Of a stretch of DNA of 64,000 nt, positions 1 through 64,000 are shown piece after piece. This DNA is from Escherichia phage KEP2. The translations under genes and the position numbers were made by a program. The stretch lies in sequence record PP047752. The stretch is one strand, 5' to 3'. Under the pieces are notes generated by a model. That model was given only the letters and a program-made list of their open reading frames with translations, was not told the DNA's origin and searched no databases. How positions within the stretch are numbered: the first letter of the stretch is position 1; the number at the start of each line of letters is the position of its first letter.

Positions 1-3109
<3,109 letters not shown>

Positions 3110-3110
<1 letters not shown>

Positions 3111-4579
3111 TGGCAGGATTAACTACAACAGGATTACAAACTCTAAGATATCAGGAAATTTTTGATAATATCAAATCAAGACTTCTTAGAGATATTTCAC
3201 CCAACCTTGACGTTTCTGAAGATAGCCAATTAGGACTCTTCCTAGCTTCAATTGCAAGGTCTTTAGCAGATACTCATGAGATTCTATCAGAAATCTACGA
3301 TGGGGGTACAATTGATAAGGCTGAAGGCTTTAACCTTGATGATATCACAGCTTTAAATGCGGTATACAGATATGTTGCTCAGGCAACAAGAGGCCAAGTT
3401 GAGTTTACTGGAACGACTGGTGCTACCATTCCTTCAACAACAAGATTAAGAAGTACTGCCGGAAACATCTTTTACCCAGTTAATAATATTACCCTTACTC
3501 CATCATATTGTGTTGAAGCTATTCTTGAAGTTAACTCTTTACGAACTGATGCAGATTATGTTATTATTATTGATAACGTCATTTTCTCATATAAACCAAC
3601 CTCATCAGACACAATCACCACGCTTCTAACAAAATTATCAGAAGCTATTAATGGTGGTATTGTAGCAAAAGCAGAAGTCATTAATGATGGAGCCGCACTA
3701 AGAGTCTATAAAGACGAGGGCGATATCATTGCAAGAACAAACCCTATGGTTGTCACTGCAACAACGTTTCTGACCTTTACAAAAATTACAACTATTTCAG
3801 ATGTAGTAGCTGAAGAGGTTGGTGCTACCCCTGCTTTGGCTGGTACGCTTATTGAGATTGAGACAACTGTTGATGGTCTTGACAGTATTTATAACAGGTA
3901 TGACTTAACAACTGGTAGAAACGAAGAAACTGACACAGAACTTAGACAGAGATATTTAGAGTCCTTAGCAGTTACTGGTGTAGGGACTTTAGATGCAATT
4001 GTAGCTGCTGTTAAAAGAGTTCAAGGTGTCTCAGATGCTTCAGGTGTTGAGAATGATACTGAAGAGACAAGCTCAGAAGGTCTTCCACCAAAATCTTTTA
4101 AGATTGTTGTAGTTGGTGGTCAAAATGATAATGTTGCTCAAGCAATCTGGGATACAAAACCTGCTGGTATTAGGGCTTATGGCTCAATTTTTGGTACAGC
4201 CCATGATTTAGGTGGTTTGGCACATAATATTTATTTTAGCAGACCAACACCAAAATACGCATTTGTTAAAGTCTCTTACTCTTTATATGATGAAGAAAAC
4301 TTGACAATCCCTGAAGAGGATATCAGAGACAGCATTGTACAAGGTATTAATGCCTACGGAAGAACTCTTAAGGTTGGTAATGATGTTATTCCTAATAGAA
4401 TCTATGGGTATATCTATGACGTAATTAAAGGTATTGAGATTAATGAGGTTAAAGTAGCCTTATCAAACAGCCAATCAGTTCCACCTAGTGATGGGCAGTA
4501 TACTACAGCAAGAATTACTGTTGACGGTGACCAATATACTGTTTGGGAAAGCAGCCAGTATACTATCACTAAGGAGTAA
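3110..4579 (+). CDS. putative baseplate J-like protein
   Basis: 489 aa in conserved baseplate gene order before tail fibres. Confidence 0.4.
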
Positions 4580-4581
4580 TA

Positions 4582-5436
4582 ATGTTTGAGAAGATTGATA
4601 GTGTTTATTACAAAACACTTGATGAAAGGACTGTAACACAGTTTAAAGATAAATTTATCTATACAAGTATCTTGAAAGCAATCACTGATGAATTACAAAC
4701 TCTAGAGGATGTTTGCTGGCAGATGCACACGGAGAGAAATATCAGAACGTCAGTAGGCCAACAACTTGATAATATTGGCTCACTGATTAAAGTTCCTAGA
4801 CCTTTAGGTGCAGATGATGAAACATATAGGGCTATGCTTTATATTCAAATCTTCCTAAGACGCTCTGACACTACTCCAACATTCTTGCAAAAAGCAATTA
4901 TGACACTATATGGTGCAACTTTCTCTCAGATTTTTGAGCATATTACTCCTAAGACTGGTGGCATTGTTATCCGTATCAACACTAGAAAAAGCGTTCTAGA
5001 TGCTGCATATACACTGTCAAAGATTTCTGCAACAACTACTGGTTCCGCTGTTATCTTAAGAGATGTTACTTTAAATGGAACCGCTTGGACACCTGTAGAG
5101 GTTGCTGATTCATCACTTGCTATTGTTGATGATAAAGAGAACTGGTTTGTAACTGATGCTAACAGAGGTCTTGTCACGAATAACACTGGTGGCTCTCTGG
5201 AGTCCAACTTAGTAGGTAGTCTTGCAGATGCTGGTGTTATTGATGGTTACTTTAGGGTTGACAGAACAGCAAACTCACAGAGTGATGATTATATGACTGT
5301 AGATAGGTCCAATAATAGTGGCTATTTCATCGTTGGTAAAGAAGCTATTGCAGGTGGTGCATACGGAGTCATGGCTGAGGTTGCACAAATTGTCAAAGGC
5401 AGAAAAGATAAATCACAACAAGAAGGAAATTCCTAA
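4582..5436 (+). CDS. putative baseplate/tail-fibre-associated protein
   Basis: Position between J-like gene and tail fibre genes. Confidence 0.3.
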
Positions 5437-5738
5437 TGGCAGTTTTAAATTGGTCTACAAATGAGGTGGACACTGACGGTAATCAGTTAAAAGTCTTACC
5501 ACCAACAGAAGTCCAAGAGACAGGTCTTTTAAAGGGTGAACCTATGGGTAGGCAATGGTTCAACTATATTATCAACTACCTACTGAATAAAGTAAACGGT
5601 ACTGTTGGTGAAGTTCGCTCATATGCAACTCAGCAACCAGATTTAGTAGCCAATGGCTGGAAACTGATTAAGTCTGAGACAGGTACTGCAACAACAAGTA
5701 CAAAGAACCTTTACACATATGAATATGTAGGAGCTTAA
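5436..5738 (+). CDS. hypothetical protein
   Basis: 100-aa ORF coupled to flanking structural genes. Confidence 0.3.
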
Positions 5739-5740
5739 TA

Positions 5741-6916
5741 ATGGCAGTCGGTGAAATTCAAATTAGTGCCTTGCCACAAGCGGCCTTACCAGTTGATTTA
5801 AGTGATATCTTCCATCTTAAGCAAGGTGTTGAGGATAAAAGATGTACGCTTGAACAGTTGTTAGCACCTCACGCATCTTTGAGGAATAATCCTCATGGTG
5901 TAACCAAATCGCAAGTGGGTCTTGATAATGTTATTAACTCTCTTCAATTAGTTGCAGCTAATAACTTGTCAGACATTGTGAATGTTGCTGAGGCAAGAGC
6001 AAATCTACAAATTATGTCGTCAGAGGAAGTGAATAACTTAATTCAACAACATATTGACGACAAAAGTAACCCACACAATACGACGAAAGCACAGGTCGGT
6101 TTAAGTAATGTTCAGAACTGGACAACATCTAATCTGTACAATGAAGATGCTGATAAGTATGCTACCGCGAGAGCAGTGAATAATTTATACAAAGCTATCC
6201 AAGCATCATATCCAGTAGGGACTATTCATCTATCTGTTAATTCTGCTAACCCAGCCACTTACTTGCTTTGTGGAGGTACTTGGGAGTTAGTTTCTAGAGG
6301 TAGAGCACTAGTTGGTTATGATACAAATTCTAGACCTGTTGGTTCAACGTTTGGTTCTCAGACTGTAGTATTAACAAATAACAATTTACCAGCACATACT
6401 CACTCTATCTATCTAACAGGTGGTGGTCATACACACTCTGCAAGTGTATCTATCTCTAGTTTTGATTATGGTTCAAAGAGTACATCAACTTTTGACTATG
6501 GTACGAAGGCAACTAACAGTGCTGGTGCTCACACTCACACGTTTAGCGGCACGACAAGTAATGATGGTAACCATAACCATAGAGTACCACTGAGGGGTAA
6601 TGATAGAAGTGGGTCAAATGCTATTACTGCATCTGCTTATGCTGGGATTGATAATAATATGTATACTGATTTAGCAGGTGCTCACACCCATAGCTTCTCA
6701 GGCACAACTGCATCATCTGGTGCTCATAGTCATACTGTTGCAATTGGTGCTCATAGCCACACTGTTAATATTGGTTCACACAGTCATACGGGTACTGTTA
6801 CTGTCTCTAACTCTGAACATACACACTCAGGAACATCCGGTTCTGTTGGTGGTGGTCAAGCTTTCAGTGTTGAGCAGCCATCTTTTGTCGTATATGTATG
6901 GCAGAGAACAGCTTAA
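5741..6916 (+). CDS. tail fibre protein with N-terminal tail-fibre repeats and C-terminal HxH repeats
   Basis: Two copies of NPH..TK.QVGL.NV motif (phage tail-fibre repeat); C-terminal run of AHTHS/GAHSHT/HxH motifs typical of metal-binding fibre tips. Confidence 0.7.
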   Translation: MAVGEIQISALPQAALPVDLSDIFHLKQGVEDKRCTLEQLLAPHASLRNNPHGVTKSQVGLDNVINSLQLVAANNLSDIVNVAEARANLQIMSSEEVNNLIQQHIDDKSNPHNTTKAQVGLSNVQNWTTSNLYNEDADKYATARAVNNLYKAIQASYPVGTIHLSVNSANPATYLLCGGTWELVSRGRALVGYDTNSRPVGSTFGSQTVVLTNNNLPAHTHSIYLTGGGHTHSASVSISSFDYGSKSTSTFDYGTKATNSAGAHTHTFSGTTSNDGNHNHRVPLRGNDRSGSNAITASAYAGIDNNMYTDLAGAHTHSFSGTTASSGAHSHTVAIGAHSHTVNIGSHSHTGTVTVSNSEHTHSGTSGSVGGGQAFSVEQPSFVVYVWQRTA

Positions 6917-6926
6917 TTTCTTTACA

Positions 6927-6946
6927 GGGGCTTTGTAGCCCCTTTT
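6927..6946 (+). terminator. stem-loop GGGGCTttgtAGCCCC followed by TTTT, preceded by TTTACA
   Basis: Perfect 6-bp GC stem plus T-run between tail fibre genes; same GGGGCTT...AAGCCCC hairpin family as the downstream cassettes. Confidence 0.5.
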
Positions 6947-6962
6947 AAGAGGAAAATTTATA

Positions 6963-9512
6963 ATGGCAGATTACAAGTTGAGTCAATTAAACTCAATCGA
7001 CACAATTCGTTCAGAAGACCTATTGCACATCAGAGTTAAGAAAAGACCTGAAATGTTGGGTGACGAAGACCGTAGAATGACCTATCAAGACTTCTTAGCT
7101 TCCTTCAAACTAGAAAGGTTTGTTCAGATTGCTGGGAGCACTATGACGGGGGATTTAGGTATTGTCAAGTTACTTTACGGTGGAAAGGCTGTATTTGACC
7201 CTACAGACTCTTCTGAGATTACTATTGGGGATATTTTAAAGACTTTTAAAATTAACTCAAATGGTCTTAAACTCACTATCGCAGATGCTTCAAGGTCAGC
7301 AACTGTTTATCATACTTTGAATAAACCAAGTCCTAATGAACTTGGCATGAGAACTAATGAAGAGAATGATGCAAGATATGCAAGGCTTGCTGTTACAAAC
7401 ACATTCTCTGGGACTCAGAACATTCAAGGTGATGCTAACTTACTTCGTCTTAGAAACCAGAATGCAAATAATGCGCAATATATTGAGGGTGTGAACTTAG
7501 ATGGTTCAGCTAGATGGTGGGTTGGTATTGGTAGTAATGGCTCTGATGAAGTAAAACTGTACAATAACAAATACAACTCAGCTTTGGCTATTGCAAGCAA
7601 TATCTCTGTTAATAAGTCTTTAGCAATCACTGGACAAGTTCAACCTTCAGATTTCTCTAACTTAGACGCTAGATACTTTACTCAGACAGTCGCTAATCAG
7701 AGATTTGCACAGTTAGCTGGCAATAACACCTTTACAGGTGCTAACACATTTAGGACTATGAGTGTTATTTCAAATGCTGCTGCCATCACACTGCAATGTG
7801 CATCAGCAAACGAATCCCTGTATCTACTTGCAAAAGATTATGAAGGTGGAAACTTATGGTATCTTGGTAAAGGTAGTTCAGGTGCTGGTGTAACTATCTA
7901 CAACTATACCACTAACACCTCTTTGGTCTTAGATGCTGCTGGAGTATCAGCAAATAAAAATGTCAGAATCACTGGTCAAGTTCAACCTTCAGATTGGGCT
8001 AACATTGACTCTAGATATATTCCGGCAGCAACATTAAGTACAATTGCAAGAACTAATGCAAGGAATACTTTTAATGGTGTACAGACAGTTGTTACGGATA
8101 ATGAAGGTCTGATTGTTAAAAACTCTACTCAGAATAGACCATTATATATTCGTGGTGTGGACACTACTAATGTATCAAGATGGTGGATTGGTGTTGGTGG
8201 TGCTGATACGAATGATGTTACCCTAAATAACAGTTATTCTGGAACCCAATTGGTTCTCGGGAATACAACATCATACATTAACAAAACATTGACTATTGCT
8301 GGACAAGTTCAACCTTCAGATTTTTCTAACTTAGATGCTAGATACTTTACGCAAAGTGCTAGTGATAGCAGATACCTAAGAATCAGAAGCACTAGCTTCA
8401 ATGTGGGAAACACTGAGAAGTGGGCTAAAATTGCCACTGTTGTGATGCCACAATCAGCATCCACTGCTGTTATTGAGGTATTTGGTGGGTCAGGTTTTAA
8501 TATTAATACACCACAACAAGCAGGTAAATGTGAAATTGTTCTGCGAACTTCAAATAACAATCCAAAGGGCTTAAATGTTGTTGCTTGGAGAACATCAGAT
8601 AACACCATTGTCAGGGATATTGGTTATGTGAATACTTCTGGAGACACCTATGATATTTACTATCTTGCTGGTACGTATCAAAACAGCACAACGACAAGGG
8701 TTCAGTCTTCTAGTAATGCAAGTGTACAGTTGTTTGAAGTCCCACAGACATTTGATGATGCTCCACAAGGTATTGTGAAGGGTACAATTGCAAAATACTA
8801 CACAAGTTTGCAAAAACCAACCCCTTCAGATATTGGTGCATACACTAAAGCAGAGACTGACCAGAAGATTGCAGAAGCAATTAGTGACTCTACAGACCTG
8901 AATAAAATCTATCCAGTGGGTATTGTGACATGGTTTAACAGTAATGTTAACCCTAATACAGCACTTCCTGGTCTAACTTGGACGTACCTGAATAATGGTG
9001 TTGGTAGAACTATTAGAATTGCAGCAGCAAATGGTTCAGATGTTGCTACAACTGGTGGTTCAGATTCTGTAACGCTATCTGTTGGTAACTTACCTTCACA
9101 CACGCATAGTTTCTCTGCTACTACTTCATCATTTGATTATGGTACTAAGACGACAAATACGACTGGCAACCATGCTCACGATAGAGGTAACATGGAAATT
9201 TCTGGTGTGGTTGGTTGGTTCAGAAGTGATAACAGTGCATTCTACACTGCGAGCGGTGCGTTTCAGATGGGTAGTTCTCAGGCTTCACATGGCTTCACAG
9301 GCTCTAACTTCACTTACGGTGCTGCTGTTGATTTCCACGCGTCAAGAACTTGGACAGGTGTAACCAACACAACTGGTAACCACGCGCACAGCGTTGGTAT
9401 TGGTGCTCACAGCCACACAGTTAGCGGTAACACAGGTGGCACTGGTTCTGGTTCAGCATTTAGTGTTACTAACCAGTTCTACAAGTTAATGGCTTGGGTG
9501 AGAACTGCTTAA
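6963..9512 (+). CDS. large tail fibre protein with internal repeats
   Basis: 849 aa; motif ITGQVQPSD(F/W)(S/A)N(L/I)D(A/S)RY repeated three times at ~110-aa spacing; C-terminal HTHS/HAHS/HSHT repeats and C-terminal tail similar to the 5741..6916 product. Confidence 0.7.
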   Translation: MADYKLSQLNSIDTIRSEDLLHIRVKKRPEMLGDEDRRMTYQDFLASFKLERFVQIAGSTMTGDLGIVKLLYGGKAVFDPTDSSEITIGDILKTFKINSNGLKLTIADASRSATVYHTLNKPSPNELGMRTNEENDARYARLAVTNTFSGTQNIQGDANLLRLRNQNANNAQYIEGVNLDGSARWWVGIGSNGSDEVKLYNNKYNSALAIASNISVNKSLAITGQVQPSDFSNLDARYFTQTVANQRFAQLAGNNTFTGANTFRTMSVISNAAAITLQCASANESLYLLAKDYEGGNLWYLGKGSSGAGVTIYNYTTNTSLVLDAAGVSANKNVRITGQVQPSDWANIDSRYIPAATLSTIARTNARNTFNGVQTVVTDNEGLIVKNSTQNRPLYIRGVDTTNVSRWWIGVGGADTNDVTLNNSYSGTQLVLGNTTSYINKTLTIAGQVQPSDFSNLDARYFTQSASDSRYLRIRSTSFNVGNTEKWAKIATVVMPQSASTAVIEVFGGSGFNINTPQQAGKCEIVLRTSNNNPKGLNVVAWRTSDNTIVRDIGYVNTSGDTYDIYYLAGTYQNSTTTRVQSSSNASVQLFEVPQTFDDAPQGIVKGTIAKYYTSLQKPTPSDIGAYTKAETDQKIAEAISDSTDLNKIYPVGIVTWFNSNVNPNTALPGLTWTYLNNGVGRTIRIAAANGSDVATTGGSDSVTLSVGNLPSHTHSFSATTSSFDYGTKTTNTTGNHAHDRGNMEISGVVGWFRSDNSAFYTASGAFQMGSSQASHGFTGSNFTYGAAVDFHASRTWTGVTNTTGNHAHSVGIGAHSHTVSGNTGGTGSGSAFSVTNQFYKLMAWVRTA

Positions 9513-9591
9513 TCACTTGTTGACTGATTGTTAAGATGGTGTTAATATTCTTTATGGGTATTCTCACCATCTTGGCTGATGAGGTGATTAA

Positions 9592-9789
9592 ATGCCTACA
9601 ATCCTAGCAATTCTTCTAAAAAATCTAGGTAGCTTCTTCTGGAAACTCATTTTATCCCTTCTAAGTGAATACATGATTGAGAAAGTGTTCTTTAAGCTTG
9701 CAAGATACCTTGCGAGTAAGACAGACACACCTATTGATGATGAGTTCGTAGATAACTTAGAAAAAGCTTTTAAGGGGGAGAATAAATGA
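9592..9789 (+). CDS. small membrane protein
   Basis: 65 aa with hydrophobic N-terminus; directly after tail fibres. Confidence 0.3.
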   Translation: MPTILAILLKNLGSFFWKLILSLLSEYMIEKVFFKLARYLASKTDTPIDDEFVDNLEKAFKGENK

Positions 9790-10157
9790 AGTGGCTAGAG
9801 GAAGCTTTTAAAAATAATATTGGTGCAATTGTAGTTGGTATTTTTAGTGTTATTGGGATGTATACCACCATGCAAGTTTCGGATGGTAAGCAAGAAGTGT
9901 CTGTCACAACAAAGTTACAGCAGCTAGATAATTATATCAAATCTAATTACTCAGCTATTCGTGATTTACAGTCTGACATGAGACTGATTCAGCTAGGGAT
10001 GGAGAACCAGAAAGTTCAGTTAGAGAATGTTAAGGGTGAGAACGCAAAACTTACTAAAACTCTGGATAAATTCTCTGACAGTGTGAACAATCTGGCTCAA
10101 TCAGTATCAGCCTTGCAAGCTATTACTGAAAAGAACACAAAGAATACTGAAAAATAA
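9786..10157 (+). CDS. membrane-anchored coiled-coil protein
   Basis: N-terminal TM helix (IGAIVVGIFSVIGMY) then heptad-rich region. Confidence 0.3.
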   Translation: MKWLEEAFKNNIGAIVVGIFSVIGMYTTMQVSDGKQEVSVTTKLQQLDNYIKSNYSAIRDLQSDMRLIQLGMENQKVQLENVKGENAKLTKTLDKFSDSVNNLAQSVSALQAITEKNTKNTEK

Positions 10158-10162
10158 AATTT

Positions 10163-10195
10163 AAGGCTCCTTTTTACGGGAGCCTTTTTTGTTTT
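10163..10195. terminator. bidirectional intrinsic terminator between convergent genes
   Basis: GGCTCC-tttttac-GGGAGCC with T-run on + strand and A-run upstream; lies between + operon end and - strand thyA end. Confidence 0.55.
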
Positions 10196-11093
10196 ACTTG
10201 CCTACTGACAGAGGTGCTTCAATCTTACCTGCATGTTGGTAGTTATTAATCCCACCAATAAAATCACTTGCTGTAAGATGTTTTAAGTCACTTAAAGTGT
10301 TAAGTGGGATACCAATCTCAAAAGTTGGTGCATGGAACTCTTCATTGTTCATCAGTTCATAAACCTGCTTCATATGGTTCTGATAAATCTGAGTATCCCC
10401 AAAGACACCTATCAAGTACCGTGGAGCGTATCCAGTCATCTTGCAAAGAACTTCCAGAATAAAACCATAAGAGGCAATATTAAACGGAAGTCCTAAAAAG
10501 GTGTCTACAGAACGCTGATACCATTGTAAGTCAACTTCACCCTCATTAGTGATATAAATCTGAAACAGAACATGACAAGGTGCTAAAGCCATTGAGTTTG
10601 CTGCAATATCTGCTGCATTCCAAGCATTAACCAGCATGTAACGGTCTGTGATATCACCCTTCATCTTTGTTACTAATGTCTCTAGTTGGTCTACAACACA
10701 ACCATTATGACCTTCAAAGTTTCTCCACTGAACCCCATAGATTCTCCCACCTGCATCATCTAACCAATCTTGTTCAGAAGAATAATTAGAGCTTAACCAA
10801 CGTTTAAAATCATCTGACCAGATTGTCCAACGTTCTCCGTCATTTTCACCCCAAGTACGGTAACGAAGTTCACCAAGCTTATTCTCTCCATTCAGGAACC
10901 ATAAAGCTTCCCCAATAACTTGCCGTGTAAACACCTGTTTAGATGTTAAAAGTGGGAAACCAGTTCGCATATCAAAACGAAACTGAGGTGGAGCAAATGC
11001 AGAGATAACATCTCCAGTTCGTGTAGTACGCAGTTCACCAACTGATAAAACATGGTTCAGAATATTTTTGTAACTTGTATCTGCTTGTGACAT
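10194..11093 (-). CDS. thyA: thymidylate synthase
   Basis: Active-site region LAPCHVLFQ matches ThyA PCH motif; ~300 aa. Confidence 0.85.
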   Translation of the reverse strand: MSQADTSYKNILNHVLSVGELRTTRTGDVISAFAPPQFRFDMRTGFPLLTSKQVFTRQVIGEALWFLNGENKLGELRYRTWGENDGERWTIWSDDFKRWLSSNYSSEQDWLDDAGGRIYGVQWRNFEGHNGCVVDQLETLVTKMKGDITDRYMLVNAWNAADIAANSMALAPCHVLFQIYITNEGEVDLQWYQRSVDTFLGLPFNIASYGFILEVLCKMTGYAPRYLIGVFGDTQIYQNHMKQVYELMNNEEFHAPTFEIGIPLNTLSDLKHLTASDFIGGINNYQHAGKIEAPLSVGK

Positions 11094-11094
11094 A

Positions 11095-11640
11095 TCAAAA
11101 GTGCCCTTTTACTTGTGGTGTATAGATATCAAAAGTTGCTTTTCCATCTGCTGATGGTCTTGACTGAATCTTAGCGAAAATTTTACGGTCATGCAACTTG
11201 TCAAAGAAGTTCTCAAAAGGTAGATACACAGTTGCCTCTTCAGTCACTTCATGGAAAACTGTATGAAACACTACATCAGCATACGGTAAAGCACTGACAA
11301 GAATACCTGCACCACCAATTACGAAAACATCTTCTTCAATATTACTATCAAGATACTTTAAAAATGCTCCAAAAGAGTCTTGATGAGCTTTAGCAAACAT
11401 AACATCATCTTTACTAAAATCTATACCGTAATAAGGCACGGAGTTTGTTAAGATAAGGTTTTCACGTTCAGGTAAAGGGTTACTTCCCAGAGTCTTGAAA
11501 GTCTCATTACCCATTACTACTAAGTTGTCTTTAGTGAGTCTCTTAAACTCTTGCATATCCTCTTTATGTCGAGGCCACGGCATACCAGTTGGAGTACCAA
11601 ACTCCCCATTTTCACCACTTGCAAAGATTAATTTAATCAT
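11095..11640 (-). CDS. folA: dihydrofolate reductase
   Basis: N-terminus MIKLIFA..G.PW....D...FK..T....VVMG..T matches DHFR signature; adjacent to thyA as in T4 frd-td. Confidence 0.8.
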   Translation of the reverse strand: MIKLIFASGENGEFGTPTGMPWPRHKEDMQEFKRLTKDNLVVMGNETFKTLGSNPLPERENLILTNSVPYYGIDFSKDDVMFAKAHQDSFGAFLKYLDSNIEEDVFVIGGAGILVSALPYADVVFHTVFHEVTEEATVYLPFENFFDKLHDRKIFAKIQSRPSADGKATFDIYTPQVKGHF

Positions 11641-11897
11641 TTTGTAAATCCTTTCTTAATGAACCAGTTGATAACATTCTTCACAGCTTTATTGCTATGG
11701 TAGATTAAGTGTGGTGCAGGTTGGTATGAACCATAGGCCCAGAATGATAGATGCTCACCACAACCAACACATGTAGTACTTTCTTCAGCTATATGACCAT
11801 TAACAATCACATGAACTTCACCTTGTAAGTCTGTACACCCACAATGTGGACAACGTATAGGTGTTCCATCAGACTCATAGCAGTGTTCAATTTTCAT
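11637..11897 (-). CDS. small zinc-finger protein
   Basis: CPHCGC ... CVGCG cysteine pairs. Confidence 0.3.
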   Translation of the reverse strand: MKIEHCYESDGTPIRCPHCGCTDLQGEVHVIVNGHIAEESTTCVGCGEHLSFWAYGSYQPAPHLIYHSNKAVKNVINWFIKKGFTK

Positions 11898-12413
11898 TTA
11901 TTTAACCTCAAAAACTGGTTCAAGAACCAATATAAAGTCTACACAGTCATCTTCTTCATCCAGAATACCATCAAAGTTCTTAGGAACGAAGTCGAAGAGG
12001 CTCATCACAAAGCAGTCAGAAGTAACCCTGATAGTTCCTCCCATATTCTCTACAGTCAACACTGTACGGCTTTCTTTTACCTCTCTCAGAAGATTACTCA
12101 CAAAGTCATCTAAGAAGTACTTCATCAGTGACTTAAAACCTTTAGGGTAATCTGTACCAGAGTATGTTTCAATCTGAGGTACAAGCTTAACATTTATACT
12201 AGTCTTTGTTAAGAATGTGTTAGAGAACATACTATCAGGTAACTTACAAACAATCTTTCCAGTACCTTCATGTTCAATCTCAACAAAACCAGCTTCATCG
12301 CCACATGTGACTATTTTAAAAGATGCTTCATTCTCATGCTGTGAAGCCATAAACTTTTTAAGCATTTCCTTAAGGAAATCTGCATGAGCATCTTGTAAGT
12401 AGATATCAATCAT
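11898..12413 (-). CDS. hypothetical protein
   Basis: 171-aa ORF, packed in - strand operon. Confidence 0.3.
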   Translation of the reverse strand: MIDIYLQDAHADFLKEMLKKFMASQHENEASFKIVTCGDEAGFVEIEHEGTGKIVCKLPDSMFSNTFLTKTSINVKLVPQIETYSGTDYPKGFKSLMKYFLDDFVSNLLREVKESRTVLTVENMGGTIRVTSDCFVMSLFDFVPKNFDGILDEEDDCVDFILVLEPVFEVK

Positions 12414-12426
12414 AGTTAATCACCTA

Positions 12427-12786
12427 TTATGGGAACAGACACTTGATGTCATCGTTTTTAAAAACAAAACTTGTGTAGTTGTGACCGTCAACATCCAGCC
12501 AAACAGCCTGAACATCTACACCATCAAGATTTTGGTAAAGCTCTTTGATAAAGTGGTCTTTCACAATCTGGCTACTGGTTGTTTCCAGCTTAATGTTTGA
12601 GATTGCTGAACCTACAGCCATATAACCCATGACACGTTTCTTCTCAGTATGCTTAATCTTACCATCTTTGTAAGCCATAATGAGATTGGAAAGAATCTTC
12701 ACACCATAATACTTTTCAAGGTGAGTCGGTACACCATAAAAGCCTAATGCGAAGTTTTCAGAGTGGATAATATTTTCACGTTTCAT
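12427..12786 (-). CDS. hypothetical protein
   Basis: 119-aa ORF. Confidence 0.3.
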   Translation of the reverse strand: MKRENIIHSENFALGFYGVPTHLEKYYGVKILSNLIMAYKDGKIKHTEKKRVMGYMAVGSAISNIKLETTSSQIVKDHFIKELYQNLDGVDVQAVWLDVDGHNYTSFVFKNDDIKCLFP

Positions 12787-12787
12787 A

Positions 12788-13117
12788 TTAATCTGCCAAC
12801 CTTAAATTAAAATTAACACCAAATTTTTCACATACTTCCAACATATACTCAAGGGAGACATTACCAGTGAGGTGGATTATGTTGGATACACGAGCCTGAG
12901 AGATACCACAAATTTTAGCAACTTGCTCTTGAGAAAGACCTCTGGATTTAATCTCTCTCTTAAAACGATGTGCAACAAAATCTCTCATTTCGTCTACATC
13001 CATTGGACAAATATAACTCTCCATTTCAGCCTCTCTGTCAGCCTCCCAATCATCTTGTGGAGCATAAGGGTCAAAAACCTCATTCATCTTTCTTCTTCCG
13101 TTTGCGTGAAGTATCAA
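12788..13117 (-). CDS. putative HTH DNA-binding protein
   Basis: RGLSQEQVAKICGISQARVSNIIH resembles helix-turn-helix. Confidence 0.4.
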   Translation of the reverse strand: MILHANGRRKMNEVFDPYAPQDDWEADREAEMESYICPMDVDEMRDFVAHRFKREIKSRGLSQEQVAKICGISQARVSNIIHLTGNVSLEYMLEVCEKFGVNFNLRLAD

Positions 13118-13293
13118 TCAATGAATCTATGTTTGTAGCCCTAACCTTTTCACGTTCATCGTTAAGATAATCATCAAGAGCCTTTTCAATCTGTGAATCA
13201 TCTTGACAGATAACTGTAAAGACTGTAAAGCCGTCTGTATCATCAATTATCTTACCATAACCGCTTCTGGGATGTAACTTTTTAAGAGCCATA

Positions 13294-13677
13294 TCAAATA
13301 CCTGTGCAGCTTCTGTTTTCTAAGAAATACTCAACACCATACATAGCTTTTTGCATCAAGTCTTCTTTAAACTGAATACGATGATTGAGCATAGCCTGTA
13401 CATCAATATCATCAGGGTGCTTCTCTTTAATATTTGCAGATTGTAGGAAATACTCTGCAAGAACACGATACTGATAGTCAGTTACCTTATCAGTCATCTC
13501 TGTTAAAGACTCTTCAGAGATTGGTTTAAGTAGTTCACCATTAGCTAGAGCAACACCTTTTACAATCTGGCAAGTGTCTTCTGGAACACCTGATAAGTCC
13601 ACATTGGGAAGTTCTGTTGCATTAACTGGTAAATTCATTGCCATAACCATTGCAGCAGCTAATAAAATCTTTTTCAT
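13294..13677 (-). CDS. secreted/periplasmic protein with signal peptide
   Basis: MKKILLAAAMVMAMNLPVNA signal-peptide-like N-terminus. Confidence 0.35.
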   Translation of the reverse strand: MKKILLAAAMVMAMNLPVNATELPNVDLSGVPEDTCQIVKGVALANGELLKPISEESLTEMTDKVTDYQYRVLAEYFLQSANIKEKHPDDIDVQAMLNHRIQFKEDLMQKAMYGVEYFLENRSCTGI

Positions 13678-13721
13678 AATGACCTCAAAGTTATATTAAA
13701 TTTTGTATTACATTGAGTATA

Positions 13722-13767
13722 AAAATAAGCTATAACACCTGACTTGTCAACAGATTTTATAGCTTAT
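13722..13767 (-). promoter_or_regulatory. candidate sigma70-like promoter (minus strand) bracketed by 11-bp perfect inverted repeat
   Basis: Reverse complement gives TTGACA-17nt-TATTTT; ATAAGCTATAA (13725-13735) and TTATAGCTTAT (13757-13767) flank the -35. Confidence 0.35.
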
Positions 13768-14109
13768 TTGGCAGATTTTTTATAAGGCTACTGCCATCCT
13801 TCCATACCAGACTACACCATGCCAGACCAGACTTCACATCACCTTACCGTGCAATACATTACTTAAAAACCCTCTTAAAAGACTCTTAAGTGATGCTGGT
13901 GAGTACCCGTTGGTCTATACTGCTCAGTATACTCACCAAATTTTCTATGTCAACAACTTTTATATAAAAGTACTGATAGCTATATGTGTTACAAAACAGA
14001 AGATTGTGAACAAGACACCCATTGCAAAGGATGTGTTCAAAAGCTTACTTGTGATGTAAGACAACACAAAGATAACTAATGCAAATAGTATGATTATGCT
14101 TAGCATAGT

Positions 14110-15210
14110 TTACTCATAATCCCTAATAACGAGGCCAACAGGGAACTGTAAAGAACCCTTACGAGTCATCTTCTGGAACTGAACAGTTAAAGGTTTCCCG
14201 ATAAACTCTTCAGGATGTTCAGCAAGATACTGTTTCTTCTCGTGTGTAGTTTTCCATGAAACATCTACAAAGACGTTAGGAAGAGTCTCTACAACAAACT
14301 TGCCATGACCACGTTTGTCAGTTTTTACACCAGTCACTTTAAACTCTTCCGTGTGCATCTTCTTGTGCTTAATCAAGAAGTATGAACGGTGACAACACTC
14401 ATAGAAGGAGTCTTCAGAGATTGAACGGTACATTGCACCTTCAAACTTAGCTTCAACCCACTTATCATGAGCTTCATCAAACTCCTCCCAAGAGTTCACA
14501 CGGATAGTCTGTACAGGAACCACTCTACAGGTATCACCAAGCTCAATAATGGGTGAGTTATCAATAACTTCACGACGCTCAGGCCAAGTTTTTGAATTGT
14601 CACAGATATCATACCAGTAGAATTTAAGAAGGTGACGTTCTGGGTTGTCAGTATTCTTAATCATAGACACAATATCTTCTAAGTCCCAACCGTGAGCATA
14701 AATCTCACCATCAAAGTCTTCGACTTGTGGATGCAATTTAAGCAACAAAAGCAAATCTGGGATTAGCTCTGCTGGTACGTTGTAAACAGTATTCTCACGA
14801 GAATAAGCCGTGAAACTAACTAAATCAGCATCTCTTGAAATTCTACAACGGACACCATCAAGTTTCGGTTGAGCATCAGCAGGGAACTTCAGATACTTTG
14901 CATGACTAACCTTTGCAGCATCATGAGCAAGCTGCACACCTACCTTTTCAGTATTCTGTGCAGACTCTTTTGTATAAGCATAACCTTTGCGGTCAACTTG
15001 CTTTTTGTACTTAGCAGTAACTTCAAAGAGAGCTTGCTGTTCAGCATTACGCTCATTCTTTTTACCGATGTTTTTAGGTTCTGCTGTATACTCTTCAAAC
15101 ATCATCTTGCCATTTTCTTTACCGTAGGTTGTAATGACTTTGTCACCTACAGCAACGCATGACCAGACGTTAAAAGAACCATCTTTATTCTGTTTGTATA
15201 GTATTGTCAT
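14110..15210 (-). CDS. ATP-dependent DNA ligase
   Basis: Motif I KLDGVR (adenylation lysine); start re-called to MTILYKQ to avoid overlap. Confidence 0.75.
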   Translation of the reverse strand: MTILYKQNKDGSFNVWSCVAVGDKVITTYGKENGKMMFEEYTAEPKNIGKKNERNAEQQALFEVTAKYKKQVDRKGYAYTKESAQNTEKVGVQLAHDAAKVSHAKYLKFPADAQPKLDGVRCRISRDADLVSFTAYSRENTVYNVPAELIPDLLLLLKLHPQVEDFDGEIYAHGWDLEDIVSMIKNTDNPERHLLKFYWYDICDNSKTWPERREVIDNSPIIELGDTCRVVPVQTIRVNSWEEFDEAHDKWVEAKFEGAMYRSISEDSFYECCHRSYFLIKHKKMHTEEFKVTGVKTDKRGHGKFVVETLPNVFVDVSWKTTHEKKQYLAEHPEEFIGKPLTVQFQKMTRKGSLQFPVGLVIRDYE

Positions 15211-15211
15211 T

Positions 15212-15403
15212 TTATTCCTCTGAGTGATACCAAGTATTGCAAGCATTACATGCGTAAAGCTCTAAGTCATTTTTATCTGGTTTATGAAAACAGTTTGCTC
15301 CGCAGTGGCAACGAAATGGCTTTCCACCAACTGTAAGGATGAAGGATTGAACCTTTCCATCAGGAGTTCGTACAGCATTTTTATGTTTATCTTCTTTGTT
15401 CAT
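15212..15403 (-). CDS. small zinc-ribbon protein (paralog A)
   Basis: FRCHCGANCFHKPD...CNACN; paralog of 15728..15931. Confidence 0.4.
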   Translation of the reverse strand: MNKEDKHKNAVRTPDGKVQSFILTVGGKPFRCHCGANCFHKPDKNDLELYACNACNTWYHSEE

Positions 15404-15476
15404 TTTATCTCTTGCCTCACAAGCTATGCAACCTTTTGAGTAGAAGTAGTGCCAAGCACAACCATCAAAGCTCTCT

Positions 15477-15731
15477 TTAGTGATTAATTGAATTTACTAA
15501 TTCCATGTGTTTTTCGTAGAAACATAAACATTTTTTATCTTGCTCATTTATGTAGCTCTCATAAAATTCTGGTGATTCTGGTCTTTCACCAAATGAAATA
15601 ACCTTTAGGTAGTACTTCCCATATGTGGAGCTATCTAACCAAGAGTCAAATAGTAATTTCTTAGTATTAGTCTTTGGAGGGATTACCAAACTTTTCTCAT
15701 ACAATTCCTTCATTTCTTGGGTTATCTTCAT
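15477..15731 (-). CDS. hypothetical protein
   Basis: 84-aa ORF between the two zinc-ribbon paralogs. Confidence 0.3.
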   Translation of the reverse strand: MKITQEMKELYEKSLVIPPKTNTKKLLFDSWLDSSTYGKYYLKVISFGERPESPEFYESYINEQDKKCLCFYEKHMELVNSINH

Positions 15732-15931
15732 TGCATATCCTTAATCTTACCTAAGAACCTTACCCCACAGTTATTACACTCGTATGTGTCTAACTTTGTG
15801 TTATCAGGTTTGTGAAAACAGTTTGACCCACAACGACACCGGAATAGTTTACCATCAACACGAAGAATGAACGTCTCAAGCTCACCCTCTTCTGTAAGAA
15901 CTGCGTTTTTCAATTTATCTCCTACAGTCAT
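15728..15931 (-). CDS. small zinc-ribbon protein (paralog B)
   Basis: FRCRCGSNCFHKPD...CNNCG; clear similarity to 15212..15403 product. Confidence 0.4.
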   Translation of the reverse strand: MTVGDKLKNAVLTEEGELETFILRVDGKLFRCRCGSNCFHKPDNTKLDTYECNNCGVRFLGKIKDMQ

Positions 15932-16134
15932 TTTCTTTTACCACCAATCTCTACGTCGATAACTTGAACATCACCAGCAATATCAAACTTATGAATGATG
16001 CTTTCCACAGTATAAGTCCAACCCTCGATTCGAACCAACTCACCCTCTCGTGGGACGATTGGGTTACGTTGAGCTACGGTTGTAGTGGAGTGAACAACAT
16101 CATAACAGTAGATATAGTTTACTAGGACTTCCAT
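15928..16134 (-). CDS. hypothetical protein (start uncertain)
   Basis: ORF track gives 15928..16233; trimmed to internal Met to avoid overlap with lipoprotein gene. Confidence 0.25.
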   Translation of the reverse strand: MEVLVNYIYCYDVVHSTTTVAQRNPIVPREGELVRIEGWTYTVESIIHKFDIAGDVQVIDVEIGGKRK

Positions 16135-16144
16135 CGTGAAAACC

Positions 16145-16381
16145 TCACTCAATAACCGTAGTATGTGATTGACCATTTTTGCCATAACTATAAGATGTTG
16201 TTGTTTGAGAGTTTGGACACCTGACAACAACAATATCTCTGCTTATTGCATCCCCATTTAACTTATAGACTTTGCAATCTTGCATCTCTGGTGGGAGACT
16301 ATAAGAAGCATTTTTGTCCTCGTAAGAGGGATTACAGCCAGATAGAAAGATAACACCAAGCACAATTACTGCTTTCCACAT
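16145..16381 (-). CDS. small lipoprotein
   Basis: Signal peptide with lipobox-like FLSGC; 78 aa. Confidence 0.4.
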   Translation of the reverse strand: MWKAVIVLGVIFLSGCNPSYEDKNASYSLPPEMQDCKVYKLNGDAISRDIVVVRCPNSQTTTSYSYGKNGQSHTTVIE

Positions 16382-16568
16382 AATACTCCTCCTATTTACT
16401 GTTCACGATGTTCTACTTCTCTGTACGTTCGTCGATAGTATATAATAAGCTGTGCTAATTCGTTGCTTTTAACATCGGAGCGTAACAGTTGCCAATCAAA
16501 GCCTTTACCTACCCTACCATATAAACTAAACAACTTCACTTTGCGTTTCATTTTGGTATCCCCAATAC

Positions 16569-16796
16569 TCAGAGGTCAATACTAATACGTTCACCTTTAA
16601 GGACTCCTGTACGGTCCCTTGCAATCTTACCGTCAACAATAAGGATATGTGCAGACCTTAAAGATTCACTATTAAAACCTTTTAAGAACTTGCTAGGCAT
16701 CACTACAATACACATCTCCTGAATCAACTCTGGAGTATAGCAGTTGTCGTGAAGTTGCTGAATAACGTCTGCAAGTGTCATTTTTGATGTCTCCAA
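16569..16796 (-). CDS. small protein, paralog family member A
   Basis: C-terminal DGKIARDRTGVLKGERISI matches GGKIAKDKTGYLKGERVDI of 16984..17193. Confidence 0.35.
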   Translation of the reverse strand: METSKMTLADVIQQLHDNCYTPELIQEMCIVVMPSKFLKGFNSESLRSAHILIVDGKIARDRTGVLKGERISIDL

Positions 16797-16987
16797 TACT
16801 CAATGTCAATAAGTTCTTGTGCAATGCTTTTCAGATTACCTTTCAAGAAAACCTTCTCAGAACCTGAAAGAGATGAATTGTCAATTAACCTGCTCATTCT
16901 CTCAAACAACTTCTGCTTACGGTTCTTGATAGTCTCATTTGAAGCACCTTTCATCATCGCTGCATGGGTTCTTCCACGGTGACTCAT
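16778..16987 (-). CDS. hypothetical basic protein
   Basis: 69-aa ORF between paralogs. Confidence 0.3.
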   Translation of the reverse strand: MSHRGRTHAAMMKGASNETIKNRKQKLFERMSRLIDNSSLSGSEKVFLKGNLKSIAQELIDIEYWRHQK

Positions 16988-17193
16988 AGCAAATTCTCGA
17001 TGTCTACACGTTCACCTTTTAAGTACCCTGTCTTGTCTTTTGCGATTTTCCCTCCAGCAATAAAGATATCTGCTATACGCAGAGCTTCAGGGTTTACTCT
17101 ATAACCACTGCAAATAACAATAAGCATGTCTTCAATCTCTTTTTGAGAATAACCTGCACATTGCAACTGAACTTCAATCTCTGAAAGCGTCAT
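16984..17193 (-). CDS. small protein, paralog family member B
   Basis: See 16569..16796. Confidence 0.35.
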   Translation of the reverse strand: MTLSEIEVQLQCAGYSQKEIEDMLIVICSGYRVNPEALRIADIFIAGGKIAKDKTGYLKGERVDIENLL

Positions 17194-17254
17194 GTGACCT
17201 CCTATACAAGATACAGTATAAGGTACTCTTCCATGAGCACCTTGTCAATACTAA

Positions 17255-19954
17255 TTAGTGTACTTCAAGCCAGCTTTTACCAACCTTACCAGTACCTGTT
17301 ACAAGTGTTTCTTTCTTAAGACCTAAGTTCTTAGAAGCTTGTCCATAATACCAGTCAGTAACTGCTTTCACTTCTGCCGTCATACTTTCTGGACATTCCC
17401 AGCTTGTTTCATCGTGATATGCGCAGAGCAAACGAGCACCAATAGCTGGTTTACGACCATTTAACTTCATCAAACCTTCGTCAATCATACGACGACAAGC
17501 AAGGTTAATTGCCTCATTTTGAATCTGAGCCTCTGAACCCATCAAAAGATAGTTCAACAGTTTGTGTGGAGATTTACACCACAACCAAGCTCCAGCAACC
17601 TTTACAAATCCCCCTTTAGAGATTGCAGCGGTCTTACCAAAAACCTCTTCAAGTGCCTTTTTAGTCGCTTTGTAGTCAGCTTCCAAGTCATCTAGCAACT
17701 TCTTAATTTTAGGCAAACGAATAAAGTAAGTCTGTTTAGTCAGTGCACCTTCCTGAGTAGTTGCAGCTTTAATTGTCTTAGCAAACTTCTCATCACCTGC
17801 ACCGAACAGCAGTGCATAGATACCATTCTTAGCTTTTTTACGACCCTTACTAATCTCATGGAGAAGATTCTCATCCTGAGTGGCTCGACAAGTCAAGATA
17901 TCCTGCTCATCATTCAAGCTAAAGTAAATACTGTTCAGTGTGTGTGCATCAGTCCCTGAATAGACAACGTACAGGTCATTCTCAGAGTCATAGCGGAGGT
18001 ACTTATCAATCTCTGGGTTGAGGTACTCATCAAAGTGTTTGCAGTAATAGCGTCCATCTTCTTGACGAATAAACTCAATCTCTTCTTTACCTTGCGTTAC
18101 CGCTTTGGTGAAGTCTTTGTCACCCATAAAGTTACAAAGGAGAACTAGCTGGGCTGAGTTCATGTCTACAGAGACAACATTAGTACCTTCTTCACAAATC
18201 CACACTGCCCTCATTGGTTCCCCATAGACAGCAGCACCAGACGGTACGTTTACAATACCATATTGTGTCATACGTCCAGTTGAAGTACCAAATACCATTG
18301 CACCAGCACTAAGGCGACCATCTGGACGAATCTGGTTTAGCCAACCTTTTTCATCATCCTTTGAGTTCTCAATAGTTCTGCGTCTGTGCATCAAAGTATA
18401 GTACTTAGCAATCTTCTGTCCAAGCTCACCTTCAATCGTATCATAAGATGATTCAGTAAGTTTTGGTGAAGTACGGATTAAGCAAGGCTCAAGCAAATCT
18501 GTGTACTTCTTCACAGACCAGTTATGCTCGATGTACTGTACACCTTCATGTTCAACATAACTCAAACCACACCGCTCAACCATTTCCTGCCACTTAGGAT
18601 GCTTTGTAATCATCTTTTTATTGTCTTTGAAACGACAAACTTTGACAGGGCGACCGTCTGAATCTTTCTTGTAGTTCCAGTCATCTGGAATCCAACCAAC
18701 TGATTTCAAGTAGTCTTTAACAACTGCTACCTGAGTCATACGAGAAACTTCAAACTCAATTGGTGTATATGGTGCATCAATCAATCCTGTGTAGCGACTT
18801 GACTCAAGCTCAAAGTGGTTAACAACATGACTGTTATAGTACTTCACAGTTTTAACTGTTTTTACTGGCTTCCAGTCTTTGCATTTCTTACCAATCTTTG
18901 CATTCAACTCATTGCAAATTGCACGAGCATCCTTCATTGCTACAAAACCTTCCTTGTACTCTTCACCAGTTACAGAGTTGGTTGGTGTATAGCAATTTCT
19001 CTTTTCAATGTTAAAAATCTTTGTAGTTGGCTTACCAAATGGCTTGATTTCATATGTCTGCATCTCACCGTTACGTACCTGCTGACGATACTTTGTCTTA
19101 GGGTACTTGGTAATTCTCTTCAGTCCATCTGCGTGACCAAATGCTTCAACATACTCATTCCAAGCTTTTGCAAACTCTTCTCCAGTGACTTTACCTTTGG
19201 TCTTGATAGTTGGTGGAAGGTGTGGTTCAACTTCTGAAGCAAGCTCATTAGTCAGCTTGTCAAGTTCCTTTACATGGAACTCCATAAGCTCTTTATCAGC
19301 TTTCCAACCATTGATAGCCTGTTGACTCATCCAGAAAGATGTTTCTTTAGCTCGCATGTAGGTTTCATAAGTATCTATGCCACACTTCTTCAGCTTGAGA
19401 TATTCATTATCCAGTGCGCGTTTAGTTTTGGCGTTAATACGGATATCTTCCACAACACGAGTGAAGATTTCTGCATTCCACACACCCCAATGTTCAATCT
19501 CTGGTTTACGTACACCAACACGAGCACCCCATGCTGCCAAGCCATGAGCACCTTTATAACCTTTTGGAGTTGGTCTATCCATCCACTGAACACGAGACTG
19601 GATAAGAGAATCCTGAAAGAAATTACTCCACGGCTTACACTTTGGATTATCAAAGTTCCACAAATCAGGTGCAATGTGATTGAAAACCCACCAGTCATAC
19701 CCCAGACCATTATGGATGCAGAGTCGTTTTGCCTTTAACGCAAACTCAATGCCTTCACGTAAGCCACCCTTAATGTACTTGGTATACTTGTGACCGAGGA
19801 TAGGTTCATCTGTAAAGACCCATACAGGCGGCTCTTCATCGTCAGATTTATAGTCTGCGAAAGCCATTACGTGCACTTTAGTGAACTCAAGGAGTAAACC
19901 ATCAGTTTCTGTATCACCAACTAAATGTAAGTTTTTAAAATCTACGTTTTCCAT
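17255..19954 (-). CDS. DNA polymerase, family A (T7-like) with 3'-5' exonuclease domain
   Basis: N-terminal LVGDTETDGL exo motif; ~900 aa; start re-called to MENVDF with GAGGGAG SD. Confidence 0.85.
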   Translation of the reverse strand: MENVDFKNLHLVGDTETDGLLLEFTKVHVMAFADYKSDDEEPPVWVFTDEPILGHKYTKYIKGGLREGIEFALKAKRLCIHNGLGYDWWVFNHIAPDLWNFDNPKCKPWSNFFQDSLIQSRVQWMDRPTPKGYKGAHGLAAWGARVGVRKPEIEHWGVWNAEIFTRVVEDIRINAKTKRALDNEYLKLKKCGIDTYETYMRAKETSFWMSQQAINGWKADKELMEFHVKELDKLTNELASEVEPHLPPTIKTKGKVTGEEFAKAWNEYVEAFGHADGLKRITKYPKTKYRQQVRNGEMQTYEIKPFGKPTTKIFNIEKRNCYTPTNSVTGEEYKEGFVAMKDARAICNELNAKIGKKCKDWKPVKTVKTVKYYNSHVVNHFELESSRYTGLIDAPYTPIEFEVSRMTQVAVVKDYLKSVGWIPDDWNYKKDSDGRPVKVCRFKDNKKMITKHPKWQEMVERCGLSYVEHEGVQYIEHNWSVKKYTDLLEPCLIRTSPKLTESSYDTIEGELGQKIAKYYTLMHRRRTIENSKDDEKGWLNQIRPDGRLSAGAMVFGTSTGRMTQYGIVNVPSGAAVYGEPMRAVWICEEGTNVVSVDMNSAQLVLLCNFMGDKDFTKAVTQGKEEIEFIRQEDGRYYCKHFDEYLNPEIDKYLRYDSENDLYVVYSGTDAHTLNSIYFSLNDEQDILTCRATQDENLLHEISKGRKKAKNGIYALLFGAGDEKFAKTIKAATTQEGALTKQTYFIRLPKIKKLLDDLEADYKATKKALEEVFGKTAAISKGGFVKVAGAWLWCKSPHKLLNYLLMGSEAQIQNEAINLACRRMIDEGLMKLNGRKPAIGARLLCAYHDETSWECPESMTAEVKAVTDWYYGQASKNLGLKKETLVTGTGKVGKSWLEVH

Positions 19955-20011
19955 TTTTACTCCCTCTAAAATCATTAACCTCATACATTACTGCAAAAAA
20001 TTATAAAAAGC

Positions 20012-20050
20012 AAGTTGACAATGTGCTTGACAAGGTGTTAATCTTTGCGA
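20012..20050 (+). promoter_or_regulatory. divergent promoter region with tandem TTGACA elements
   Basis: TTGACAatgtgcTTGACAaggtg in 227-bp AT-rich intergenic region between - strand polymerase and + strand operon; -10 not confidently placed. Confidence 0.3.
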
Positions 20051-20211
20051 AGTGGGTTTTTACTTAAAAGGTTACTTAACAGTTTAACTATACAGATACT
20101 TTAAAACTCTTAAAAGATTATTTAATAGCTTTTAAAAAGCTTTAAAGTATAACGTATAGAATACGTTAAGATAAAAGATTAAAACTTAATAGTTACTTAA
20201 AAGAGGCTTAC

Positions 20212-20634
20212 ATGCAGAAAATGTTTGTTCACCCAGACATAGCTGACTTTGTTAGAGCTTTGCAGAAGTTGGAAGAACTTGACATTGCTGCTCAACGGGA
20301 ATATGCTCACCATCACAGGAGAATGGTTGATATACAACATGAAATAGAGTTGTCCGAAGACTATGAAGACGACTTAAAATGCTCTGTGTTTGAGCATATG
20401 AAAGATGTTGCTACAGCGAGACGTAAAGCTAAAGACACAGTTGCTTTACTAGATTCTCTTAAAAAGAGGTTGCAAAGTGGTACAGACCTGTGTAATCTAG
20501 CGTCACTGATTAACGATGTTGAAACTTCTTGGGATAGGCATTACTATCCACGTTCTGAAAAGACACTTGACTTTTCTTCATCTGAAAACTTAAAATGTTC
20601 TAGAAAGAAACTTAACCAACTGAGAGAGAAATAA
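20212..20634 (+). CDS. hypothetical protein
   Basis: 140-aa ORF, first gene of + strand block. Confidence 0.35.
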   Translation: MQKMFVHPDIADFVRALQKLEELDIAAQREYAHHHRRMVDIQHEIELSEDYEDDLKCSVFEHMKDVATARRKAKDTVALLDSLKKRLQSGTDLCNLASLINDVETSWDRHYYPRSEKTLDFSSSENLKCSRKKLNQLREK

Positions 20635-20635
20635 T

Positions 20636-21448
20636 ATGAATACTACTGTAGACCAGATGCTTGAAGAAAAAGGTATTGACGAAGCATTCTTAATCAATGC
20701 CGTAGAAAGCATGGCTATGATTCTTCGTGGAAACAACTACACAGAACAGTTTATGCCTGCAAGCTATAACTTGCCTAAAGACAAGTCTGATAACGGTGCT
20801 TTTGCAGAACAGGTTAATATGATGCTGTGTGATAAAACACTTGCTTTAGCATCTATCGTTGTAGGTGTTGATGCTCTTGCAGAGTTCATTTTCTATGAGA
20901 TGCAGAAAAATGACTATATTGCCATGACCTCTGAAGAAAAAGACTCGCTACTGCTCTTAGGTCATGATGAGCTAGTTGACCTGTTAATTTCGTCAACAAG
21001 TGCTGTTATGGCTGCTCTTGAGAAGCGAATGGAAGAGAAGCTGTCACGATATGAAAAACTTGATTGGGGTGTAGAAGAGTTAAACCCACGAATCAAAGAG
21101 ATTATCCAGCAAACTAAAGACTCTTTAGCAGAAGCTGTGAAAGATGATTCTGTAGCTGATGTAGAACCACTACAGGTTAAGGTTGCTCTGATGATTCCTG
21201 CTATCTCTACAATGATGAATATCGTTGCACTAATCCAACTTTCTCAGATGTTGGGTGTAACCATTGAGTTCGTTGAGGAGATGACTGGTGGTGTCAGTAT
21301 GCAAGCAATCAATGATGTTTTGGTAAACATTGGCGCTTCAATCATTGAAGAAAAACTGCGCATTAACTTTGGTGACGATTTTGTGAAGCAAGTCTCAGCT
21401 ATGGCTGAAAAAGAGCAATCACAGATTACTAGTGACCAACTGCACTAA
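20636..21448 (+). CDS. hypothetical acidic helical protein
   Basis: 270 aa, D/E-rich. Confidence 0.35.
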   Translation: MNTTVDQMLEEKGIDEAFLINAVESMAMILRGNNYTEQFMPASYNLPKDKSDNGAFAEQVNMMLCDKTLALASIVVGVDALAEFIFYEMQKNDYIAMTSEEKDSLLLLGHDELVDLLISSTSAVMAALEKRMEEKLSRYEKLDWGVEELNPRIKEIIQQTKDSLAEAVKDDSVADVEPLQVKVALMIPAISTMMNIVALIQLSQMLGVTIEFVEEMTGGVSMQAINDVLVNIGASIIEEKLRINFGDDFVKQVSAMAEKEQSQITSDQLH

Positions 21449-21466
21449 GTCTTTATAAATCTTACA

Positions 21467-21490
21467 AGCCTCCTTAGTTGGGGGCTTTTT
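21467..21490 (+). terminator. intrinsic terminator
   Basis: AAGCCTCC-ttagtt-GGGGGCTT followed by TTTTT. Confidence 0.5.
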
Positions 21491-21509
21491 AGTAATTAAG
21501 GGAGATAAA

Positions 21510-22253
21510 ATGAGTAATATTATTGCATTTACTGGAAAGGCACGTTCTGGAAAAGACACCTCATGTTCTATTGTTAAGAATATTTTAGAAGATGAGTATG
21601 GCTACAATGTTGCAGTAATGGCATATGCAGACAACCTTAAGCTATCTGCATCAAAGATATTTGACCTGACTTGGAATGACCTGTACGGTGAAACTAAAGA
21701 GACTCCACAGGTCTTTGATTTATCATACTCTGAACTTATGACTAAAGTTACGGAAGCTATGGAGTTCACCTTCAGAGATGAACGTTACCATATGGACTTT
21801 AAGCTTATGTCAGAGTTAACCGGACGACTAATCATGGAACTTAAGAAGGTTGCTAAACCGACTCTATTGACACGTCTGGGATTTAGCAAAAAGTATAAAT
21901 TCTCATCAAGACAAATTCAACAGATTTGGGGCACTGAAGTAATCCGTAAAGTCATGGGTGACAAGTTCTGGTCTAAAGACCTTGAAAAAAGGATGGTAAA
22001 CTTCTTTGACGTTTGCTCACTTAGGAATCAAGAAGGTGTTGTTTTAATCAGTGACTTAAGGTTTGACTCTGAAGCTGAGTGGCTGAGTAGATTTGCACAC
22101 CAAACTATTGAAGTAAAAAGAGACAATGTGGACAAGGTTTCATCACATGTTTCAGAAAATGGAATTTCTACCAAATATGCGCGTGACATTATCCATAATA
22201 ATGGTACTCTTGAAGACCTTGAAAGCAAGCTAAGAGCTATCCTGAAAATTTAA
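21510..22253 (+). CDS. deoxynucleoside monophosphate kinase-like P-loop protein
   Basis: N-terminus IIAFTGKARSGKDT resembles T4 gp1 dNMP kinase P-loop (GxxRSGKDT). Confidence 0.55.
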   Translation: MSNIIAFTGKARSGKDTSCSIVKNILEDEYGYNVAVMAYADNLKLSASKIFDLTWNDLYGETKETPQVFDLSYSELMTKVTEAMEFTFRDERYHMDFKLMSELTGRLIMELKKVAKPTLLTRLGFSKKYKFSSRQIQQIWGTEVIRKVMGDKFWSKDLEKRMVNFFDVCSLRNQEGVVLISDLRFDSEAEWLSRFAHQTIEVKRDNVDKVSSHVSENGISTKYARDIIHNNGTLEDLESKLRAILKI

Positions 22254-22261
22254 AAGAGAGA

Positions 22262-22462
22262 ATGAAGATGAGAGTAAAAGATAATTTTAAAGTTATTGAC
22301 CATCGTTTAGTGGAACTCTCATCTCTTTCCGATGAGGTAATGATTGAACGTCTTAAGAGAGTTGAATCACGAAGGAAAGAGATTGCAGATGAAATTCATG
22401 AACTGGACAAGATTGAAAACGGATTGAAGGCAGAACTACAACGAAGAGGTGCTAATGTCTAA
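22262..22462 (+). CDS. hypothetical small protein
   Basis: 66-aa coiled-coil-like ORF. Confidence 0.3.
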   Translation: MKMRVKDNFKVIDHRLVELSSLSDEVMIERLKRVESRRKEIADEIHELDKIENGLKAELQRRGANV

Positions 22463-24440
22463 AGGTCGTAAATTGAAAGAGGCTGGTCAGTTTATTGGTC
22501 ATTGTGCATGTCCACGTTGTGGTTCATCAGATGCTGGTTCAATCTACCATCATGACGATGATTCTTATTCGATGACTTGCTTTAGCTGTAACAAAGGTTT
22601 CCCAGAGTGGGATTTTGATAAAGGACAAATCGTGAGCACTTATTCTACTGGTTCAGATAATAAAAGCCGTACTTTCCGTGGAATGGATTTAGACGATGTA
22701 AAAGAAAACCTAGAAGCAATGGACTTGAAAGACAGGAAGATTCCTGCAAAAGTCCTTGAACGTTTAGGTATCAAGGTTGATATTGATAGCGACGGTGAAA
22801 TTGATGCACATTTCTATCCAACTTACAAACGTAATGAAGATGGCAAGCTAGAACATGTTGGCTATCGTGTTCGTCACCGTTACCCAGAAGACCATCCAAA
22901 AGAACACCTACGTGGTAAACTAAAAGACTTTTCAGGTGGTGTTGGGGACATTAAAGGTGAACTGGCAATGTTCGGTTCATGGATTGCTCCAGAAGGTGGT
23001 AACCGTCTATTCATTTGGGAAGGTGAGATGGAATGTGCCACAGCAATCTACATGACTTCTCTGGCGATTAAAGATAAGTCTCGTCGTAAGAATTACTGTC
23101 ACGTATCTGTTCCATCAGGTGCAAACATTAAGTCTATCAAAGACAACTATCAGTACATTACATCATTTGATGAGATTTACTTGTGCTTTGATAACGATGA
23201 AGCAGGTGCTAAAGCTACCAAAGAGGCTGCTGGCATCCTACCTATTGAGAAGGTTCGTTTATTCCAGTATCCAGAAGGTGTAAAAGACCTTAACGAATGG
23301 TGGACAAAGTTCTATAAAGAGAAAGACACAGTTCTGGAAGGATTTAAACAGCGTATCTACAACGCACCTCGTTACTGTCCTGCTGGTATCAAGAACTTCG
23401 CAGATGGTTTTGAGGCAATGAAGAATCGTGGTCAGATTCCTTTGATTCCTTTCCCAGAATCTTTCGGTGATTTGAACAGGTTGACTTATGGTGGTTATGG
23501 TTTAGGTGAGATTACAACTCTGGCAGCACCATCTTCAGTAGGTAAATCAGCGTACACCCGTGAAATGATTTACACTGCTTGGAAGGAAACCGATTATAAT
23601 ATTGGTGTAATTCCTGTAGAAGATACCTATGAAGAGTTGATGGAGATGCTCTGTGCAATTCATCTAAGCAAGCAGATTTCTGAGATTCCTTATGACGAAC
23701 GTGATTGGGATGAATTGAAGGAAGCACACGCAGAACTATCTAAAGGCCGTCGTATCCATATCGTTGACCATCAAGGGGCAATTGACCAAGATAACCTACT
23801 GGAATTTGTTGACTATCTTGTTAACAGCTTAGATTGCAAGATTATCATTCTTGACCCTATCACGTTAGCTCTGTCACGTTCAGATACGGATGAAGAGGAA
23901 GTTTTGTCTGAGCTATTGCGTCGTTGCAAACGCTACCAGTATGCACAGGTAAACGTATGTCACGTTCGTAAGAGTGCAGGTGGTCAAAAAGCTAACTCTG
24001 AAGGTGGAGATATCTCTGAAGAGGATATTAAGGGTTCTGGTGCATACTTCCAGATTTCCATGAACAACATTCTGTTAATGCGTAACAAGGTTGACCCAGA
24101 CCCAGTTAAGAAAAACTTGACAAAAATCAAGTTAACTAAGTGTCGTCGTCATGGTAAGTCAACAGGTATTGCTGGTCATACTTGGTACAATCCAGATACA
24201 GGACGTCTTATCAAAGCTTCTGGATGTGGTGTTGACATTGATGGTGCAGCAGAAAATATTCGTCAACAGTTTGGTATTGGTGAAGCTGAGGACCATTACG
24301 ATGACTCTTTACCTCATTATGAGGATGAAGTGTTTGACCGTGAGACTGGTGAAGTCTATACTGAAGAACAGCGTCAAAGTTCAACAATTCCACCTGTATT
24401 AAGCGAGGATGCCGATGACTGCCCGTTCGAAACTGAGTGA
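22449..24440 (+). CDS. DNA primase/helicase (T7 gp4-like)
   Basis: N-terminal Cys4 zinc finger (CACPRCG...CFSCN), central TOPRIM-like region, C-terminal Walker A SVGKS. Confidence 0.8.
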   Translation: MLMSKGRKLKEAGQFIGHCACPRCGSSDAGSIYHHDDDSYSMTCFSCNKGFPEWDFDKGQIVSTYSTGSDNKSRTFRGMDLDDVKENLEAMDLKDRKIPAKVLERLGIKVDIDSDGEIDAHFYPTYKRNEDGKLEHVGYRVRHRYPEDHPKEHLRGKLKDFSGGVGDIKGELAMFGSWIAPEGGNRLFIWEGEMECATAIYMTSLAIKDKSRRKNYCHVSVPSGANIKSIKDNYQYITSFDEIYLCFDNDEAGAKATKEAAGILPIEKVRLFQYPEGVKDLNEWWTKFYKEKDTVLEGFKQRIYNAPRYCPAGIKNFADGFEAMKNRGQIPLIPFPESFGDLNRLTYGGYGLGEITTLAAPSSVGKSAYTREMIYTAWKETDYNIGVIPVEDTYEELMEMLCAIHLSKQISEIPYDERDWDELKEAHAELSKGRRIHIVDHQGAIDQDNLLEFVDYLVNSLDCKIIILDPITLALSRSDTDEEEVLSELLRRCKRYQYAQVNVCHVRKSAGGQKANSEGGDISEEDIKGSGAYFQISMNNILLMRNKVDPDPVKKNLTKIKLTKCRRHGKSTGIAGHTWYNPDTGRLIKASGCGVDIDGAAENIRQQFGIGEAEDHYDDSLPHYEDEVFDRETGEVYTEEQRQSSTIPPVLSEDADDCPFETE

Positions 24441-24692
24441 TAGTTATAAAAGAGAGGGGTTTATACCCTTCTTTGAAGAAAAAAGTTTAAATGAATTTCA
24501 GGAAGAGTGTTTGACAAAGATTGATAGGTTCTATAGAATGCTCTACATGAAATGTGATGGAGGTGTTGAGGTAGAAGAAAAGTTCCATCACAGTATAATC
24601 ACAGTCACCATTACTATACCTGAGCATAATATTGGCTGGCTCTTTGTAATAAAAGAAAATGTGTTTGAATATCAAGTATATCGGAGAATATC

Positions 24693-24842
24693 ATGAAACA
24701 CTCTAAAGCATTTGAAAAAGTTTTTGGGGATTCCTTAAAAGCCACTGCTGGCAAACCAGCAAAATACTATGAAGAGAAGCGTGTAAGAACTGGAAAAACT
24801 GCACGTAAAGCAGCTTCTAAAGATAAGCACAACTTCCAGTAA
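24693..24842 (+). CDS. small basic protein (49 aa), not in ORF track
   Basis: ATG with GGAGA SD 6 nt upstream; in-frame stop at 24840-24842. Confidence 0.3.
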   Translation: MKHSKAFEKVFGDSLKATAGKPAKYYEEKRVRTGKTARKAASKDKHNFQ

Positions 24843-24849
24843 TTAATGT

Positions 24850-24878
24850 TTGACAATAGAGTATCAACAAATTAGAAT
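24850..24878 (+). promoter_or_regulatory. sigma70-like promoter TTGACA-17-TAGAAT
   Basis: TTGACA at 24850-24855, 17-nt spacer, TAGAAT at 24873-24878; upstream of SSB gene. Confidence 0.5.
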
Positions 24879-24914
24879 TGGTACTCTTCATAAATTGAGA
24901 TAGAGGTTTAAATA

Positions 24915-25772
24915 ATGTCTAAAGTTGTTAAAATGAAAGCTCCGGTAGAGAAGTACAATGGTACTGAACGTCAAACTCTGCGTTACCTTCTGAAAGATGT
25001 TTGGTTTTATTACCTGAACACTTCACCACGTCCGGGAAAAGGTAAATCCATTGATAAGAAATTCCCAGGAAAAGACTGCAACTATAGTGTTTCAATTCTG
25101 GCAGAAGATGGTAACAAGCTGTTTAAAGAGTTCACTAAGTCTAAGAAAAACCCAGAAGGTTGGGATAAAGTTACTACTGAAGCTGTTGATGCAGATGACT
25201 TCGAAGAGAAGTTTGGTTGCAAACCACCTTTTGAAGCAGACACTTACTATATCTTGAAAGTAAGTCGTGCAGCAGCTTATAAAGATGGTGCTGTGTGGAC
25301 AGCTAAACAGTCATTCCCTGTAATGCTGATTGAAGAAGTAAATGGTAAGCGTGTAGCTGTTAAACAGCCGATGAAGAAAATCAAAGCTCAAGCATCTGAT
25401 AAGCATGAAGATGACAAGAACTATGATGTAATTCATCCAGATATTGCAGTTGGTAACGGTTCTTTTGGTAGTGTGATTCTTTCTACTCACTTCTACACCT
25501 TTGAGAACAATGTTCTGACAAAACCTATTCAGGAACAGTTTATCATTGATACTCTTGTACCTTACACTGGTGGTAACGGTGCTAATGGCGAACCTGAACT
25601 GGATGAAGACGAACTGGCTATGCTTGGTCTTGATGGTGTTGAAGATAACGGTGAAATCACTGAAGAAGATGCAAAAGACCACAAACCTTCGAATGATTCT
25701 GATGATGGTGACGATGAAGACTTGCCAGACCCAGATGACGAAGAAGATGAAGACTTCGATACAGAAGACTAA
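24915..25772 (+). CDS. single-stranded DNA-binding protein (T7 gp2.5-like)
   Basis: Highly acidic C-terminal tail DDGDDEDLPDPDDEEDEDFDTED; located in replication module. Confidence 0.5.
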   Translation: MSKVVKMKAPVEKYNGTERQTLRYLLKDVWFYYLNTSPRPGKGKSIDKKFPGKDCNYSVSILAEDGNKLFKEFTKSKKNPEGWDKVTTEAVDADDFEEKFGCKPPFEADTYYILKVSRAAAYKDGAVWTAKQSFPVMLIEEVNGKRVAVKQPMKKIKAQASDKHEDDKNYDVIHPDIAVGNGSFGSVILSTHFYTFENNVLTKPIQEQFIIDTLVPYTGGNGANGEPELDEDELAMLGLDGVEDNGEITEEDAKDHKPSNDSDDGDDEDLPDPDDEEDEDFDTED

Positions 25773-25833
25773 TCTCTAAAAGTTACTTTAAAGCCCTGTA
25801 CTTAGTATGGGGCTTTTCATATGGAGAGTCACA

Positions 25834-26874
25834 ATGGAGAAGTATACGCTAACAAAACTTCCCGATTCAGTTACACATGTCTTTATTGACTCTGATAGTA
25901 TTGCCTATAAAGGTGCTTGTGTAGTTGAGAAAGCAAAATATAAATATGTCAATAAACTCACAGCAGAAGAATCTGAACCATTTGATAATGCAAAAGATGC
26001 TGCAAGATGGTTAGCAGACCAGAGAATCCTTGTAGAAGAGCTTGGCCTAGCATTTGATGAAGATGAATGGGAAAGACAGACTTGGAAAGAAACTAAGAGT
26101 GAAAAAGAAGCTATAATGGCGACTCAGCAGGTTCTTCAGGAATGGCTTAAGGTTGTTGGTAAAGAAAGAACTTGGGTAGGTTACTTAACAGAGAAGGGTG
26201 TACATAAACATAAAGACATTAAAGGTCTTGAGCACCAATATCAAGGTAACCGTAAAGAGGCTATCACACCAACACACTTAGTTGCTTGTCGTGAATATCT
26301 TTTATCCAGACCAGAGTTCAAGCTCTTAAAGGGAGGCTTCGAAGCCGATTCCATCGTAATTGCTAAAGCTGAAAAGATGGGTAAGAAGGCTGCTCTTATG
26401 AGTATTGACAAAGACCTTCGACAAGCTGAAGGGACTTATTGTATTGATATGACTTATGAAAAGTCACCACTAATTTTTATTGCTGATAATAATGTTGGTG
26501 ATATCTGGGATTGTCCTATCAAATCAAAACCAAAAGCTGCAAAAACAGTTGGTGTAGGTTTTAAATTCTTGTGTTATCAGGCTGTTGCTGGAGATAATGC
26601 AGATAACTACTTCGGCCTCAAAGGTGCTGGCAAAGTAGCTGTGATGAAGGCTTTAGATGGTAAAGAGACCTATAAAGAGTGCCTTGATGCTATCTATGAA
26701 CTCTATGCTAAAAAAGAGTCTTATACCTATGTATCGTGGGATGGACAGACTGTTACCAAAACACCATTAGAGTTAATGGAACAGCATTTCTGGATAGCAT
26801 ATCAAGAGAGAAATCCAAAAGATAATTTCTCTTTTAAGAAATATAATTGGGAGCCGTGTATGAATGAAGATTAA
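25834..26874 (+). CDS. 5'-3' exonuclease / flap endonuclease (T7 gp6-like)
   Basis: Acidic clusters FIDSDSIAY, GFEADSIV, SIDKDLRQ and GDNADNYFGLKG resemble T7 gp6-type metal-binding motifs; start re-called to MEKYTL. Confidence 0.5.
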   Translation: MEKYTLTKLPDSVTHVFIDSDSIAYKGACVVEKAKYKYVNKLTAEESEPFDNAKDAARWLADQRILVEELGLAFDEDEWERQTWKETKSEKEAIMATQQVLQEWLKVVGKERTWVGYLTEKGVHKHKDIKGLEHQYQGNRKEAITPTHLVACREYLLSRPEFKLLKGGFEADSIVIAKAEKMGKKAALMSIDKDLRQAEGTYCIDMTYEKSPLIFIADNNVGDIWDCPIKSKPKAAKTVGVGFKFLCYQAVAGDNADNYFGLKGAGKVAVMKALDGKETYKECLDAIYELYAKKESYTYVSWDGQTVTKTPLELMEQHFWIAYQERNPKDNFSFKKYNWEPCMNED

Positions 26875-27361
26875 AGGATTTGGCAATTGTCCTACCTATG
26901 GTCATTGGGTATCTTTATGTGGGGAAGTTGACCCCACTAAACATTTTGGTTTTGTCTATTTAGTACACTGTAAGAAGACCGGACAATATTATATTGGAAA
27001 GAAACAGCTTAATAGTGTGACCAAAAGAAAAGTTGCTGGCAAGACTCGGAAGAAGGTAGTCACTAAGGAGAGTGATTGGATGACTTATGAGACTTCTTCT
27101 GAGTATATTAAAAAAGATATTGAGAGCTTTGGAAAAGAATTTTTTGACTTTTACATTATCCAAACCTACTACACGAAAGGTGGTCTAGTTTATGGTGAAG
27201 CAAACCTCCAACATAAATTCGATGTAATGACAAAAAGGATTGACTCTAAGCTCAGACTCTTCTACAATGCCAATATTGCAGCAATTAAGTTTATCACTAA
27301 AGAAACTTATGAAGATGCTGAAAAAAGAATCCATAAGGTAATGAAAGCAAATTGTGCTTGA
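26864..27361 (+). CDS. putative GIY-YIG domain protein (homing endonuclease-like)
   Basis: FVYLVHCKKTGQYYIGK matches GIY-x(9-11)-YIG spacing. Confidence 0.4.
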   Translation: MKIKGFGNCPTYGHWVSLCGEVDPTKHFGFVYLVHCKKTGQYYIGKKQLNSVTKRKVAGKTRKKVVTKESDWMTYETSSEYIKKDIESFGKEFFDFYIIQTYYTKGGLVYGEANLQHKFDVMTKRIDSKLRLFYNANIAAIKFITKETYEDAEKRIHKVMKANCA

Positions 27362-27382
27362 TAACTATTGAGAGAGAATAAA

Positions 27383-27613
27383 ATGTTTAACAAAAGTAAA
27401 GCTGTGAGTCATGTAGCAAAGGTTGACAGCAAGACTGAAGAACTTGAGCGCATTCTTGCAAATGCCAGAGAGTCAATAATTAAAGAAGTTGAAGCCGTTG
27501 AATCTCAAATGCAGCACCTAATGCTTAAACGTCAAGAGTTACGTGAGCATCTGGAATATATTGAAACACGAGAGCTAAAAGTTAACAGATTTTTAAGGAG
27601 TCCGAATGTTTAA
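27383..27613 (+). CDS. hypothetical coiled-coil protein
   Basis: ORF-track start is TTG; ATG at 27383. Confidence 0.3.
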   Translation: MFNKSKAVSHVAKVDSKTEELERILANARESIIKEVEAVESQMQHLMLKRQELREHLEYIETRELKVNRFLRSPNV

Positions 27614-28361
27614 CTCAAGAGAATCAGTAAAAAACTGGAATCTTCGTTGCGGAAACACCCAAAAGCAACCTTACAGTGATGAGTATTGGGAATCTTTGAA
27701 ATCCCAGTCTCTGTGTATGCTTGAAGAAGCGAAAGAGCTTGTAAAAGCAATTGAAGAGAAAGACCCCATTGAGACATTGGATGCTCAGGCAGATTTGCAA
27801 TATGTTCTTGATGGTCTAATTTATCTGTCACAACATGACCACAATGGTGCTATGGAAGCTGTTTGCCATAATAATGACCTGAAGTACACAGATGACTATG
27901 AAGAAGCTTTAAAACGTCTTGCAGATATTGAGAAGCGTACTAGTCAAGAGTGTATTATCAGAATGTCAGTGGTTGATGGTAAAGAGTGGTATGCGATTGT
28001 CCGTGCAGCAGATGGGAAGATTATGAAGCAATCAAATCTCCCTAAAGTACAGCTTGGTGAATACATTGTAGAGCTTGAAAGCCAAGAACTTTTTGTGGTA
28101 GTATCTGAGACATGCGTTATCTGCAAAGGTATTGTAGGTAGCTTAAAGGATTTGGGTGTAGATGGTTTTGTAGAAGTTAATCCAATTACCTCTAAAGCAG
28201 ATAAAGATTTCTGTAAAGAGAATGGACTATGGATTGCAGATATTGTCTACTACGATGGTGAGCAGTTCCATGTAACCTCATACCCGAAACTGAATTATGA
28301 TGCTAATAACCTGAAGTGCTGGTTAAAAGGGGTTGGTTATAATGGATTCACAGAACATTAA
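27606..28361 (+). CDS. hypothetical protein, possible MazG-like NTP pyrophosphatase domain
   Basis: LEEAKELVKAIEE...DAQADLQYVLDGLIYL resembles the EExxE...D..ELGD helix pair of MazG-type enzymes; weak. Confidence 0.3.
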   Translation: MFNSRESVKNWNLRCGNTQKQPYSDEYWESLKSQSLCMLEEAKELVKAIEEKDPIETLDAQADLQYVLDGLIYLSQHDHNGAMEAVCHNNDLKYTDDYEEALKRLADIEKRTSQECIIRMSVVDGKEWYAIVRAADGKIMKQSNLPKVQLGEYIVELESQELFVVVSETCVICKGIVGSLKDLGVDGFVEVNPITSKADKDFCKENGLWIADIVYYDGEQFHVTSYPKLNYDANNLKCWLKGVGYNGFTEH

Positions 28362-28665
28362 TAAAGAAGGTGTGGCTCAGAAGAGCCACTTCTCAAACTA
28401 CAATATTTCTATGACGGTGTTTATGTATGACCCGTTACTTGAGAAGTATGGTGAGACTCCAGATACACTTCTGGATAATGAACAAGTTTTAAAAGCAGTC
28501 CTGTACAAATATGGGATTGATATTGAGAAAGAGTATTCCTTTGAAATCTGCCAACACAGAAATACTTTTGGTAAAGTTGTGATGGCTCCACTCTTCATGG
28601 GTGTAGAAAGAACTGACTATGGTTGGTTATATCTAAAAAGAAACTTGGAGAAATACCGTGTCTAA
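28342..28665 (+). CDS. hypothetical protein
   Basis: ORF-track start TTG; first ATG at 28342. Confidence 0.3.
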   Translation: MDSQNINKEGVAQKSHFSNYNISMTVFMYDPLLEKYGETPDTLLDNEQVLKAVLYKYGIDIEKEYSFEICQHRNTFGKVVMAPLFMGVERTDYGWLYLKRNLEKYRV

Positions 28666-28999
28666 AGCAAAAAAGTTATCTTATGATGACATTATCTCAG
28701 GTGCTAAGTTAGGTGTTGACAGTATCGGACAAGACGTTAAGCACGGAGACACAGTTATGTACTGTGATGACCGAAGAGGGAGAAGTGCAATCTTGTTTGG
28801 AAGAATTGTTTGCAAGATGCGAGGTAATTACGTTGTTGCAGACATGGATGTGAACGTTACACAAAAACTTGAAACACTTATGGATGATAATACATCATCA
28901 TCATGGTTCTTCCTGAATTGTATGCACACTTCTTCAGTCACAAAAGTAAGTGATAAGTTTTACGATATGTGGCAGAATGAGCAAATTTTCAAGATTTAA
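28658..28999 (+). CDS. hypothetical protein
   Basis: GTG start with GGAG SD; 113 aa. Confidence 0.3.
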   Translation: MSKAKKLSYDDIISGAKLGVDSIGQDVKHGDTVMYCDDRRGRSAILFGRIVCKMRGNYVVADMDVNVTQKLETLMDDNTSSSWFFLNCMHTSSVTKVSDKFYDMWQNEQIFKI

Positions 29000-29005
29000 A
29001 CTAGG

Positions 29006-29028
29006 GAGCCTCTTCGGAGGCTCTTTTC
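29006..29028 (+). terminator. intrinsic terminator
   Basis: GAGCCTC-ttcg-GAGGCTC followed by TTTTC. Confidence 0.55.
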
Positions 29029-29045
29029 ATCTGTAGGATTCAAAA

Positions 29046-31280
29046 ATGATTAAGACAATTAAAAAATCAAACGGTACAGTAGTAAACTTTGACCCAGAAA
29101 GACTGAATAAGTGGGCATCATGGGCAGATAAGCGTGGTATTATCTGGTCAGAAGTCACTATGGAAGCCATGAAACGTGTCTATGAAGGTTGCACTACAAA
29201 AGAGATGCACCAAGCCATGATTGATGTTTGTGTTGATAAACAAACTCAAGAGTACTCAGATATGGCTGGACGGCTACTTCTAGGGATTATCTACAAAGAA
29301 GCCTTTGGAGGCTTTACTAAGGTTCCTACGCTGGTTACCTTCGTTAAAAATATGGAGAGAGCAGGACTTTGGGAGAAGATGGACTATTCTCAGGAAGAGC
29401 TTGAATACCTGCAAGGGTACATTGTGCACTCAAAAGATATCTCTTACGGTTATGCAGTCCTGAAACAGTTCAGAGATAAGTATGGTATCCGTGATATTAA
29501 AACGGGAAAACTTTTTGAGTCACCGCAGTTTATGTTTATGGGTATGGCTATGAAAGCCTTCGAGAAGCAACCAAAGCACCGTAGACTGCAAGATGTTATC
29601 AAGCTGTACACTTACCTATCTGACCTGAAGATTAATGCTCCTACACCTTATCTGAATGGTTTAAGAGCTACTAAATCAGGTTACGCGTCATGCTGTTTGA
29701 TTAAGGCAAATGATACTGCTGAATCACTTGGTATTGCTGCAAAGGTTGCTTATGATATGACTACAAAGCAAGCTGGTATTGGGATGCTGATGGAGACTCG
29801 TACTATTGGTGATGGTATCCGTCAAAATACTATTGAGCACATGGGTAAACTACCTTATTACAAGCTTGTACGTTCATCTGTAGAGGCAAACAAACAAAAG
29901 AGCCGTGGTGGTTCAGCTAACAACTTCTACACCGCTCTAGACCCGCAGATTGAAGATTTACTGCGTTTGAAGCACCCTACAACGGTTCCTTCGAAACGTA
30001 TTAACGAGATGGACTACTCATTTGGTACAAATGATTATTTCTGGCAGTGTGTTCAATATGATACAGACTGGTTGCTATTCTCTTACAAGGATGCACCAAA
30101 ACTCTATGACATGTTCTACACAGCATCTGCTGATGAGTTTGCTATGGCAGTTGGTCACGCAGTACATTCAGGTGTTAAGCACAGACGGGTGAAGGCTCGT
30201 GAAATTGCTAAACTGTTTATCCAGCAGCGTTATGCAACAGGCCGTGTGTACCCATTCTTCACGAATAATGCAAACACACATACACCATTTAAAGAGCCTT
30301 TGAAGATGTCAAATCTTTGTATGGAAATTGTGTTGCCAGTGTACGGCTTTGAGAAAGAGACAGACCTTTACAGAGATGATGCTGTGAAAGAGGATGGTGA
30401 GGTAGCTCTTTGCTTCCTAGCTAGTTTGGTTGCAGGGAGAATTTCAGAAGATGAATACGCTGACGTTGCTTATTATGCTCTTGCAATGGTTGACTCCGTT
30501 ATTGACCTTATGGATTATCCGTATCCGTCGATGCGTAACCATGTTCAGAAGCGTCGTTCTGTTGGTATTGGCCTTACAAATGTGGCTCATTACCTTGCAA
30601 AAAATTACGTGAACTACTCTTCAAGAGCAGGTAAGACGAAGCTTCATGAGCTTGCTGAAATGCACTCTTACTACTTGCACGAAGCTTCTTTAAGACTTGC
30701 TAAAGAACGTGGTGTGCCTGAGTATATGCAGTTCACTAAGTATCCTGAAGGTTGGGTTCCTCCGAAGACAGCTAACAGGAAGATTGATGAGAAGCATGAT
30801 GCAAAACTTCGTTATGATTGGGATGACTTAGCACAACGTATTAAAGAAAATGGTGGAATCCGTAACTCTGTATTAGAAGCTTACATGCCTAATGAGAGTT
30901 CTTCACTGGCAACTAATACGACAAACGGATTGTATCCAATTCGTGACTTTATTTTAACTAAAAAGTCTGCAACTGGTAACGTACTGTTTATTGTTCCAGA
31001 CTACGAAGAGTTGAAGTATGTCTATGAAATTGCTTGGGATATTGACACCTTTGACCTGATTGATTGCTATGCAATTGTTCAAAAGTTCACTGGTCAAGCT
31101 ATCTCTTCAGATTTCTATGTTGACTACGCAAAAGCTAAGAAGGTATCATTGGCTCAAGCTTTGAAGTACATGATTTATGCAAACTCAGTAGGTATGAAAA
31201 CCATGTACTACCTTAACAGTCGCATCGGTGTAGGTAAATCTGCACTGCAAGATGCTTATTGCGAGGGTTGTGGTGTTTAG
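29046..31280 (+). CDS. nrdA: ribonucleoside-diphosphate reductase large subunit
   Basis: 744 aa, class I RNR alpha; followed by NrdB. Confidence 0.8.
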   Translation: MIKTIKKSNGTVVNFDPERLNKWASWADKRGIIWSEVTMEAMKRVYEGCTTKEMHQAMIDVCVDKQTQEYSDMAGRLLLGIIYKEAFGGFTKVPTLVTFVKNMERAGLWEKMDYSQEELEYLQGYIVHSKDISYGYAVLKQFRDKYGIRDIKTGKLFESPQFMFMGMAMKAFEKQPKHRRLQDVIKLYTYLSDLKINAPTPYLNGLRATKSGYASCCLIKANDTAESLGIAAKVAYDMTTKQAGIGMLMETRTIGDGIRQNTIEHMGKLPYYKLVRSSVEANKQKSRGGSANNFYTALDPQIEDLLRLKHPTTVPSKRINEMDYSFGTNDYFWQCVQYDTDWLLFSYKDAPKLYDMFYTASADEFAMAVGHAVHSGVKHRRVKAREIAKLFIQQRYATGRVYPFFTNNANTHTPFKEPLKMSNLCMEIVLPVYGFEKETDLYRDDAVKEDGEVALCFLASLVAGRISEDEYADVAYYALAMVDSVIDLMDYPYPSMRNHVQKRRSVGIGLTNVAHYLAKNYVNYSSRAGKTKLHELAEMHSYYLHEASLRLAKERGVPEYMQFTKYPEGWVPPKTANRKIDEKHDAKLRYDWDDLAQRIKENGGIRNSVLEAYMPNESSSLATNTTNGLYPIRDFILTKKSATGNVLFIVPDYEELKYVYEIAWDIDTFDLIDCYAIVQKFTGQAISSDFYVDYAKAKKVSLAQALKYMIYANSVGMKTMYYLNSRIGVGKSALQDAYCEGCGV

Positions 31281-31335
31281 TTTTAATAACTATGAGGGTC
31301 GTAAAAGACCCTCTAAAATTAACTTTGGAGAAACT

Positions 31336-31593
31336 ATGAAAGACCTAATAGAAAAACATGAGAGGCCAATATACTTATTCTACAAACCCCGCAAAACATT
31401 ATACTACGTGAGCAGCACAGGCATCATGATAAAGCAGAATGATGACTTATGGGTCACTGGAGCCTCTTACATCTCTACAGCAGATGGTAAAATCTACGCA
31501 AGACCTTATGAGATGTTCAATGAAGAAAATTGGGAAGTTTTAGACAGAAAACAAGCCTTAGAGATGATAAAGAAAGGAGAAATCACGCTATGA
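31336..31593 (+). CDS. small hypothetical protein inserted between nrdA and nrdB
   Basis: GGAGAAACT-ATG; preceded by hairpin GAGGGTCgtaaaaGACCCTC. Confidence 0.3.
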   Translation: MKDLIEKHERPIYLFYKPRKTLYYVSSTGIMIKQNDDLWVTGASYISTADGKIYARPYEMFNEENWEVLDRKQALEMIKKGEITL

Positions 31594-32663
31594 TTAACCA
31601 ACACCCAATCTTTTTAGGTGGTGAGAGAAAAACATTCGACTCACTTAATAAGCACTACCCAAAAATCTTTGAGCTATATAAACAACAAAAAGCACAAGAC
31701 TGGTCAGAAGATGAGTTCCCTTTTGAACAATCACGCCTTGATTTTGAGAGTGTACCAGCATCAATGTCAGGTGTAATGCTTGAGATTCTTAAGTGGCAGT
31801 GGGAAGCAGATACCCAAGTTGCTAAGAGCTTAGCGTTTGCCTTTGCGCCATTCATCTCTGATGACATTTATGCAACTGCAATTATGAAGCAGTCTGAGAT
31901 TGAAAACCTACATGCTCTTACTTACTCGGAGATTGTAAGACAATGTATTAAAAATCCTGAAACAATCTTAGATGAGATTAACCAGAACATTGCTGTACAA
32001 GACCGATTAAAAACTGTGAATCGTGTTCTTGAAGAATTACTAGATGAAGGTATAAACTATCGTCTGAGTTATGTCCGTGACTCACTTCTGGACAAAGACC
32101 CTTTACACTTCCATAAAGTGATTCTAAAAGGTCTATTTGCAGTGACTGCACTTGAAGGTATTTCTTTTATGGCATCCTTTGCATGTACTTTTGCACTTGA
32201 TGCTCAAGATAAATTTCAAGGTATTGCTCAAGCTGTCCAGAAAATTATGCTTGACGAAATCCTTCACACTAAAATTGATATTGAAGTTTTAAAAGAAACT
32301 TTAAGAGATGATGAGTGGCAAAAAGCTTTCCAACAAATTCTTCCAGAGATTAAAGTAATCTTAGATGAAGTAGTTGAAAGTGAAGAGAAATGGTCGTATT
32401 ATATCTTCTCCGAAGGACGTGCTGTAGTTGGGTTAAATACAAAGCTTCTTCATGAGTGGGTTTACTACAATGCTGCCCCACTGTATGATATGTTTGGCAT
32501 TCCCAGAGATTTTGTAGCTCCTAAAGAACCACCTTTGAAGTATATGATTAAGAAGATGGAAATTGATAAAGAGCAGAATGCTAATCAGGAGCAACAGAAC
32601 GGTGCGTACTTATTGAATACTGTTGTAGATGATTTGAATAGTGGATTTTTAGAGGTTCCTTAA
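31590..32663 (+). CDS. nrdB: ribonucleoside-diphosphate reductase small subunit
   Basis: ~357 aa helical protein directly after nrdA; start re-called to MINQHP with AAAGGAGA SD. Confidence 0.75.
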   Translation: MINQHPIFLGGERKTFDSLNKHYPKIFELYKQQKAQDWSEDEFPFEQSRLDFESVPASMSGVMLEILKWQWEADTQVAKSLAFAFAPFISDDIYATAIMKQSEIENLHALTYSEIVRQCIKNPETILDEINQNIAVQDRLKTVNRVLEELLDEGINYRLSYVRDSLLDKDPLHFHKVILKGLFAVTALEGISFMASFACTFALDAQDKFQGIAQAVQKIMLDEILHTKIDIEVLKETLRDDEWQKAFQQILPEIKVILDEVVESEEKWSYYIFSEGRAVVGLNTKLLHEWVYYNAAPLYDMFGIPRDFVAPKEPPLKYMIKKMEIDKEQNANQEQQNGAYLLNTVVDDLNSGFLEVP

Positions 32664-32905
32664 TGACTTATGTAATTTACTCCAAAACTGGATGCCCTCA
32701 GTGTGAGACTGCAAAGAATTTTGCGAAAGCTCGTGGTATTGACCATGTTGTGAGAATGTTAGGGCAGGATTATGAACTGTCAGACCTGATGGATATTGCA
32801 CAGATGCCAGTTCGTCAGATGCCATTCATCATGAAAACTGACGGTCAAAACCTAAAACCTGTTGGAACGCTACAGAACTTCATGGCAGAGGTGAATAATG
32901 CTTAA
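32663..32905 (+). CDS. glutaredoxin/thioredoxin-like redoxin
   Basis: N-terminal YSKTGCPQCETAK CxxC motif; coupled to nrdB stop. Confidence 0.55.
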   Translation: MTYVIYSKTGCPQCETAKNFAKARGIDHVVRMLGQDYELSDLMDIAQMPVRQMPFIMKTDGQNLKPVGTLQNFMAEVNNA

Positions 32906-33104
32906 ACGCCTTTGGGAAGGTTTGGTTGTTGATGCACCAGCTATTGTGATTGGTATGCTTGTTGTTAACCTATTTACTGATTTTGAACAAGGTTCATTGT
33001 TTGGAGCCATGTTACTATGGGTTATCTTTGAAATATTAGAAATACAGTTATGTATCACTGAAAAACTAAGAGAACTCTTTTCGAAGTTTTCTAAAAAGAT
33101 TTAA
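32898..33104 (+). CDS. small membrane protein
   Basis: Hydrophobic 68-aa ORF. Confidence 0.3.
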   Translation: MLKRLWEGLVVDAPAIVIGMLVVNLFTDFEQGSLFGAMLLWVIFEILEIQLCITEKLRELFSKFSKKI

Positions 33105-33111
33105 AATGAAA

Positions 33112-33135
33112 GGGTCTCTTCGGAGACCTTTTTAG
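33112..33135 (+). terminator. intrinsic terminator
   Basis: GGTCTC-ttcg-GAGACC followed by TTTTT. Confidence 0.55.
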
Positions 33136-33152
33136 CATGTAAAGGGGCAATA

Positions 33153-35297
33153 ATGAACAAAGTACAAATTATTAAAAAGAATGGCTCACTTGAAGAACCG
33201 GATATCAAAAAAGTTTTAGCAGCAGTAACTAAGTCAGCTAACAGAGTTGGGTATAAAGAACTTCCACCAGATGTTACCCAAGCTCTTGAGTCAGCATTTA
33301 TGAGGATTCTAGTAAAGTCCACTAAGCAGAATAACTTACTTATCTCGGTAAATGATATCCACAGTATCGTTGAAGGTGCTTTGGCAGAAGTCAATCACGA
33401 GATTTATGAGTCTTACTCAACATACAGAAATTACCGTAAAGAGGTTGCTCAAAATTGGGATGAGCTTTACCAAAAGACCAGAGACACACTCTTCTTAGGT
33501 GACCGTGAAAATGCTAACTTTGACAGTAGTTTAATTTCTACAAAAGGTTCAATTATTCGTGGTTATCTGACTAAAGAAATCTTTAAACAGTACCATTTAA
33601 CACCAGAGGAACTTGAATCCATTGAAAAAGGGTTTATCTATATCCACGATTTAAGAGACCTGATTTTTTGTGGTATTAACTGTTGCTTGTTTGACATTGG
33701 TAAAGTACTGGAAGGTGGCTTTGAAATGTCTGGCATCGAATACTGTGAACCAAAGTCTGTACTGTCAGCCTTACAAGTTATCGGTGATGTAGTTCTTTCA
33801 GCAACTGCACAGCAATTTGGTGGATTTACTTTAGCAGAGATTGACAAGGTGCTTGTACCGTATGCTAAGAAGTCTCTACGCTATCATGCTGAGAAAGCAG
33901 CATCTTACGGTATTCCTAAAGAACATTACCATAACTATGTCATGGAGCAGCTACAGATTGAATTAACTCAAGGCTTCCAGTCACTAGAGATGAAACTAAA
34001 TACTGTACCTTGCAGCCGTGGTGATTTTGCATTCACAACTTTAACATTTGGTTTACTTGACTCAGATATGTCTAATGAAGACAACCGGCTACAATACATG
34101 ATTGCAAACACCATTCTTGATGTTCGCATGAATGGACAAGGTAAGAGTAAGAAGCCTGTTGTATTCCCTAAACTGGTTTATATTCATGACCAGAAGAGAC
34201 ACGATGAGAATATCTGTCAAGGCCAACTGTACAGTAAAGCTATTGAGTGTTGCTCTAAAGCAATGTATCCAGATTTCTTAAGCGTATCTGGTCATGGTGC
34301 TGTAGCAGAGGCTTTTGAGCGTTCTGGCAAGGTAATTTCACCGATGGGTTGCAGAGCTTTCTTATCCCCATATCTTAACGAGAATGGAGAAGAGTTCTAC
34401 GTTGGACGTGCTAACATTGGTGCTGTATCTTTGAACTTGCCAATGATTTACCAGTATTCTAAAGAGAATGGTTTAGATTTCTGGAAAGAGCTTGATAAGT
34501 ACCTAGAGATGATTCGCAGCTTCCACAAGAAACGCTACGAAATGATTGCTAATATGCCAGCAAGTTCTAACCCTCTTGCATTCACACAAGGTGGTCTGTA
34601 CAAAGGGACTAAGAAACCTACTGACAAGGTTGGTTGGGATATCGTGAAGTCCTTCACAGCTTCTTTTGGGGTTACTGCGCTTGATGAGCTGTCTGTTCTT
34701 GCTGAAGGTAAACGACTCCATGAAGTTGGAAGCTACAGTTTTGCATACGATGTTCTGGCATACATTAACATGAAAACTGAAGAGTTTAAGAATGAAGATG
34801 GCTTCTTATATGCTGTCTATGGTACTCCAGCAGAATCACTTTGCGGAACTCAGCTAAAACAGTTCAGAGATATGTTTGGCGTTATCAAAGGTGTTTCTGA
34901 TAAGGAATACTTTACAAACAGTTTCCATATGAATGTTGCAGCAGACATCTCACCATTTGAGAAGCAGGACTTAGAAGAGCCATTCTTCCATATCTGTAGA
35001 GGTGGTAGAATCCAGTATGTCAGAGTAGCTAACCCAGAAAACTTACCAGCACTTAAAAGTTGTATTACCAGAGGGATGTTGAAGGGTTTTTATCAGGGAC
35101 TTAACTTTGACTTAGCAATCTGTGAGCATTGCGGTAACAGACCAAAGGCTGATGTTGAAGAATGTGAGGTTTGCCATTCACATGATATCTCTGTGATTAA
35201 CAGGGTGTGTGGTTATCTTGGATGGACTAAGATTAAAGGTGAATCCCGAATGAACGATGCAAAAATCGCTGAGATTCGTGACAGGATTTCTATGTAA
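33153..35297 (+). CDS. nrdD: anaerobic ribonucleoside-triphosphate reductase
   Basis: C-terminal glycyl-radical motif RVCGYLG and CEHCG...CEVCHS zinc ribbon; 714 aa. Confidence 0.8.
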   Translation: MNKVQIIKKNGSLEEPDIKKVLAAVTKSANRVGYKELPPDVTQALESAFMRILVKSTKQNNLLISVNDIHSIVEGALAEVNHEIYESYSTYRNYRKEVAQNWDELYQKTRDTLFLGDRENANFDSSLISTKGSIIRGYLTKEIFKQYHLTPEELESIEKGFIYIHDLRDLIFCGINCCLFDIGKVLEGGFEMSGIEYCEPKSVLSALQVIGDVVLSATAQQFGGFTLAEIDKVLVPYAKKSLRYHAEKAASYGIPKEHYHNYVMEQLQIELTQGFQSLEMKLNTVPCSRGDFAFTTLTFGLLDSDMSNEDNRLQYMIANTILDVRMNGQGKSKKPVVFPKLVYIHDQKRHDENICQGQLYSKAIECCSKAMYPDFLSVSGHGAVAEAFERSGKVISPMGCRAFLSPYLNENGEEFYVGRANIGAVSLNLPMIYQYSKENGLDFWKELDKYLEMIRSFHKKRYEMIANMPASSNPLAFTQGGLYKGTKKPTDKVGWDIVKSFTASFGVTALDELSVLAEGKRLHEVGSYSFAYDVLAYINMKTEEFKNEDGFLYAVYGTPAESLCGTQLKQFRDMFGVIKGVSDKEYFTNSFHMNVAADISPFEKQDLEEPFFHICRGGRIQYVRVANPENLPALKSCITRGMLKGFYQGLNFDLAICEHCGNRPKADVEECEVCHSHDISVINRVCGYLGWTKIKGESRMNDAKIAEIRDRISM

Positions 35298-35359
35298 AAC
35301 TTGACAAGGTGGTGTGGGTCTTGATAGGCTTACATCACCTTTTTATTTGGAGTTGCATC

Positions 35360-35695
35360 ATGGACTTGTGGCTTTATGTAGCAGTTTGTGGGATTGTATG
35401 TCTGATAATCTTATTTATTCTTGGAATAATGAGATTTAGAGACATCATACAGTCAGATTTTTTGCCTGAGTTTGCCATGATAGTTGGGGTTATTACACTT
35501 TGTGTCTTGGCGGTGTTCTATTCATACAAAACTGTGATATGGATGGAGGCAAACAATTGTGTAAAAACTCATCAACATCGTGAAGTTACTTATTTTGTGA
35601 GTGTACTTAGTGGGAACACCACTATACTTGTCCCACAAACTTCTGTAGAGTATCTTTACACATGTGATAATGGTAAAACTATATGGTGGAATTAA
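35360..35695 (+). CDS. membrane protein
   Basis: Two predicted TM helices; ORF-track start is GTG, ATG at 35360. Confidence 0.3.
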   Translation: MDLWLYVAVCGIVCLIILFILGIMRFRDIIQSDFLPEFAMIVGVITLCVLAVFYSYKTVIWMEANNCVKTHQHREVTYFVSVLSGNTTILVPQTSVEYLYTCDNGKTIWWN

Positions 35696-35898
35696 CAATG
35701 ACAACACTCTTAAGGGTATTAGCACCCATACTACACATAGCAATCTTCTTCTTTGGAGTTAGTGTTATGGTATGGGGTTTTTCAGACCCACAATGGAGTT
35801 TCGCATATCATGGTCAGATGGATTTATGGTCATGCTTCAAACCATTTTTAGGGTTAGCTATAGCATTTAGTGCATTACCAACTAAGGTGAAATTATGA
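35683..35898 (+). CDS. small membrane protein
   Basis: Hydrophobic 71-aa ORF. Confidence 0.3.
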   Translation: MVELTMTTLLRVLAPILHIAIFFFGVSVMVWGFSDPQWSFAYHGQMDLWSCFKPFLGLAIAFSALPTKVKL

Positions 35899-36290
35899 TT
35901 AAGTTGAGCAAAAAACAGTTAGAGTGGATTAAAGATTACGCCTCAGAGTGTGGCTCTTGCGAAAAGAATCACGTAAGATACTCAACATTCCATACAACCT
36001 TCACATTGTATGTTGGCGACAACGTTCTAAGTGATTCCGTAGAAGATGGTGTAGCGTTGCCTAATGAATTGCTTGACAAATTAGCTGTAGTCACTGGAAC
36101 TTGGTCTGAAGAAGACGGTCATGAATTATCTGACGATGTTGTCTTCTACAGTCTTGAAAATATTATGAATCCAGAGTACATTATGCTAATGACTTGTGCA
36201 CAAGACTGTGTACCATTACAAAACTTCATTAAAGAGCACTGTGAAGAGTTTATTACTAAACAGGTTCCTTGTGAGGTGGTGTTTGAATGA
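35895..36290 (+). CDS. hypothetical protein
   Basis: 131-aa ORF. Confidence 0.3.
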   Translation: MIKLSKKQLEWIKDYASECGSCEKNHVRYSTFHTTFTLYVGDNVLSDSVEDGVALPNELLDKLAVVTGTWSEEDGHELSDDVVFYSLENIMNPEYIMLMTCAQDCVPLQNFIKEHCEEFITKQVPCEVVFE

Positions 36291-36586
36291 GTAAAACAAT
36301 TCGAAGAAAAGGTTTAAAGAACGTTCATGGACTCTATGAGTGGAGAAATGAGGTACGTAACAGAGAAAATGCTTCAGATGTCTACTTCCATTCTGATATG
36401 ATGTCCAGAAAAGGTGGCTATTATGACTTTACAAGTCAGCCTTGTAGAGAGATTAAGAAGGCTACTAAACGTCTTACAAGAACACAAATAAGGCAGCTTT
36501 CTAAGACATCCTTCTTAGATGAAGACTTTGACATTGATAGCAAGTCTCCAAAGAAAGCCGCTAATAGCACTTATATGTATTGGTGA
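36287..36586 (+). CDS. hypothetical protein
   Basis: 99-aa ORF. Confidence 0.3.
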   Translation: MSKTIRRKGLKNVHGLYEWRNEVRNRENASDVYFHSDMMSRKGGYYDFTSQPCREIKKATKRLTRTQIRQLSKTSFLDEDFDIDSKSPKKAANSTYMYW

Positions 36587-36595
36587 GGTAACTAG

Positions 36596-37081
36596 ATGAA
36601 TTACATGGAGATTCGACCATTTGACACAGCTAATGGTGAAGGGGTTCGTGTAAGCCTCTTCGTAGCTGGCTGTAAACATCACTGTGAAGGCTGCTTTAAC
36701 AGGGAGTCTTGGAAGTTTAATGCTGGTAAAGAGTTTACTTATGCAAACCTCTACGGCATCATTAAGTTAATGGATGATAATGCTATCAGTGGGCTGTCAA
36801 TACTTGGTGGGGAGCCTCTGGATGACAGAAACATTCAAGAGGTCACTAACATATGCAAGCGTATTAAAACTGTTTATCCAGAAAAGTCTATATGGCTTTG
36901 GACAGGTTTTCAACTGCACGAAAAAATCCACCTAGATGTGATGAAATATGTTGACGTGGTGATTGATGGTAAGTATGATTCATCTAAACCAACAGTTAAA
37001 CCATATCGTGGTTCTGATAACCAAAACCTCTGGAGAAAAGAGTATGGGTGGCAAGGCGATTGTCAATGGCGAGCAGAATGA
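36596..37081 (+). CDS. nrdG: anaerobic RNR activating enzyme (radical SAM)
   Basis: CKHHCEGC = CxxxCxxC radical-SAM cluster motif near N-terminus; ~160 aa. Confidence 0.7.
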   Translation: MNYMEIRPFDTANGEGVRVSLFVAGCKHHCEGCFNRESWKFNAGKEFTYANLYGIIKLMDDNAISGLSILGGEPLDDRNIQEVTNICKRIKTVYPEKSIWLWTGFQLHEKIHLDVMKYVDVVIDGKYDSSKPTVKPYRGSDNQNLWRKEYGWQGDCQWRAE

Positions 37082-37319
37082 TTATTCTGGTAAGTGGACT
37101 TATGACATCAACAAGTTAGATGCCTGGATTATTTATACAAGAGAAAAATTTGGTGCACATTCATTATGTGCTCTTGCAACGATTGTAAAGAATGTCACCT
37201 TTGTCATACATGAGTCAGATAAATTTGGAGACTTCTACAGGATTCAAAACATCAGAGAAGGTGTAACTCCAATAGGAATCACTGAAGAAGAACTTCATAA
37301 GTTTTGTATTAAACTTTAA
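37044..37319 (+). CDS. hypothetical protein overlapping nrdG 3' end
   Basis: Internal ATG with GGAGAAAAG SD. Confidence 0.25.
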   Translation: MGGKAIVNGEQNDYSGKWTYDINKLDAWIIYTREKFGAHSLCALATIVKNVTFVIHESDKFGDFYRIQNIREGVTPIGITEEELHKFCIKL

Positions 37320-37334
37320 TGAGAGAGACTAAAA

Positions 37335-37601
37335 ATGGGAATTTTAGGTAATATGAAGGCTGGCTTCTTGAAGGCACTGGCAAAAGCAGCAGCAATCATT
37401 TCTATGACTGGAAAGCAGGTTGGTGTAGATGCTTCAGCAGTTGCACAAGTTCTTGCAAGCCAAATTGAACAGCAGCCTTACATCTACGTAGGACGTGGAA
37501 AAGGTGGTAAAAAACAAGCACATCGACCAACTGGTGCAGCAGCAATTAAACGTGCAGCTAAGAAATCTCGTAACCGTAAACGTAACAAGAAGGCTAAATA
37601 A
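37335..37601 (+). CDS. small protein with highly basic C-terminus
   Basis: C-terminal KRAAKKSRNRKRNKKAK. Confidence 0.3.
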   Translation: MGILGNMKAGFLKALAKAAAIISMTGKQVGVDASAVAQVLASQIEQQPYIYVGRGKGGKKQAHRPTGAAAIKRAAKKSRNRKRNKKAK

Positions 37602-37603
37602 TC

Positions 37604-37924
37604 ATGAGCAAAGTTTATAACACTCGTAAATTACAGATTTTCGTACTGTGCCAGTTTATGGCTAAAGAGTATAACTACTACTATTGTGGTACAGGGTTCA
37701 TTAGTGATAATGACGGTTCATATCTACCATTCAAAGAGGCTGTAAAACTCTTCAATGAAGAGAAAAGCTCTAAGAAAGATATTGAAAAGGTTAAGCTAAC
37801 CTACAGCAAGAAAGATAAGAAGATTATCTGCCTAGATAACTTTGTAAAAGTTACTGGAGAAGCAAAAGAGTTTATGGATGAGAGTGAGATTTCATTCACA
37901 AGCATCTTGAAAGTAGCTCAGTAA
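37604..37924 (+). CDS. hypothetical protein
   Basis: 106-aa ORF. Confidence 0.3.
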   Translation: MSKVYNTRKLQIFVLCQFMAKEYNYYYCGTGFISDNDGSYLPFKEAVKLFNEEKSSKKDIEKVKLTYSKKDKKIICLDNFVKVTGEAKEFMDESEISFTSILKVAQ

Positions 37925-37934
37925 ACAGATACTA

Positions 37935-37966
37935 TAAGGGGACTGTAAAGGTTCCCTTTTTATTTT
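37935..37966 (+). terminator. intrinsic terminator
   Basis: AAGGGGAC-tgtaaag-GTTCCCTT followed by TTTATTTT. Confidence 0.5.
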
Positions 37967-37975
37967 GGAGATAAA

Positions 37976-38491
37976 ATGTATCTGTCAAACCTGAAACGTT
38001 CGGCTGCAATGTCAGTTCTAAGACTCAGCTTTGAGGAACGTCAAGAGTTCATTGACTCCCACCAATACGACCCTTCTAACTCAAATCACATGATTCTCTG
38101 GAATCGTGAGAGTACTCGTGAAAGAGCACTATTCCGCTATTATCCACACTACACTATAGATAACCTGTATGAATGTTTTGTTGTGAAGAACACCATTACA
38201 GTTCTCAATAAACTTTGCAGATACACAGGTAGTCAATCCTTCACATTAGGTCACCACAAGCCTGTTACAAAAGGTGGTGAACATCACTGCGCAAACTGGT
38301 TTATCCAAACTAAAGCTGATAACCAGAAGCAAGGAGATAGCCTTCTAAGCACTCCTAAGATGACCTATGAAGAGCAAGAGAGATATATCAAAAATAATAT
38401 GCCAGATGTGCTTGACAACAACTATACAGATTTGGCAATATCTCTCCTGTTGAAGTTTGAGACAGTTTATAGGGCAACTTACAATGGCTAA
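37976..38491 (+). CDS. HNH endonuclease-like protein
   Basis: LGHHKPVTKGGEHHCANW...N resembles HNH core (HH...GG...N). Confidence 0.5.
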   Translation: MYLSNLKRSAAMSVLRLSFEERQEFIDSHQYDPSNSNHMILWNRESTRERALFRYYPHYTIDNLYECFVVKNTITVLNKLCRYTGSQSFTLGHHKPVTKGGEHHCANWFIQTKADNQKQGDSLLSTPKMTYEEQERYIKNNMPDVLDNNYTDLAISLLLKFETVYRATYNG

Positions 38492-38762
38492 AGAGAAGTG
38501 GGAGATTCTACCATTAGTGAGTGAAGGTGGTAACGGCTGTGAGATGTACATGATACGTGGTCATGTCCCAGAACCAATTGCACTTGAGATGGTAAACAAT
38601 TTTACAGATGGCTCTTACAAAGATTTAGGAGAGCCAACTATAAAGCATCAATGGGTCAAACCTGTACCAGACAGCACAGGTAACTGTAGTGTACTTTATC
38701 ACGTTGTAGACCCTGCAAAATGCAAATCTGCAATGGCAGTAACAAACATAACCTTTGATTGA
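38457..38762 (+). CDS. hypothetical protein
   Basis: 101-aa ORF. Confidence 0.3.
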   Translation: MRQFIGQLTMAKEKWEILPLVSEGGNGCEMYMIRGHVPEPIALEMVNNFTDGSYKDLGEPTIKHQWVKPVPDSTGNCSVLYHVVDPAKCKSAMAVTNITFD

Positions 38763-38775
38763 GAGAGAGAAAACT

Positions 38776-39657
38776 ATGAAAACTGTTATTGAAGTCGTTG
38801 TCACCGCACAAGAGAAATTCTTCCACACAGAAAAATTTAATATCATCCAATTCCCATCTGGAGAAATTGGTGGAAACTTCTCTGAAGATTTTGTTAAGTT
38901 TACTGAGCGTAATGCTGGTAAGATTGACAATGTTATACTTACTGTGCAGGGATATGATAAAGATACACTGTTTGCATTAGCTTTGGCTAAGGATGCCATT
39001 GACAGCCTTGTTCCATATAAATCAGCGATGAAAACCGTTGTTTTCGGGTTCTTACCGAATGCTCGATATGACCGCCATATGTTCAAAGGCGATTCAGCAG
39101 CACTAAAAGCTTTTGCCAACCTCGTTAATGCAATGGGCTTTGATGCAGTATGTGCTCTTGACCCTCACAGTAATGTTGCAGAAAACTTATTTAAGTGCTT
39201 CCAAAGCATGAAGCAAAAAGATGTGGCAGTACACTTTGCAAGTGACCCACGCATTGATTTCTTGGTAGCCCCAGATGCAGGTGCAGCTAAGAAGACTGAA
39301 GAGACTGCTAAAGAGGTGGATAAACCATACATCACAATGTCTAAAGTACGTAACCTTAAGACTGGTGAAATTACTGGTATGCGAATCCTTGATGATGTTG
39401 ATTTGACCGATAAAACTGTCATGATTCTCGATGATATCTGTGATGGTGGTCGAACCTTCATAGAAGCAGCTAAACATCTTCGTGAAGCAGGTGCAAAACG
39501 TGTGGAACTCTATGTAACTCATGGCATTTTCTCTAAAGGTGTTGAAAACTTACTTGACAATGGTATTGACCATATCTACACTACAAACTCTTTAGGGGAA
39601 GCTAAAGACCGTGGCTTAACACATTATGCCCAAGTTACTGTAATTACCATTGATTGA
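38776..39657 (+). CDS. ribose-phosphate pyrophosphokinase (Prs) family protein; possibly ADPR-pyrophosphate synthetase
   Basis: Prs motifs: FPSGE, LPNARYDR, PRPP-binding loop MILDDICDGGRT, VTHGIFS; ORF-track start TTG re-called to ATG 38776. Confidence 0.75.
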   Translation: MKTVIEVVVTAQEKFFHTEKFNIIQFPSGEIGGNFSEDFVKFTERNAGKIDNVILTVQGYDKDTLFALALAKDAIDSLVPYKSAMKTVVFGFLPNARYDRHMFKGDSAALKAFANLVNAMGFDAVCALDPHSNVAENLFKCFQSMKQKDVAVHFASDPRIDFLVAPDAGAAKKTEETAKEVDKPYITMSKVRNLKTGEITGMRILDDVDLTDKTVMILDDICDGGRTFIEAAKHLREAGAKRVELYVTHGIFSKGVENLLDNGIDHIYTTNSLGEAKDRGLTHYAQVTVITID

Positions 39658-39666
39658 AACTTTATA

Positions 39667-39688
39667 GGGGGCTTCAAAGCCCCATTTT
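39667..39688 (+). promoter_or_regulatory. GGGGGCTTcaaAGCCCC stem-loop between Prs-like and NadV-like genes
   Basis: Same hairpin family as small-gene cassettes; interrupted T-run (ATTTTG), so attenuator or processing site rather than strong terminator. Confidence 0.35.
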
Positions 39689-39704
39689 GAGAGAGATTAA
39701 AAAG

Positions 39705-41486
39705 ATGACTAAATCACTTTATGCAGTACCAGCAGGTTTAAACGCGGATGCTTACAAATCTGGCCATATTTATCAGTATCCTAGTGCAACAGAGTACCTA
39801 ATGTTCAACCTGACACCACGTAGTGATAAATGGTTTAACAGCCCTTTAGCAATTGACGGTGTAGTTGCTTTTGGTATTCAACGTTTTGTTAAAGATTACC
39901 TGATAGACCACTGGAACGCCACCTTCTTCGAACGTGACAAAAAAGAAGCAATTGATGAAATCTTAGAAGTCATGAACGGCGTTCTGGGTAAAGATGCTAT
40001 TGGTCGAGAACATTGGGAAGCACTCCACGACTTAGGTTATCTACCAGTTGAAGTCTACGCTGTAGAAGAAGGTACAGTTGTCCCTATGCGTGTGCCAATG
40101 ATTGTCTTCCAGAACACTGTTTCAGGTTTCCATTGGGTAGCGGGGTATCTGGAAGATGCTTTCTCTGCTGAGATTTGGAAGGCTTGTACCATTGCAACTA
40201 TTGCATTGCACTACAAACGTATCTGTAAGAAGTGGGCTGACCTTACTTGTGACAACGACTTGCATTTACCTTATCAGTGCCATGACTTTGCTATGCGTGG
40301 TATGTCTGGCTTTACTGATGACGCATTTAACGCTGTAGGTCACTTAACCAGCTTTAAAGGAACTGACAGCTTCCCTGCTGTGTATACAGCTAAACGCATC
40401 TATGGACAGTCCTACCCAATCTCTGATATTGGTAGTTCTGTGCCAGCCACTGAACACTCTGTAATGTGTGCAAACATTGCTTGGGAAGGTGGTAATGAGT
40501 TAATTGAAGATGAAAGACGTTTTAAAGGTGAGTTACAAACCTTCCGTCGTTTCTTAACAGAAACTTACCCAACTGGTATTGCAAGTGTTGTTTCAGACAC
40601 TTATAACTTCTGGAGAACTGTATCAGTCATATTACCAGAACTCCGTAAAGAGATTATGGAACGTAATGGCAAACTAGTAATTCGTCCTGACTCTGGAGAC
40701 CCTGTACATATTGTCACAGGCTATAAAGCAATCCACTTAGAGTGTGCTAAAAAGGCTTATTACGAACACCTAAGCAAGCTGGAAGCCAGCGACACAATGT
40801 TGAATGCTGTTCTGAACATGAAGCTTGAAAACATCAATTATGGTATTGCTGGATGGCTATTGTCAGAAGGCTACGAAATAGTTGTTGACAGAGAAGACTT
40901 TGAAGTTGCTGATACAGTGCTGTTGAAAAATGCTTATATGGTTGGTTCTGCAAACGTTGTAACACGTCCTGTAGCGGAGATTGATGGAGCTATCAAGACA
41001 CTGTATAACATCTTTGGAGGAACTATCAACGCTAAAGGTTTTAAAGTACTGGATGAGCATATCGGACTTATTTATGGTGACTCTATCACGTTGGAACGTG
41101 CAAACGAAATACTGAAGCGTTTGTATGAAATGGGTTTTGCAAGCTCTAACGTAGTGTTTGGTGTAGGTTCTTATACTTACCAGTACATGACTCGTGACAC
41201 CTTTGCATTTGCTGTCAAAGCAACTCTTGCAAGCATTGGTGGTAAAGAGATTATGCTTGCAAAAGACCCTAAAACAGATAGCGGTGTTAAGAAGTCTGCT
41301 TTTGGTGGTGTAGCGCCCATGTGGGATGGTGATAAGCTGAAAGCTGTAGATGGCTATGGATTCCAGAGCTTTGCAGATGTGCTTGAACATCCAGCTTGTG
41401 CTTTACGTTTAGTCTTTAGTGACTCTGAGCAGTTCGGTTACACAACTCTTGGCGATATTCGAAATAATATTGACAAGCAGCTTTAA
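39705..41486 (+). CDS. nadV: nicotinamide phosphoribosyltransferase (NadV/NAMPT) family protein
   Basis: N-terminal ...NADAYKSGH... and overall size/pattern of NAMPT family; ATG with AGAGAGATTAAAAAG leader. Confidence 0.7.
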   Translation: MTKSLYAVPAGLNADAYKSGHIYQYPSATEYLMFNLTPRSDKWFNSPLAIDGVVAFGIQRFVKDYLIDHWNATFFERDKKEAIDEILEVMNGVLGKDAIGREHWEALHDLGYLPVEVYAVEEGTVVPMRVPMIVFQNTVSGFHWVAGYLEDAFSAEIWKACTIATIALHYKRICKKWADLTCDNDLHLPYQCHDFAMRGMSGFTDDAFNAVGHLTSFKGTDSFPAVYTAKRIYGQSYPISDIGSSVPATEHSVMCANIAWEGGNELIEDERRFKGELQTFRRFLTETYPTGIASVVSDTYNFWRTVSVILPELRKEIMERNGKLVIRPDSGDPVHIVTGYKAIHLECAKKAYYEHLSKLEASDTMLNAVLNMKLENINYGIAGWLLSEGYEIVVDREDFEVADTVLLKNAYMVGSANVVTRPVAEIDGAIKTLYNIFGGTINAKGFKVLDEHIGLIYGDSITLERANEILKRLYEMGFASSNVVFGVGSYTYQYMTRDTFAFAVKATLASIGGKEIMLAKDPKTDSGVKKSAFGGVAPMWDGDKLKAVDGYGFQSFADVLEHPACALRLVFSDSEQFGYTTLGDIRNNIDKQL

Positions 41487-41500
41487 AAGTATATGATAAG

Positions 41501-41525
41501 AGGCTCCTACGGGAGCCTTTTTAAT
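41501..41525 (+). terminator. intrinsic terminator
   Basis: AGGCTCC-tacg-GGAGCCT followed by TTTTTAATTT. Confidence 0.55.
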
Positions 41526-41539
41526 TTCTGGAGAAGATT

Positions 41540-41875
41540 ATGAAAATCAAAGAAATGAACATCAACATTGTCTTAGAAGAACGCTGGGAGAACATCAAGA
41601 AGCCTGAAAATGGTCATAAGTTCCTCAACAAAATCTTAGTAGCAGCTAAAGAAGAGCTGACTGGCAAGGTTGCAGCAGCAATCACAATAAAGGTGTGTGT
41701 AAAGGGTCTTCCAGACAATCACCAATTTGCACTTGACGAGTTTAAAGAAAGCTTCTACAATCCAAACAAACAGATGCTTGAAAGTAACTTTGCAGTGTCT
41801 ACAAGTATCGTCCATGACAGAAGCTTTATCCTTTACAAGAATATGAGAGGTGAGTCATGCAAGCATATTGGATAG
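41540..41875 (+). CDS. hypothetical protein
   Basis: 111-aa ORF. Confidence 0.3.
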   Translation: MKIKEMNINIVLEERWENIKKPENGHKFLNKILVAAKEELTGKVAAAITIKVCVKGLPDNHQFALDEFKESFYNPNKQMLESNFAVSTSIVHDRSFILYKNMRGESCKHIG

Positions 41876-42033
41876 AAATTTTACTGTCACTTGGTAGTGT
41901 AGCAGTGCTTGTTTACCTTCTTTGTAAGTACTTTGCAGAGAACAAAAAATGTGAATACTGCAACGGAGAGGGGTACATAAGGGCAGGTTGTTGCCCTATG
42001 TGTGGTGGTTCTGGTAAAATGTTTAATAAGTGA
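41857..42033 (+). CDS. small membrane-anchored protein with DnaJ-type zinc-finger repeats (58 aa)
   Basis: N-terminal hydrophobic helix then CEYCNGEG and CPMCGGSG (CxxCxGxG x2); below ORF-track size cut-off. Confidence 0.35.
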   Translation: MQAYWIEILLSLGSVAVLVYLLCKYFAENKKCEYCNGEGYIRAGCCPMCGGSGKMFNK

Positions 42034-42061
42034 TTTAAAAGAAAACTAAGAGGAAAGTATT

Positions 42062-44428
42062 ATGCGCATGGTAAACGACCACGCAGAAGTGATTAAGAGT
42101 TCAACTTCTTTAGAGACGTCTCAAGCACAGATTACAATGACGCCTGAAATGTTCAGTCTTTTGAGTTCTGGTGTATACACCTTTAAAGAAAGGGCAGTGA
42201 TTCGTGAACTGTCATGTAACGCAGTAGATGCTCAGAAAGAAGCTGGAAAAGAGAATATCCCGTTCCATGTGCATTTGCCTACTCGTTTTGAGCCTTACTT
42301 TGAAGTTCGTGATTTTGGAACTGGATTGACTCATGATAAAGTTATGAGTTTGTACCTAAACTATGGAGCTTCTACGAAGAATGACTCTAATGACTACATT
42401 GGTGCAATGGGTATCGGCTCAAAATCACCATTTGCAATTGCTCAGTCATTCACAGTGTCTAGCTATGTTGACGGTGTTGTTAATAAGTACTCTGTTTATC
42501 TTGAGAATGGTATCCCTCAAGTAACTAAACTGACCACTAACCCAACAAAAGAACCTAATGGTTTAGCTGTACGTGTAGCAGTTGCTGACCACCGTATCTC
42601 AAAGTTCTTTGAAGAAGCTGGTCATGTATACTCATACTTTGCTGTAAAACCAGAAAGTAATATCGAGTATGATGATGTATTAGCAGATATGAATGTCATT
42701 GCCCGTGAAGAAGGTGTTTATGATGCCATGATTCATAAGCAAAGCTGGCGTTCTAGTGGTAACAGGACAGAGTTTAACGTGGTAATGGGTAACATTGCCT
42801 ATCCAGTGAATATGGAAGCATTACTTGGTGATGATTTCTTCAAAGTATTGCCAGAATTTTTCCGTAGGAGCGTAGACCTTGTAAACATATACATGCCTAT
42901 TGGTTCAGTTGCTATCGCAGCTTCTCGTGAAGCATTGCAGATGAATGACACGACAAAAAATGTTATCATCGAGGCTACTAAAAAGATAACTGAAGCAATT
43001 ACAAAGGATGTTATCAAGAAAGTTAACAGTCAACCTACACTCATGGATGCTGCACAGGCTTATGCTGAGTTACGTTTGAACTCACGAGAGATGTTTAATG
43101 CTGTGTGTCCAAAGCTAGAGTGGGGAGGCGTTAAGCTTGATTCTCTGGAAGAAGAATTACTAAACATTCGTCGTGGAATTATCTACGCAGAAGACGGCTC
43201 AGTCATCTATGAACGTGACGGCAAAGGTAATATTAAGGTTGATAGGAACGGAAACAACATCCCTAAAGTAGATTATCTTTATAATCCAGTTGCTTATGTT
43301 AAGTTCAACTCTTTAGAGAGTAAGATTCGTGCAACATCGCTTTCCTACACTCAAGAGGCAAGTATGTTCAATATCTTTGGCGCAATGCGTAAAAGCCAAA
43401 TTGAACAGTTTTTGTTTGTTATAAATGACCGTCGCAATAAAAACGGCACTGAGAAGACTGTAGGACGCAACCAGATTCTACGTGGTGCATGTCGAGACTA
43501 TGCCAGCGAGTCAAGTCTGTTTCACAGATACAATGGTATTGTCTTTGTATTCTCTACTGAGAAAGAGCTAGATGATTTAATCAATCTGCACAAACTTGAT
43601 AAAAGCTTGTTAAAGATTGTGAAGATGTCTGATAAGGAACATCATTATCAGCGTAAAGAAGCTGTAAGAGGTGTTGTAAAACTCTGGAAAGCTGTTCCAG
43701 CAGAAGGTGTAGCTTCATACAAAGAGGTGTCAGAAGACTTAGATACGATTGAAGAGCCTCAGCTTTATATTAAGGCAGTAGGTGACACAGTTGATGGCGA
43801 ATGTTTTTGCTCATCTCCAGAAGATGTAGCTAAGTCAGTTGCCAATGTCATTGAAAAGACAGTCTATGTTTTCCGAAAAGCAAATTGGAAAAAGATACCA
43901 GAAGACTGGATTGAAGTAGATGAGAAGCTCTTGAACGACAGCTTAACTGATGTTCACTGGATTAATCATAACAGGTATATGACACGTATCTATATGAATG
44001 GTGTCCTTGACCTTACAAGCAGTTGGATTATTGCCAGAAACTTTACGTTCAATAACAGGAAGATTTCTCGTGGTTATTGTTATTCACGAGATACAAACAA
44101 AACTATCTTCTTAGAAGGTAATGAAGATACTGTTGAGGCAATGTTTGGTAAAATCCAATACGTTGCTGCACCGTTTGCATACACTTACACTATTAGCGTG
44201 TTGCAAGATTTGAAAAGGTGTCTTGACAATGATACAAAGCTTTACAAGAAAATTAAGAAAGCTGGTGACCGTATGGTCATTAAGGTGACAAACTATCTTT
44301 CAAAAAGAAAACAAGAAAACTTCTTGCTTTCTCATTTAGATTGGAATAAAGTGTCACCCATCGAAGTGAGTAAGTTCTTAGGCTTTGATGTGAAGTGTGT
44401 TCCAGAAGGGACTACAATTTACGATTAA
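42062..44428 (+). CDS. rIIA: rIIA-like protein with GHKL (Bergerat-fold) ATPase domain
   Basis: N-box ELSCNAVDA, G1 box VRDFGTGLT, G2 box GAMGIGSKS; 788 aa, followed by rIIB-sized gene. Confidence 0.55.
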   Translation: MRMVNDHAEVIKSSTSLETSQAQITMTPEMFSLLSSGVYTFKERAVIRELSCNAVDAQKEAGKENIPFHVHLPTRFEPYFEVRDFGTGLTHDKVMSLYLNYGASTKNDSNDYIGAMGIGSKSPFAIAQSFTVSSYVDGVVNKYSVYLENGIPQVTKLTTNPTKEPNGLAVRVAVADHRISKFFEEAGHVYSYFAVKPESNIEYDDVLADMNVIAREEGVYDAMIHKQSWRSSGNRTEFNVVMGNIAYPVNMEALLGDDFFKVLPEFFRRSVDLVNIYMPIGSVAIAASREALQMNDTTKNVIIEATKKITEAITKDVIKKVNSQPTLMDAAQAYAELRLNSREMFNAVCPKLEWGGVKLDSLEEELLNIRRGIIYAEDGSVIYERDGKGNIKVDRNGNNIPKVDYLYNPVAYVKFNSLESKIRATSLSYTQEASMFNIFGAMRKSQIEQFLFVINDRRNKNGTEKTVGRNQILRGACRDYASESSLFHRYNGIVFVFSTEKELDDLINLHKLDKSLLKIVKMSDKEHHYQRKEAVRGVVKLWKAVPAEGVASYKEVSEDLDTIEEPQLYIKAVGDTVDGECFCSSPEDVAKSVANVIEKTVYVFRKANWKKIPEDWIEVDEKLLNDSLTDVHWINHNRYMTRIYMNGVLDLTSSWIIARNFTFNNRKISRGYCYSRDTNKTIFLEGNEDTVEAMFGKIQYVAAPFAYTYTISVLQDLKRCLDNDTKLYKKIKKAGDRMVIKVTNYLSKRKQENFLLSHLDWNKVSPIEVSKFLGFDVKCVPEGTTIYD

Positions 44429-44433
44429 AGTGT

Positions 44434-44463
44434 TTGACAAGGGGCTTCAAAGCCCCTTAGAAT
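44434..44463 (+). promoter_or_regulatory. promoter with palindromic spacer: TTGACA-aGGGGCTTcaaAGCCCCt-TAGAAT
   Basis: -35 TTGACA 44434-44439, 18-nt spacer forming hairpin, TAGAAT 44458-44463; same architecture as small-gene cassettes. Confidence 0.45.
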
Positions 44464-44507
44464 AGCCTTACAAAATGATTTATTAACTAACAAGAGAGAG
44501 TAATAAG

Positions 44508-45617
44508 ATGACTACTAAAACTAAAGCACAGATTGACGCAGAAATTTACAAACTGGTTAAAGAAGGTAAGCTGACTAAAACAGCTATTGCACAGAAGTTC
44601 AATACTTCAACCCGTTCAGTTGGTCGTGCTGTAGAGCGTCATGAAGCAACCTTAAAAGGTAAGAAAAAGGCAACTTCTAAGCCAGCTAAGAAGACTCTAA
44701 AGCAAGTTGCTAAGTCAGTTAAAAAGAAAGCTGGAAAACCAGTTGAAAAGGTTGTTAAAGACACTGTACAGAAAGTTCCAGTAAATAAACTGCATGAAGC
44801 TATGCAGAAAGATGACAAGATTGAGTACATGATTACTGGTGACTCTGTAATTATGACTTACGGTTCAGAATCTGAAATTGTTGAGTCTACTCATCCGAAC
44901 TATCAAGAGATTGTAGTTCATGTTGTGAAAGGTGAGTTCAAGAAAGCTTTCGAACTGATGAACATTCGTAAATCTATCGAAAACTTCACTCAGGGTGCTA
45001 TCACAATCAAAGGTGACAAGCTATTCTACGGTGCTGTTGAGATGCGTTCTACTCTGGTTGACCGTATCCTTCACATGATGAAGACTGGTGATAAAGGTTT
45101 TGAACGACTTGTAATGTTCTTCGAAAAACTGATGGAAAACCCATCTAAAGATTCTGTAGAACAACTTTGGGGATTCGTATCTCACCTTGATGTTGAAATT
45201 GATGAAGAGGGTTACATCATTGGTTGGAAGAAAGTCTCTACTCGTGAAGGCAAGCTGGTTGACTCTCACACCTACAAAGTACCTAATGATTTGGGTAACA
45301 TTGTAGAGATGCCACGTTGGATGGTTGATAACAACCGTAACGTGACTTGCTCTCAGGGTCTTCATGTTGGTGCTTGGGATTATGTTCGTTGCTTCTCAGG
45401 TGATACAATCCTGAAGGTTCGTGTCCATCCACGAGATGTTGTATCTGTTCCGACTGATTACAACGATATGAAGATGCGTTCATCCCGTTATGAAGTTGCA
45501 GCAATCGTTGATAATCAACGTAAAGTGCTGGAAGCATGGGATGGTAAGACTGAAGCTTTGCATGTCATCGTTGGCACTGCTGGAGAACTCATCTCCCAAC
45601 GTAAACGTGAAATCTAA
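44508..45617 (+). CDS. rIIB: rIIB-like protein
   Basis: Assigned mainly by position after rIIA-like gene and size (369 aa). Confidence 0.4.
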   Translation: MTTKTKAQIDAEIYKLVKEGKLTKTAIAQKFNTSTRSVGRAVERHEATLKGKKKATSKPAKKTLKQVAKSVKKKAGKPVEKVVKDTVQKVPVNKLHEAMQKDDKIEYMITGDSVIMTYGSESEIVESTHPNYQEIVVHVVKGEFKKAFELMNIRKSIENFTQGAITIKGDKLFYGAVEMRSTLVDRILHMMKTGDKGFERLVMFFEKLMENPSKDSVEQLWGFVSHLDVEIDEEGYIIGWKKVSTREGKLVDSHTYKVPNDLGNIVEMPRWMVDNNRNVTCSQGLHVGAWDYVRCFSGDTILKVRVHPRDVVSVPTDYNDMKMRSSRYEVAAIVDNQRKVLEAWDGKTEALHVIVGTAGELISQRKREI

Positions 45618-45632
45618 TAAGTAATTTCTTAA

Positions 45633-45660
45633 AAGGCTGCTTCGGCGGCCTTTTTTATTT
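45633..45660 (+). terminator. intrinsic terminator
   Basis: AGGCTGC-ttcg-GCGGCCT followed by TTTTTTATTT. Confidence 0.5.
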
Positions 45661-45717
45661 GTATTTTGTGCAGAGTGCTGTATAATTGTTGTCACGATAA
45701 ACTAAACAGGAGAACCA

Positions 45718-46266
45718 ATGAAGAAGTTGATTCTAGGTTTGTGCTTAATGTTTACAGCACACTTATCTTATGCAGTTGACTGCCCAGAGCTATCAATTAG
45801 CCAAAAAGTAAACATGCTAAAAGCTTACCAGTATGGTGAGAATAATATGGGTAAAGGTTGGGGTATCACTCTAGCTGCTATAGCCTTACAAGAGTCAGAG
45901 TTAGGTCTGAAGGTAGAGAATAAAAAGACCCATGACTATGGTATTTTCCAGAATCACTTGAAGACTGTTGTAAAGCGTAACAAAATCAGTCCTAATGTGG
46001 CTAAAAAGAAACTCTTAAAAGATTTTGACTATGCTGCAAAGGAAACACACAAAGAGCTTGAGTTTTGGGCGAAGGTACATGGTCAACCAAAGTCAAAGAA
46101 GACTTTACAAAAAGTTTTAGCATCATATAATGCTGGGTATTCGTACAAAATACCTAAAGCTAAGAAATACTCTCAAGATGTCTATAACAATATGAAAGTT
46201 ATTGCTCAATGTGAATTTGCAACAAACATTTCTAAGGTAAATCATGAAAAAATTAAGAAAGTCTGA
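45718..46266 (+). CDS. secreted protein, possible lytic transglycosylase-like
   Basis: Signal peptide MKKLILGLCLMFTAHLSYA; ALQESELG ... DYGIFQ resembles SLT catalytic ES...GLMQ pattern; weak. Confidence 0.35.
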   Translation: MKKLILGLCLMFTAHLSYAVDCPELSISQKVNMLKAYQYGENNMGKGWGITLAAIALQESELGLKVENKKTHDYGIFQNHLKTVVKRNKISPNVAKKKLLKDFDYAAKETHKELEFWAKVHGQPKSKKTLQKVLASYNAGYSYKIPKAKKYSQDVYNNMKVIAQCEFATNISKVNHEKIKKV

Positions 46267-46939
46267 TGAAGTACTGTGTCATGCTTACGACTTGCATCCT
46301 CATGAGTTAGGTCTTGATTCCTGTGTATGGACTCCAGAACAGTGCAGGGATTTTGAAGATACTGCAAGAGAAGTTGTATGTTCACTTGAAGAGTTCCACA
46401 CATCAGAACCAATTGTGAACGTTGTGGACAAAGAGACTGTACAATCTATAGGTGTAAGACGTGACAGCTTAGTCATAGTCAATAAAGACCTTGTAGAAAA
46501 AGGTAACCTTATCTTAGCAGACATTGATGGTGTTCTTACAAATTTTAATCACGAAGATTACTCCACAGAGTTGACTGATGGGTCATTTTCGCAGTACACT
46601 AATCTTCTTGACTCTGTAAGAGCAAAACCAACGTATGTTTTTAGTATTATTGATGCAATTGCTAATCATGCTGCCATTGGACTCTTGACAGCAAGAGGTG
46701 AATCTCAGAGAATACCTACTGAGATGTTTTTAAGGCATAACATAGAGCATGACTACATGCTTTTTATGCGTGGTTTTGGAACTAACTCTATAAGTGCAGA
46801 AAGTTTGAAAGTCAGGATGATTCAGTCTTGCATTCTGCCTTACTTTAATATAGTATGTTTTATAGAAGATACAGAGAAGAATGTTCAGAAGGTAAACCGA
46901 ATCCTTCCACACATTAAAACCATGTTAGTTAAACATTGA
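46244..46939 (+). CDS. hypothetical protein, possible HAD-like hydrolase
   Basis: ILADIDGVL resembles HAD motif I (DxDGxL) but lies ~90 aa from N-terminus. Confidence 0.3.
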   Translation: MKKLRKSDEVLCHAYDLHPHELGLDSCVWTPEQCRDFEDTAREVVCSLEEFHTSEPIVNVVDKETVQSIGVRRDSLVIVNKDLVEKGNLILADIDGVLTNFNHEDYSTELTDGSFSQYTNLLDSVRAKPTYVFSIIDAIANHAAIGLLTARGESQRIPTEMFLRHNIEHDYMLFMRGFGTNSISAESLKVRMIQSCILPYFNIVCFIEDTEKNVQKVNRILPHIKTMLVKH

Positions 46940-46950
46940 GAGAAAAACTT

Positions 46951-47415
46951 ATGAACAATATCATTACGGTAGCACTGGACGATACGACAAACAAATCTGT
47001 AGTAGTTCGTAAAATGATTCAAGGTAACTTTGAAGGTAAAATTTTTCGTGCTGTTAATGTAAAAGCTGATGGCAGTATTCGTGAATATCGTGCATTGTTG
47101 AATGTTAAAAAGCACGTAAAAGGTGCTGGTTCAACGACTGCACACAAAGAAAACCTGATGACTATTTATGATATGGGTAAGGCTTCAGAGTTAGGTGCTG
47201 AAGGTATCGTTAAAGAAGGTGCTCCGTATCGCTCTTTCAATCTGGAAACTACTCTTATGCTTTCCTTTACAAGTGGTTCTAAAACAATCACTTACCTCTT
47301 TACTGATGCTGCAACGGTATCTGCTATCAAGGATAGCACTGTCAAAGCTGGCGTAGTTGCTGCTGCAAAAGCTTCTTCGATGGCTGCAAATATCCTTGCT
47401 AAAGTCCTCGGTTAA
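46951..47415 (+). CDS. hypothetical protein
   Basis: ORF-track start TTG; ATG at 46951. Confidence 0.3.
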   Translation: MNNIITVALDDTTNKSVVVRKMIQGNFEGKIFRAVNVKADGSIREYRALLNVKKHVKGAGSTTAHKENLMTIYDMGKASELGAEGIVKEGAPYRSFNLETTLMLSFTSGSKTITYLFTDAATVSAIKDSTVKAGVVAAAKASSMAANILAKVLG

Positions 47416-47426
47416 GGTTAAGATAC

Positions 47427-47450
47427 AGGCTCCTTCGGGAGCCTTTTTCA
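47427..47450 (+). terminator. intrinsic terminator
   Basis: AGGCTCC-ttcg-GGAGCCT followed by TTTTT. Confidence 0.55.
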
Positions 47451-47467
47451 TTTCAGGAGATTGTTAA

Positions 47468-47815
47468 ATGACATTTAAAGAGTTCTGTCAAGCCACTTTC
47501 ATAATTGTTTTCTTAGTTGGAGCAGGTGTCTGGGGAGGATACTCTTACAGAGACTATCAAGTTGCTGAAGCTGAGTTAAATAATGAGAAACTAATAAGTG
47601 TTGCTAAAGATGCTTATCAGGAAGGTTTAGCCACACTCAGCGCCAATTACAAAAATGATTTGAAAGATGTGCTTGCTAAGAATAAGCATACAAAAGAGGT
47701 ACTAACGTATGAAAAGACTAAGCCAGAGTTTTATAATGTTTGTGTTACTGATAATTATGTCAGGGTGTTCAACGAACAAAGTGAACAGTACATTCAAAAA
47801 CTCCCAAGTAAGTGA
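47468..47815 (+). CDS. putative i-spanin (Rz-like)
   Basis: N-terminal TM helix FIIVFLVGAGVWGG then periplasmic helical domain; contains overlapping lipoprotein ORF. Confidence 0.4.
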   Translation: MTFKEFCQATFIIVFLVGAGVWGGYSYRDYQVAEAELNNEKLISVAKDAYQEGLATLSANYKNDLKDVLAKNKHTKEVLTYEKTKPEFYNVCVTDNYVRVFNEQSEQYIQKLPSK

Positions 47816-47978
47816 GAGTGACAAGTACACTCAAGAAGAGTCAAGATTCACTGTCAAAGGTAATACTGGAAGTGATGTGGCAGCAGCCCTTGAATTTTAT
47901 CGTGATGGTTTTTACCAGTGCACAATCAAAGCTAATAACCTTATTGATATGATTTTATTAGGAAACAAACAGCAATGA
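47709..47978 (+). CDS. putative o-spanin (Rz1-like lipoprotein), overlapped architecture
   Basis: Starts inside preceding gene in another frame; signal peptide with lipobox-like IIMSGC. Confidence 0.4.
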   Translation: MKRLSQSFIMFVLLIIMSGCSTNKVNSTFKNSQVSESDKYTQEESRFTVKGNTGSDVAAALEFYRDGFYQCTIKANNLIDMILLGNKQQ

Positions 47979-48244
47979 CAGAGAATGAAGATACTTTTTA
48001 CGTAGAAGGGTACTTATTGTTACCACGACCAAAAGAAACTTATATGCGGATTGATTTCTCACCTACCATTATGGATAATGTGATGTGTCATATTTTTATG
48101 CAAGGTATAACAGCACAGCTTAAGCATGTTGGTAAAGAGTGCAAAATAAAGGTTGACACTCATCCAGAAATCAAAGAGAATCACTACACATGGTTCTTAC
48201 CAGACTCTAAAGAAATCTTAGCAGTTCTTAAAACGAGGAAATGA
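47975..48244 (+). CDS. hypothetical protein
   Basis: 89-aa ORF. Confidence 0.3.
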   Translation: MTENEDTFYVEGYLLLPRPKETYMRIDFSPTIMDNVMCHIFMQGITAQLKHVGKECKIKVDTHPEIKENHYTWFLPDSKEILAVLKTRK

Positions 48245-48552
48245 TTATGCAATTCCAGCCAACAAATCGTGGATTTTCTTATGCAGAATTTAAAGATGCT
48301 AAAGGGGAAATTTGTACTTTACAAGAAAGTTCATCATATGAACCATGTATCTGGTTAGGTGCTAAAGAGGTCTCTGTTCAGTACCTAGATGGTGGCTGGA
48401 AAACACTTGATATCCCAGCATTAGTAGGCAAAGATTTTGTAGGTAACCAAAGAATGAAACTCAATCAAGAACAGGTAAAAGAACTGTTGCCGTACCTTCA
48501 ATACTTTGCTGAAAATGGTGAATTACCAACAGAGGAACTTACAAATGGGTGA
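48241..48552 (+). CDS. hypothetical protein
   Basis: 103-aa ORF. Confidence 0.3.
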   Translation: MIMQFQPTNRGFSYAEFKDAKGEICTLQESSSYEPCIWLGAKEVSVQYLDGGWKTLDIPALVGKDFVGNQRMKLNQEQVKELLPYLQYFAENGELPTEELTNG

Positions 48553-48949
48553 CTGTGCAGATGATGCAGACCGTTGGGCTGAACTTCAAGACTTAAGAGC
48601 AGAGTTTAGAGACCTCTTAGTGAGGTCTTCTAAAACAAATGTAGAGTACACACAAAAGGATTTTCCAAAGGTTCCTTTGTATGTTATACACCAAAATAAT
48701 CTAATGAACTCTGGATTAAGTTTGCAACAAAGGATGGAAATTTGCCTAGCAAGGTATTACATTAATGTTGACGCCAAAGTTGGTGAAATGATTAAGTGTC
48801 CGTGCTGTAATCTTGAATTTAAGAAGAAGACATACCAACAAAAGTTTTGTGGAGTTAAAAAGAGAGGTCGCTCTAACTGTAAAGACTTCTTCTTTAATTT
48901 CACTGACTTAAAAAGAAATAACAGAGCTAAGTTCTTTATTGTGGGGTGA
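48545..48949 (+). CDS. hypothetical protein with C-terminal zinc-finger-like cysteines
   Basis: CPCCN...C; ATGGGTGA start/stop overlap with upstream gene; ORF-track start is TTG. Confidence 0.3.
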   Translation: MGDCADDADRWAELQDLRAEFRDLLVRSSKTNVEYTQKDFPKVPLYVIHQNNLMNSGLSLQQRMEICLARYYINVDAKVGEMIKCPCCNLEFKKKTYQQKFCGVKKRGRSNCKDFFFNFTDLKRNNRAKFFIVG

Positions 48950-48951
48950 TT

Positions 48952-49275
48952 ATGGAAGTGAACGGTAAAACCATTGTAGCTGTCATCCAAGATAGTGAAA
49001 AAGATATTGGTGTAGCACAAGTCACATATGGTAACGGCAAGTTCCTATATGGTGTTGTGGCAATGGTAGGGACAAGGGGTGATACAAAAACTTTCAAAGA
49101 TTGTGTTGACCTTCTTGAAGAATCCATCCACAATCATTGGTGTCTGATATGGATGACTGACAACGAAGTGGTAGAACGCTTCAAAAAGATTGGTATCAAC
49201 ATTGATAGTATTGAGCATGTTGATTTGTATGAGCTAACTGAGAAGGTAAACTATGAAAGCTCTAGAGGTAGTTGA
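48952..49275 (+). CDS. hypothetical protein
   Basis: ATG at 48952 (track start GTG 48946). Confidence 0.3.
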   Translation: MEVNGKTIVAVIQDSEKDIGVAQVTYGNGKFLYGVVAMVGTRGDTKTFKDCVDLLEESIHNHWCLIWMTDNEVVERFKKIGINIDSIEHVDLYELTEKVNYESSRGS

Positions 49276-49480
49276 CAAAGACACTGAAGAAGTCATATCT
49301 GCATGTGTTTTCATAAGCGATGACACAGTGATACCGTTTTACAACCTTGATGGCTTTAGTTTTACAGGGATAACTCCAGAAGAATACTTTGAAGACCTCA
49401 CCTTTGCCAGAATCTCTATAGATACATTCTATAAATGTTTCTATGATGAAGGTAAAGAGTTACGAGAAACTGAACTATAA
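49253..49480 (+). CDS. hypothetical protein
   Basis: 75-aa ORF. Confidence 0.3.
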   Translation: MKALEVVDKDTEEVISACVFISDDTVIPFYNLDGFSFTGITPEEYFEDLTFARISIDTFYKCFYDEGKELRETEL

Positions 49481-49491
49481 GGCGTATATTT

Positions 49492-49692
49492 ATGGCTGAC
49501 TTCTGCAAAGATTGTGCTATCGAAATGTTCGGACGTGATACAGGAGACTTAAAAGGTCTCATCACTGAAGATGACTTTAAAGCTGGCTATGCAATGCCAG
49601 TAATCTGTGAAGGTTGTGGATGTATCTGGGTAGACCACGAAGGACAACGTGTAAAACCTTCAGAAGATAAAGAATCTTGGGAGAGATGCTAA
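49492..49692 (+). CDS. small cysteine-rich protein
   Basis: CKDC...CEGCGC. Confidence 0.3.
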   Translation: MADFCKDCAIEMFGRDTGDLKGLITEDDFKAGYAMPVICEGCGCIWVDHEGQRVKPSEDKESWERC

Positions 49693-50478
49693 ATGGGTAT
49701 TGTAAAAATCATCAATGGGGATATCTTCTCCGCATTTGATAAAGGTAAGTTTGATATCATTGGTCACGGTTGCAACTGTATGAACTTAATGGGTGCAGGT
49801 ATCGCTGATAAGATTTCTAAACTTTACCCAAAAGCATATGAGACCGATACAGAAGTTTATCTGTATGCAGGTGGTATAGGCCACAAACCCTGTGAAAATT
49901 TACTAGGCAATTTCTCTGTAGCACGTTTAGAACAAGGCCGTATAGCTAACCTTTACACTCAGCTTAAGACTGGTAAAGATGCCCGATATAGTGCTTTAGA
50001 GTCATCTTTGAAACAGCTTAACAGATACTGTGAAGTCAATCAGTTGAAGAAAGTTGGGTTACCTATGATTGGTGCAGGTATCGGTGGACTAGACTCTCAA
50101 GCCGTCACAGTCATCATTAATCAGGTGATGAAGAGTGTAGATGTGTATCTGTATGTCTATGAAGGAGAGATGTACCACAAGTTACGCTCAGGTTGGAAGA
50201 ACTACTGTGAACCAGAATACTTTGCAGGTGTAGTAGTATTCACTAATGATGCAGTTACCCTCTTCAGACGAAGAAAAGGCAAGATACATCAAAGTAACCC
50301 TCCGGTTGAAAAGATGTCTCTAAGTAACGCTCTAGTTACCCACCTGTCGAAGAGCAATCACAGAATTGCAGTAACATTTGGCAGTGATGCAGATACATAT
50401 ATCTATGCAAGAACTGATGAGGATGTTGAGGAAATTTTCTCTTCACCGGAAGTAACCTTCTTAGACGCAAAGAACTAA
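49693..50478 (+). CDS. macro-domain-like protein (ADP-ribose binding/processing)
   Basis: NGDIF...DIIGHGCNCMNLMGAGIADKI ... VGLPMIGAGIGGLD parallels macro-domain GDIT...IVNAAN..GGGV ... FP.IS.G.YG pattern. Confidence 0.5.
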   Translation: MGIVKIINGDIFSAFDKGKFDIIGHGCNCMNLMGAGIADKISKLYPKAYETDTEVYLYAGGIGHKPCENLLGNFSVARLEQGRIANLYTQLKTGKDARYSALESSLKQLNRYCEVNQLKKVGLPMIGAGIGGLDSQAVTVIINQVMKSVDVYLYVYEGEMYHKLRSGWKNYCEPEYFAGVVVFTNDAVTLFRRRKGKIHQSNPPVEKMSLSNALVTHLSKSNHRIAVTFGSDADTYIYARTDEDVEEIFSSPEVTFLDAKN

Positions 50479-50551
50479 GAAACTCTGTAGAATATTCACA
50501 ATAGGTTAAGCCTTTCTTATCTGGTAAATTTTTCAGGTAAGGAGGGCTTTT

Positions 50552-50745
50552 TCATTTCAGGATTGTGCAGGTAGAGTTCTGGACAGAAATCTGTAGAGAA
50601 AATTTTGAACTCCAAAGAGAAAATTCATTTTCAAACTGTGCAGGTAATCTCCAAAGAGCTTTTTCATTTTCAAAACGTGCAGACCCCGCTCAGGTCGGGC
50701 AAGAAAAATCATTTTAGAATTGTGCAGGTAGGTGGGTGCAGGTGG
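50552..50745. repeat. four iteron-like repeats CATTT(T)CAnrAnTGTGCAGGTA
   Basis: Copies at ~50552, 50626, 50664 (degenerate) and 50710, plus GGTGGGTGCAGGTGGGG tail; non-coding. Confidence 0.5.
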
Positions 50746-50907
50746 GGATGTCGCCATTTCTCACAAGGCTACCACATCTGAAAAGAAAAGTCAACAGAAA
50801 AATTTGTAGCGGATTGAAAAATAATTCTTGATTGTAGTTCTGTTTTGTGGTAGTCGCGTGCGCCCGTTTCATTACAGCTTTTTGCAAAAATATTTTTAAA
50901 ATTCCTA

Positions 50908-50936
50908 TTGACTCTCTGACTATGGTTATTTAGTAT
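50908..50936 (+). promoter_or_regulatory. sigma70-like promoter TTGACT-17-TAGTAT
   Basis: Upstream of first gene of small-ORF array. Confidence 0.45.
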
Positions 50937-50986
50937 TTGCATCAGACAGGCAAACAAGCCTACTTCCTAAATTGGAGATTTAAAAA

Positions 50987-51193
50987 ATGATTTACAGCCG
51001 TGAATTGATGGTTACAACCAACGTTAATACAAAGGTAAAACGTTTTTACATGCAAGTGTGCGGCGCATGGCGTAGAATATCAGAAGCTGATTATTGCAAC
51101 TATGTAGAAACGGCAATCAATTCTAATTGCTACCTTACGAAGAATACAAAGCGACATATAAAACAGACAGCGGTTTACTATTACGATATATAA
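50987..51193 (+). CDS. small early-type protein (array gene 1)
   Basis: 68 aa; leader AAATTGGAGATTTAAAAAATG similar to cassette leader. Confidence 0.4.
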   Translation: MIYSRELMVTTNVNTKVKRFYMQVCGAWRRISEADYCNYVETAINSNCYLTKNTKRHIKQTAVYYYDI

Positions 51194-51200
51194 AAAGTAC

Positions 51201-51283
51201 TTTACAGGGGGCTTAAAAGCTGGTATCTTAAGCCCCAGATAAAGAGCTTTACTAAATTAACCCTTAAACTAGGAGATTCAAAA
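51201..51283 (+). promoter_or_regulatory. canonical promoter/stem-loop/leader cassette (copy a)
   Basis: TTTACA-17nt-TATCTT with spacer and -10 inside GGGGCTTAA...TTAAGCCCC hairpin, then AGATAAAGAGCTTTAC...CCTTAAACTAGGAGATTCAAAAATG. Confidence 0.55.
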
Positions 51284-51664
51284 ATGGCTTATCGTGCACC
51301 TAAATTCATCAACAAAGACAACTTTCGCAACGCACTGGAGAAGTCACTTGATGAAAATTTTAAAGGTAACATTATCGTTGTTCACGCATTCAATTTTAAG
51401 TATGATGTAAACGGGAATAGAATCAACCATTACACAGCAACCATGTTAGATGGTACGCTATCAAGTGAAAAAGCTGTACTGAATGCACTTGCAGGACGTG
51501 GTAAAAACCTGATAAGATGCGATAAGAGACGTTATCAGGGTGGCGCATATGGTTATGATGATGCTGTTTATCATCTTGAAAATATGGGCTATTCAGTGGA
51601 AAAAGCTGGAGCGTCTCAAATAATCGGCAGTGACGGCTATGTGACAATTTTCAAAATTAACTAA
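51284..51664 (+). CDS. small early-type protein (array gene 2)
   Basis: 126 aa, cassette-driven. Confidence 0.45.
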   Translation: MAYRAPKFINKDNFRNALEKSLDENFKGNIIVVHAFNFKYDVNGNRINHYTATMLDGTLSSEKAVLNALAGRGKNLIRCDKRRYQGGAYGYDDAVYHLENMGYSVEKAGASQIIGSDGYVTIFKIN

Positions 51665-51672
51665 TAAAGTAC

Positions 51673-51752
51673 TTTACAGGGGGCTTATAGTTCGATAAAG
51701 TAAGCCCCAGATAAAGAGCTTTACCACTAAATCCTAAATTGGAGATTCAAAA
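51673..51752 (+). promoter_or_regulatory. canonical cassette (copy b)
   Basis: TTTACA-GGGGGCTTATagttcgaTAAAGTAAGCCCC-AGATAAAGAGCTTTACC...AAATTGGAGATTCAAAAATG. Confidence 0.55.
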
Positions 51753-52043
51753 ATGGCTATTATTAAAAACGTTGTAATTCCTGCAAAAACTCGTGATGAC
51801 GCTCGCATCATGGCGAAAAAGTTAGGCGGGAAAGTGGTTGACAACGGAAAACAAACTGCTGTAAGGTGGAACGTGAAGGCGGATAAACAAATGAATTTAA
51901 AAAATTCACCAATAAACTTTTTTACATGTGTAAACACTATCGGGAAAACGAATGTATACACTAAAAAGGCATATATCAGACGCATCGCCATGACGTCACC
52001 TATTCGCACAATGAGAAGTCATGCAAAGATGAAAATTAAGTAA
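51753..52043 (+). CDS. small early-type protein (array gene 3)
   Basis: 96 aa, basic. Confidence 0.45.
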   Translation: MAIIKNVVIPAKTRDDARIMAKKLGGKVVDNGKQTAVRWNVKADKQMNLKNSPINFFTCVNTIGKTNVYTKKAYIRRIAMTSPIRTMRSHAKMKIK

Positions 52044-52051
52044 TAGAGTAC

Positions 52052-52133
52052 TTTACAGGGGGCTTAAAAGCTGATATCTTAAGCCCCAGATAAAGAGCTT
52101 TACCACTCAATCCTTAAACTAGGAGATTCAAAA
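52052..52133 (+). promoter_or_regulatory. canonical cassette (copy c)
   Basis: Near-identical to copy a (TTTACA...TATCTTAAGCCCC...CTAGGAGATTCAAAAATG). Confidence 0.55.
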
Positions 52134-52646
52134 ATGAAAACTGTAGACGCTACCTTTGAAGTTGTAAAAGAAAAATTTTCCATCATTTACGAAGCTGTCA
52201 ATTGCTACGAAGCAAGCCATAATCTTGATAATTGGAAGTTTACAGATGACCATCAAGGCGGTGTGACTATTAAAAACCCCAACTGTCAGCGTAATGGATT
52301 TAAATATGCAATTCCTTTACATTACAGCCTTAAACAGCTTTCAATTGACTATGCAAAACAAGGCCGGGAAAATCCATCGAAAGAGGCTTACATCAGCTTA
52401 CAGAAAGAACTAGAAAGAGATTTAGAGGCTTCAGAATATAACATCGCCGCGAAAGTTGTAGATGCAAACGGTAGCACGGTTTTAGAGAGTTTTTATATTG
52501 GTTATGCTTTCGATTGGTGCTACAGTGACGGCGATGATTTAGATGACAGACTAAAAGAGGAAGTGAACAACGCAGACGCAGAATCTGAAGTATTAGAACG
52601 CTTGGAAGCATTAAAAGATTCAGTGATGAATATCTTTAAGAACTAA
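52134..52646 (+). CDS. small early-type protein (array gene 4)
   Basis: 170 aa, acidic C-terminus. Confidence 0.45.
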   Translation: MKTVDATFEVVKEKFSIIYEAVNCYEASHNLDNWKFTDDHQGGVTIKNPNCQRNGFKYAIPLHYSLKQLSIDYAKQGRENPSKEAYISLQKELERDLEASEYNIAAKVVDANGSTVLESFYIGYAFDWCYSDGDDLDDRLKEEVNNADAESEVLERLEALKDSVMNIFKN

Positions 52647-52655
52647 ATAGACCTC

Positions 52656-52737
52656 TTTACACGGGGCTAACAAGCTGATATGATAGCCCCAGATAAAGAG
52701 ATTTATCAAATTAACCCTTAAACTAGGAGATTCTAAA
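52656..52737 (+). promoter_or_regulatory. canonical cassette (copy d)
   Basis: TTTACA-cGGGGCTaacaagctgaTATGATAGCCCC; -10 TATGAT; leader ...CTAGGAGATTCTAAAATG. Confidence 0.55.
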
Positions 52738-53034
52738 ATGAAATTATCAAATAAAGTTAGGGAAAACCTTAGCAAATTACTCAATAAAATTGATTTTATC
52801 GAGACATCAAGAAATAGTCATGATGTTATGGAATGGTTACACGGCAAAATAAAAGGCCGTCGTGTAGTGATTTGCTTATGGAACAGTTGCAGGGAGTATA
52901 AAAAACCTGTATTGCAAGTTAATATATACGATAATACTTTTAAAAGTCCTGTTAAATCTAAAAGTGATTTATTAGAATCTTATGAGATAACTGTAAATGG
53001 CAAGGTATCACGTAAAGAGGTAACACCATGTTAA
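52738..53034 (+). CDS. small early-type protein (array gene 5)
   Basis: 98 aa. Confidence 0.4.
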   Translation: MKLSNKVRENLSKLLNKIDFIETSRNSHDVMEWLHGKIKGRRVVICLWNSCREYKKPVLQVNIYDNTFKSPVKSKSDLLESYEITVNGKVSRKEVTPC

Positions 53035-53360
53035 TGATGGGTATCACTGCAATCATTGCCATTATAGCACTTTATAAGGCTTACAGCGCATATAATTTGG
53101 CAAGTAAGGCAATCACGCAGCAGGTCAATAATAACCTTGTAATGAGCTTTCTGGAGCGTTTAAGCGATGAACAAATAAAACGGTTAGAAATGAGCTTCAG
53201 ATTTCAATCAAAAACTTATCAAATCAGCGACATTTTCAAAGATGATTTTCAGCTTGTCGATGATTATAACTCTCTGATAAATGCTTTAAATATCAGTGAT
53301 TTAAAAGATTATCATGCTGTAATAGTTCAAGAATTGAGCAAACGAAAAAATTCCTCTTGA
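53028..53360 (+). CDS. small membrane protein (array gene 6)
   Basis: N-terminal TM helix MGITAIIAIIALY; ATG overlaps upstream stop. Confidence 0.4.
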   Translation: MLMMGITAIIAIIALYKAYSAYNLASKAITQQVNNNLVMSFLERLSDEQIKRLEMSFRFQSKTYQISDIFKDDFQLVDDYNSLINALNISDLKDYHAVIVQELSKRKNSS

Positions 53361-53370
53361 TTTTGGTTTT

Positions 53371-53448
53371 TAAAACAAGTAAATTACTAATCAACGGGAG
53401 GTAATAACCTCCCCACTAAGTAAAGTCCTTAAACTAGGAGATTCAAAA
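53371..53448 (+). promoter_or_regulatory. variant cassette (copy e)
   Basis: AAAACAAGTAAATTACTAATCAACGGGAGGtaataaCCTCCCCACTAAGTAAAGTCCTTAAACTAGGAGATTCAAAAATG; different hairpin, same 3' leader. Confidence 0.45.
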
Positions 53449-53721
53449 ATGTATACTACTAACAACGGTCGCACTTTGAACGTAACCCTGCGCCACTATG
53501 TGAACGGTGTAATGCACTTCGAGGATTTACAAGCCGAACAACATATCTTGGATTGGCAAGTAGCAGGACTCCAAAAAACTGCTACAGGATACGGGAAAAA
53601 GATTCCAACTAGTTGGAAAGTATACTACGAAGGGCGTTTGCGCAGAATTTATCAAGATGTATACAGTAATAGCGCATCAAGTTACATCATAGTAAAAGGT
53701 AAAAAGCTGCATTTAGTATAA
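53449..53721 (+). CDS. small early-type protein (array gene 7)
   Basis: 90 aa. Confidence 0.4.
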   Translation: MYTTNNGRTLNVTLRHYVNGVMHFEDLQAEQHILDWQVAGLQKTATGYGKKIPTSWKVYYEGRLRRIYQDVYSNSASSYIIVKGKKLHLV

Positions 53722-53726
53722 AGTAC

Positions 53727-53806
53727 TTTACAAGGGGCTTATAGTTCGATAAAGTAAGCCCCAGATAAAGAGCTTTATCACTCAATCCTAAATTGGAGAT
53801 TCTAAA
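53727..53806 (+). promoter_or_regulatory. canonical cassette (copy f)
   Basis: TTTACAaGGGGCTTATagttcgaTAAAGTAAGCCCC-AGATAAAGAGCTTTATC...GGAGATTCTAAAATG. Confidence 0.55.
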
Positions 53807-54211
53807 ATGGCTATTAATAACCGTGAGTTATCAATCTTAAAAGCACGTTTGACCGTTAACCGGATTAATGTTATTACATCATCAGCACCGGATGAGACAT
53901 TGCACAACATTATCGGGAAGATTCAAAGTGTTATCTTAGACGTTGAAAACGTAAAAAACTCATTGGCTGACGTTGCAGCAGGTATCACGCTAGACGGCGC
54001 ACAATATGAAATGGCTGACATGTTAGGCAAATCTAAGGTAATGAATAAAGAGCTTGATTTAAAAATGTTTCGTTTTGCTGTTAAAGTGTGGCTATCTGTC
54101 GAGTATGACGCAAATTTTGCAATCGCTGACTTTTTCGCAACATGGTTGCAACGTAATTTAACAAATCATGATTTTCGTGATATCTGCGATATAATTTACG
54201 CAGAACTCTAA
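53807..54211 (+). CDS. small early-type protein (array gene 8)
   Basis: 134 aa. Confidence 0.4.
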   Translation: MAINNRELSILKARLTVNRINVITSSAPDETLHNIIGKIQSVILDVENVKNSLADVAAGITLDGAQYEMADMLGKSKVMNKELDLKMFRFAVKVWLSVEYDANFAIADFFATWLQRNLTNHDFRDICDIIYAEL

Positions 54212-54218
54212 AAAACTG

Positions 54219-54312
54219 TTGACACGGATTTTTAGATAGATTAAATTACGCATTAACGGGGAGGGAATGAACTTCCCCACTAAATAAAGTCCTTAAACTA
54301 GGAGATTCTAGA
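54219..54312 (+). promoter_or_regulatory. variant cassette (copy g) with explicit TTGACA-17-TAAATT promoter
   Basis: TTGACA 54219-54224, TAAATT 54242-54247, then GGGGAGGGaatgaaCTTCCCC hairpin and CCTTAAACTAGGAGATTCTAGAATG leader. Confidence 0.5.
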
Positions 54313-54510
54313 ATGGCTATCATTAACGGCTTAAACATTGAAACTACTCACATCAAAGATATCAAAGTTGGCGATATAGTCCTTTTTCACGGCGTAGAAA
54401 AAACTGTTACTGCAAAGGATATTAAAGAGGATTCTTTCATGGGTAGGACTCTCTTCGGTGATTCTTATTGCTTAGGTTATCTTGCAGTTTTAAAAGTTGT
54501 CAAACATTAA
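54313..54510 (+). CDS. small early-type protein (array gene 9)
   Basis: 65 aa. Confidence 0.4.
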   Translation: MAIINGLNIETTHIKDIKVGDIVLFHGVEKTVTAKDIKEDSFMGRTLFGDSYCLGYLAVLKVVKH

Positions 54511-54523
54511 CTAATAAAGTACT

Positions 54524-54603
54524 TTACAAGGGGCTTATAGTTCGATAAAGTAAGCCCCAGATAAAGAGCTTTACCACTAAATCCTAAACTGGAGATTCAA
54601 AAA
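54524..54603 (+). promoter_or_regulatory. canonical cassette (copy h)
   Basis: Same as copy f/b family. Confidence 0.55.
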
Positions 54604-55167
54604 ATGAAATGCTATCACGGTACTACCCTCAAAAACTTTGTAAACCTGCTGAATGGTGGCGACAAGCCGGAAGGTATCTGGAACTGCTCCTACATGGACG
54701 ATTGTTTCTATGTTTACCCAATGAATAAGATTATCAAAACGGAATGTCTGGAAGATGAGGAAGATTCTTACATCCGTGAACGCTGCATTCAAAACGCTTT
54801 AGAATCGGGGCTTATCACGGCAGCTTTCCAAATGGAAACGCAGGAAATAATTGTCATTGAAATGGATATCCCAGAGGAAGAACTTGAGGACGATTATTCT
54901 TGCGACAACATGAGCGATATCGCCAGCTTTACCGGACACTTTGATAAGGATTGGATTATCGGCCTTCACTCGACGAAATTTAGTGCGATGTATGCGCCTT
55001 TCTTTGTACCGGATGCAACTAATCGCAATTTAGGCTATGTTGACGATGATTTGTTAACTATGGCGAAAATTGTACAGAATAGCGGTGATTCTTCTGTGTA
55101 TTGTGACCTACTGGATAAAATCACGGCAAACATCACAGAGCGCAATTTAAAAGACTTTTTAGGTTAA
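54604..55167 (+). CDS. acidic early-type protein (array gene 10)
   Basis: 187 aa, strongly D/E-rich. Confidence 0.45.
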   Translation: MKCYHGTTLKNFVNLLNGGDKPEGIWNCSYMDDCFYVYPMNKIIKTECLEDEEDSYIRERCIQNALESGLITAAFQMETQEIIVIEMDIPEEELEDDYSCDNMSDIASFTGHFDKDWIIGLHSTKFSAMYAPFFVPDATNRNLGYVDDDLLTMAKIVQNSGDSSVYCDLLDKITANITERNLKDFLG

Positions 55168-55194
55168 TCAGTACAAAGACACCAACTTCCAACT

Positions 55195-55230
55195 TAAGGC
55201 CCGTACAGGGCCATTTAGAGGGCTTCAATC
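55195..55230 (+). promoter_or_regulatory. divergent cassette (copy i): GGCCCgtacaGGGCC hairpin + TAGAGGG SD
   Basis: No canonical leader; hairpin directly upstream of gene. Confidence 0.3.
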
Positions 55231-55464
55231 ATGCTTACAACCATTTACCTCATCCTTTCCATTTGTAATGGTCATTCATGCGATTTTAAAGGGCTTGAGG
55301 AGTTTACAGGGAGTAAAGAAAATGTTATTCATGCCTGTCAGATAGCAAGGCAAGACTATCCCGCCAGTGATGATATACAATGTTACTTTAAGACAGAAGA
55401 TGAAGACGGCGTCTATTTTGACAGTGTCGATGGTCAATATGAAATTATCATTGAAAAAGACTAG
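55231..55464 (+). CDS. small early-type protein (array gene 11)
   Basis: 77 aa. Confidence 0.4.
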   Translation: MLTTIYLILSICNGHSCDFKGLEEFTGSKENVIHACQIARQDYPASDDIQCYFKTEDEDGVYFDSVDGQYEIIIEKD

Positions 55465-55477
55465 ACAAGCCTGATAA

Positions 55478-55551
55478 AAGTCTGTAAATTGTCAATCAAC
55501 GGGAGGGATGACCTCCTACTAAACAAAATCCTTAAACTAGGAGATTCGAAA
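55478..55551 (+). promoter_or_regulatory. variant cassette (copy j)
   Basis: CTGTAAATTGTCAATCAACGGGAGGGatgaCCTCCtACTAAACAAAATCCTTAAACTAGGAGATTCGAAA. Confidence 0.45.
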
Positions 55552-55893
55552 ATGGCTTATGTAACCGTAATTACCAATAAAGAAGATTCATCTTGGTCAA
55601 CTCAAGTAAGTGACAAGATGTCACCTATGCAGTGCCTAAAATACTTTGAGCAATGGAACAAAGGTGAGGAAACAAGCCCCTTTCAAGTAATGCAGATTAT
55701 CCATACAGACAACGAAGGGAATAAAACTGTTTTGAATAGTGAGTACTATGCAACCAGATTCGAAACGAGAAGTAAAGCAATGAAGCTCTTACGTGAATCC
55801 GGTTATTCTCATATTGCCGCGCTAATCTGGGATGACCTCCTAAAAAGTCAGCGTATCAGTTATGTAAAACCTGAAAAAATATTCATCAGTTAA
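55552..55893 (+). CDS. small early-type protein (array gene 12)
   Basis: ATG directly after cassette leader; ORF-track upstream extension (55489) runs through the cassette and is rejected. Confidence 0.45.
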   Translation: MAYVTVITNKEDSSWSTQVSDKMSPMQCLKYFEQWNKGEETSPFQVMQIIHTDNEGNKTVLNSEYYATRFETRSKAMKLLRESGYSHIAALIWDDLLKSQRISYVKPEKIFIS

Positions 55894-55931
55894 TCAACAA
55901 CTTACAAAAAACTTTTAAAAAAGTGTTGACA

Positions 55932-56113
55932 ATGCCCCTTGACATTGGTAACTTTGTTCGAGGGGGTTTATCTAAAAGGGATTAACTTAAAAGATTCTTT
56001 ATAGATAAACTTAAAAAATTGCTTGCAATCAGATATCAAAACAAGTAAATTACTAATCAACGGGAGGGATAACCTCCCCACTAAGTAAAGTCCTTAAACT
56101 AGGAGATTCAAAA
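55932..56113 (+). promoter_or_regulatory. extended variant cassette (copy k) with tandem TTGACA boxes
   Basis: GTTGACAATGCCCCTTGACA (same arrangement as 20012-20031) then AAAACAAGTAAATTACTAATCAACGGGAGGGataaCCTCCCC...CTAGGAGATTCAAAAATG. Confidence 0.45.
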
Positions 56114-56644
56114 ATGAACAAATTTCAAGCTATCAATTACATCCGCTCAAATAGTGTTATGTCAAAGCCTGTTAAAGACACCTATGAATTTCGTTGCAAT
56201 GGTGTACACTTTGCAACCATCACCAAATCAGAAAACGGGGCTTATTACGTTCATCGCCGTAATGTTGCAACCGTTGTAGTCTCTCACTTTATGCAAGCTG
56301 TCGCGGAACTTCTCCCGATGTTTTTAGGGCTTTACTTAGATGAGTGTAAGCACATTCATAACCATGTTAAAAGCCTTTTAAACGGTTATAAAATGGCTTA
56401 TGAGCGTTCTATCAAGTCCTTAAACAAGTTTTACAACGCACCTGAAAACACCGTATCAATGGCATACGCTGTAAAGGGTGAGGCGGTGAGTCTCTTCGAA
56501 GTGGAAGAAATCGAGCTTTATGACCATCGCCCCAATGGTTACGCTAAAACTCTCGGTGAAGGTTTAACGTTCAATATCAAGAACTTAGAAAAAACTTTAA
56601 AAGATATTGAAAAAGATATTGACGAGACAATCAAAAGTCTGTAA
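56114..56644 (+). CDS. early-type protein (array gene 13)
   Basis: 176 aa. Confidence 0.45.
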   Translation: MNKFQAINYIRSNSVMSKPVKDTYEFRCNGVHFATITKSENGAYYVHRRNVATVVVSHFMQAVAELLPMFLGLYLDECKHIHNHVKSLLNGYKMAYERSIKSLNKFYNAPENTVSMAYAVKGEAVSLFEVEEIELYDHRPNGYAKTLGEGLTFNIKNLEKTLKDIEKDIDETIKSL

Positions 56645-56649
56645 ATTGT

Positions 56650-56712
56650 CAATCAACGGGGAGGGAATGACCTTCCCCACTAAATAAAGTCCTTAAACTA
56701 GGAGATTCTAAA
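56650..56712 (+). promoter_or_regulatory. variant cassette (copy l)
   Basis: TTGTCAATCAACGGGGAGGGaatgaCCTTCCCCACTAAATAAAGTCCTTAAACTAGGAGATTCTAAAATG. Confidence 0.45.
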
Positions 56713-56961
56713 ATGGCAACTATCCGCGCAATTGTAAATTCTTATGGCTGCTACACTCTGGACGTTAAATTTGATATAGGTGGGACCGATGAGTGTTTCG
56801 AACTGGTGAAAACAGTCATTAAACAAGTTATCCCAGACTATAACCCTACTGATGACTTCTGGAAAGATGCAGTAAAAGAGGCGTTGAACGATGAATATCA
56901 TTACCATTATTGGGGTGATTTGATTGTCTCCCTGTACTACAATAAACAAGGTTGCAACTAA
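56713..56961 (+). CDS. small early-type protein (array gene 14)
   Basis: 82 aa. Confidence 0.4.
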   Translation: MATIRAIVNSYGCYTLDVKFDIGGTDECFELVKTVIKQVIPDYNPTDDFWKDAVKEALNDEYHYHYWGDLIVSLYYNKQGCN

Positions 56962-56998
56962 TCGGCGCAACGGGGCAAATAGCCCCAGATACCTTTAT

Positions 56999-57021
56999 AG
57001 CCCCTTAAATGGGGCTTTTTT
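56999..57021 (+). terminator. intrinsic terminator ending the small-gene array
   Basis: AGCCCC-ttaaat-GGGGCT followed by TTTTT; preceded by degenerate cassette-like hairpin GGGGCaaatAGCCCCAGATACC. Confidence 0.55.
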
Positions 57022-57374
57022 ACGTCTTATCAAATCCTATACAATCCTTTTCCTTTCCTTTCCAGAGTCTTACTAGACCTTAAAAGCAATAACTCTATAG
57101 CTTACTCTATAACCTTTTATCAAATCAACTTAAATATAAGCCCATAACCCGAAAGGGAAGGGCAACCGTTTAAACGCTCTATAAAGCTCTATAACAGCCT
57201 TATCAACCTAACTTAAGGGATTGCATTAACTCACCCTTAAAAGCCCTTTATAAAGCTTCCTAGAGCCTTAAAAGAATCTTATAAGGGTGTAAGCTTTATT
57301 ATCTCGTTAGTATCTTGTGAACTACTAAAAAGGGGCTTGTTAGTTACTAAAAAGTATGTTATAGGGGCTATAAA

Positions 57375-57516
57375 GTTACGTAAAAGTAGCTTAAAAGTTA
57401 CGTAAAAGTAGCTTAAAAGTTACGTAAAAGTAGCTTAAAAGTTACGTAAAAGTAGCTTAAAAGTTACGTAAAAGTAGCTTAAAAGTTACGTAAAAGTAGC
57501 TTAAAAGTTACGTAAA
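57375..57516. repeat. 22-bp direct tandem repeat GTTACGTAAAAGTAGCTTAAAA x6 plus partial
   Basis: Six perfect units 57375-57506 and a 10-bp partial; each unit has palindromes TTACGTAA and AGCT. Confidence 0.9.
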
Positions 57517-57573
57517 TGCTAGCCCCCTTAACATTTTCTTAACAATCCCTACATAGTTATGCTTTTAAGGCAC

Positions 57574-58110
57574 TTGTTAGCAACTTGTTAAATCTCTGTT
57601 AAAACCATGTAAAAGCCTTGTAAGAGTCTTTGGCATAGCCTTTAAAGCCCCTGAAAAGCCTTATAAAGAGGTGTCTACATAGTTGGGGTGCAATTACTAG
57701 GGAGAGACTAAAAAGAGCTTATAAGGAGTTATAAAGAGCTTTTAAAAGGGCTATTTAAAAGGTCACTAAGAGGGAAAGGGAACGATAAGAAAAGAGATAG
57801 TGACCATGTTAATAGCTTGTTAAAAAGGTTAAACACTTGTTAGGAACTTGTTAATTATCTTAACAAAATAACTCTTTAAAATTAACTTGTTAGCTCTTGT
57901 TAGTCATCTGTTAAGCCTCTGTAAAGACTATGTATCAACTGTTAAGAAACTGTTACCCTCTTGTTAAAACTGTTAAGAATCTGTTAAGACCTTTGAAGAG
58001 ATGTTAAGAAGATGTATCAACTGTTAAGAGATTGTTAATGATATTTTAAAATTCTGCAAAGGGGATGTTACAGGGATGTTAAGGGCTACCAAGCAGATAT
58101 ACATCTTCTA
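57574..58110. repeat. dense cluster of short direct motifs (C/T)TGTTAA(G/A), more than 20 copies
   Basis: e.g. ACTTGTTAGCAACTTGTTAAATCTCTGTTAAAACC; ATGTATCAACTGTTAAGA occurs twice (~57925 and ~58008); non-coding. Confidence 0.7.
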
Positions 58111-58538
58111 CAGATATTTTTGAGTTCCTTCAAAGACCCTAAAAAATGACTTGACAACTCTATTTTATAAAAATTTTAAAATTCTGAATAATTACCTATA
58201 CAGTCTTTTAAAAATACAGGCATAAACAGGCTTATAAGATACCTTGTTAGTACCGTGTTAGACCTTGTGAGATAAGGTCTTTAAAGATATTCCTGTTAAG
58301 TTTGTTAAAACAGTCTATATAGAGGCTTAGTAATACCTAGTGAACACCTATAGAGGGTAACATAGCTGACATAGAGATTAAGAGGTGTATAGGGGCTTCT
58401 AAGAGGGTGTAGAGGAATGGTTAAGGTGATTGTATAGGTTGTTAAGAAGGCTTGTTAGAGGGCTATTTAGAAGGGCTATACAGAGGGACTATTAAGACCA
58501 CTAGATAGATACTAAGATACTATATAGTACTATATAAC

Positions 58539-58556
58539 TATATATATATATATATA
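58539..58556. repeat. (TA)9 dinucleotide repeat within AT-rich TACTATATA-type sequence
   Basis: TATATATATATATATATA; candidate DNA-unwinding element. Confidence 0.7.
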
Positions 58557-58658
58557 GAGAGTAAGCTTAAGAAGGTTGTTAAGAAGGATAGATATTTTAT
58601 TCACATATGATGGTGACCCAGAGGTTGGGACAACCGATGAAATTTTATAAAAAAATTA

Positions 58659-58691
58659 AAAAGCCCCCAATTAAGGAGGCTCTTAAGATAT
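58659..58691 (-). terminator. intrinsic terminator for the - strand block
   Basis: On - strand: AGCCUCC-uuaauu-GGGGGCU followed by UUUUUAAUUUUUUU. Confidence 0.5.
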
Positions 58692-58692
58692 T

Positions 58693-59286
58693 TTAAATCA
58701 GTGTTTCCAGAACTGTCTTCAGTGATGACTTGGTTGTCTGATAAAAATGAGTAAATCCATTGTTGTTATCGAATACCTGCATCATGATATCATCTCCCTT
58801 GATTGGGTACACTCGGATATCATAGTGGAACCCATTAAATACAGCAGAACCATTACAGAATGAACTGAAATCATCCACTGAGATATACTCCTCATGCCCT
58901 GTGATTTTTATACAGATACCCTTACTCGGTCTCTTAGGGTTAATATCTTCCATCACAGACATATTCTGTCCACCAAGAGATACCATAGTGACCACTTTAC
59001 GATTTTTCTGTCTAAAGTACATCTTAACTTTCTGTAAAGTGTCTTCATAGAACGGATAAGACCTTTCTACAAAGATTCCTTCAAGTGGCTCTTTACCATT
59101 TTCAACTTCTCTGTTATGCCGTACTGCAAAGATAATTTGTTGGAACCAGTCAAGATTTTCTTCGGATAGTGCTTCTCGAATATCATTCCAGTCAAGGACT
59201 AGGTAGTTGCCTTCAACTTCTTTTAAGTTATCTTTTTCCATATCTATCACACCATTATCGTAAAACTTGGTAATCTGGTACTGCAA
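58693..59286 (-). CDS. hypothetical protein
   Basis: 197-aa ORF, last gene of - strand block. Confidence 0.35.
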   Translation of the reverse strand: MQYQITKFYDNGVIDMEKDNLKEVEGNYLVLDWNDIREALSEENLDWFQQIIFAVRHNREVENGKEPLEGIFVERSYPFYEDTLQKVKMYFRQKNRKVVTMVSLGGQNMSVMEDINPKRPSKGICIKITGHEEYISVDDFSSFCNGSAVFNGFHYDIRVYPIKGDDIMMQVFDNNNGFTHFYQTTKSSLKTVLETLI

Positions 59287-59722
59287 ACTTGTTGTTGTTG
59301 TTGTTCTTAATGAGGTCTTCTTCTGTTACTAAGAATGTAAGCCCACATAAGTGTGTGTAGTGGCTATCATACTCAAATATTTTAAGTAAGTATTTATCAT
59401 CATGGTAAACAAATTCTACTACACCTTTTGCAACAATCTTTCCAGTCTTGAAGTCTTTAAGGCGGTATACATTACCAACTTTAGGAACTGTTTTCATCTC
59501 AGGTTCTTTTAGTTTCTCACCAACTTCTACATCACCTAGTAAGTGAGAACCTTCAAAAGCTACATGTTGCATATAAGCCTCTGAGCATTCCCAGATAAAA
59601 CAATGTACAAGAACCTTAGCTGCATGTCTTGAGCAATTCAACTTATCACAAATCTCTTTGTACATTTCGTCTTTAGTTGAGTTGTCAAGCATTGCTTTTT
59701 GGACTACTTCTTTAATTTTCAT
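59255..59722 (-). CDS. hypothetical protein
   Basis: 155-aa ORF. Confidence 0.3.
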   Translation of the reverse strand: MKIKEVVQKAMLDNSTKDEMYKEICDKLNCSRHAAKVLVHCFIWECSEAYMQHVAFEGSHLLGDVEVGEKLKEPEMKTVPKVGNVYRLKDFKTGKIVAKGVVEFVYHDDKYLLKIFEYDSHYTHLCGLTFLVTEEDLIKNNNNNKFAVPDYQVLR

Positions 59723-60140
59723 AAGCTCTCCGAATAACCCTATTAAGCATCTCTAAAGTCAGCTTTCCAGATTCTAAATGTGGCATAACGAGCTTTAAAG
59801 CTTCTTCAACATCATGCACAACATCTATTATACCTTCTTCATAGGCTTCTACAAGGATATCTTTTACGTTTTGTTGGTTAACTTTTTGCGGTATCACTAG
59901 ACGCATATCAAACTCATTTGCTTGAGGATGACTCTTACCACGCCAGAAACCGTCCTTATCAAAGCTTATAAAGTTATCCTCATTAAAATCAATACCACAG
60001 ACCTCAAATTTGTCTAGTACTATGCAGTTGAGAGGGTAAGCATTACTCGCATCATTCATTCCAAGAAATTTAACAGTAGATATATATCTCTGTGTCTTTG
60101 CATCTACAATGTCAAGCTCTTTACCTATAAGCTCTTTCAT
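59712..60140 (-). CDS. hypothetical protein
   Basis: 142-aa ORF. Confidence 0.3.
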   Translation of the reverse strand: MKELIGKELDIVDAKTQRYISTVKFLGMNDASNAYPLNCIVLDKFEVCGIDFNEDNFISFDKDGFWRGKSHPQANEFDMRLVIPQKVNQQNVKDILVEAYEEGIIDVVHDVEEALKLVMPHLESGKLTLEMLNRVIRRAYEN

Positions 60141-60193
60141 TTCGCTACCTTCTAAGTTCCTACAAAGGGGCTATCAAGTAACCCCTCAAGTTA

Positions 60194-60418
60194 CTACTCA
60201 GACTTTTCAGTCTTCTTATCGGATTTCTTACTAGTCTTCTTCTCAGCTTTCTGCTCAGGTTCCTTCTCAGAAGTTTCCTTGATAACCATATCAAGAAGCT
60301 CTGATAGGTCACTCTTCAGCAGAGTAACAGGCTGCTCATTGTAGAAGTTTTTGTCAAGATAAACTTTGAACTCTTCAATAGAAGGAAATCCAAAAATTGG
60401 TACAGGTGTCTTAATCAT
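60194..60418 (-). CDS. small protein with lysine-rich C-terminus
   Basis: C-terminal KAEKKTSKKSDKKTEKSE. Confidence 0.3.
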   Translation of the reverse strand: MIKTPVPIFGFPSIEEFKVYLDKNFYNEQPVTLLKSDLSELLDMVIKETSEKEPEQKAEKKTSKKSDKKTEKSE

Positions 60419-60494
60419 TACTTAGTTTCTCCATAGGCATCTTTTAAGATTGCCTTGTTAATCATTTCAGCGATTGCAAAACGAACACATACAG

Positions 60495-61028
60495 CTATAA
60501 TTGTAGGTTGCATTCTTTACTTACCTCTTCAAGTTTAACCTCAGAGTCCTTAAGTCGTTTCTTATGAACTCTGAATCTCATTAGTGCAATGATGATACCA
60601 ACTAAAGGAACAGCATACAAGTACCAAACTTCATATACCTTTGCAGTAATCTGCGTAATGGTCAAGTCTTGAGCTATGTAACTGATTGCTGATACTGCCA
60701 GTAATGTTGCTAAGAAAAATGCCAGTAACATTACTGTACTTAAACAACCTCTGGCATGGTGTTCATGCTTAATGCACTTATTCTTTTCGTCAACAACCCT
60801 ATTGTAGTCGTTTGTAAAGTCTCTGTAGAAAGCTTTCAAGTATTCTTGACTGTAGCCTTCAAAGCAACCTGTACCGTACCAATAATCACCACCAAAATGT
60901 GCTATGATACCAGTATCTCCGTTTGGTTTAGTTACTCTCAAAGATGTGTGATGACGAGTATCTTGATAGTCTATTTTGTATCTTTCTTCGTAAATCATTT
61001 TCCAATCCCTCTCAATCGTTTGTTCCAC
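60495..61028 (-). CDS. membrane protein
   Basis: Two C-terminal hydrophobic helices (LSTVMLLAFFLATLLAV; VPLVGIIIALM). Confidence 0.35.
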   Translation of the reverse strand: MEQTIERDWKMIYEERYKIDYQDTRHHTSLRVTKPNGDTGIIAHFGGDYWYGTGCFEGYSQEYLKAFYRDFTNDYNRVVDEKNKCIKHEHHARGCLSTVMLLAFFLATLLAVSAISYIAQDLTITQITAKVYEVWYLYAVPLVGIIIALMRFRVHKKRLKDSEVKLEEVSKECNLQL

Positions 61029-61213
61029 TCAAGGTCAACAAGTCTTTGTAGGACTTTCCCTCTAGGTGTTACACCTTTTAAATCTGCATCATAACAATGG
61101 TAAAAGTCACCTTCAGCGTGTTTACCATAGCATTTTCTGATGTTCTGACTCCTACGATACTGCTCTAATAGGGATAGTCTGTAGTAATCTTCAACTGTAG
61201 TTAGTTTTTTCAT
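60995..61213 (-). CDS. hypothetical protein
   Basis: 72-aa ORF. Confidence 0.3.
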   Translation of the reverse strand: MKKLTTVEDYYRLSLLEQYRRSQNIRKCYGKHAEGDFYHCYDADLKGVTPRGKVLQRLVDLEWNKRLRGIGK

Positions 61214-61241
61214 TCTTTCACCACGTATCTTCTCAAGAAAC

Positions 61242-61300
61242 TAAAAAGGGAACTACCTCTCGATAGCTCCCATCATAGTTAATACTGTATATTCGGTCAA
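61242..61300 (-). promoter_or_regulatory. - strand promoter TTGACC-17-TATGAT immediately followed by stem-loop
   Basis: Reverse complement: TTGACC (61295-61300), TATGAT (61272-61277), then GGGAGCUAucgagagguAGUUCCC + U-run (61242-61270). Confidence 0.45.
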
Positions 61301-61878
61301 GAGTATTTTTTAGGCAGTAATGCACTGCGCTTGTTGCTCTCTTCACTCAATAGTGCGATAAATTCATCGCCTTTCCCTTTCCACGGACTGAATGTAGGGA
61401 TGTGCTCTCTGATAGCCTCAATCACTGTTTTCAGGGCATTGTTCTTTAACCACCAATCAGATACTGCTGAAGCTACAATGTAGTAAGCACCATCATCTGT
61501 GAAGATTGGCTCAGAGATACATGGTGAAATCATAGTAGTAATGATAGAACCATTATTCATGTAGTATGTTCTTTTTTCAACCTTGTCAAGCAGTTTATGA
61601 AGGTCTGCAAAGAGACTTACCACCTCTTTATGGTCAATATCTTTTTCAAGATTTGCCCTGTATTTCAATAGTGCAGCATCAACCTCTTTATCATTGAATT
61701 TGAAGTATTGAACTTCTTCATTCACACATACACTAATGTTGTTGGTGTTTATCGTCAATTTGCACAGTTTGACTGGAGAGTTGATGTTGGTCTGGAAAAG
61801 TGCTACACAGCCTTCTACATTCCCGAAATGTTTAACTAATGTAACTTCTGGTTGAATGTGCTCATGCTCTTCTGACAT
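61297..61878 (-). CDS. hypothetical protein
   Basis: 193-aa ORF. Confidence 0.3.
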   Translation of the reverse strand: MSEEHEHIQPEVTLVKHFGNVEGCVALFQTNINSPVKLCKLTINTNNISVCVNEEVQYFKFNDKEVDAALLKYRANLEKDIDHKEVVSLFADLHKLLDKVEKRTYYMNNGSIITTMISPCISEPIFTDDGAYYIVASAVSDWWLKNNALKTVIEAIREHIPTFSPWKGKGDEFIALLSEESNKRSALLPKKYS

Positions 61879-62222
61879 TATAGTTTCCTCATTAAATACT
61901 TTTTAAGTTGTGTGTTAGGTTTCTCAAAAACTTCTATAGAAGATATCTTGACAGATTCACCACGCATACCAGTATGTTTGAAGATATAATACTCCAACAT
62001 ACCTATGTATTTTGCTGGTAAGTCGTACTTGACGTACACTGTTACAGAATCTTCAAATTCAACAACCTTTGTACCATCTTTGTAGTTAAACTCTTTAGGA
62101 TGGTTGTAATTGTCGATGTCGTACATTAAAAAGAGTCTTTTCCGTTGCATGTCAAGCTTATTGGTTAAAGACTCTTTGATATCTGAGAAGTTTTTATAGA
62201 CTATGACATGGAGCTTACTCAT
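61878..62222 (-). CDS. hypothetical protein
   Basis: 114-aa ORF. Confidence 0.3.
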   Translation of the reverse strand: MSKLHVIVYKNFSDIKESLTNKLDMQRKRLFLMYDIDNYNHPKEFNYKDGTKVVEFEDSVTVYVKYDLPAKYIGMLEYYIFKHTGMRGESVKISSIEVFEKPNTQLKKYLMRKL

Positions 62223-62508
62223 CGTTAAACTCTCTGACGAAGAAATAGTTGACTTTGTTATTACCTACCATAAGGTCAAAGCAGGTGTTCTCAAAAGGTT
62301 TGTTGTAGGCATCATATGAAGTGTACGTATCAGCTACTTGTTTAGTATTGAGCTTTTTACTTGATGGATTTAAGAGGCCACCATACAGTTTCTTGATAGC
62401 CTCTTCTACAACAGACCAGATGATTTCGTCAGTAATTTCTTCGTACAGGTCAAGTTCACGCTCTAGTGAGAAGTCACAAATAGGGAAAATAACCTGTACT
62501 TTACTCAT
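62215..62508 (-). CDS. hypothetical protein
   Basis: 97-aa ORF. Confidence 0.3.
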   Translation of the reverse strand: MSKVQVIFPICDFSLERELDLYEEITDEIIWSVVEEAIKKLYGGLLNPSSKKLNTKQVADTYTSYDAYNKPFENTCFDLMVGNNKVNYFFVREFNDE

Positions 62509-62903
62509 TAACGAATGACCTGTGTTACCTGAATAGCTTCAGTTACTGACAAATCACCAACCGTCTCTTCTTTGACGAAGGTGAAGGTCAGTTCAATAGG
62601 CTCCTGCTCTTCTTGCTCAACCGGAATACCGTTAAGCTCATCAAAGATTGATTGAGTAGTCCAGTCTTCTCCACCATCTGGGTAGTGGATGGCATAAAGT
62701 GGAAACTCTAAATTATACCAAGCAAAAACAGGACAACCATCTGCATCATCTCGACATCTGTGGAGATATGTGTTTGTACCTCCAAAATGCAAATGGAGAT
62801 TACCATTCTTCTCAAAGAGAAGAGCATCTTTCAGGTCTAGTTCCTCATTTTCGCTGTAACGGCTGACATCAACTTTAACGTGGATATGACTGTTATTATT
62901 CAT
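62508..62903 (-). CDS. hypothetical protein
   Basis: 131-aa ORF. Confidence 0.3.
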   Translation of the reverse strand: MNNNSHIHVKVDVSRYSENEELDLKDALLFEKNGNLHLHFGGTNTYLHRCRDDADGCPVFAWYNLEFPLYAIHYPDGGEDWTTQSIFDELNGIPVEQEEQEPIELTFTFVKEETVGDLSVTEAIQVTQVIR

Positions 62904-63294
62904 AAAAACCTCTCTCTGCTTGTTCGATTTTTTCTCTTAAAATTTCGCAATGTTGTAAATGGTAGTTAGCTTCTTGTTCATGTGTTGCTAACTGCCTTTC
63001 CAGAACAGTTTTATAGTAACCTGCAAGTTGCTCTTTTGTCAATGGGTGCTCTGAAATAATATCAAGCCCACTTTCACCAAGAGGGTTGAATTGTCCATGT
63101 TCATTGACATTATAAGTCTCAAACTTGAACAGGCCATTGTTCACAGACTCAATAGGTGACAGTTCAACAAGTTCTACAGTAAACCGTGTATACACCTTGT
63201 CACCTCTTGAAACCACATTGTTTCCGACAATGCGTACAAGCGAACCATTACGGGTGTACTTAAAAGTCCCAAAGTCACTAGCCCAAAGTTTCAT
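62896..63294 (-). CDS. hypothetical protein
   Basis: 132-aa ORF. Confidence 0.3.
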   Translation of the reverse strand: MKLWASDFGTFKYTRNGSLVRIVGNNVVSRGDKVYTRFTVELVELSPIESVNNGLFKFETYNVNEHGQFNPLGESGLDIISEHPLTKEQLAGYYKTVLERQLATHEQEANYHLQHCEILREKIEQAERGFYE

Positions 63295-63309
63295 AGTTTT
63301 CTCCTTAGA

Positions 63310-63336
63310 AAATAAAAAAGGCTCCCGAAGGAGCCT
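63310..63336 (-). terminator. intrinsic terminator after endolysin gene
   Basis: On - strand: GGCUCC-uucg-GGAGCC followed by UUUUUUAUUUU. Confidence 0.55.
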
Positions 63337-63345
63337 ATGAAGATA

Positions 63346-63810
63346 TTACTTTGGGTATACACTGTCAAGATAAATGTCAGCTTCCATTCTACGTCTGTTT
63401 TTCAGACCGTTTGAAGTGACCTTCTTGCCTTTGACTGTAACCTTGTTCCACCACTGCATAGCTTCTGCACAACCTACCTTATTACCAGCATTATGGCGCT
63501 TGATAAATGTAGAATCCTGCATAGCTGTGATACCGATGTTGTATGTTTCACTTACAAGTGCATCGAACTCATTCTGAGAAGTTGGAGCCTTGATAGCTTT
63601 ATTCACCGCTGCAACGAACTTTTCAACATCTGCGAGAAGATACTGTTCAGCTTGCTCAGCAGTAATTTTCATACCCATCTTAACAGGTTTTCCGTCAATA
63701 CGGATTGTACCATACCCGATTGTTGGGATTCCGGCAGAGTCTTCGTAAGCCTCTAACTTCAGACCTTCAAAGAACTTAATAGCTTCTAAACCTTTTCTTG
63801 AGAGTTGCAT
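63346..63810 (-). CDS. endolysin, GH24 lysozyme (T4 e-like muramidase)
   Basis: N-terminal EGLKLEAYEDSAGIPTIGYG matches catalytic Glu/Asp region of T4-type lysozymes. Confidence 0.8.
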   Translation of the reverse strand: MQLSRKGLEAIKFFEGLKLEAYEDSAGIPTIGYGTIRIDGKPVKMGMKITAEQAEQYLLADVEKFVAAVNKAIKAPTSQNEFDALVSETYNIGITAMQDSTFIKRHNAGNKVGCAEAMQWWNKVTVKGKKVTSNGLKNRRRMEADIYLDSVYPK

Positions 63811-64000
63811 TATGCCTCCCCTGTTGGGTTAACTGTAACTGTTGCTGCATTAGAAGTAACAGAACCCCCAGCACCAGTAACTACACAAGTGTAGCTTCCT
63901 GCATCAGCAGCAGTTGCACCTTCTTTGGTGTAAGTTGCAGCAGTTGCGTCTGGGATGACTTCCTCACCTTTCTTCCACTGATAACCTGTTGCACCAGTTG
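63810..64000 (-). CDS. partial gene (C-terminal end) encoding Ig-like domain protein
   Basis: Open frame to window edge; translation ...DAGSYTCVVTGAGGSVTSNAATVTVNPTGEA* resembles bacterial Ig-like fold; stop overlaps endolysin start by 1 nt. Confidence 0.4.
   Translation of the reverse strand, partial: TGATGYQWKKGEEVIPDATAATYTKEGATAADAGSYTCVVTGAGGSVTSNAATVTVNPTGEA

What the first reader, a model, noticed from the sequence alone, without database searches (positions are those of the whole stretch)
49693..50478. Phage-encoded macro-domain-like protein, possible ADP-ribose counter-defence partner
The 261-aa product has a macro-domain-like signature (GDIF, HGCNC...MGAGIA, LPMIGAGIGG). Macro domains bind or hydrolyse ADP-ribose and its conjugates. 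In a phage that also carries a putative NAD+-rebuilding pair 8 kb upstream, it could reverse host ADP-ribosylation of DNA or protein, or supply or degrade ADPR-derived molecules.
Basis: partly seen in the sequence, partly recalled or inferred. Interest (0 to 1): 0.6.

Follow-up and report, generated by a model that had tools for sequence, protein, structure and literature searches.

The report
Felix O1-type phage macro-domain counter-defence enzyme
This gene of a Felix O1-like phage encodes a real macro-domain (ADP-ribose-processing) enzyme from a phage family whose members were recently shown to defeat bacterial ADP-ribose/NAD+ based immunity; what is new is an unexplained extra C-terminal domain.

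Summary
Window 49693-50478 (+) is a 261-aa ORF with the quoted motifs. Residues 1-157 are a macro domain: Pfam scores above its cut-off, the AlphaFold model has pLDDT 88, and the closest solved folds are TARG1, Poa1p and DarG. The window is a Felixounavirus, and the protein is 97% identical to Bas63 gp95 ("putative phosphatase"). The "NAD+ pair" 8 kb upstream is NARP1, which was discovered in Bas63. The macro domain belongs to one phage family (phrog_335). That family holds T4 Tk.4/AdfM, needed against DarTG2, and Adpp, an ADPR-1''-phosphate phosphatase that feeds NARP1 against aRES. Both residues whose mutation inactivates Adpp (H24, N27) are conserved here (H25, N28). The DarG/TARG1 catalytic Lys is Gln. 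A loop-length character splits the family. All 17 NARP1-adjacent Adpp sequences have a long loop. The query has the short, Tk.4-type loop. I therefore favour an AdfM-like role, removal of DarT2-type ADP-ribose from phage DNA (about 0.4), over an Adpp role in trans (about 0.25). Residues 158-261 form an orphan domain under purifying selection, with no fold or sequence relatives outside this lineage. Function is untested. This is a known family with a new two-domain variant and is of moderate interest.

The parts
49693..50478 (+). Complete ORF, 261 aa plus stop. It is the ortholog of Bas63 bas63_0095 ('putative phosphatase').
   Evidence: ORF list and translation. It is 97% identical to Bas63 gp95. 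About 207 phage records match by megablast, including the type phage Felix O1 at 94% nt identity.
49693..50163 (+). Macro domain (residues 1-157). Key residues are Gly9-Asp10, His25 (nt 49765-49767), Asn28 (49774-49776), loop M33-G-A-G-I-A38, N86-L-Y-T-Q90 (Gln90 = nt 49960-49962) and P124-M-I-G-A-G-I-G-G-L-D134.
   Evidence: Pfam PF01661. AlphaFold model with pLDDT 88 and pTM 0.87. Foldseek finds TARG1, Poa1p and DarG at probability 1.0 with target TM 0.74-0.85. Invariant columns are listed. H25 and N28 align with Adpp H24 and N27. dN/dS is 0.00-0.13.
50164..50475 (+). C-terminal orphan domain (residues 158-261): a linker helix, six beta-strands and one helix.
50508..50549 (+). Terminator-like hairpin (17-bp stem followed by a T-run), starting 30 nt after the stop codon. 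It would close the transcription unit.
   Evidence: Consensus scan. The total number of terminator-like sites in the region is no higher than in shuffled sequence, so this feature is suggestive only.
49492..49692 (+). 66-aa Cys-rich (CxxC...CxxC) ORF whose stop codon abuts the macro start codon (phrog_2210, function unknown).
   Evidence: The adjacency is conserved in Felixounavirus and Suspvirus-like loci but not in more distant two-domain lineages, so it is probably not an obligate partner.
38755..41486 (+). Context: the NARP1 operon (Adps, Prs-like, 38755-39657; Namat, Nampt-like, 39654-41486). It lies on the same strand and ends 8.2 kb upstream of the macro gene.
   Evidence: Pfam. It is orthologous to Bas63 genes 79-80, in which NARP1 was discovered (annotation). 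The Namat...rIIA-rIIB...PNK...macro synteny is conserved in two-domain lineages.

Best explanation
The gene encodes a non-essential accessory enzyme with two domains. The N-terminal domain is a catalytically intact macro domain of the phage 'Poa1p-like' family. It binds ADP-ribose and hydrolyses whatever is attached to the ribose 1'' carbon, using the His25/Asn28 site rather than the Lys used by DarG and TARG1. I commit to this as the most likely role: it works like T4 Tk.4 (AdfM). Early in infection it strips the ADP-ribose that a host DarT2-type toxin puts on thymidines of single-stranded phage DNA, so replication can proceed. The C-terminal domain is specific to this lineage. It is inferred to be a targeting or binding module for a substrate or a host protein. 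Shown here: the fold, family membership, conservation of the catalytic residues, the Tk.4-type subtype, purifying selection on both domains, and dispensability in laboratory hosts. Inferred: the substrate, the defence system countered, and any role of the C-terminal domain. The general statement (an ADP-ribose-1''-conjugate hydrolase serving counter-defence) I hold at about 0.8. The specific DarT2/AdfM-like role I hold at about 0.4.
For: Macro fold and family. Homology to Tk.4/AdfM is 34% identity over the whole domain (E=2e-23), and Tk.4 is the best-scoring characterised relative (80.5 bits). A T4 tk.4 knockout becomes sensitive to DarTG2. The macro family splits by the loop after the conserved N-L-Y-[TG]-Q strand. 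All 17 NARP1-adjacent Adpp sequences have an 11-16 residue loop. The query, all its two-domain relatives and the T4-like proteins have the 8-residue loop. None of 64 distinct short-loop sequences is NARP1-adjacent (Fisher p about 3e-8, not corrected for phylogeny). The only hits in PADLOC and NCBIfam are the DarG models, over the macro domain (E=4e-13 and 9e-13). The catalytic Asn is conserved: PhiKZ AdfM N23, DarG N22, query N28. Bas63 gene 95 is dispensable on lab hosts and on the defence-panel strains shown, with fitness +0.6 to +1.1, as expected of a conditional anti-defence gene. A localized allele replacement of this gene between otherwise 87-94% identical genomes fits arms-race turnover.
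Against: No experiment exists for this protein or for any Felix O1-like phage against DarTG2. The Tk.4 evidence is genetic only; enzymatic removal of ADP-ribose from DNA by Tk.4 has not been shown. The biochemically proven DNA de-ADP-ribosylases (DarG, PhiKZ AdfM) use a Lys that is Gln90 here. The score margin over Adpp is small: 80.5 bits against 76.6 for Pakpunavirus Adpp. The tree does not resolve subfamilies (bootstrap 31-48%). The protein departs from Tk.4 in having an extra domain and in lacking the family-wide Trp after the diphosphate loop. The C-terminal domain is not basic (net charge -5 to +4), so it gives no hint of DNA binding. The same genome carries NARP1, which offers an obvious alternative use.
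Confidence: 0.4

Rival explanations
1. Adpp in trans (a split NARP1-AP pathway). The macro domain dephosphorylates ADPR-1''-phosphate, the product of RES-domain NAD+ phosphorolysis by the aRES defence. This yields ADPR, which the phage's own NARP1 (Adps and Namat, 8 kb upstream) rebuilds into NAD+.
For: The protein is in the same family as the biochemically validated Adpp of Vibrio phage Gary (27% identity, E=9e-13) and Pakpunavirus Adpp (30%, 76.6 bits). Both Adpp residues whose mutation abolishes anti-aRES activity (H24A, N27A) are conserved as H25 and N28. The genome carries the founding NARP1, on the same strand. The Namat...macro synteny holds in the two-domain lineages sampled, down to 39% identity. 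Counts of phage records with Namat (245) and with the two-domain macro gene (257) are nearly equal. The tested aRES genes come from E. coli, Klebsiella and Enterobacter, which overlaps this phage group's E. coli hosts. Osterman's screen looked only within two genes of NARP1, so it could not have seen this gene. Two-domain proteins carry G-[KR] in the short loop, as in Gary's P-G-R-N.
Against: The gene is 15 genes and 8.2 kb from NARP1, in another transcription unit. It lacks the long loop present in all 17 NARP1-adjacent Adpp sequences, and no short-loop protein is NARP1-adjacent. The synteny comes from one lineage, so it counts as one evolutionary observation. T4, whose Tk.4 is at least as similar, has no NARP1 genes within 10 kb in the T4-like loci sampled, and to my own knowledge none anywhere in its genome.
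Confidence: 0.25
2. The enzyme acts on a different ADP-ribose conjugate. Candidates are ADP-ribosylated RNA (CmdT-type), ADP-ribosylated protein, O-acetyl-ADP-ribose from sirtuin-type defences, or an ADPR-derived immune signal. It might instead be broadly promiscuous and cover several of these.
For: Macro domains are versatile on 1''- and 2''-linked ADPR adducts, and phage versions have been predicted to target small ADPR derivatives (PMC9503650). The closest solved relative, TARG1, is a protein and nucleic-acid ADP-ribosyl hydrolase and OAADPr deacetylase. The family already has two different reported substrates. The clade-specific loss of a conserved Trp together with a new domain could mean a changed specificity.
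Against: No member of this family has been shown to act on these substrates. No phage ADP-ribosyltransferase or sirtuin is annotated in Bas63. PhageMaP found no phenotype for gene 95 on the SIR2-HerA strain or on the other Gao et al. panel strains shown.
Confidence: 0.15
3. Housekeeping for RNA repair, the original role of Poa1p. The enzyme would clear ADPR-1''-phosphate made when a Tpt1/KptA-type enzyme removes 2'-phosphates during repair of cleaved tRNAs. It would work with the nearby polynucleotide kinase.
For: A PNK-like gene lies 2.8 kb upstream (46244-46939; phrog_3970). PhageMaP reported 'slight structural homology' of Bas63 gp107 to the NAD-binding domain of RNA 2'-phosphotransferase. 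Poa1p is among the closest solved folds.
Against: The window's gp107 ortholog (54604-55167) has no Pfam or PDB sequence match to Tpt1/KptA. No RNA ligase or 2H phosphoesterase is annotated in Bas63.
Confidence: 0.05
4. A non-catalytic ADP-ribose binder. The macro domain would act as a reader or sponge for ADPR-containing molecules, and the C-terminal domain would be the effector.
For: The Lys/Asp catalytic dyad of TARG1 is absent. Some macro domains are binders only. The unexplained second domain is under selection.
Against: His25 and Asn28, which are required for Adpp function, are invariant across the family. The macro domain is under very strong purifying selection (omega 0.00-0.13). Related single-domain proteins are enzymes.
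Confidence: 0.05

Closest known systems
T4 Tk.4 = AdfM (anti-DarT factor Macrodomain), HIDEN-SEQ preprint 10.1101/2025.11.20.689424
   Same: Same phage macro family (phrog_335). It is 34% identical over the whole macro domain (E=2e-23). It shares H-G-C-N-C, M-x-A-G-[IV]-A, N-L-Y-T-Q and P-x-I-G-A-G-I-G, and has the same short 8-residue loop after the Gln.
   Different: Tk.4 is a single 155-aa domain, whereas the query has an extra 104-aa C-terminal domain. Tk.4 keeps the family Trp (G-K-G-N-W) where the query has G-G-L-D-S. Tk.4 has G-P in the loop where the query has G-K. T4-like loci show no NARP1 genes nearby.
Adpp, the ADPR-1''-phosphate phosphatase of NARP1-AP (Vibrio phage Gary KNV71_gp137), preprint 10.64898/2026.01.28.702374
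   Same: Same family. It is 27% identical to Gary Adpp and 30% identical to Pakpunavirus Adpp. The validated catalytic His and Asn are conserved, as are the Gln and the P-x-I-G-x-G loop. Both occur in genomes that encode NARP1.
   Different: Adpp sits inside or next to the Adps-Namat operon, whereas the query is 15 genes away. Adpp has a long loop of 11-16 residues and usually H-Q-[AC]-N-C and Y-G-Q motifs. It is a single domain and keeps the Trp.
DarG2 antitoxin macrodomain and PhiKZ gp104 AdfM (PMC13309987; PDB 5M31, 5M3E, 5M3I)
   Same: Same structural class: Foldseek probability 1.0 and DarG is the only NCBIfam and PADLOC hit. The catalytic Asn is conserved. Bacterial DarG2 is likewise a two-domain protein, a macro domain plus a C-terminal binding domain.
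   Different: The catalytic Lys (DarG K80, PhiKZ K78) is Gln90 here. Identity to PhiKZ AdfM is only 25% (E=0.002). The NCBIfam score is 48 bits against a cut-off of 250. The C-terminal domain matches neither the C-terminal part of the DarG sequence profiles nor any solved fold.
Human TARG1/OARD1 (PDB 4J5Q, 4J5R, 4J5S) and yeast Poa1p (PDB 6LFQ)
   Same: These are the closest solved folds (E=6e-10 and 4e-9; target TM 0.82 and 0.75). The H-x-C-N-C motif aligns with Poa1p H23/N26, and the His aligns with TARG1 H32.
   Different: TARG1 K84 and D125 align with Gln90 and Gly131. Poa1p S30 aligns with Leu32. Both are cellular single-domain proteins.

Membership tests
Macro domain superfamily (Pfam PF01661) | Profile HMM score above the curated gathering threshold | tested here: met
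   31.4 bits against a cut-off of 22, E=2e-7, residues 25-141 covering profile positions 2-117 of 118.
Macro domain superfamily (Pfam PF01661) | Three-layer alpha/beta/alpha macro fold | tested here: met
   AlphaFold2 model with pLDDT 88.3 and pTM 0.87. Foldseek against the PDB gives 240 hits at E<=0.001. The top hits are TARG1, Poa1p and DarG, with target TM 0.74-0.85.
Macro domain superfamily (Pfam PF01661) | Binds or hydrolyses ADP-ribose derivatives | not testable with these tools
   This needs purified protein. Only conservation of the ligand-loop residues could be shown.
Phage Poa1p-like macro family (phrog_335; holds Tk.4/AdfM and Adpp) | Profile match and the shared motif set G-D, H-x-C-N-C, M-G-x-G-I-A, N-[LV]-Y-[TG]-Q, P-x-I-G-x-G | tested here: met
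   phrog_335 at E=1.7e-112. All motifs are present and invariant in the 28-sequence alignment.
AdfM of the T4 Tk.4 type (anti-DarTG2) | Significant full-domain homology to Tk.4 and the short-loop subtype | tested here: met
   34% identity, E=2e-23. The post-Gln loop is 8 residues, as in Tk.4 and T4-like proteins.
AdfM of the T4 Tk.4 type (anti-DarTG2) | Single-domain architecture of about 150 aa with the conserved G-[DN]-W after the diphosphate loop | tested here: not met
   The protein is 261 aa with a second domain. The Trp is absent in 25 of 27 two-domain proteins and present in 54 of 58 single-domain ones.
AdfM of the T4 Tk.4 type (anti-DarTG2) | Protects the phage from DarTG2 | not testable with these tools
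   No published test exists for Felix O1-like phages. The PhageMaP panel lacked DarTG.
DarG2 / PhiKZ AdfM / TARG1 type (Lys-dependent ADP-ribosyl hydrolases) | Catalytic Lys (DarG K80, PhiKZ K78, TARG1 K84) | tested here: not met
   The profile alignment puts TARG1 K84 opposite the invariant Gln90 and D125 opposite Gly131. MAFFT places PhiKZ K78 within one residue of Gln90. Active-site residues are taken from PMC13309987.
DarG2 / PhiKZ AdfM / TARG1 type (Lys-dependent ADP-ribosyl hydrolases) | NCBIfam antitoxin_DarG equivalog threshold, including the C-terminal DarT-binding domain | tested here: not met
   48.2 bits against a cut-off of 250. Only profile positions 4-153 of 338 are matched. The PADLOC DarG model is matched at positions 17-146 of 329.
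Adpp / NARP1-AP | Poa1p-like macro domain with the catalytic His and Asn (Gary H24, N27) | tested here: met
   H25 and N28 align with H24 and N27. The mutants are listed in the preprint's supplementary file 4.
Adpp / NARP1-AP | Encoded within two genes of Adps/Namat (the operational definition used by Osterman et al.) | tested here: not met
   The gene is 8.2 kb from Namat in the window and 15 genes from it in Bas63. No Felix O1-like or Salmonella phage appears in their Table S1.
Adpp / NARP1-AP | NARP1 (Adps and Namat) present in the same genome | tested here: met
   Window 38755-41486. It is orthologous to Bas63 genes 79-80.
Adpp / NARP1-AP | Long (11-16 residue) loop after N-x-Y-x-Q, seen in all NARP1-adjacent members I could examine. 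This is an empirical signature, not a published criterion. | tested here: not met
   17 of 17 adjacent members have the long loop, and the query has the short one.
Adpp / NARP1-AP | ADPR-1''-phosphate phosphatase activity and rescue from aRES | not testable with these tools
   This requires biochemistry or plaque assays.

The most novel reading that the evidence does not exclude
The fast-evolving orphan C-terminal domain is a protein-binding module that grips a host immune protein, such as a DarT2-type toxin or a RES-type NADase. That would make gp95-type proteins two-pronged 'orphan antitoxins': they would undo the damage enzymatically and also block the enzyme that causes it. The architecture would parallel bacterial DarG2 (macro domain plus DarT-binding domain), but with an unrelated, newly invented fold. 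The clade-specific loss of the family Trp would then reflect a remodelled substrate cleft that works together with the new domain.
Probability: 0.2. Interest if true: 0.65.

Novelty: new variant of a known kind. Interest (0 to 1): 0.42.

Why it matters
Felix O1-like phages are used in diagnostics, biocontrol and therapy, and Bas63 is the phage in which NAD+ reconstitution (NARP1) was discovered. If gp95 is an AdfM-type enzyme, this phage group carries a ready-made counter to DarTG2. If it is an Adpp working in trans, NARP1-AP is more widespread than the published 15% of NARP1 phages, because operon-proximity screens miss distal partners. Either way the gene helps predict host range against ADP-ribose and NAD+ based immunity. 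The short-loop versus long-loop split offers a simple sequence marker that may separate two functions within one large phage macro family (about 2,800 phage records). The orphan C-terminal domain is a well-defined target that may be accessible to experiment. The experiments use existing reagents: Bas63 knockouts and DarTG2 and aRES strains.

Tried and rejected

3. The long PQQ/BamB beta-propeller proteins hit by the C-terminal profile (E=1e-7 to 1e-4) score by summing 3-8 weak blade matches. I rejected them as homologs.

4. The C-terminal domain shows no similarity to aRad1, the aRES inhibitor.

5. The C-terminal extension of the Erwinia-like 260-aa proteins (L030/L031) is not homologous to the query's (hhalign probability 0.1%).

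6. An NJ phylogeny meant to place the query with Adpp or with Tk.4 left the deep nodes unresolved (bootstrap 31-48%), and Adpp is polyphyletic.

7. I looked for a Tpt1/KptA or RNA-repair context and found no sequence support.

8. The upstream 66-aa Cys-rich ORF is not conserved beyond close relatives, so I rejected it as an obligate partner.

9. I tried to read Poa1p's loop type from a PDB sequence search, but the Poa1p alignment was not printed.

10. PhageMaP fitness data for Bas63 gene 95 show no phenotype on the hosts tested, and the panel lacks DarTG and aRES, so the data do not discriminate.

11. The aRES preprint gives its phage panel only in figures, so I could not learn whether any Felix O1-like phage was challenged.

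12. Rfam and tRNA scans of the region found nothing.
Full report
**Observation.** The opposite strand is closed by stops. The quoted motifs (GDIF, HGCNC...MGAGIA, LPMIGAGIGG) are all present. Pfam's Macro model (PF01661) scores 31.4 bits against a gathering threshold of 22. The whole protein matches phrog_335 ('phosphatase') at E=1.7e-112. Sequence searches of the PDB find TARG1/OARD1, DarG, Poa1p and coronavirus Mac1. With a family profile the TARG1 hit reaches E=3.6e-17.

**Origin of the window.** The window comes from a Felixounavirus. The region is 90-96% identical in nucleotides to about 200 Salmonella, Escherichia and Shigella phages. The gene itself occurs in 207 records by megablast, including the type phage Felix O1 at 94%. 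Those records call it 'putative phosphatase', 'macro domain protein', 'O-acetyl-ADP-ribose deacetylase', 'hypothetical' or 'unknown'. The protein is 97% identical to Bas63 (JohannRWettstein) bas63_0095. The gene is therefore neither new nor unannotated.

**Structure.** An AlphaFold2 model built on 28 homologs is confident (mean pLDDT 88.3, pTM 0.87). Residues 1-157 form a macro fold. The best solved matches are TARG1 (E=6e-10, target TM 0.82-0.85), Poa1p (4e-9, 0.75) and the DarG macrodomains of Thermus aquaticus and Mycobacterium tuberculosis (8e-9 to 1.5e-8). Residues 158-261 form a second domain: a linker helix, six beta-strands and a helix.

**The C-terminal domain is an orphan.**
- No Pfam family matches it; the PH domain scores only E=0.19.
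- In the viral structure library it matches only its own ortholog in phage SUSP2.
- A profile search of 1.84 billion representative proteins finds it essentially only fused to this macro domain.
- That search also returns weak multi-blade matches to PQQ beta-propellers, which I do not accept as homology.
- The domain is real and selected. Against 15 close orthologs dN/dS is 0.12-0.43, compared with 0.00-0.13 for the macro domain.
- It is not basic; net charge across the family is -5 to +4.
- It does not resemble the aRES inhibitor aRad1.
- It has no match to the C-terminal part of the DarG profiles.

**Context.** The 'NAD+-rebuilding pair' is real and already characterised. ORFs 38755-39657 (Prs-like) and 39654-41486 (Nampt-like) are the orthologs of Bas63 genes 79-80. 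Those are the genes in which NARP1 (Adps and Namat, rebuilding NAD+ from ADPR and nicotinamide) was discovered (preprint 10.1101/2024.02.11.579819; annotation).

The macro gene lies 8.2 kb downstream on the same strand, 15 genes away in Bas63. It follows rIIA, rIIB, an SLT-like gene, a PNK-like gene and the spanins. A terminator-like hairpin at 50508-50549 follows its stop codon. A 66-aa Cys-rich ORF abuts its start codon but is conserved only among close relatives. No RNA ligase, ADP-ribosyltransferase or sirtuin is annotated in Bas63. The window's ortholog of Bas63 gp107, said in PhageMaP to resemble Tpt1 slightly, shows no Tpt1/KptA sequence signal.

**What homologs are known to do.** Three recent studies bear on this.
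1. T4 Tk.4 was named AdfM. A clean knockout makes T4 sensitive to DarTG2, and enzymatic removal of ADP-ribose from DNA was inferred but not shown (preprint 10.1101/2025.11.20.689424).
2. PhiKZ gp104, also named AdfM, removes DarT2-placed ADP-ribose from DNA in vitro, and an N23A mutation reduces its activity (PMC13309987). Its active site is given as N23/K78, matching DarG N22/K80.
3. Osterman et al. showed that the aRES defence cleaves NAD+ to nicotinamide and ADPR-1''-phosphate, which NARP1 cannot use. [quoted passage not shown] The pathway is called NARP1-AP (preprint 10.64898/2026.01.28.702374). The H24A and N27A mutants are listed in their supplement. I found the same Adps-macro-Namat arrangement independently in Vibrio phage K412.

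**Where the query sits.** The query's macro domain, Tk.4 and the Adpp proteins are one family with one motif set: G-D, H-x-C-N-C, M-G-x-G-I-A, N-[LV]-Y-[TG]-Q and P-x-I-G-x-G.

| Comparison with the query macro domain (residues 1-160) | Identity | Score |
|---|---|---|
| T4-like Tk.4 (RB51) | 33.8% | 80.5 bits |
| Pakpunavirus Adpp (JG004) | 30.3% | 76.6 bits |
| Vibrio phage Gary Adpp | 27.4% | 53.5 bits |
| PhiKZ AdfM | 24.7% | 27 bits, E=0.002 |

His25 and Asn28 align with the validated Adpp residues H24 and N27, and Asn28 aligns with PhiKZ N23. The catalytic Lys of TARG1, DarG and PhiKZ AdfM is replaced by the family-invariant Gln90, and TARG1 Asp125 by Gly131. This family therefore does not use the TARG1/DarG mechanism. 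It is a DarG-class fold without being a DarG equivalog (NCBIfam 48 bits against a cut-off of 250).

A neighbour-joining tree recovers the Felix O1-type two-domain clade with 98% support. It leaves the deeper nodes unresolved, and Adpp proteins are scattered among the others.

**Separating the two candidate roles.** In 79 IMG/VR loci with up to 10 kb of flank on each side, most two-domain loci with a full upstream flank have NARP1 7.5-8.3 kb upstream, including the 64% and 41% identity alleles. Loci cut short on the upstream side are uninformative. One locus with a full flank (L016) shows no NARP1 within 10 kb. The most distant two-domain lineage (39% identity) has a Namat-like gene 9.3 kb upstream. 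This is one lineage with conserved gene order, so it counts as one observation.

Of 56 single-domain relatives, only 5 have NARP1 genes within 10 kb, and 3 of those are directly adjacent.

A discrete character separates the subtypes. All 17 distinct NARP1-adjacent Adpp sequences have an 11-16 residue loop after the conserved Gln. The query, all two-domain relatives and the T4-like proteins have an 8-residue loop. None of 64 distinct short-loop sequences is NARP1-adjacent. The script gave Fisher p=2.6e-8 while mis-scoring one Adpp (RYC) as short, and the value is not corrected for phylogeny. By this marker the query is Tk.4-like.

Against a clean assignment to Tk.4, the two-domain clade has lost the Trp that follows the diphosphate loop in 54 of 58 single-domain proteins. 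It also carries G-[KR] where Tk.4 has G-P, and Gary Adpp has P-G-R-N at that point.

**Other evidence.** PhageMaP's supplementary tables give Bas63 gene 95 positive fitness (+0.6 to +1.1) on laboratory E. coli and on the defence-panel sheets that were visible. The gene is therefore dispensable there. That panel contains neither DarTG nor aRES.

One IMG/VR genome (L029) is 87-94% identical to the window on both sides. It has no nucleotide similarity from about codon 48 of the macro gene to about 190 bp past its stop, and it encodes a 41%-identical allele. This is a localized replacement of the kind seen at loci under arms-race selection. Erwinia-like relatives encode a 260-aa macro protein whose C-terminal extension is not homologous to the query's.

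**Conclusion.** This is a bona fide macro-domain enzyme of a phage family whose members act in counter-defence against ADP-ribose and NAD+ based immunity. I hold that general statement at about 0.8.

| Specific role | Confidence |
|---|---|
| AdfM-like reversal of DarT2-type DNA ADP-ribosylation | about 0.4 |
| Adpp working in trans for the phage's own NARP1 | about 0.25 |
| Other ADP-ribose conjugates, or broad promiscuity | about 0.15 |
| RNA-repair housekeeping | about 0.05 |
| Non-catalytic binding | about 0.05 |

The first two roles are not mutually exclusive. Nothing has been tested for this protein. The part not described in the literature I searched is the orphan, faster-evolving C-terminal domain together with the remodelled loop. 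On that basis I rate the finding a new variant of a known kind, of moderate interest.

Noticed in passing
window 51190-56720: Nearly every small + strand ORF here is preceded by a repeated intergenic cassette. It consists of a G+C-rich hairpin ('TTTACAGGGGGCTTA...TAAGCCCC', 6 copies, or 'GGGGAGGGAAT...CTTCCCC', 4 copies) followed by a near-identical 'CCTTAAACTAGGAGATTCAAAAATG' ribosome-binding site and start codon (8 copies). It looks like a reiterated promoter/terminator-plus-RBS module for a bank of small early genes. The macro gene has no such cassette.
   Followed up: partly
L029 9800-10934 (IMG/VR UViG_2974574300), matching window 49835-50664: A sharply localized allele replacement. The flanks are 87-94% identical in nucleotides (Namat is 96% identical in protein). 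From about codon 48 of the macro gene to about 190 bp past its stop there is no nucleotide similarity, and the encoded protein is only 41% identical.
   Followed up: yes
window 49492-49692: A 66-aa Cys-rich ORF (CxxC...CxxC, phrog_2210, function unknown) whose stop abuts the macro start codon. A more distant lineage (L005) has an unrelated 63-aa CxxC...CxxC ORF at the same position.
   Followed up: partly
L030 8483-9265 and L031 9998-10780 (Erwinia-phage-like, 84.6-kb contigs): These loci encode 260-aa macro proteins that group with the Felix O1-type clade (98% bootstrap). Their roughly 100-aa C-terminal extension is not detectably homologous to the query's C-terminal domain (hhalign probability 0.1%).
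   Followed up: partly
whole phage macro family (loci L007-L085; Table S1 of 10.64898/2026.01.28.702374): The family splits into a short-loop subtype (8 residues after N-L-Y-T-Q; T4 Tk.4-like; never NARP1-adjacent in 64 distinct sequences) and a long-loop subtype (11-16 residues; includes all 17 NARP1-adjacent Adpp sequences). This may be a sequence marker for two functions.
   Followed up: yes
L006 4169-7122 (Vibrio phage K412, OZ196335): An Adps-macro-Namat three-gene arrangement in which the macro start overlaps the Adps end. It is annotated only as Prs / phosphatase / Nampt and matches the NARP1-AP operon type.
   Followed up: partly
L002 150-641 (Salmonella phage HMD-P8, PQ568382): An HNH homing endonuclease gene is inserted between Adps and Namat and splits the NARP1 operon.
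   Followed up: no
L001 (PV390658, Escherichia phage vB_EcoM_P54): This 88-kb Felix O1-like genome (its macro protein is 99.6% identical to the query) carries a Straboviridae/Tequatrovirus taxonomy line in GenBank. That appears to be a misclassification.
   Followed up: no
window 54604-55167: This is the ortholog of Bas63 gp107, which PhageMaP described as slightly similar to RNA 2'-phosphotransferase. It has no Pfam or PDB sequence match; the only hit is phrog_3303, of unknown function.
   Followed up: partly

What the first reader, a model, noticed from the sequence alone, without database searches (positions are those of the whole stretch)
50552..50745. Four iteron-like repeats CATTTTCA..TGTGCAGGTA upstream of the early-gene array
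Four copies of a ~22-bp motif lie in a non-coding stretch immediately after the macro-domain gene and before the TTGACT-17-TAGTAT promoter of the array. They match neither sigma70 hexamers nor a DnaA box, so a regulatory site set (repressor/activator, or a phage-specific promoter class) is plausible. The two reverse-strand ORFs overlapping this stretch look spurious.
Basis: seen in the sequence. Interest (0 to 1): 0.5.

Follow-up and report, generated by a model that had tools for sequence, protein, structure and literature searches.

The report
Conserved four-repeat DNA-binding array, Felix-O1-like phage
A non-coding stretch of this Felix O1-type phage genome carries four copies of a 22-base motif that is conserved across the whole phage subfamily and found almost nowhere else in the genome, so it is very probably a docking platform for a DNA-binding protein, but its job (gene control or replication start) is still unknown.

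Summary
Four same-strand copies of TCATTT(T)CAnnnTGTGCAGgta lie at 50552, 50625, 50664 and 50709. They sit in the 508-bp gap between the macro-domain gene with its terminator and the first early promoter.

The window is a Felixounavirus. The array has the same position, orientation and core in Suspvirus, Mooglevirus, Kolesnikvirus and one further lineage, with 3-5 copies. TCATTTT-N6-GTGCA is nearly invariant even where the neighbouring protein is only 30% identical.

In three complete genomes the motif occurs only in this array. Mordin has one extra significant copy, overlapping the -35/spacer of a sigma70-like promoter after rIIB. It is therefore not a genome-wide promoter class.

It is not coding, not a structured RNA and not in the terminal repeat, which lies about 7 kb further right. 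It is absent from bacterial genomes and plasmids.

My best reading is an operator-type binding-site array for an unidentified, probably phage-encoded, protein controlling transcription at the border of the right-terminal early-gene array (about 0.4). The main rival is replication-origin iterons (about 0.3). A T5-like injection-stop signal is a long shot. The papers I could search do not describe it.

The parts
50508..50552 (+). Intrinsic terminator of the macro-domain gene. Its T-tract forms the A/T tract of repeat copy 1.
   Evidence: Terminator scan, 17-pair stem followed by a T run. Conserved in the alignment of 21 relatives.
50547..50573 (+). Repeat copy 1: CTTTT-TCATTTCAGGATTGTGCAGGTA
   Evidence: 33.0 bits on the weight matrix. 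Present in all 31 arrays compared.
50586..50604 (+). Second local motif TCTGTAGAGAAA between copies 1 and 2. It is a tandem pair in Felix O1; here the first copy has decayed.
   Evidence: It is not enriched across the genome.
50620..50646 (+). Repeat copy 2: AAAAT-TCATTTTCAAACTGTGCAGGTA. This copy is missing in Si3, finno and L186.
   Evidence: 34.9 bits. Natural three-copy variants are shown.
50659..50685 (+). Repeat copy 3: CTTTT-TCATTTTCAAAACGTGCAGACC
   Evidence: 32.1 bits.
50704..50730 (+). Repeat copy 4: AAAAA-TCATTTTAGAATTGTGCAGGTA. Its left flank GGTCGGGCAAG is nearly identical to a Kolesnikvirus unit.
   Evidence: 31.7 bits.
50731..50785 (.). Variable segment after copy 4. In this window it is a G-rich haplotype with a partial extra GTGCAGGTG at 50736-50744. 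In Felix O1, KhF1, SUSP2, Mordin and Pr103Blw it is a C-rich tract, which in Pr103Blw is the only canonical G-quadruplex motif of the genome (minus strand).
50786..50856 (+). Almost invariant A/T-rich block AAAAGTCAA.AGAAAAATTTGTAGCGGATTGAAAAATAATTCTTGATT...TGTTTTGTGGTAGTCG. It holds a weak promoter-like TTGATT-17-TAGTCG.
   Evidence: Column conservation across 21 Felixounavirus, Suspvirus and Mooglevirus sequences. Reading it as a promoter is inference only.
50867..50887 (+). Degenerate fifth motif copy TTTCATTACAGCTTTTTGCAA, about 20 bp upstream of the -35 of the first early promoter.
   Evidence: Member of repeat family D1 at 64% identity. Block 1 is conserved and block 2 has decayed in relatives.
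50908..50936 (+). First promoter of the early-gene array, TTGACT-17-TAGTAT.
   Evidence: Promoter scan. Some genes in this region of Felix O1 (13, 16, 20-22) peak at 5 min by RT-PCR (PMC3185647).
45650..45686 (+). Solitary outlying motif copy directly after the rIIB terminator. It overlaps the -35 and spacer of a sigma70-like promoter (TTGTAT-16-TATAAT, with GTGCAG-N7-TATAAT).
   Evidence: 13.5 bits here, which is borderline. It scores 24.2-25.3 bits at the homologous site in Mordin, Moogle-like contigs and L289, where shuffle maxima were at most 18.5.

Best explanation
The four repeats are docking sites for one sequence-specific DNA-binding protein, which is unidentified and probably phage-encoded. 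Each site has two conserved blocks, TCATTTT and GTGCA. Their centres are about 12 bp apart, so they face the same side of the helix. A short A/T tract and a G/C-rich block precede the core.

Three to five sites in one orientation would assemble a multi-protein complex on the DNA. The position is just downstream of the terminator that ends the long rightward operon and upstream of the promoters that open the right-terminal array of small early genes.

The most likely role is transcription control at this border. That could mean repressing or activating the first early promoter(s), or insulating the early array from the operon on its left. The same protein would also act on the promoter downstream of rIIB, where a single site covers the -35 and spacer.

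What is shown:
- The sites exist.
- They are under strong purifying selection.
- They are nearly unique in the genome.
- They are non-coding and not RNA-structured.
- The extra site overlaps a promoter.

What is inferred:
- That a protein binds them.
- Which protein it is.
- That the outcome is transcriptional.
For: 1. Copy number, orientation, register and position are conserved in 31 distinct arrays from Felixounavirus, Suspvirus, Mooglevirus and Kolesnikvirus, with no insertions or deletions in the core. In the 12 copies from three genera used to build the matrix, positions T6, A8, T9-T11 and G19-A23 are invariant. Across the 31 arrays, copy-specific differences are conserved between genera, so each site evolves under its own constraint.

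2. The array is 89% identical to SUSP2. The flanking macro gene is 73% identical and the downstream gene 63%. The core is still recognisable in phiEa21-4, whose macro protein is only 30% identical.

3. Whole-genome matrix scans of Pr103Blw, phiEa21-4 and Mordin find only the array copies. Mordin has one further site at 24.2 bits, where shuffle maxima were at most 18.5.

4. That extra site lies immediately after the rIIB terminator and covers the -35 and spacer of TTGAAA-16-TATAAT. The geometry GTGCAG-N7-TATAAT is the same in Mordin, L014, L289 and this window. This is the classic position of an operator.

5. A degenerate copy sits about 20 bp upstream of the first early promoter.

6. There is no Rfam match, and RNA folding gives z-scores of -0.2 and -0.9. 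There is no conserved reading frame.

7. There is no similar DNA in 5,426 E. coli genomes or 72,556 plasmids. A two-copy pattern scan of 185,579 bacterial species genomes found only unrelated repeats.
Against: - The four array copies lie 180-360 bp upstream of the first strong early promoter and overlap no convincing promoter themselves.
- The other promoters of the early array carry no copy, so one array cannot simply switch the whole array off.
- The site is asymmetric, unlike typical operators of dimeric helix-turn-helix repressors.
- The only recognisable regulator tested, a Cro/C1-type HTH protein at window 12791-13087 (minus strand), has no detectable homologue in phiEa21-4, which does have the array.
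- The outlying promoter copy is only borderline in Felixounavirus itself (13.5-16.8 bits) and absent in phiEa21-4.
- There are no transcript or binding data.
Confidence: 0.4

Rival explanations
1. Replication-origin iterons. The repeats bind an initiator or organiser protein. Unwinding or R-loop priming then occurs in the adjacent A/T-rich and G-quadruplex-capable DNA, helped by the neighbouring promoters.
For: - There are three to five direct, asymmetric sites of about 22 bp in one orientation, in one of the largest non-coding gaps of the genome, at an essentially unique locus.
- An almost invariant A/T-rich block and strong promoters follow the array.
- The only canonical G4 motif of the Pr103Blw genome abuts copy 4.
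- In lineage L182, five copies are followed directly by A/T-rich TTAACA repeats with an 11-bp period, which is an iterons-plus-unwinding-element layout.
- In Kolesnikvirus and L182 the second block reads as a one-mismatch DnaA box.
Against: - No initiator-like protein was recognised. The ten array neighbours tested have no Pfam family and only PHROGs of unknown function. Ten proteins of the replication module gave only one HTH hit. This search was not exhaustive.
- The most A/T-rich 150 bp of the genome lies elsewhere, between the DNA polymerase gene and the divergent operon, and has its own repeats and palindrome.
- The A/T-rich stretch beside the array ranks only about eighth.
- Spacing is irregular at 73/39/45 bp, and copy 2 is dispensable in nature.
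- Third-codon-position skew shows no step at the array.
- The phage has a T7-type primase-helicase and PolA replisome, which in T7 needs promoters rather than iterons (my own knowledge).
- The extra copy inside a promoter fits a transcription factor better.
Confidence: 0.3
2. A T5-like injection-stop or pause signal. The right genome end enters first. Entry halts at the array, so that only the roughly 6.5-kb terminal block of early genes is expressed before the rest of the DNA comes in.
For: - The array lies 6.7-6.9 kb (7.6-7.8% of the genome) from the right end defined by the annotated 581-bp terminal repeat of Pr103Blw. This is exactly at the inner border of the array of small genes, each with its own promoter, which are transcribed toward that end.
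- The T5 iss also lies about 8% in, in a conserved untranslated repeat region bordering the pre-early genes, and contains DnaA boxes including TTATGCACA (bioRxiv 10.1101/866236).
- The Kolesnikvirus and L182 versions of the motif contain CTATGCACA.
Against: - No two-step DNA transfer is reported for Felix O1-like phages in the papers I could search.
- The array lacks the inverted repeats, palindromes and paired boxes 3 bp apart of the T5 iss, and it is not inside the terminal repeat.
- In this phage the DnaA-box match is only 6 of 9.
- Which end enters first is unknown.
- The mechanism of the T5 iss is itself unproven.
Confidence: 0.06
3. Binding sites for a conserved host protein (DnaA, or another nucleoid or transcription factor of Enterobacterales) that the phage recruits or titrates.
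For: - The hosts span Escherichia, Salmonella, Shigella, Citrobacter and Erwinia, yet the core is shared.
- The DnaA-box-like CTATGCACA is present in two lineages.
Against: - The part that is invariant across genera (TCATTTT, GTGCA) leaves out the TTAT half of a DnaA box.
- The bases after GTGCA differ by genus (GGTA versus TAG). That pattern fits a co-evolving phage protein better than an invariant host protein.
- No similar sequence was found in E. coli genomes.
- By eye and from memory only, I saw no convincing match to the CRP, Fur, IHF, Fis, LexA, ArgR or sigma54 consensus.
Confidence: 0.1
4. A class of phage-specific promoters, or four tandem weak sigma70 promoters.
For: - Copies 1 and 2 can be read as TTTTCA-17-TAGAGT and AATTCA-17-TAATCT.
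- The outlying copy is part of a genuine-looking promoter.
Against: - The motif is not found upstream of other genes in three whole genomes.
- The putative -10 positions are not conserved between copies or genera, and phiEa21-4 has none.
- GTGCAG-N7-TAnnnT is not enriched (27 hits against 18 expected, and only one with 0 mismatches).
Confidence: 0.03
5. Functionless remnants of duplicated terminator-promoter junctions left behind when small genes were lost from the modular early array.
For: - Copy 1 and the outlying copy both start in a terminator T-tract.
- The terminator at 47427-47444 is followed by the same 16 nt as copy 1, TTTTTCATTTCAGGAG, where it serves as a ribosome-binding region.
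- The early array is built from repeated promoter and terminator modules (PMC3185647).
Against: - The array is more conserved than the flanking genes.
- Core positions stay invariant across genera whose macro proteins are only 30% identical.
- Spacing is fixed within each genus.

Neutral remnants would have decayed.
Confidence: 0.07

Closest known systems
Iterons of phage lambda ori and of iteron plasmids (F RepE, R6K pi, pPS10 RepA)
   Same: There are three to five direct repeats of about 20 bp in one orientation at a single locus, next to A/T-rich DNA and promoters. The site is asymmetric and two-part, like monomer-bound plasmid iterons.
   Different: No initiator gene was recognised nearby or elsewhere. 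Spacing is irregular. The most A/T-rich region of the genome is elsewhere. One extra copy sits inside a promoter. Replication start was not tested.
Operator clusters of phage regulators (for example lambda OR/OL, or TF1 sites near SPO1 early promoters)
   Same: Several copies of one site are clustered in the control region of early genes. One copy overlaps the -35 and spacer of a promoter.
   Different: The sites are asymmetric direct repeats rather than dyads. The array copies lie 180-360 bp from the nearest strong promoter. No regulator has been assigned.
Injection stop signal (iss) region of T5-like phages
   Same: It is a conserved untranslated repeat region about 8% in from a genome end, at the inner border of the first-expressed small genes. 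DnaA-box-like 9-mers are present in some lineages.
   Different: The T5 iss lies in a ~10-kb terminal repeat, is about 1.2 kb long, is full of inverted repeats and palindromes, and has eight boxes in pairs 3 bp apart. The array here has none of these. Two-step entry is unknown for Felix O1-like phages.
DnaA box clusters (oriC and DnaA-regulated promoters)
   Same: The reverse strand of block 2 ends in TGCACA. In Kolesnikvirus and L182 it is CTATGCACA, which is 8 of 9 to TTWTNCACA.
   Different: In this phage it is ACCTGCACA, only 6 of 9. The second invariant block, TCATTTT, is not part of a DnaA box.

Membership tests
Iteron-type replication origin | Three or more direct repeats of about 17-22 bp, in the same orientation, at one locus | tested here: met
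   Four copies here and 3-5 in relatives, all on one strand.
Iteron-type replication origin | An adjacent, easily melted A/T-rich unwinding element | tested here: inconclusive
   A/T-rich blocks follow the array, but they rank about eighth in the genome. The top-ranked region is the DNA-polymerase upstream gap. Lineage L182 has A/T-rich repeats with an 11-bp period next to its array.
Iteron-type replication origin | A cognate initiator protein, usually encoded at or near the iterons | tested here: inconclusive
   The ten neighbouring proteins have no Pfam family and PHROGs of unknown function only. Ten replication-module proteins gave one HTH hit and no Rep-, O- or DnaA-like family. The proteome was not searched exhaustively.
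Iteron-type replication origin | Replication actually initiates there | not testable with these tools
   Third-position skew shows no step at the array, but such skew is uninformative in phages.
Operator array of a transcription regulator | Sites overlap or adjoin promoter core elements | tested here: inconclusive
   This holds for the outlying copy, which covers the -35 and spacer. It does not hold for the four array copies.
Operator array of a transcription regulator | A regulator encoded by the phage and conserved together with the sites | tested here: not met
   This applies to the one candidate found. The Cro/C1 HTH protein has no homologue in phiEa21-4, which carries the array. Other candidates were not tested.
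Phage-specific promoter class | The motif recurs upstream of many co-regulated genes across the genome | tested here: not met
   Only the array scores above shuffles in Pr103Blw and phiEa21-4. In Mordin it is the array plus one site.
Phage-specific promoter class | A fixed distance to a -10-like element or transcription start | tested here: not met
   No conserved -10-like hexamer follows the array copies in any genus. No start-site data are available.
DnaA box cluster | A 9-mer matching TTWTNCACA | tested here: not met
   In this window the 9-mer is ACCTGCACA or GTCTGCACG, which is 6 of 9. It is 8 of 9 in phiEa21-4 and part of L182.
T5-type injection stop signal | Untranslated conserved repeat region at the inner border of the terminal, first-expressed genes, about 8% from an end | tested here: met
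   7.6-7.8% from the right end of Pr103Blw.
T5-type injection stop signal | Inverted repeats or palindromes with paired DnaA boxes, lying within a long terminal repeat | tested here: not met
   No significant inverted repeats were found in the array. The terminal repeat is only 581 bp and lies 6.3 kb away.
T5-type injection stop signal | Two-step DNA transfer | not testable with these tools
   No report was found in the searched literature.
Structured non-coding RNA or CRISPR-like mini-array | A conserved RNA structure, family match, or regular repeat-spacer period | tested here: not met
   No Rfam match at E<=1. Fold z-scores are -0.18 and -0.88. The period is irregular.
Small protein-coding gene | A reading frame conserved among relatives | tested here: not met
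   Repeat spacing changes by non-multiples of 3 between genera. Annotated ORFs differ in strand and position between records.

The most novel reading that the evidence does not exclude
The array is a cis-acting stop or pause signal for genome entry. It would define a first-step transfer of the right-terminal ~7.5% of the genome, which holds the small early (host-takeover) genes. Felix O1-like myoviruses would then use a T5-like two-step injection. The stop might work through a membrane-associated DNA-binding protein such as DnaA.
Probability: 0.06. Interest if true: 0.8.

Novelty: new member of a known kind. Interest (0 to 1): 0.42.

Why it matters
Felix O1-type phages are classical Salmonella typing phages and are widely used biocontrol and therapy candidates. 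How they time their transcription and where they start replication are both unknown. The original genome paper says explicitly that temporal regulation is not understood (PMC3185647).

This array is the most sharply defined non-coding element conserved across the subfamily. It gives a concrete handle. A pull-down with about 190 bp of DNA should identify the binding protein. A clean deletion should show whether the array controls early-gene expression, replication initiation or DNA entry.

It also matters for engineering, because this intergenic gap should not be treated as a neutral insertion site.

Tried and rejected
1. Terminal repeat or packaging site. I suspected this because several records and contigs end in this gap (KhF1, FSL SP-010, SP-107, IMG/VR contigs). 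It is rejected. The annotated 581-bp terminal repeat of Pr103Blw maps to window ~57510-58090. The contig breaks coincide with the variable, G4-capable tract, and the KhF1 sequence becomes full of Ns right after it.

2. Structured RNA. There was no Rfam hit and no fold signal.

3. Coding repeats. Rejected on frame grounds.

4. Genome-wide promoter motif. Rejected. The second local motif CTRTAGAGA is also not enriched.

5. Host or plasmid origin of the sequence. There was no BLAST match.

6. Occurrence outside Ounavirinae.
- The single-copy pattern scan gave mostly chance hits.
- The two-copy scan of bacterial genomes gave only unrelated tandem or coding repeats.
- The relaxed metagenome scan was swamped by chance hits and added only L289.
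- Distant macro-domain loci L163 and L164 have no array.

7. Assigning a binding protein. The neighbouring proteins are uninformative, and the XRE HTH protein is not co-conserved with the array.

8. Skew-based origin mapping. Uninformative.

9. Literature.
- Whichard 2010 and Villegas 2009 do not mention the array.
- The Felixounavirus comparative paper gave no hits for 'repeat' or 'intergenic'.
- The main text of the PhageMaP Bas63 paper gives no intergenic result for Bas63.
- The phiEa21-4 genome paper (PMC2663227) and the PhageMaP supplements were not available.

Full report
**What the window is.** A 2.1-kb piece around the finding matches 247 phage records. The closest are Escherichia phages vB_EcoM_P54, Shy and SME50 at about 98% identity, and all hits belong to the Felix O1 group (Felixounavirus, Ounavirinae).

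Pr103Blw is a relative whose ends were defined with PhageTerm. Its record annotates a 581-bp direct terminal repeat at both ends (PMC8303462). I used it as a map:
- A long rightward operon runs from the DNA-polymerase divergent gap to the macro-domain gene.
- Next come a terminator and a non-coding gap of about 520 bp.
- About 6 kb of small genes follow, many with their own promoter, leader and terminator.
- The right terminal repeat closes the genome.

The terminal repeat maps to window ~57510-58090. The window therefore spans the junction of the two genome ends. The finding lies about 7 kb inside the right end.

**The observation.**
- 50552 TCATTTCAGGATTGTGCAGGTA
- 50625 TCATTTTCAAACTGTGCAGGTA
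- 50664 TCATTTTCAAAACGTGCAGACC
- 50709 TCATTTTAGAATTGTGCAGGTA

The repeat finder recovers them as one family spaced 73, 39 and 45 bp apart. The consensus with up to 3 mismatches hits twice against 0.01 expected.

A weight matrix built from 12 copies in three genera scores them at 31.7-34.9 bits. The next best site in the window scores 15.2, and shuffled genomes reach at most 15.6.

The flanks are as described:
- macro-domain gene at 49693-50478
- terminator at 50508-50549
- TTGACT-17-TAGTAT at 50908-50936
- first small gene at 50987

**Not coding, not RNA.** Records annotate different small ORFs over this stretch, on either strand. The repeat spacing is 39/45 in Felixounavirus, 41/45 in Mooglevirus and 37/37/39 in Kolesnikvirus, so no frame is conserved. 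Rfam finds nothing at E<=1. Neither strand folds better than shuffles, with z-scores of -0.18 and -0.88.

**Conservation.** A BLAST search with the 512-bp gap finds 288 records. Erwinia phages of the genus Kolesnikvirus match only the part that holds the repeats.

I compared 31 distinct arrays from GenBank and IMG/VR:
- All lie directly after the macro-gene terminator and on the transcribed strand.
- All have 4 copies, except Si3 and finno, which have 3 because copy 2 is replaced.
- There are no insertions or deletions inside the core.
- Copy-specific differences are shared between genera, so the copies are not being homogenised. Each is kept by selection.

Position by position, in the 12 copies from three genera that built the matrix, T6, A8, T9-T11 and G19-A23 of the 27-mer are invariant. 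That gives TCATTTT-N6-GTGCA.

Each core is preceded by a 5-nt A/T tract and a G/C-rich block, such as CTCCAAAGAG or GGTCGGGCAAG. In Kolesnikvirus the 37-39-bp units abut each other.

Identity of the array against its flanks:

| Relative | Array | Macro gene | Downstream gene |
|---|---|---|---|
| SUSP2 | 89% nt | 73% nt | 63% nt |
| phiEa21-4 | cores still obvious | 30% aa | not compared |

A further lineage, IMG/VR contig 3300045988_063805 (locus L182), has five copies of TCATTTTAAAAACGTGCATAGG after its own macro gene.

**Distribution.**
- Whole-genome scans of Pr103Blw and phiEa21-4 find only the four array copies above background.
- A matrix built without Mooglevirus copies finds exactly five sites in the whole Mordin genome. 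Four are the array copies at 28.8-31.6 bits. One site scores 24.2 bits, where shuffle maxima were at most 18.5.
- A two-copy pattern finds 31 IMG/VR contigs, almost all of 51-94 kb, the size expected for Ounavirinae genomes or large fragments of them.
- In 185,579 bacterial species genomes the same pattern finds only unrelated tandem or coding repeats.
- There is no BLAST similarity in E. coli genomes or plasmids.

The motif is therefore a locus-specific element of this phage subfamily. It is not a promoter class and not a borrowed host sequence.

**The fifth site.** The extra Mordin site lies immediately after the rIIB terminator. It covers the -35 and spacer of a good sigma70-type promoter, TTGAAA-16-TATAAT, with GTGCAG exactly 7 nt before the -10. 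The same arrangement is seen in Moogle-like contigs, in metagenome locus L289 and, in weaker form, in this window at 45650-45686 (TTGTAT-16-TATAAT, 13.5 bits).

This is where operators usually sit. It is the main reason I rank a transcription factor above a replication initiator.

The array copies themselves have no conserved -10-like element in any register. A degenerate copy lies about 20 bp upstream of the -35 of the first early promoter.

**The rest of the gap.**
- Right after copy 4 comes a segment with two haplotypes. This window, Shy and finno carry a G-rich version. Felix O1, KhF1, SUSP2, Mordin and Pr103Blw carry a C-rich tract, which in Pr103Blw is the only canonical G-quadruplex motif of the genome.
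- An almost invariant A/T-rich block follows at 50786-50856, and then the early promoter.
- In L182 the array is followed by A/T-rich TTAACA repeats with an 11-bp period.

This layout of repeats, A/T-rich DNA, R-loop- or G4-prone DNA and promoters resembles an origin. That is the main rival explanation.

Against it:
- The most A/T-rich 150 bp of the genome is the gap upstream of the DNA polymerase gene, which has its own repeats and a 27-nt near-palindrome.
- No initiator-like protein was recognised among 20 proteins tested.
- Copy 2 is dispensable in nature.
- Third-position skew shows no step at the array.

**Who binds?** This is unknown. The one recognisable regulator, a 99-aa Cro/C1-type HTH protein at window 12791-13087 on the minus strand, has no homologue in phiEa21-4. 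It is therefore unlikely to be the conserved partner.

On the other strand, block 2 ends in TGCACA. In Kolesnikvirus and L182 it reads CTATGCACA, one mismatch from the DnaA box TTWTNCACA. In this phage it is ACCTGCACA, 6 of 9.

The bases after GTGCA differ by genus, while the hosts' DnaA is conserved. I therefore favour a co-evolving phage protein, but DnaA is not excluded.

**The T5 parallel.** The T5 injection stop signal is a conserved untranslated repeat region with DnaA boxes. It lies about 8% from the left end, at the inner border of the pre-early genes (bioRxiv 10.1101/866236). The array here lies 7.6-7.8% from the right end, at the inner border of the early array.

The detailed anatomy differs: there are no palindromes and no paired boxes, and the array is not in the terminal repeat. 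No two-step entry is reported for this group. I keep this as the low-probability but most novel reading.

**Literature.**
- The Felix O1 genome paper lists only exact repeats of at least 24 bp, none of them in this gap. It states that temporal regulation is not understood. Its RT-PCR places genes 13, 16 and 20-22 in the 5-minute class (PMC3185647).
- The wV8 paper does not mention the array.
- A Felixounavirus comparative paper gave no hits for 'repeat' or 'intergenic'.
- The main text of the PhageMaP Bas63 study gives no intergenic result for Bas63.

**Verdict.** The element is real, strongly conserved and apparently undescribed. My confidence that it is a protein-binding-site array is about 0.75. 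The rough split on function is:
- transcription control at the operon / early-array border: ~0.4
- replication-origin iterons: ~0.3
- binding of a host factor: ~0.1
- functionless remnants: ~0.07
- T5-like injection stop: ~0.06
- promoters: ~0.03

It is a new member of a familiar kind of element, of moderate interest, and it can be tested directly with simple experiments.

Noticed in passing
window 50731-50785; Pr103Blw 81755 (locus L009): The segment right after repeat copy 4 exists in two haplotypes among close relatives. The C-rich version is the only canonical G-quadruplex motif (minus strand, GGGGAGAGGGGGAGTAAGAGGGGGAGAGGGG) in the 88-kb Pr103Blw genome. This window carries the other, G-rich-on-plus-strand version.
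   Followed up: partly
KhF1 record ends (L003, L005); FSL SP-010 and SP-107; IMG/VR loci L141, L149, L150, L157: Several isolate records and metagenome contigs break inside this intergenic gap. The KhF1 sequence becomes full of Ns directly after the C-rich tract. This looks like a sequencing or assembly trouble spot, or a strain-variable spot, rather than a physical genome end.
   Followed up: partly
window ~57510-58090: The 581-bp direct terminal repeat annotated in Pr103Blw maps here, so the window spans the junction of the two genome ends. Genes on both sides are transcribed toward the repeat.
   Followed up: partly
window 19960-20210: The gap between the DNA polymerase gene and the divergent operon is the most A/T-rich 150 bp of the genome (79%). 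It holds tandem TTGACAATGTG/TTGACAAGGTG, CTTAAAAG-type repeats and a 27-nt near-palindrome. It is an alternative candidate for the replication origin or for divergent early promoters.
   Followed up: partly
window 47427-47470: The terminator AGGCTCCTTCGGGAGCCT is followed by TTTTTCATTTCAGGAG, the same 16 nt that begin repeat copy 1. Here it serves as the ribosome-binding region of the next gene. This hints that the motif's first block may derive from terminator tails.
   Followed up: no
window 50950-57400; Mordin record repeat_region features: Many genes of the right-terminal array share a near-identical leader (TCCTAAACTGGAGATTCAAAAATG) and combined promoter/terminator hairpins. Mordin annotates the 14-bp leader repeat at eleven genes.
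   Followed up: no
L182 617-755 (IMG/VR 3300045988_063805): A divergent Ounavirinae-like lineage has five motif copies followed by four 11-bp-period and three 20-bp-period A/T-rich TTAACA repeats. The stretch includes TCATTCACA, which is identical to the E. coli oriC R5M DnaA box (that identity is from my own memory).
   Followed up: partly
window 12791-13087 (minus strand): A 99-aa Cro/C1-type helix-turn-helix protein (Pfam HTH_3, E=5e-10) is encoded in the leftward operon that also carries the ligase and thymidylate synthase genes. It is present in Felixounavirus and Mooglevirus, but tblastn does not detect it in phiEa21-4.
   Followed up: partly
window 50586-50604; Felix O1 (L135) ~1095-1120: A second local motif, TCTGTAGAGAAA, is tandemly duplicated between copies 1 and 2. 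Related TRTAGAG elements follow copy 4 and precede the TTGATT promoter-like site. It is not enriched elsewhere in the genome.
   Followed up: partly
Mordin 3689-4237 (L309); window gene starting at 45719: The gene driven by the promoter that carries the outlying motif copy encodes a protein with a signal-peptide-like start. In Mordin it is annotated as RegB-like with a lysozyme-like domain.
   Followed up: no

What the first reader, a model, noticed from the sequence alone, without database searches (positions are those of the whole stretch)
50900..57022. Array of ~14 small ORFs, nearly all headed by a conserved promoter/stem-loop/leader cassette
Between 50.9 and 57.0 kb, 14 small genes (65-187 aa, no recognisable domains) sit in one orientation. 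At least 11 are preceded by an ~85-bp element: a -35 box (TTTACA or TTGACA), a 17-18-nt spacer and -10 embedded in a GC hairpin (GGGGGCTTA...TAAGCCCC, or variant GGGAGG...CCTCCC), then a conserved leader AGATAAAGAGCTTTAC...CCTTAAACTAGGAGATTCAAAAATG. The cassette is far more conserved than the genes it drives; a degenerate copy with no gene follows the last ORF (56965-57000). Related hairpin promoters occur at 6921, 39661 and 44434. This looks like a mobile regulatory cassette system (comparable to PeSL elements of T4-type phages) driving a hypervariable early-gene island, the usual home of host-takeover and anti-defence proteins.
Basis: partly seen in the sequence, partly recalled or inferred. 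Interest (0 to 1): 0.85.

Follow-up and report, generated by a model that had tools for sequence, protein, structure and literature searches.

The report
Modular promoter–hairpin cassettes heading phage early genes
A Felix O1-type phage heads almost every gene in a 6-kb block of small unknown genes with a copy of one of two standard promoter–hairpin–ribosome-site units, and related phages have gained and lost genes by recombining between these units, much as PeSL elements do in T4-type phages.

Summary
The window is a Felixounavirus (Felix O1-like myovirus). Between two canonical terminators (50508-50549, 56999-57016) lie 14 same-strand small genes. Eleven carry a repeated ~85-nt upstream unit, and a twelfth carries a related one.

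- Class A (6 copies): TTTACA-17-TAnnnT. A GC hairpin is nested between the -35 and +1, followed by an invariant box AGATAAAGAG.TTT.
- Class B (5 copies): a TTGACA-like -35, 17 nt, then TAAATT, all upstream. The hairpin starts 10 nt after the -10, so it lies at the very 5' end of the mRNA.
- Both end in the same leader and SD module.

The units occur only in this island and only in Ounavirinae (four genera). In relatives, all nine indel events end inside cassettes. The four junctions I aligned are chimeric cassettes. The same gene can sit behind either class.

U·G wobbles, always U in the 5' arm, favour a plus-strand RNA role for the class A hairpin. It has no U-tract, so it is not a classical terminator.

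The cargo is modest: 26 families in 410 cassette-led ORFs, with order largely kept. It is not hypervariable. One gene has a weak ADP-ribosyltransferase-like fold.

Earlier work recorded these units only as direct repeats. My verdict is a PeSL-like system with a new geometry in a new subfamily. Transcription starts are untested.

The parts
50508..50559 (+). Canonical intrinsic terminator closing the upstream operon. It is the left border of the island and corresponds to Felix O1 t13.
   Evidence: 17-bp stem followed by a T-run. The sequence matches t13 in Table 2 of PMC3185647.
50908..50986 (+). Island entry unit: promoter TTGACT-17-TAGTAT, a small 5'-UTR hairpin AGGC(AAACAA)GCCT at 50948-50961, and the SD module CCTAAATTGGAG. 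It drives gene 50987.
   Evidence: fold z = -2.2.
50987..51193 (+). Gene 1, 68 aa, unknown function (phrog_5293). Absent in AYO145A, Mushroom, bumzen and wV8.
51194..51283 (+). Class A cassette A1. It has -35 TTTACA at 51201, a 9-bp GC hairpin at 51208-51236 spanning the spacer and the -10 TATCTT, a predicted start near 51237, the A-box AGATAAAGAGCTTTAC, and the leader/SD.
51284..51664 (+). Gene 2, 126 aa, unknown function. Absent in Felix O1. It sits behind a class B-type unit in AYO145A, Mushroom and bumzen.
51665..51752 (+). Class A cassette A2 (-35 at 51673, -10 TAAAGT in the loop).
   Evidence: z = -2.5.
51753..52043 (+). Gene 3, 96 aa, unknown function. Absent in Felix O1. It has strongly divergent alleles.
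52044..52133 (+). Class A cassette A3 (-35 at 52052).
52134..52646 (+). Gene 4, 170 aa. The structural model is confident (pLDDT 85) but has no meaningful structural match. Absent in wV8; present in the Erwinia phage Tian.
52647..52737 (+). Class A cassette A4 (-35 at 52656, TG-extended -10 TATGAT, stem GGGGCTA/TAGCCCC, A-box variant GATAAAGAGATTTATC).
   Evidence: z = -4.3.
52738..53360 (+). Genes 5 and 6 (98 and 110 aa). They overlap by 7 nt and have no cassette between them, so they form a two-gene unit conserved as a pair in the Felixounavirus, Suspvirus and Mooglevirus loci.
53357..53448 (+). Class B cassette B1. It has TTGATT-17-TAAATT (53357-53385), a predicted start near 53392, the 5'-terminal hairpin GGGAGGT(AATA)ACCTCCC from 53396, then ACTAAGTAAAGT and the SD module.
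   Evidence: z = -3.0.
53449..53721 (+). Gene 7, 90 aa, unknown function.
53722..53806 (+). Class A cassette A5 (-35 at 53727).
   Evidence: z = -3.2.
53807..54211 (+). Gene 8, 134 aa, unknown function.
54212..54312 (+). Class B cassette B2. It has TTGACA-17-TAAATT (54219-54247) and the hairpin GGGGAGG/CTTCCCC with a G·U pair from 54258.
54313..54510 (+). Gene 9, 65 aa. SUSP2 and Maleficent carry an unrelated 82-aa gene in this slot. Absent in Felix O1.
54511..54603 (+). Class A cassette A6 (-35 at 54523).
   Evidence: z = -3.2.
54604..55167 (+). Gene 10, 187 aa. It has a weak ADP-ribosyltransferase-like fold, the N-terminal motif KCYHGTT, and an invariant E86. It is the orthologue of Bas63 gp107 and is absent in Felix O1.
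   Evidence: One search found no sequence-level support. PMC11482910.
55168..55464 (+). A 63-nt spacer holding a different hairpin, GGCCC(GTACA)GGGCC at 55198-55212, with no cassette. It is followed by gene 11 (55231-55464, 77 aa).
55462..55551 (+). Class B cassette B3. It has TAGACA-17-TAAATT, with the -35 overlapping the stop codon of gene 11, and the hairpin GGGAGG/CCTCCT with a G·U pair.
   Evidence: z = -2.6.
55552..55893 (+). Gene 12, 113 aa, with its true start at ATG 55552. It sits behind a class A unit in wV8 and Maleficent.
56023..56113 (+). Class B cassette B4. It has TTGCAA-17-TAAATT and the hairpin GGGAGG(GATAA)CCTCCC from 56062. It is preceded by a 130-nt extra spacer (55894-56022).
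56114..56644 (+). Gene 13, 176 aa, unknown function.
56619..56712 (+). Class B cassette B5. Its -35 (TTGACG) and its spacer (apart from the last base) lie inside the 3' end of gene 13, and its -10 TAAATT overlaps the stop codon. The hairpin GGGGAGGG/CCTTCCCC starts at 56658.
   Evidence: z = -2.6.
56713..56961 (+). Gene 14, 82 aa. Absent in Mushroom.
56965..57022 (+). Gene-less cassette remnant, CAACGGGGC(AAATA)GCCCCAGATA, followed by the canonical terminator AGCCCCTTAAATGGGGCTTTTTT. It is the right border of the island. The remnant was the crossover partner in the Mushroom deletion.

Best explanation
The island is an array of largely self-contained, mostly single-gene early expression units. 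They are read by host σ70 RNA polymerase and built from interchangeable modules.

Class A unit:
- A promoter TTTACA-17-TAnnnT.
- An 8-9-bp GC hairpin encoded between the -35 and +1.
- A new transcript starts at or near AGAUAAAGAG, just after the hairpin.
- The hairpin is therefore present only in RNA reading through from the gene upstream. There it most likely acts as a 3' attenuator, a processing or stabilising structure that insulates one unit from the next.

Class B unit:
- A TTGACA-like -35, 17 nt, then TAAATT.
- The transcript begins 2-4 nt before a GC hairpin. This is the geometry of a 5'-terminal stem-loop that protects mRNA from 5'-end-dependent decay.

Both classes end in one standard leader, ..CCACTAAAT..CCT(T)AAACT(A)GGAGATTCnAAAATG. 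In it a CCU(U) tract can pair weakly with the SD.

Because 40-90 nt of near-identical sequence flanks unrelated genes, the phage or host homologous recombination machinery deletes, inserts, swaps and re-heads genes at these units. Each product keeps one intact unit per gene.

Shown: the sequence architecture, its conservation across four genera, cassette-bounded indels, and four chimeric junctions.

Inferred: promoter use, transcription start positions, the RNA-level roles of both hairpins, and early timing in this particular phage.
For: Promoters:
- All six class A and most class B/entry promoters are picked up by a consensus scan at 17-nt spacing.
- In 41 distinct class A cores from four genera, TTTACA, the TA of the -10 and AGATAAAGAG are invariant. 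The last T of the -10 is at least 90% conserved, although the loop sequences differ.

Geometry:
- The class A stem starts 1 nt after the -35 in every phage.
- The class B stem starts 9-11 nt after the -10 in the Felixounavirus, Suspvirus and Mooglevirus loci. No class B unit was identified in the Erwinia locus.
- This holds despite differing stems: GGGAGG, GGGGAGGG/CCTTCCCC, GGGC/GCCC, GGGA/TCCC, GGGGC/GCCCC, GGGGG/CCCCC.

RNA-level pairing:
- The class A helix is 96.8% paired.
- One pair shows the series C-G 21, U·G 18, U-A 1. Another shows G-C→U-A in the Erwinia copies.
- The wobble always has U in the 5' arm, which would be an A·C mismatch on the other strand.
- All 12 folded units have negative z-scores, -1.2 to -4.3.

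Insulation:
- Canonical terminators occur only at the two borders of the island.

Recombination:
- Nine distinct indel events in Felixounavirus relatives all have both ends in cassettes or the entry unit. Flanking alignments overlap by 22-97 nt where the event lies between full cassettes.
- Three-way alignments show A1/A3, B2/B3 and A3/A4 chimeras. They also show a B5 × remnant crossover at CAACGGGG.
- The same gene family occurs behind both classes, for example 51284 at 17 A / 18 B and 55552 at 5 A / 24 B.
- Divergent alleles (56-65% aa identity) sit between conserved cassettes.

Timing:
- In Felix O1, ORFs 16, 20, 21 and 22 are maximal at 5 min, and ORFs 17, 19 and 23 at 25 min.
Against: - No transcript 5' or 3' ends are available for any Ounavirinae phage. 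Every start site here is a prediction.
- Formal covariation for the class B stem is not significant. G-run and C-run arms pair equally well when slid by one column.
- Class A covariation rests on few independent events among related sequences.
- The class A hairpin has no U-tract, so a termination role is doubtful.
- Indel ends must lie between genes to be viable, so enrichment in intergenic DNA is partly a selection effect.
- The RT-PCR timing in Felix O1 is mixed (5 and 25 min) and does not track cassette class.
- The invariant A-box is not explained. A hairpin reading of it fails, because the second pair is unpaired in 31 of 41 sequences.
Confidence: 0.68

Rival explanations
1. Ordinary vertical inheritance. 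Under this view these are just good σ70 promoters, terminator-like hairpins and strong ribosome sites. They stay similar because each is selected for strength, and the repeats play no role in genome change.
For: - Gene order is largely conserved across Felixounavirus, Suspvirus and Mooglevirus.
- Only 26 cargo families were found.
- Orthologous cassettes are slightly more alike than paralogous ones, for example 0.82 against 0.78 for window vs SUSP2.
Against: - Identity extends well beyond the functional hexamers. There are 40-60-nt identical cores, an invariant A-box, and ACTAA.TAAAGT.
- The four junctions examined are chimeric cassettes.
- The same gene sits behind different classes in different phages.
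- Genus-specific variants are shared by a genome's copies. Examples are GGTG/CACC in all four Erwinia class A units, and the SD-module forms by genome.
Confidence: 0.12
2. The inverted repeats are DNA operators for a phage-encoded dimeric regulator. It would sit on the promoter core (class A) or just downstream of it (class B) to shut early genes off. The invariant AGATAAAGAG.TTT box at +1 to +16 would be part of that site.
For: - The class A repeat covers the spacer, the -10 and the discriminator, a classic operator position.
- The A-box is invariant across four genera without forming a supported RNA helix.
- Some orthologues peak at 5 min, so a shut-off mechanism must exist.
Against: - The U·G wobbles are strand-asymmetric. 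They would break DNA symmetry (18 of 41 sequences).
- The two classes have unrelated stems.
- Loop length and sequence vary.
- No candidate DNA-binding protein was identified in the island.
Confidence: 0.1
3. The hairpins are recognition sites for a site-specific recombination system, in the manner of integron attC sites or homing elements. That system, not general homologous recombination, would move the gene cassettes.
For: - The array has one orientation with one gene per repeat, which is superficially integron-like.
- Arbiol et al. speculated about a protein recognising the GGGG..CCCC stems in PeSLs (PMC2839356).
Against: - Crossovers map to different parts of the units: the core, the hairpin/leader, the SD module, and an 8-nt microhomology.
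- No integrase or nuclease domain occurs in the island.
- Gene order is mostly conserved.
Confidence: 0.05

Closest known systems
PeSL (promoter-early stem-loop) cassettes of T4-type phages (Arbiol et al. 2010, PMC2839356; Comeau et al. 2014, PMC4122927)
   Same: - About 85-100-nt intergenic units that combine a σ70-type early promoter, a GGGG..CCCC-type stem-loop, an SD and an ATG.
- They are repeated in front of unrelated small non-essential ORFs in a plastic region.
- Indels and replacements between close relatives are bounded by the units and leave chimeric copies.
- The -35 TTTACA matches the T4/PST PeSL consensus TTTACW-N17-TAYWAT.
   Different: - Phage subfamily: Ounavirinae, not T4-like.
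- PeSL stem-loops lie just upstream of the -35. Here the stem-loop is nested between -35 and +1 (class A) or transcribed at the 5' end of the mRNA (class B).
- There is an extra invariant +1 box (AGATAAAGAG.TTT) and a longer shared leader.
- No reporter or mini-circle data exist for these units.
- All copies are confined to a single island rather than spread over several hyperplastic regions.
5'-terminal stabilising stem-loops of E. coli mRNAs (ompA-type; Emory, Bouvet & Belasco 1992, cited from memory)
   Same: Class B and the entry unit place a stable hairpin 2-4 nt from the predicted 5' end. That is the geometry required for protection from 5'-end-dependent RNase E decay.
   Different: - The function here is inferred from spacing only.
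- The start sites are unmapped.
- The hairpins are much more GC-rich and are repeated as part of a cassette.
Direct repeats recorded in Felix O1 and wV8 (Whichard et al. 2010, PMC3185647; GenBank EU877232 features DR_1-DR_9)
   Same: These are the same sequences. The 57-bp repeat CTTTACATGGGGCTTAAAAGTCTGTAAAGTAAGCCCCAGATAAAGAGCTTTACCACT is class A. The 39-bp repeat TTGACACTGGTTTTTAGATAGATTAAATTACACATCAAC is a class B promoter.
   Different: They were listed only as repeats. No promoter, structure or recombination role was proposed, and the paper's own promoter list omits them.
Intrinsic (rho-independent) terminators
   Same: A GC-rich stem-loop at the end of a gene. Four short-loop relatives with T-runs occur in this genome at 6921, 39661, 44434 and 56994.
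   Different: The cassette hairpins have 11-14-nt loops (class A) and no U-tract. The scan finds terminators only at the island borders.

Membership tests
PeSL cassettes (T4-type phages) | σ70-like early promoter with -35, ~17-nt spacer and -10 | tested here: met
   TTTACA-17-TAnnnT is present in all 6 class A copies. A TTGACA-like -35, 17 nt and TAAATT are present in all 5 class B copies. This is sequence-level evidence only.
PeSL cassettes (T4-type phages) | [quoted passage not shown] | tested here: not met
   The class A stem starts 1 nt after the -35 and ends at +1. The class B stem starts 10 nt after the -10. Compare the Fig. 3 legend of PMC4122927.
PeSL cassettes (T4-type phages) | SD and start codon of the downstream gene at the 3' end of the unit | tested here: met
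   GGAG lies 8-9 nt before the ATG in all 11 cassettes.
PeSL cassettes (T4-type phages) | Indels or replacements between close relatives bounded by the units, with chimeric units at junctions | tested here: met
   All nine events have both ends in cassettes or the entry unit. Four junctions were resolved as chimeras.
PeSL cassettes (T4-type phages) | Resident in hyperplastic regions of a T4-like genome | tested here: not met
   The host genome is a Felixounavirus of the Ounavirinae. The units occur in one island only.
PeSL cassettes (T4-type phages) | Measured promoter and terminator activity; mini-circle formation | not testable with these tools
   This needs lacZ fusions and inverse PCR as in PMC2839356.
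Intrinsic terminator | GC stem-loop with a short loop, immediately followed by a U-tract | tested here: not met
   No cassette hairpin passes the terminator scan. Only 50508-50549 and 56999-57016 do, apart from one probably chance hit inside a gene.
5'-terminal stabilising stem-loop | Hairpin within about 4 unpaired nt of the mRNA 5' end | tested here: inconclusive
   The -10-to-stem distance is 9-11 nt in class B units from three genera. This predicts 2-4 unpaired nt if transcription starts 6-8 nt after the -10. No start site data exist.
Integron-type attC array | Adjacent integrase and recombination at a fixed point in a structured site | tested here: not met
   No integrase domain was found. 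Crossover positions vary.
Known RNA families (Rfam) | Match to a curated covariance model | tested here: not met
   Only two chance-level hits, on the opposite strand.
ADP-ribosyltransferase fold (gene 54604-55167) | ART core fold with an H-Y-E or R-S-E catalytic motif | tested here: inconclusive
   - The model has pLDDT 65.
- H5 is nearly invariant, and Y36 and E86 are invariant.
- There is no sequence-profile hit in the PDB.

The most novel reading that the evidence does not exclude
Class A would be a distinct regulatory device in which an RNA hairpin is encoded inside the core of a promoter, between -35 and +1. Read-through RNA would then be ended, processed or stabilised exactly where the next transcript begins. 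The invariant +1 box AGAUAAAGAG.UUU would be a recognition site for a host or phage factor (for example RNase E or an early shut-off protein) that sets the lifetime of the whole early gene set. This would make the array a self-insulating, plug-in expression platform conserved across Ounavirinae.
Probability: 0.2. Interest if true: 0.7.

Novelty: new variant of a known kind. Interest (0 to 1): 0.55.

Why it matters
- It extends cassette-mediated modular shuffling, so far documented only in T4-like phages, to a second, unrelated and therapeutically important group: Felix O1-like phages, which are widely used against Salmonella and E. coli.
- It gives a concrete rule for where these genomes gain and lose small early genes.
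- It supplies 11 precise, testable promoter and start-site predictions for a phage whose transcription programme is essentially unmapped.
- It offers ready-made insertion points, and compact promoter–UTR parts, for engineering these phages.
- It marks 14 (26 pan-genus) small early proteins, one of them a possible ADP-ribosyltransferase, as candidates for host-takeover screens.

Tried and rejected
1. **RegB idea.** An Erwinia relative annotates a 'RegB endoribonuclease' near its island, and the conserved GGAG leader could be its target. The window homologue (45718-46266, 45% identical) has a signal peptide, a weak SLT hit and no PDB match. The annotation is unreliable, so I dropped the idea.

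2. **An upstream -10 for class A.** I asked whether the conserved TAAAGT before TTTACA is a -10, which would make the class A hairpin a 5'-UTR hairpin like class B. The -35 matches at the required distance are no better than random, except in one cassette. Rejected as a general feature.

3. **A-box as an AU hairpin.** This reading is not supported.

4. **Class B covariation.** The formal test was not significant, because the G-run and C-run arms pair in shifted registers.

5. **Position at a genome end.** I checked whether the island abuts a physical genome end, which would make it first-entering DNA. In UAB_Phi87 the island's class B hit lies about 17 kb from the start of the deposited record. 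I did not verify whether that record starts at the mapped 608-bp terminal repeat. I did not pursue this further.

6. **Concerted evolution.** Mean identities give only a weak signal. Diagnostic variants shared by a genome's copies are more telling.

7. **Sequence and structure searches.**
   - Rfam found nothing.
   - Pfam and PHROGs gave no function for any island protein.
   - Gene 52134 has a confident model but no structural relative.

8. **Literature.**
   - I found no transcript-end data for Felix O1-like phages.
   - The three complemented essential genes in the SUSP1 CRISPRi-ART screen lie outside the island.

9. **IMG/VR scan for the A-box.** Multi-copy hits occur only in contigs of Ounavirinae size. 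Single hits elsewhere are at chance level.

Full report
**Identity and setting**

The window is a Felix O1-like myovirus (genus Felixounavirus, subfamily Ounavirinae). The 6.1-kb region matches 253 phage records, the best at about 90% identity.

Two canonical intrinsic terminators bracket the island, at 50508-50549 and 56999-57016. Apart from one probably chance hit inside gene 54604 (54983-54997), the scan finds no terminator within the island. The left terminator is t13 of the Felix O1 paper and the right one is t23 (PMC3185647).

A macro-domain protein is encoded upstream (49693-50478). About 1.7 kb of ORF-poor DNA with a 22-bp tandem repeat lies downstream.

**Checking the observation**

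- Fourteen + strand ORFs of 65-187 aa are present at the stated positions.
- They share no paralogy, carry no Pfam domain, and fall into 14 different PHROGs of unknown function.
- The 18-mer CCTTAAACTAGGAGATTC occurs eight times exactly against 0.06 expected.
- GCCCCAGATAAAGAGCTTTA occurs six times against 0.01 expected.
- Neither motif occurs outside the island in 64 kb.
- Rfam has no family for these elements.

**Anatomy: two classes, not one**

Aligning the 115 nt before each start codon and scanning for promoters and hairpins separates two designs.

*Class A* heads genes 51284, 51753, 52134, 52738, 53807 and 54604. Reading 5' to 3':
1. An A/T-rich stretch.
2. TTTACA.
3. A 7-9-bp GC stem that starts one base later (GGGGCTTA…TAAGCCCC).
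4. An 11-14-nt loop that carries a -10 (TATCTT, TAAAGT or TATGAT) exactly 17 nt from the -35.
5. The invariant box AGATAAAGAG(C/A)TTTA, which begins at the predicted start.
6. The leader.

*Class B* heads genes 53449, 54313, 55552, 56114 and 56713. Reading 5' to 3':
1. A TTGACA-like hexamer, a 17-nt spacer and TAAATT. All lie upstream of the hairpin, and in two cases the -35 or more lies within or across the end of the preceding gene.
2. Ten nucleotides further on, the stem GGGAGG…CCTCCC or GGGGAGGG…CCTTCCCC.
3. ACTAA(A/G)TAAAGT.
4. The same SD module.

Gene 50987 has a third, related unit. It combines the entry promoter TTGACT-17-TAGTAT with a small AGGC…GCCT hairpin.

Two genes have no cassette. 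Gene 53028 overlaps 52738 by 7 nt. Gene 55231 is preceded by a different hairpin.

Its description of a -10 embedded in the hairpin, followed by the AGATAAAGAG leader, fits six of the eleven cassettes.

**Conservation**

BLAST with single cassettes finds class A in 287 records and class B in 239. Apart from four records with non-enterobacterial names, all are named for enterobacterial or Erwinia hosts and appear to be Ounavirinae. I fetched representatives of four genera: Felixounavirus, Suspvirus, Mooglevirus and Kolesnikvirus (Erwinia phages). Copy numbers per genome equal the number of copies in the island.

An IMG/VR scan for the A-box finds multiple copies only in contigs of 53-94 kb, most of them 81-94 kb.

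In 41 distinct class A cores from 12 loci:
- TTTACA, the TA of the -10 and AGATAAAGAG are invariant.
- The final T of the -10 is at least 90% conserved.
- The loop varies.

Across the Felixounavirus, Suspvirus and Mooglevirus loci, the class B stem starts 9-11 nt after the -10 although the stem sequence changes. Observed stems are GGGC/GCCC, GGGA/TCCC, GGGGC/GCCCC, GGGGG/CCCCC and GGGGAAG/CTTCCCC.

**Is the hairpin an RNA feature?**

For class A:
- The helix is 96.8% paired.
- One pair shows C-G (21), U·G (18) and U-A (1).
- Another switches G-C→U-A in the Erwinia copies.
- The wobble always has U in the 5' arm. It would be an A·C mismatch on the other strand and would break DNA symmetry.

This favours a + strand RNA role over a DNA operator, but the number of independent events is small.

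For class B, G·U pairs are common. However, the formal shuffle and slide controls are not significant, because G-runs and C-runs pair in shifted registers.

All 12 units fold better than dinucleotide shuffles, with z from -1.2 to -4.3. The folds also show a small CCU(U)…(A)GGA pairing over the SD. Of the 122 cassette SD modules tallied, 51 have both the extra T and the extra A (CCTTAAACTAGGAG) and 68 have neither. No mixed forms occur, and the other three are divergent Erwinia forms. That pattern fits either a base-pair constraint or simple linkage of two alleles.

**Recombination**

The 11 related loci show slot-wise presence and absence of genes on a largely conserved order.

Within Felixounavirus there are nine distinct events:
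- gain or loss of 50987;
- gain or loss of an extra 63-aa gene;
- gain or loss of 51284-51753;
- gain or loss of 52134;
- gain or loss of 54313-55231;
- loss of 56713;
- three further insertions.

Both ends of every event lie in cassettes or the entry unit. Flanking alignments overlap by 22-97 nt where the event lies between full cassettes.

Three-way alignments resolve four chimeric junctions:
- Felix O1 50987|52134 is left A1 and right A3, with the crossover inside the ~55-nt identical core.
- Felix O1 53807|55552 is B2/B3, crossing over in the hairpin or leader.
- wV8 51753|52738 is A3/A4, crossing over in the SD module.
- The Mushroom loss of 56713 joined B5 to the gene-less remnant at CAACGGGG.

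The varied crossover positions argue for homologous recombination, not a site-specific system.

Other signs of module exchange:
- Genes change class between phages. Gene 51284 is class A here and class B-type in AYO145A, Mushroom and bumzen. Gene 55552 is class B here and class A in wV8 and Maleficent.
- Across 410 cassette-led ORFs, several families occur behind both classes.
- One family occupies different slots in different phages.
- Some genes have very divergent alleles (56-65% aa identity) between conserved cassettes and conserved neighbours.

**Limits of the 'hypervariable, mobile' reading**

- Only 26 cargo families were found among the 410 ORFs.
- Gene order is shuffled only in the Erwinia phage.
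- Orthologous cassettes are only moderately more conserved than the coding DNA. Identities are 0.79 vs 0.74 (SUSP2), 0.78 vs 0.70 (Maleficent) and 0.69 vs 0.59 (Erwinia). Among close relatives they are equal.

**Mechanism proposed**

Each gene is its own σ70 unit.

In class B and the entry unit, the spacing predicts a hairpin 2-4 nt from the mRNA 5' end. From my own knowledge of the ompA-type paradigm, that is the geometry of a 5'-terminal stabiliser.

In class A, the predicted start lies just after the hairpin. Only read-through RNA would therefore contain the hairpin. I infer that it is an attenuator, or a 3' processing or stabilising structure, that insulates units from one another. The absence of a U-tract argues against classical termination. 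In RB49, PeSL stem-loops did terminate in reporter assays (PMC2839356).

The invariant +1 box is unexplained. It could aid promoter escape, be an RNase E-type site, or bind a factor.

An alternative upstream -10 for class A was tested and rejected.

**Timing and function of the genes**

Felix O1 RT-PCR puts ORFs 16, 20, 21 and 22 (orthologues of 52134, 53807, 55552 and 56114) at 5 min. ORFs 17, 19 and 23 peak at 25 min (mapped). The pattern does not correlate with cassette class.

Gene 54604:
- The model has modest confidence (pLDDT 65).
- A preprint notes a similar resemblance for its Bas63 orthologue gp107, which matters more in strain S17-1 (PMC11482910).
- There is no sequence-level support.

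Gene 52134 has a confident model without structural relatives.

**Prior knowledge and novelty**

The Felix O1 paper lists exactly these sequences as 57-bp and 39-bp direct repeats, without interpretation, and omits them from its promoter list. The wV8 GenBank record annotates DR_1-DR_9 at the same sites, and the wV8 paper does not discuss them. The four papers I found that mention PeSLs do not concern Felix-like phages, and the original PeSL paper does not mention Felix.

The closest known system is the PeSL cassette of T4-type phages. This island works like one in composition and in evolutionary effect. It fails two membership features: the position of the stem-loop and the phage group.

I rate it a new variant of a known kind. 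It is of solid but not outstanding interest until transcript ends are mapped.

Noticed in passing
window 50543-50730: Four copies of a ~25-nt motif, TTTTCATTT(T)CAnnnnGTGCAG(G), lie between the upstream terminator and the island's entry promoter. The motif occurs nowhere else in the window. It is also present at the same place in Citrobacter phage Maleficent. Its function is unknown; it could be a set of regulator binding sites.
   Followed up: partly
window 57372-57516 (within 57020-58700): A perfect 22-bp tandem repeat, AAAGTTACGTAAAAGTAGCTTA × 6.6, sits inside a ~1.7-kb ORF-poor stretch just after the island. The phage bumzen record annotates repeat regions at the equivalent place.
   Followed up: partly
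window 55894-56022: An extra 130-nt spacer before cassette B4 holds a strong promoter-like site (TTGACA-17-TAACTT) and a CCCCT…AGGGG inverted repeat, but no ATG ORF. Maleficent has a 46-aa gene in the same slot, and BPSELC-1 has an annotated 38-aa ORF there. It may be a decayed slot or a small RNA.
   Followed up: partly
window 49693-50478 and 54604-55167: A macro-domain protein (ADP-ribose binding or hydrolase fold), annotated 'phosphatase' in relatives, sits directly upstream of the island. The island itself contains a protein with an ADP-ribosyltransferase-like predicted fold. Together they may form an ADP-ribosylation writer/eraser pair.
   Followed up: partly
window 45718-46266: A 182-aa protein with a signal peptide and a weak lytic-transglycosylase hit. 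Its 45%-identical homologue in Erwinia phage Tian is annotated 'putative T4 endoribonuclease RegB'. That looks like a propagated mis-annotation.
   Followed up: yes
window 6921, 39661, 44434, 56994: At these four sites a -35-like hexamer (TTTACA, TTTATA or TTGACA) directly abuts a short-loop hairpin (GGGGCT(4 nt)AGCCCC at three sites, GCCCC(6 nt)GGGGC at 56994) followed by T's. These look like terminators fitted into a promoter-spacer-sized gap. Only 44434 has a good -10 (TTGACA-18-TAGAAT). They may be evolutionary relatives of the class A unit.
   Followed up: partly
window 51753-52043, 54604-55167, 56713-56961 versus L008 (Bas63) and L003 (Felix O1): These three genes are only 56-65% identical in protein between phages whose neighbouring genes are more than 90% identical and whose flanking cassettes are 85-97% identical. 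Homologues of 54604 are bimodal (97%, 78%, then ~57%). This suggests allele replacement between cassettes.
   Followed up: partly
all cassette SD modules, e.g. window 51262-51279 versus 51733-51748: The SD module exists in two states, CCTTAAACTAGGAG (51 copies) and CCTAAAyTGGAG (68 copies). They differ by a T and an A on either side of a 6-nt loop, and no mixed forms occur among 122 copies. SUSP2 and Maleficent have only the short form. Erwinia copies have CCCTTATAAAGGAA or CCTCAAAGAGG, which again can pair.
   Followed up: partly
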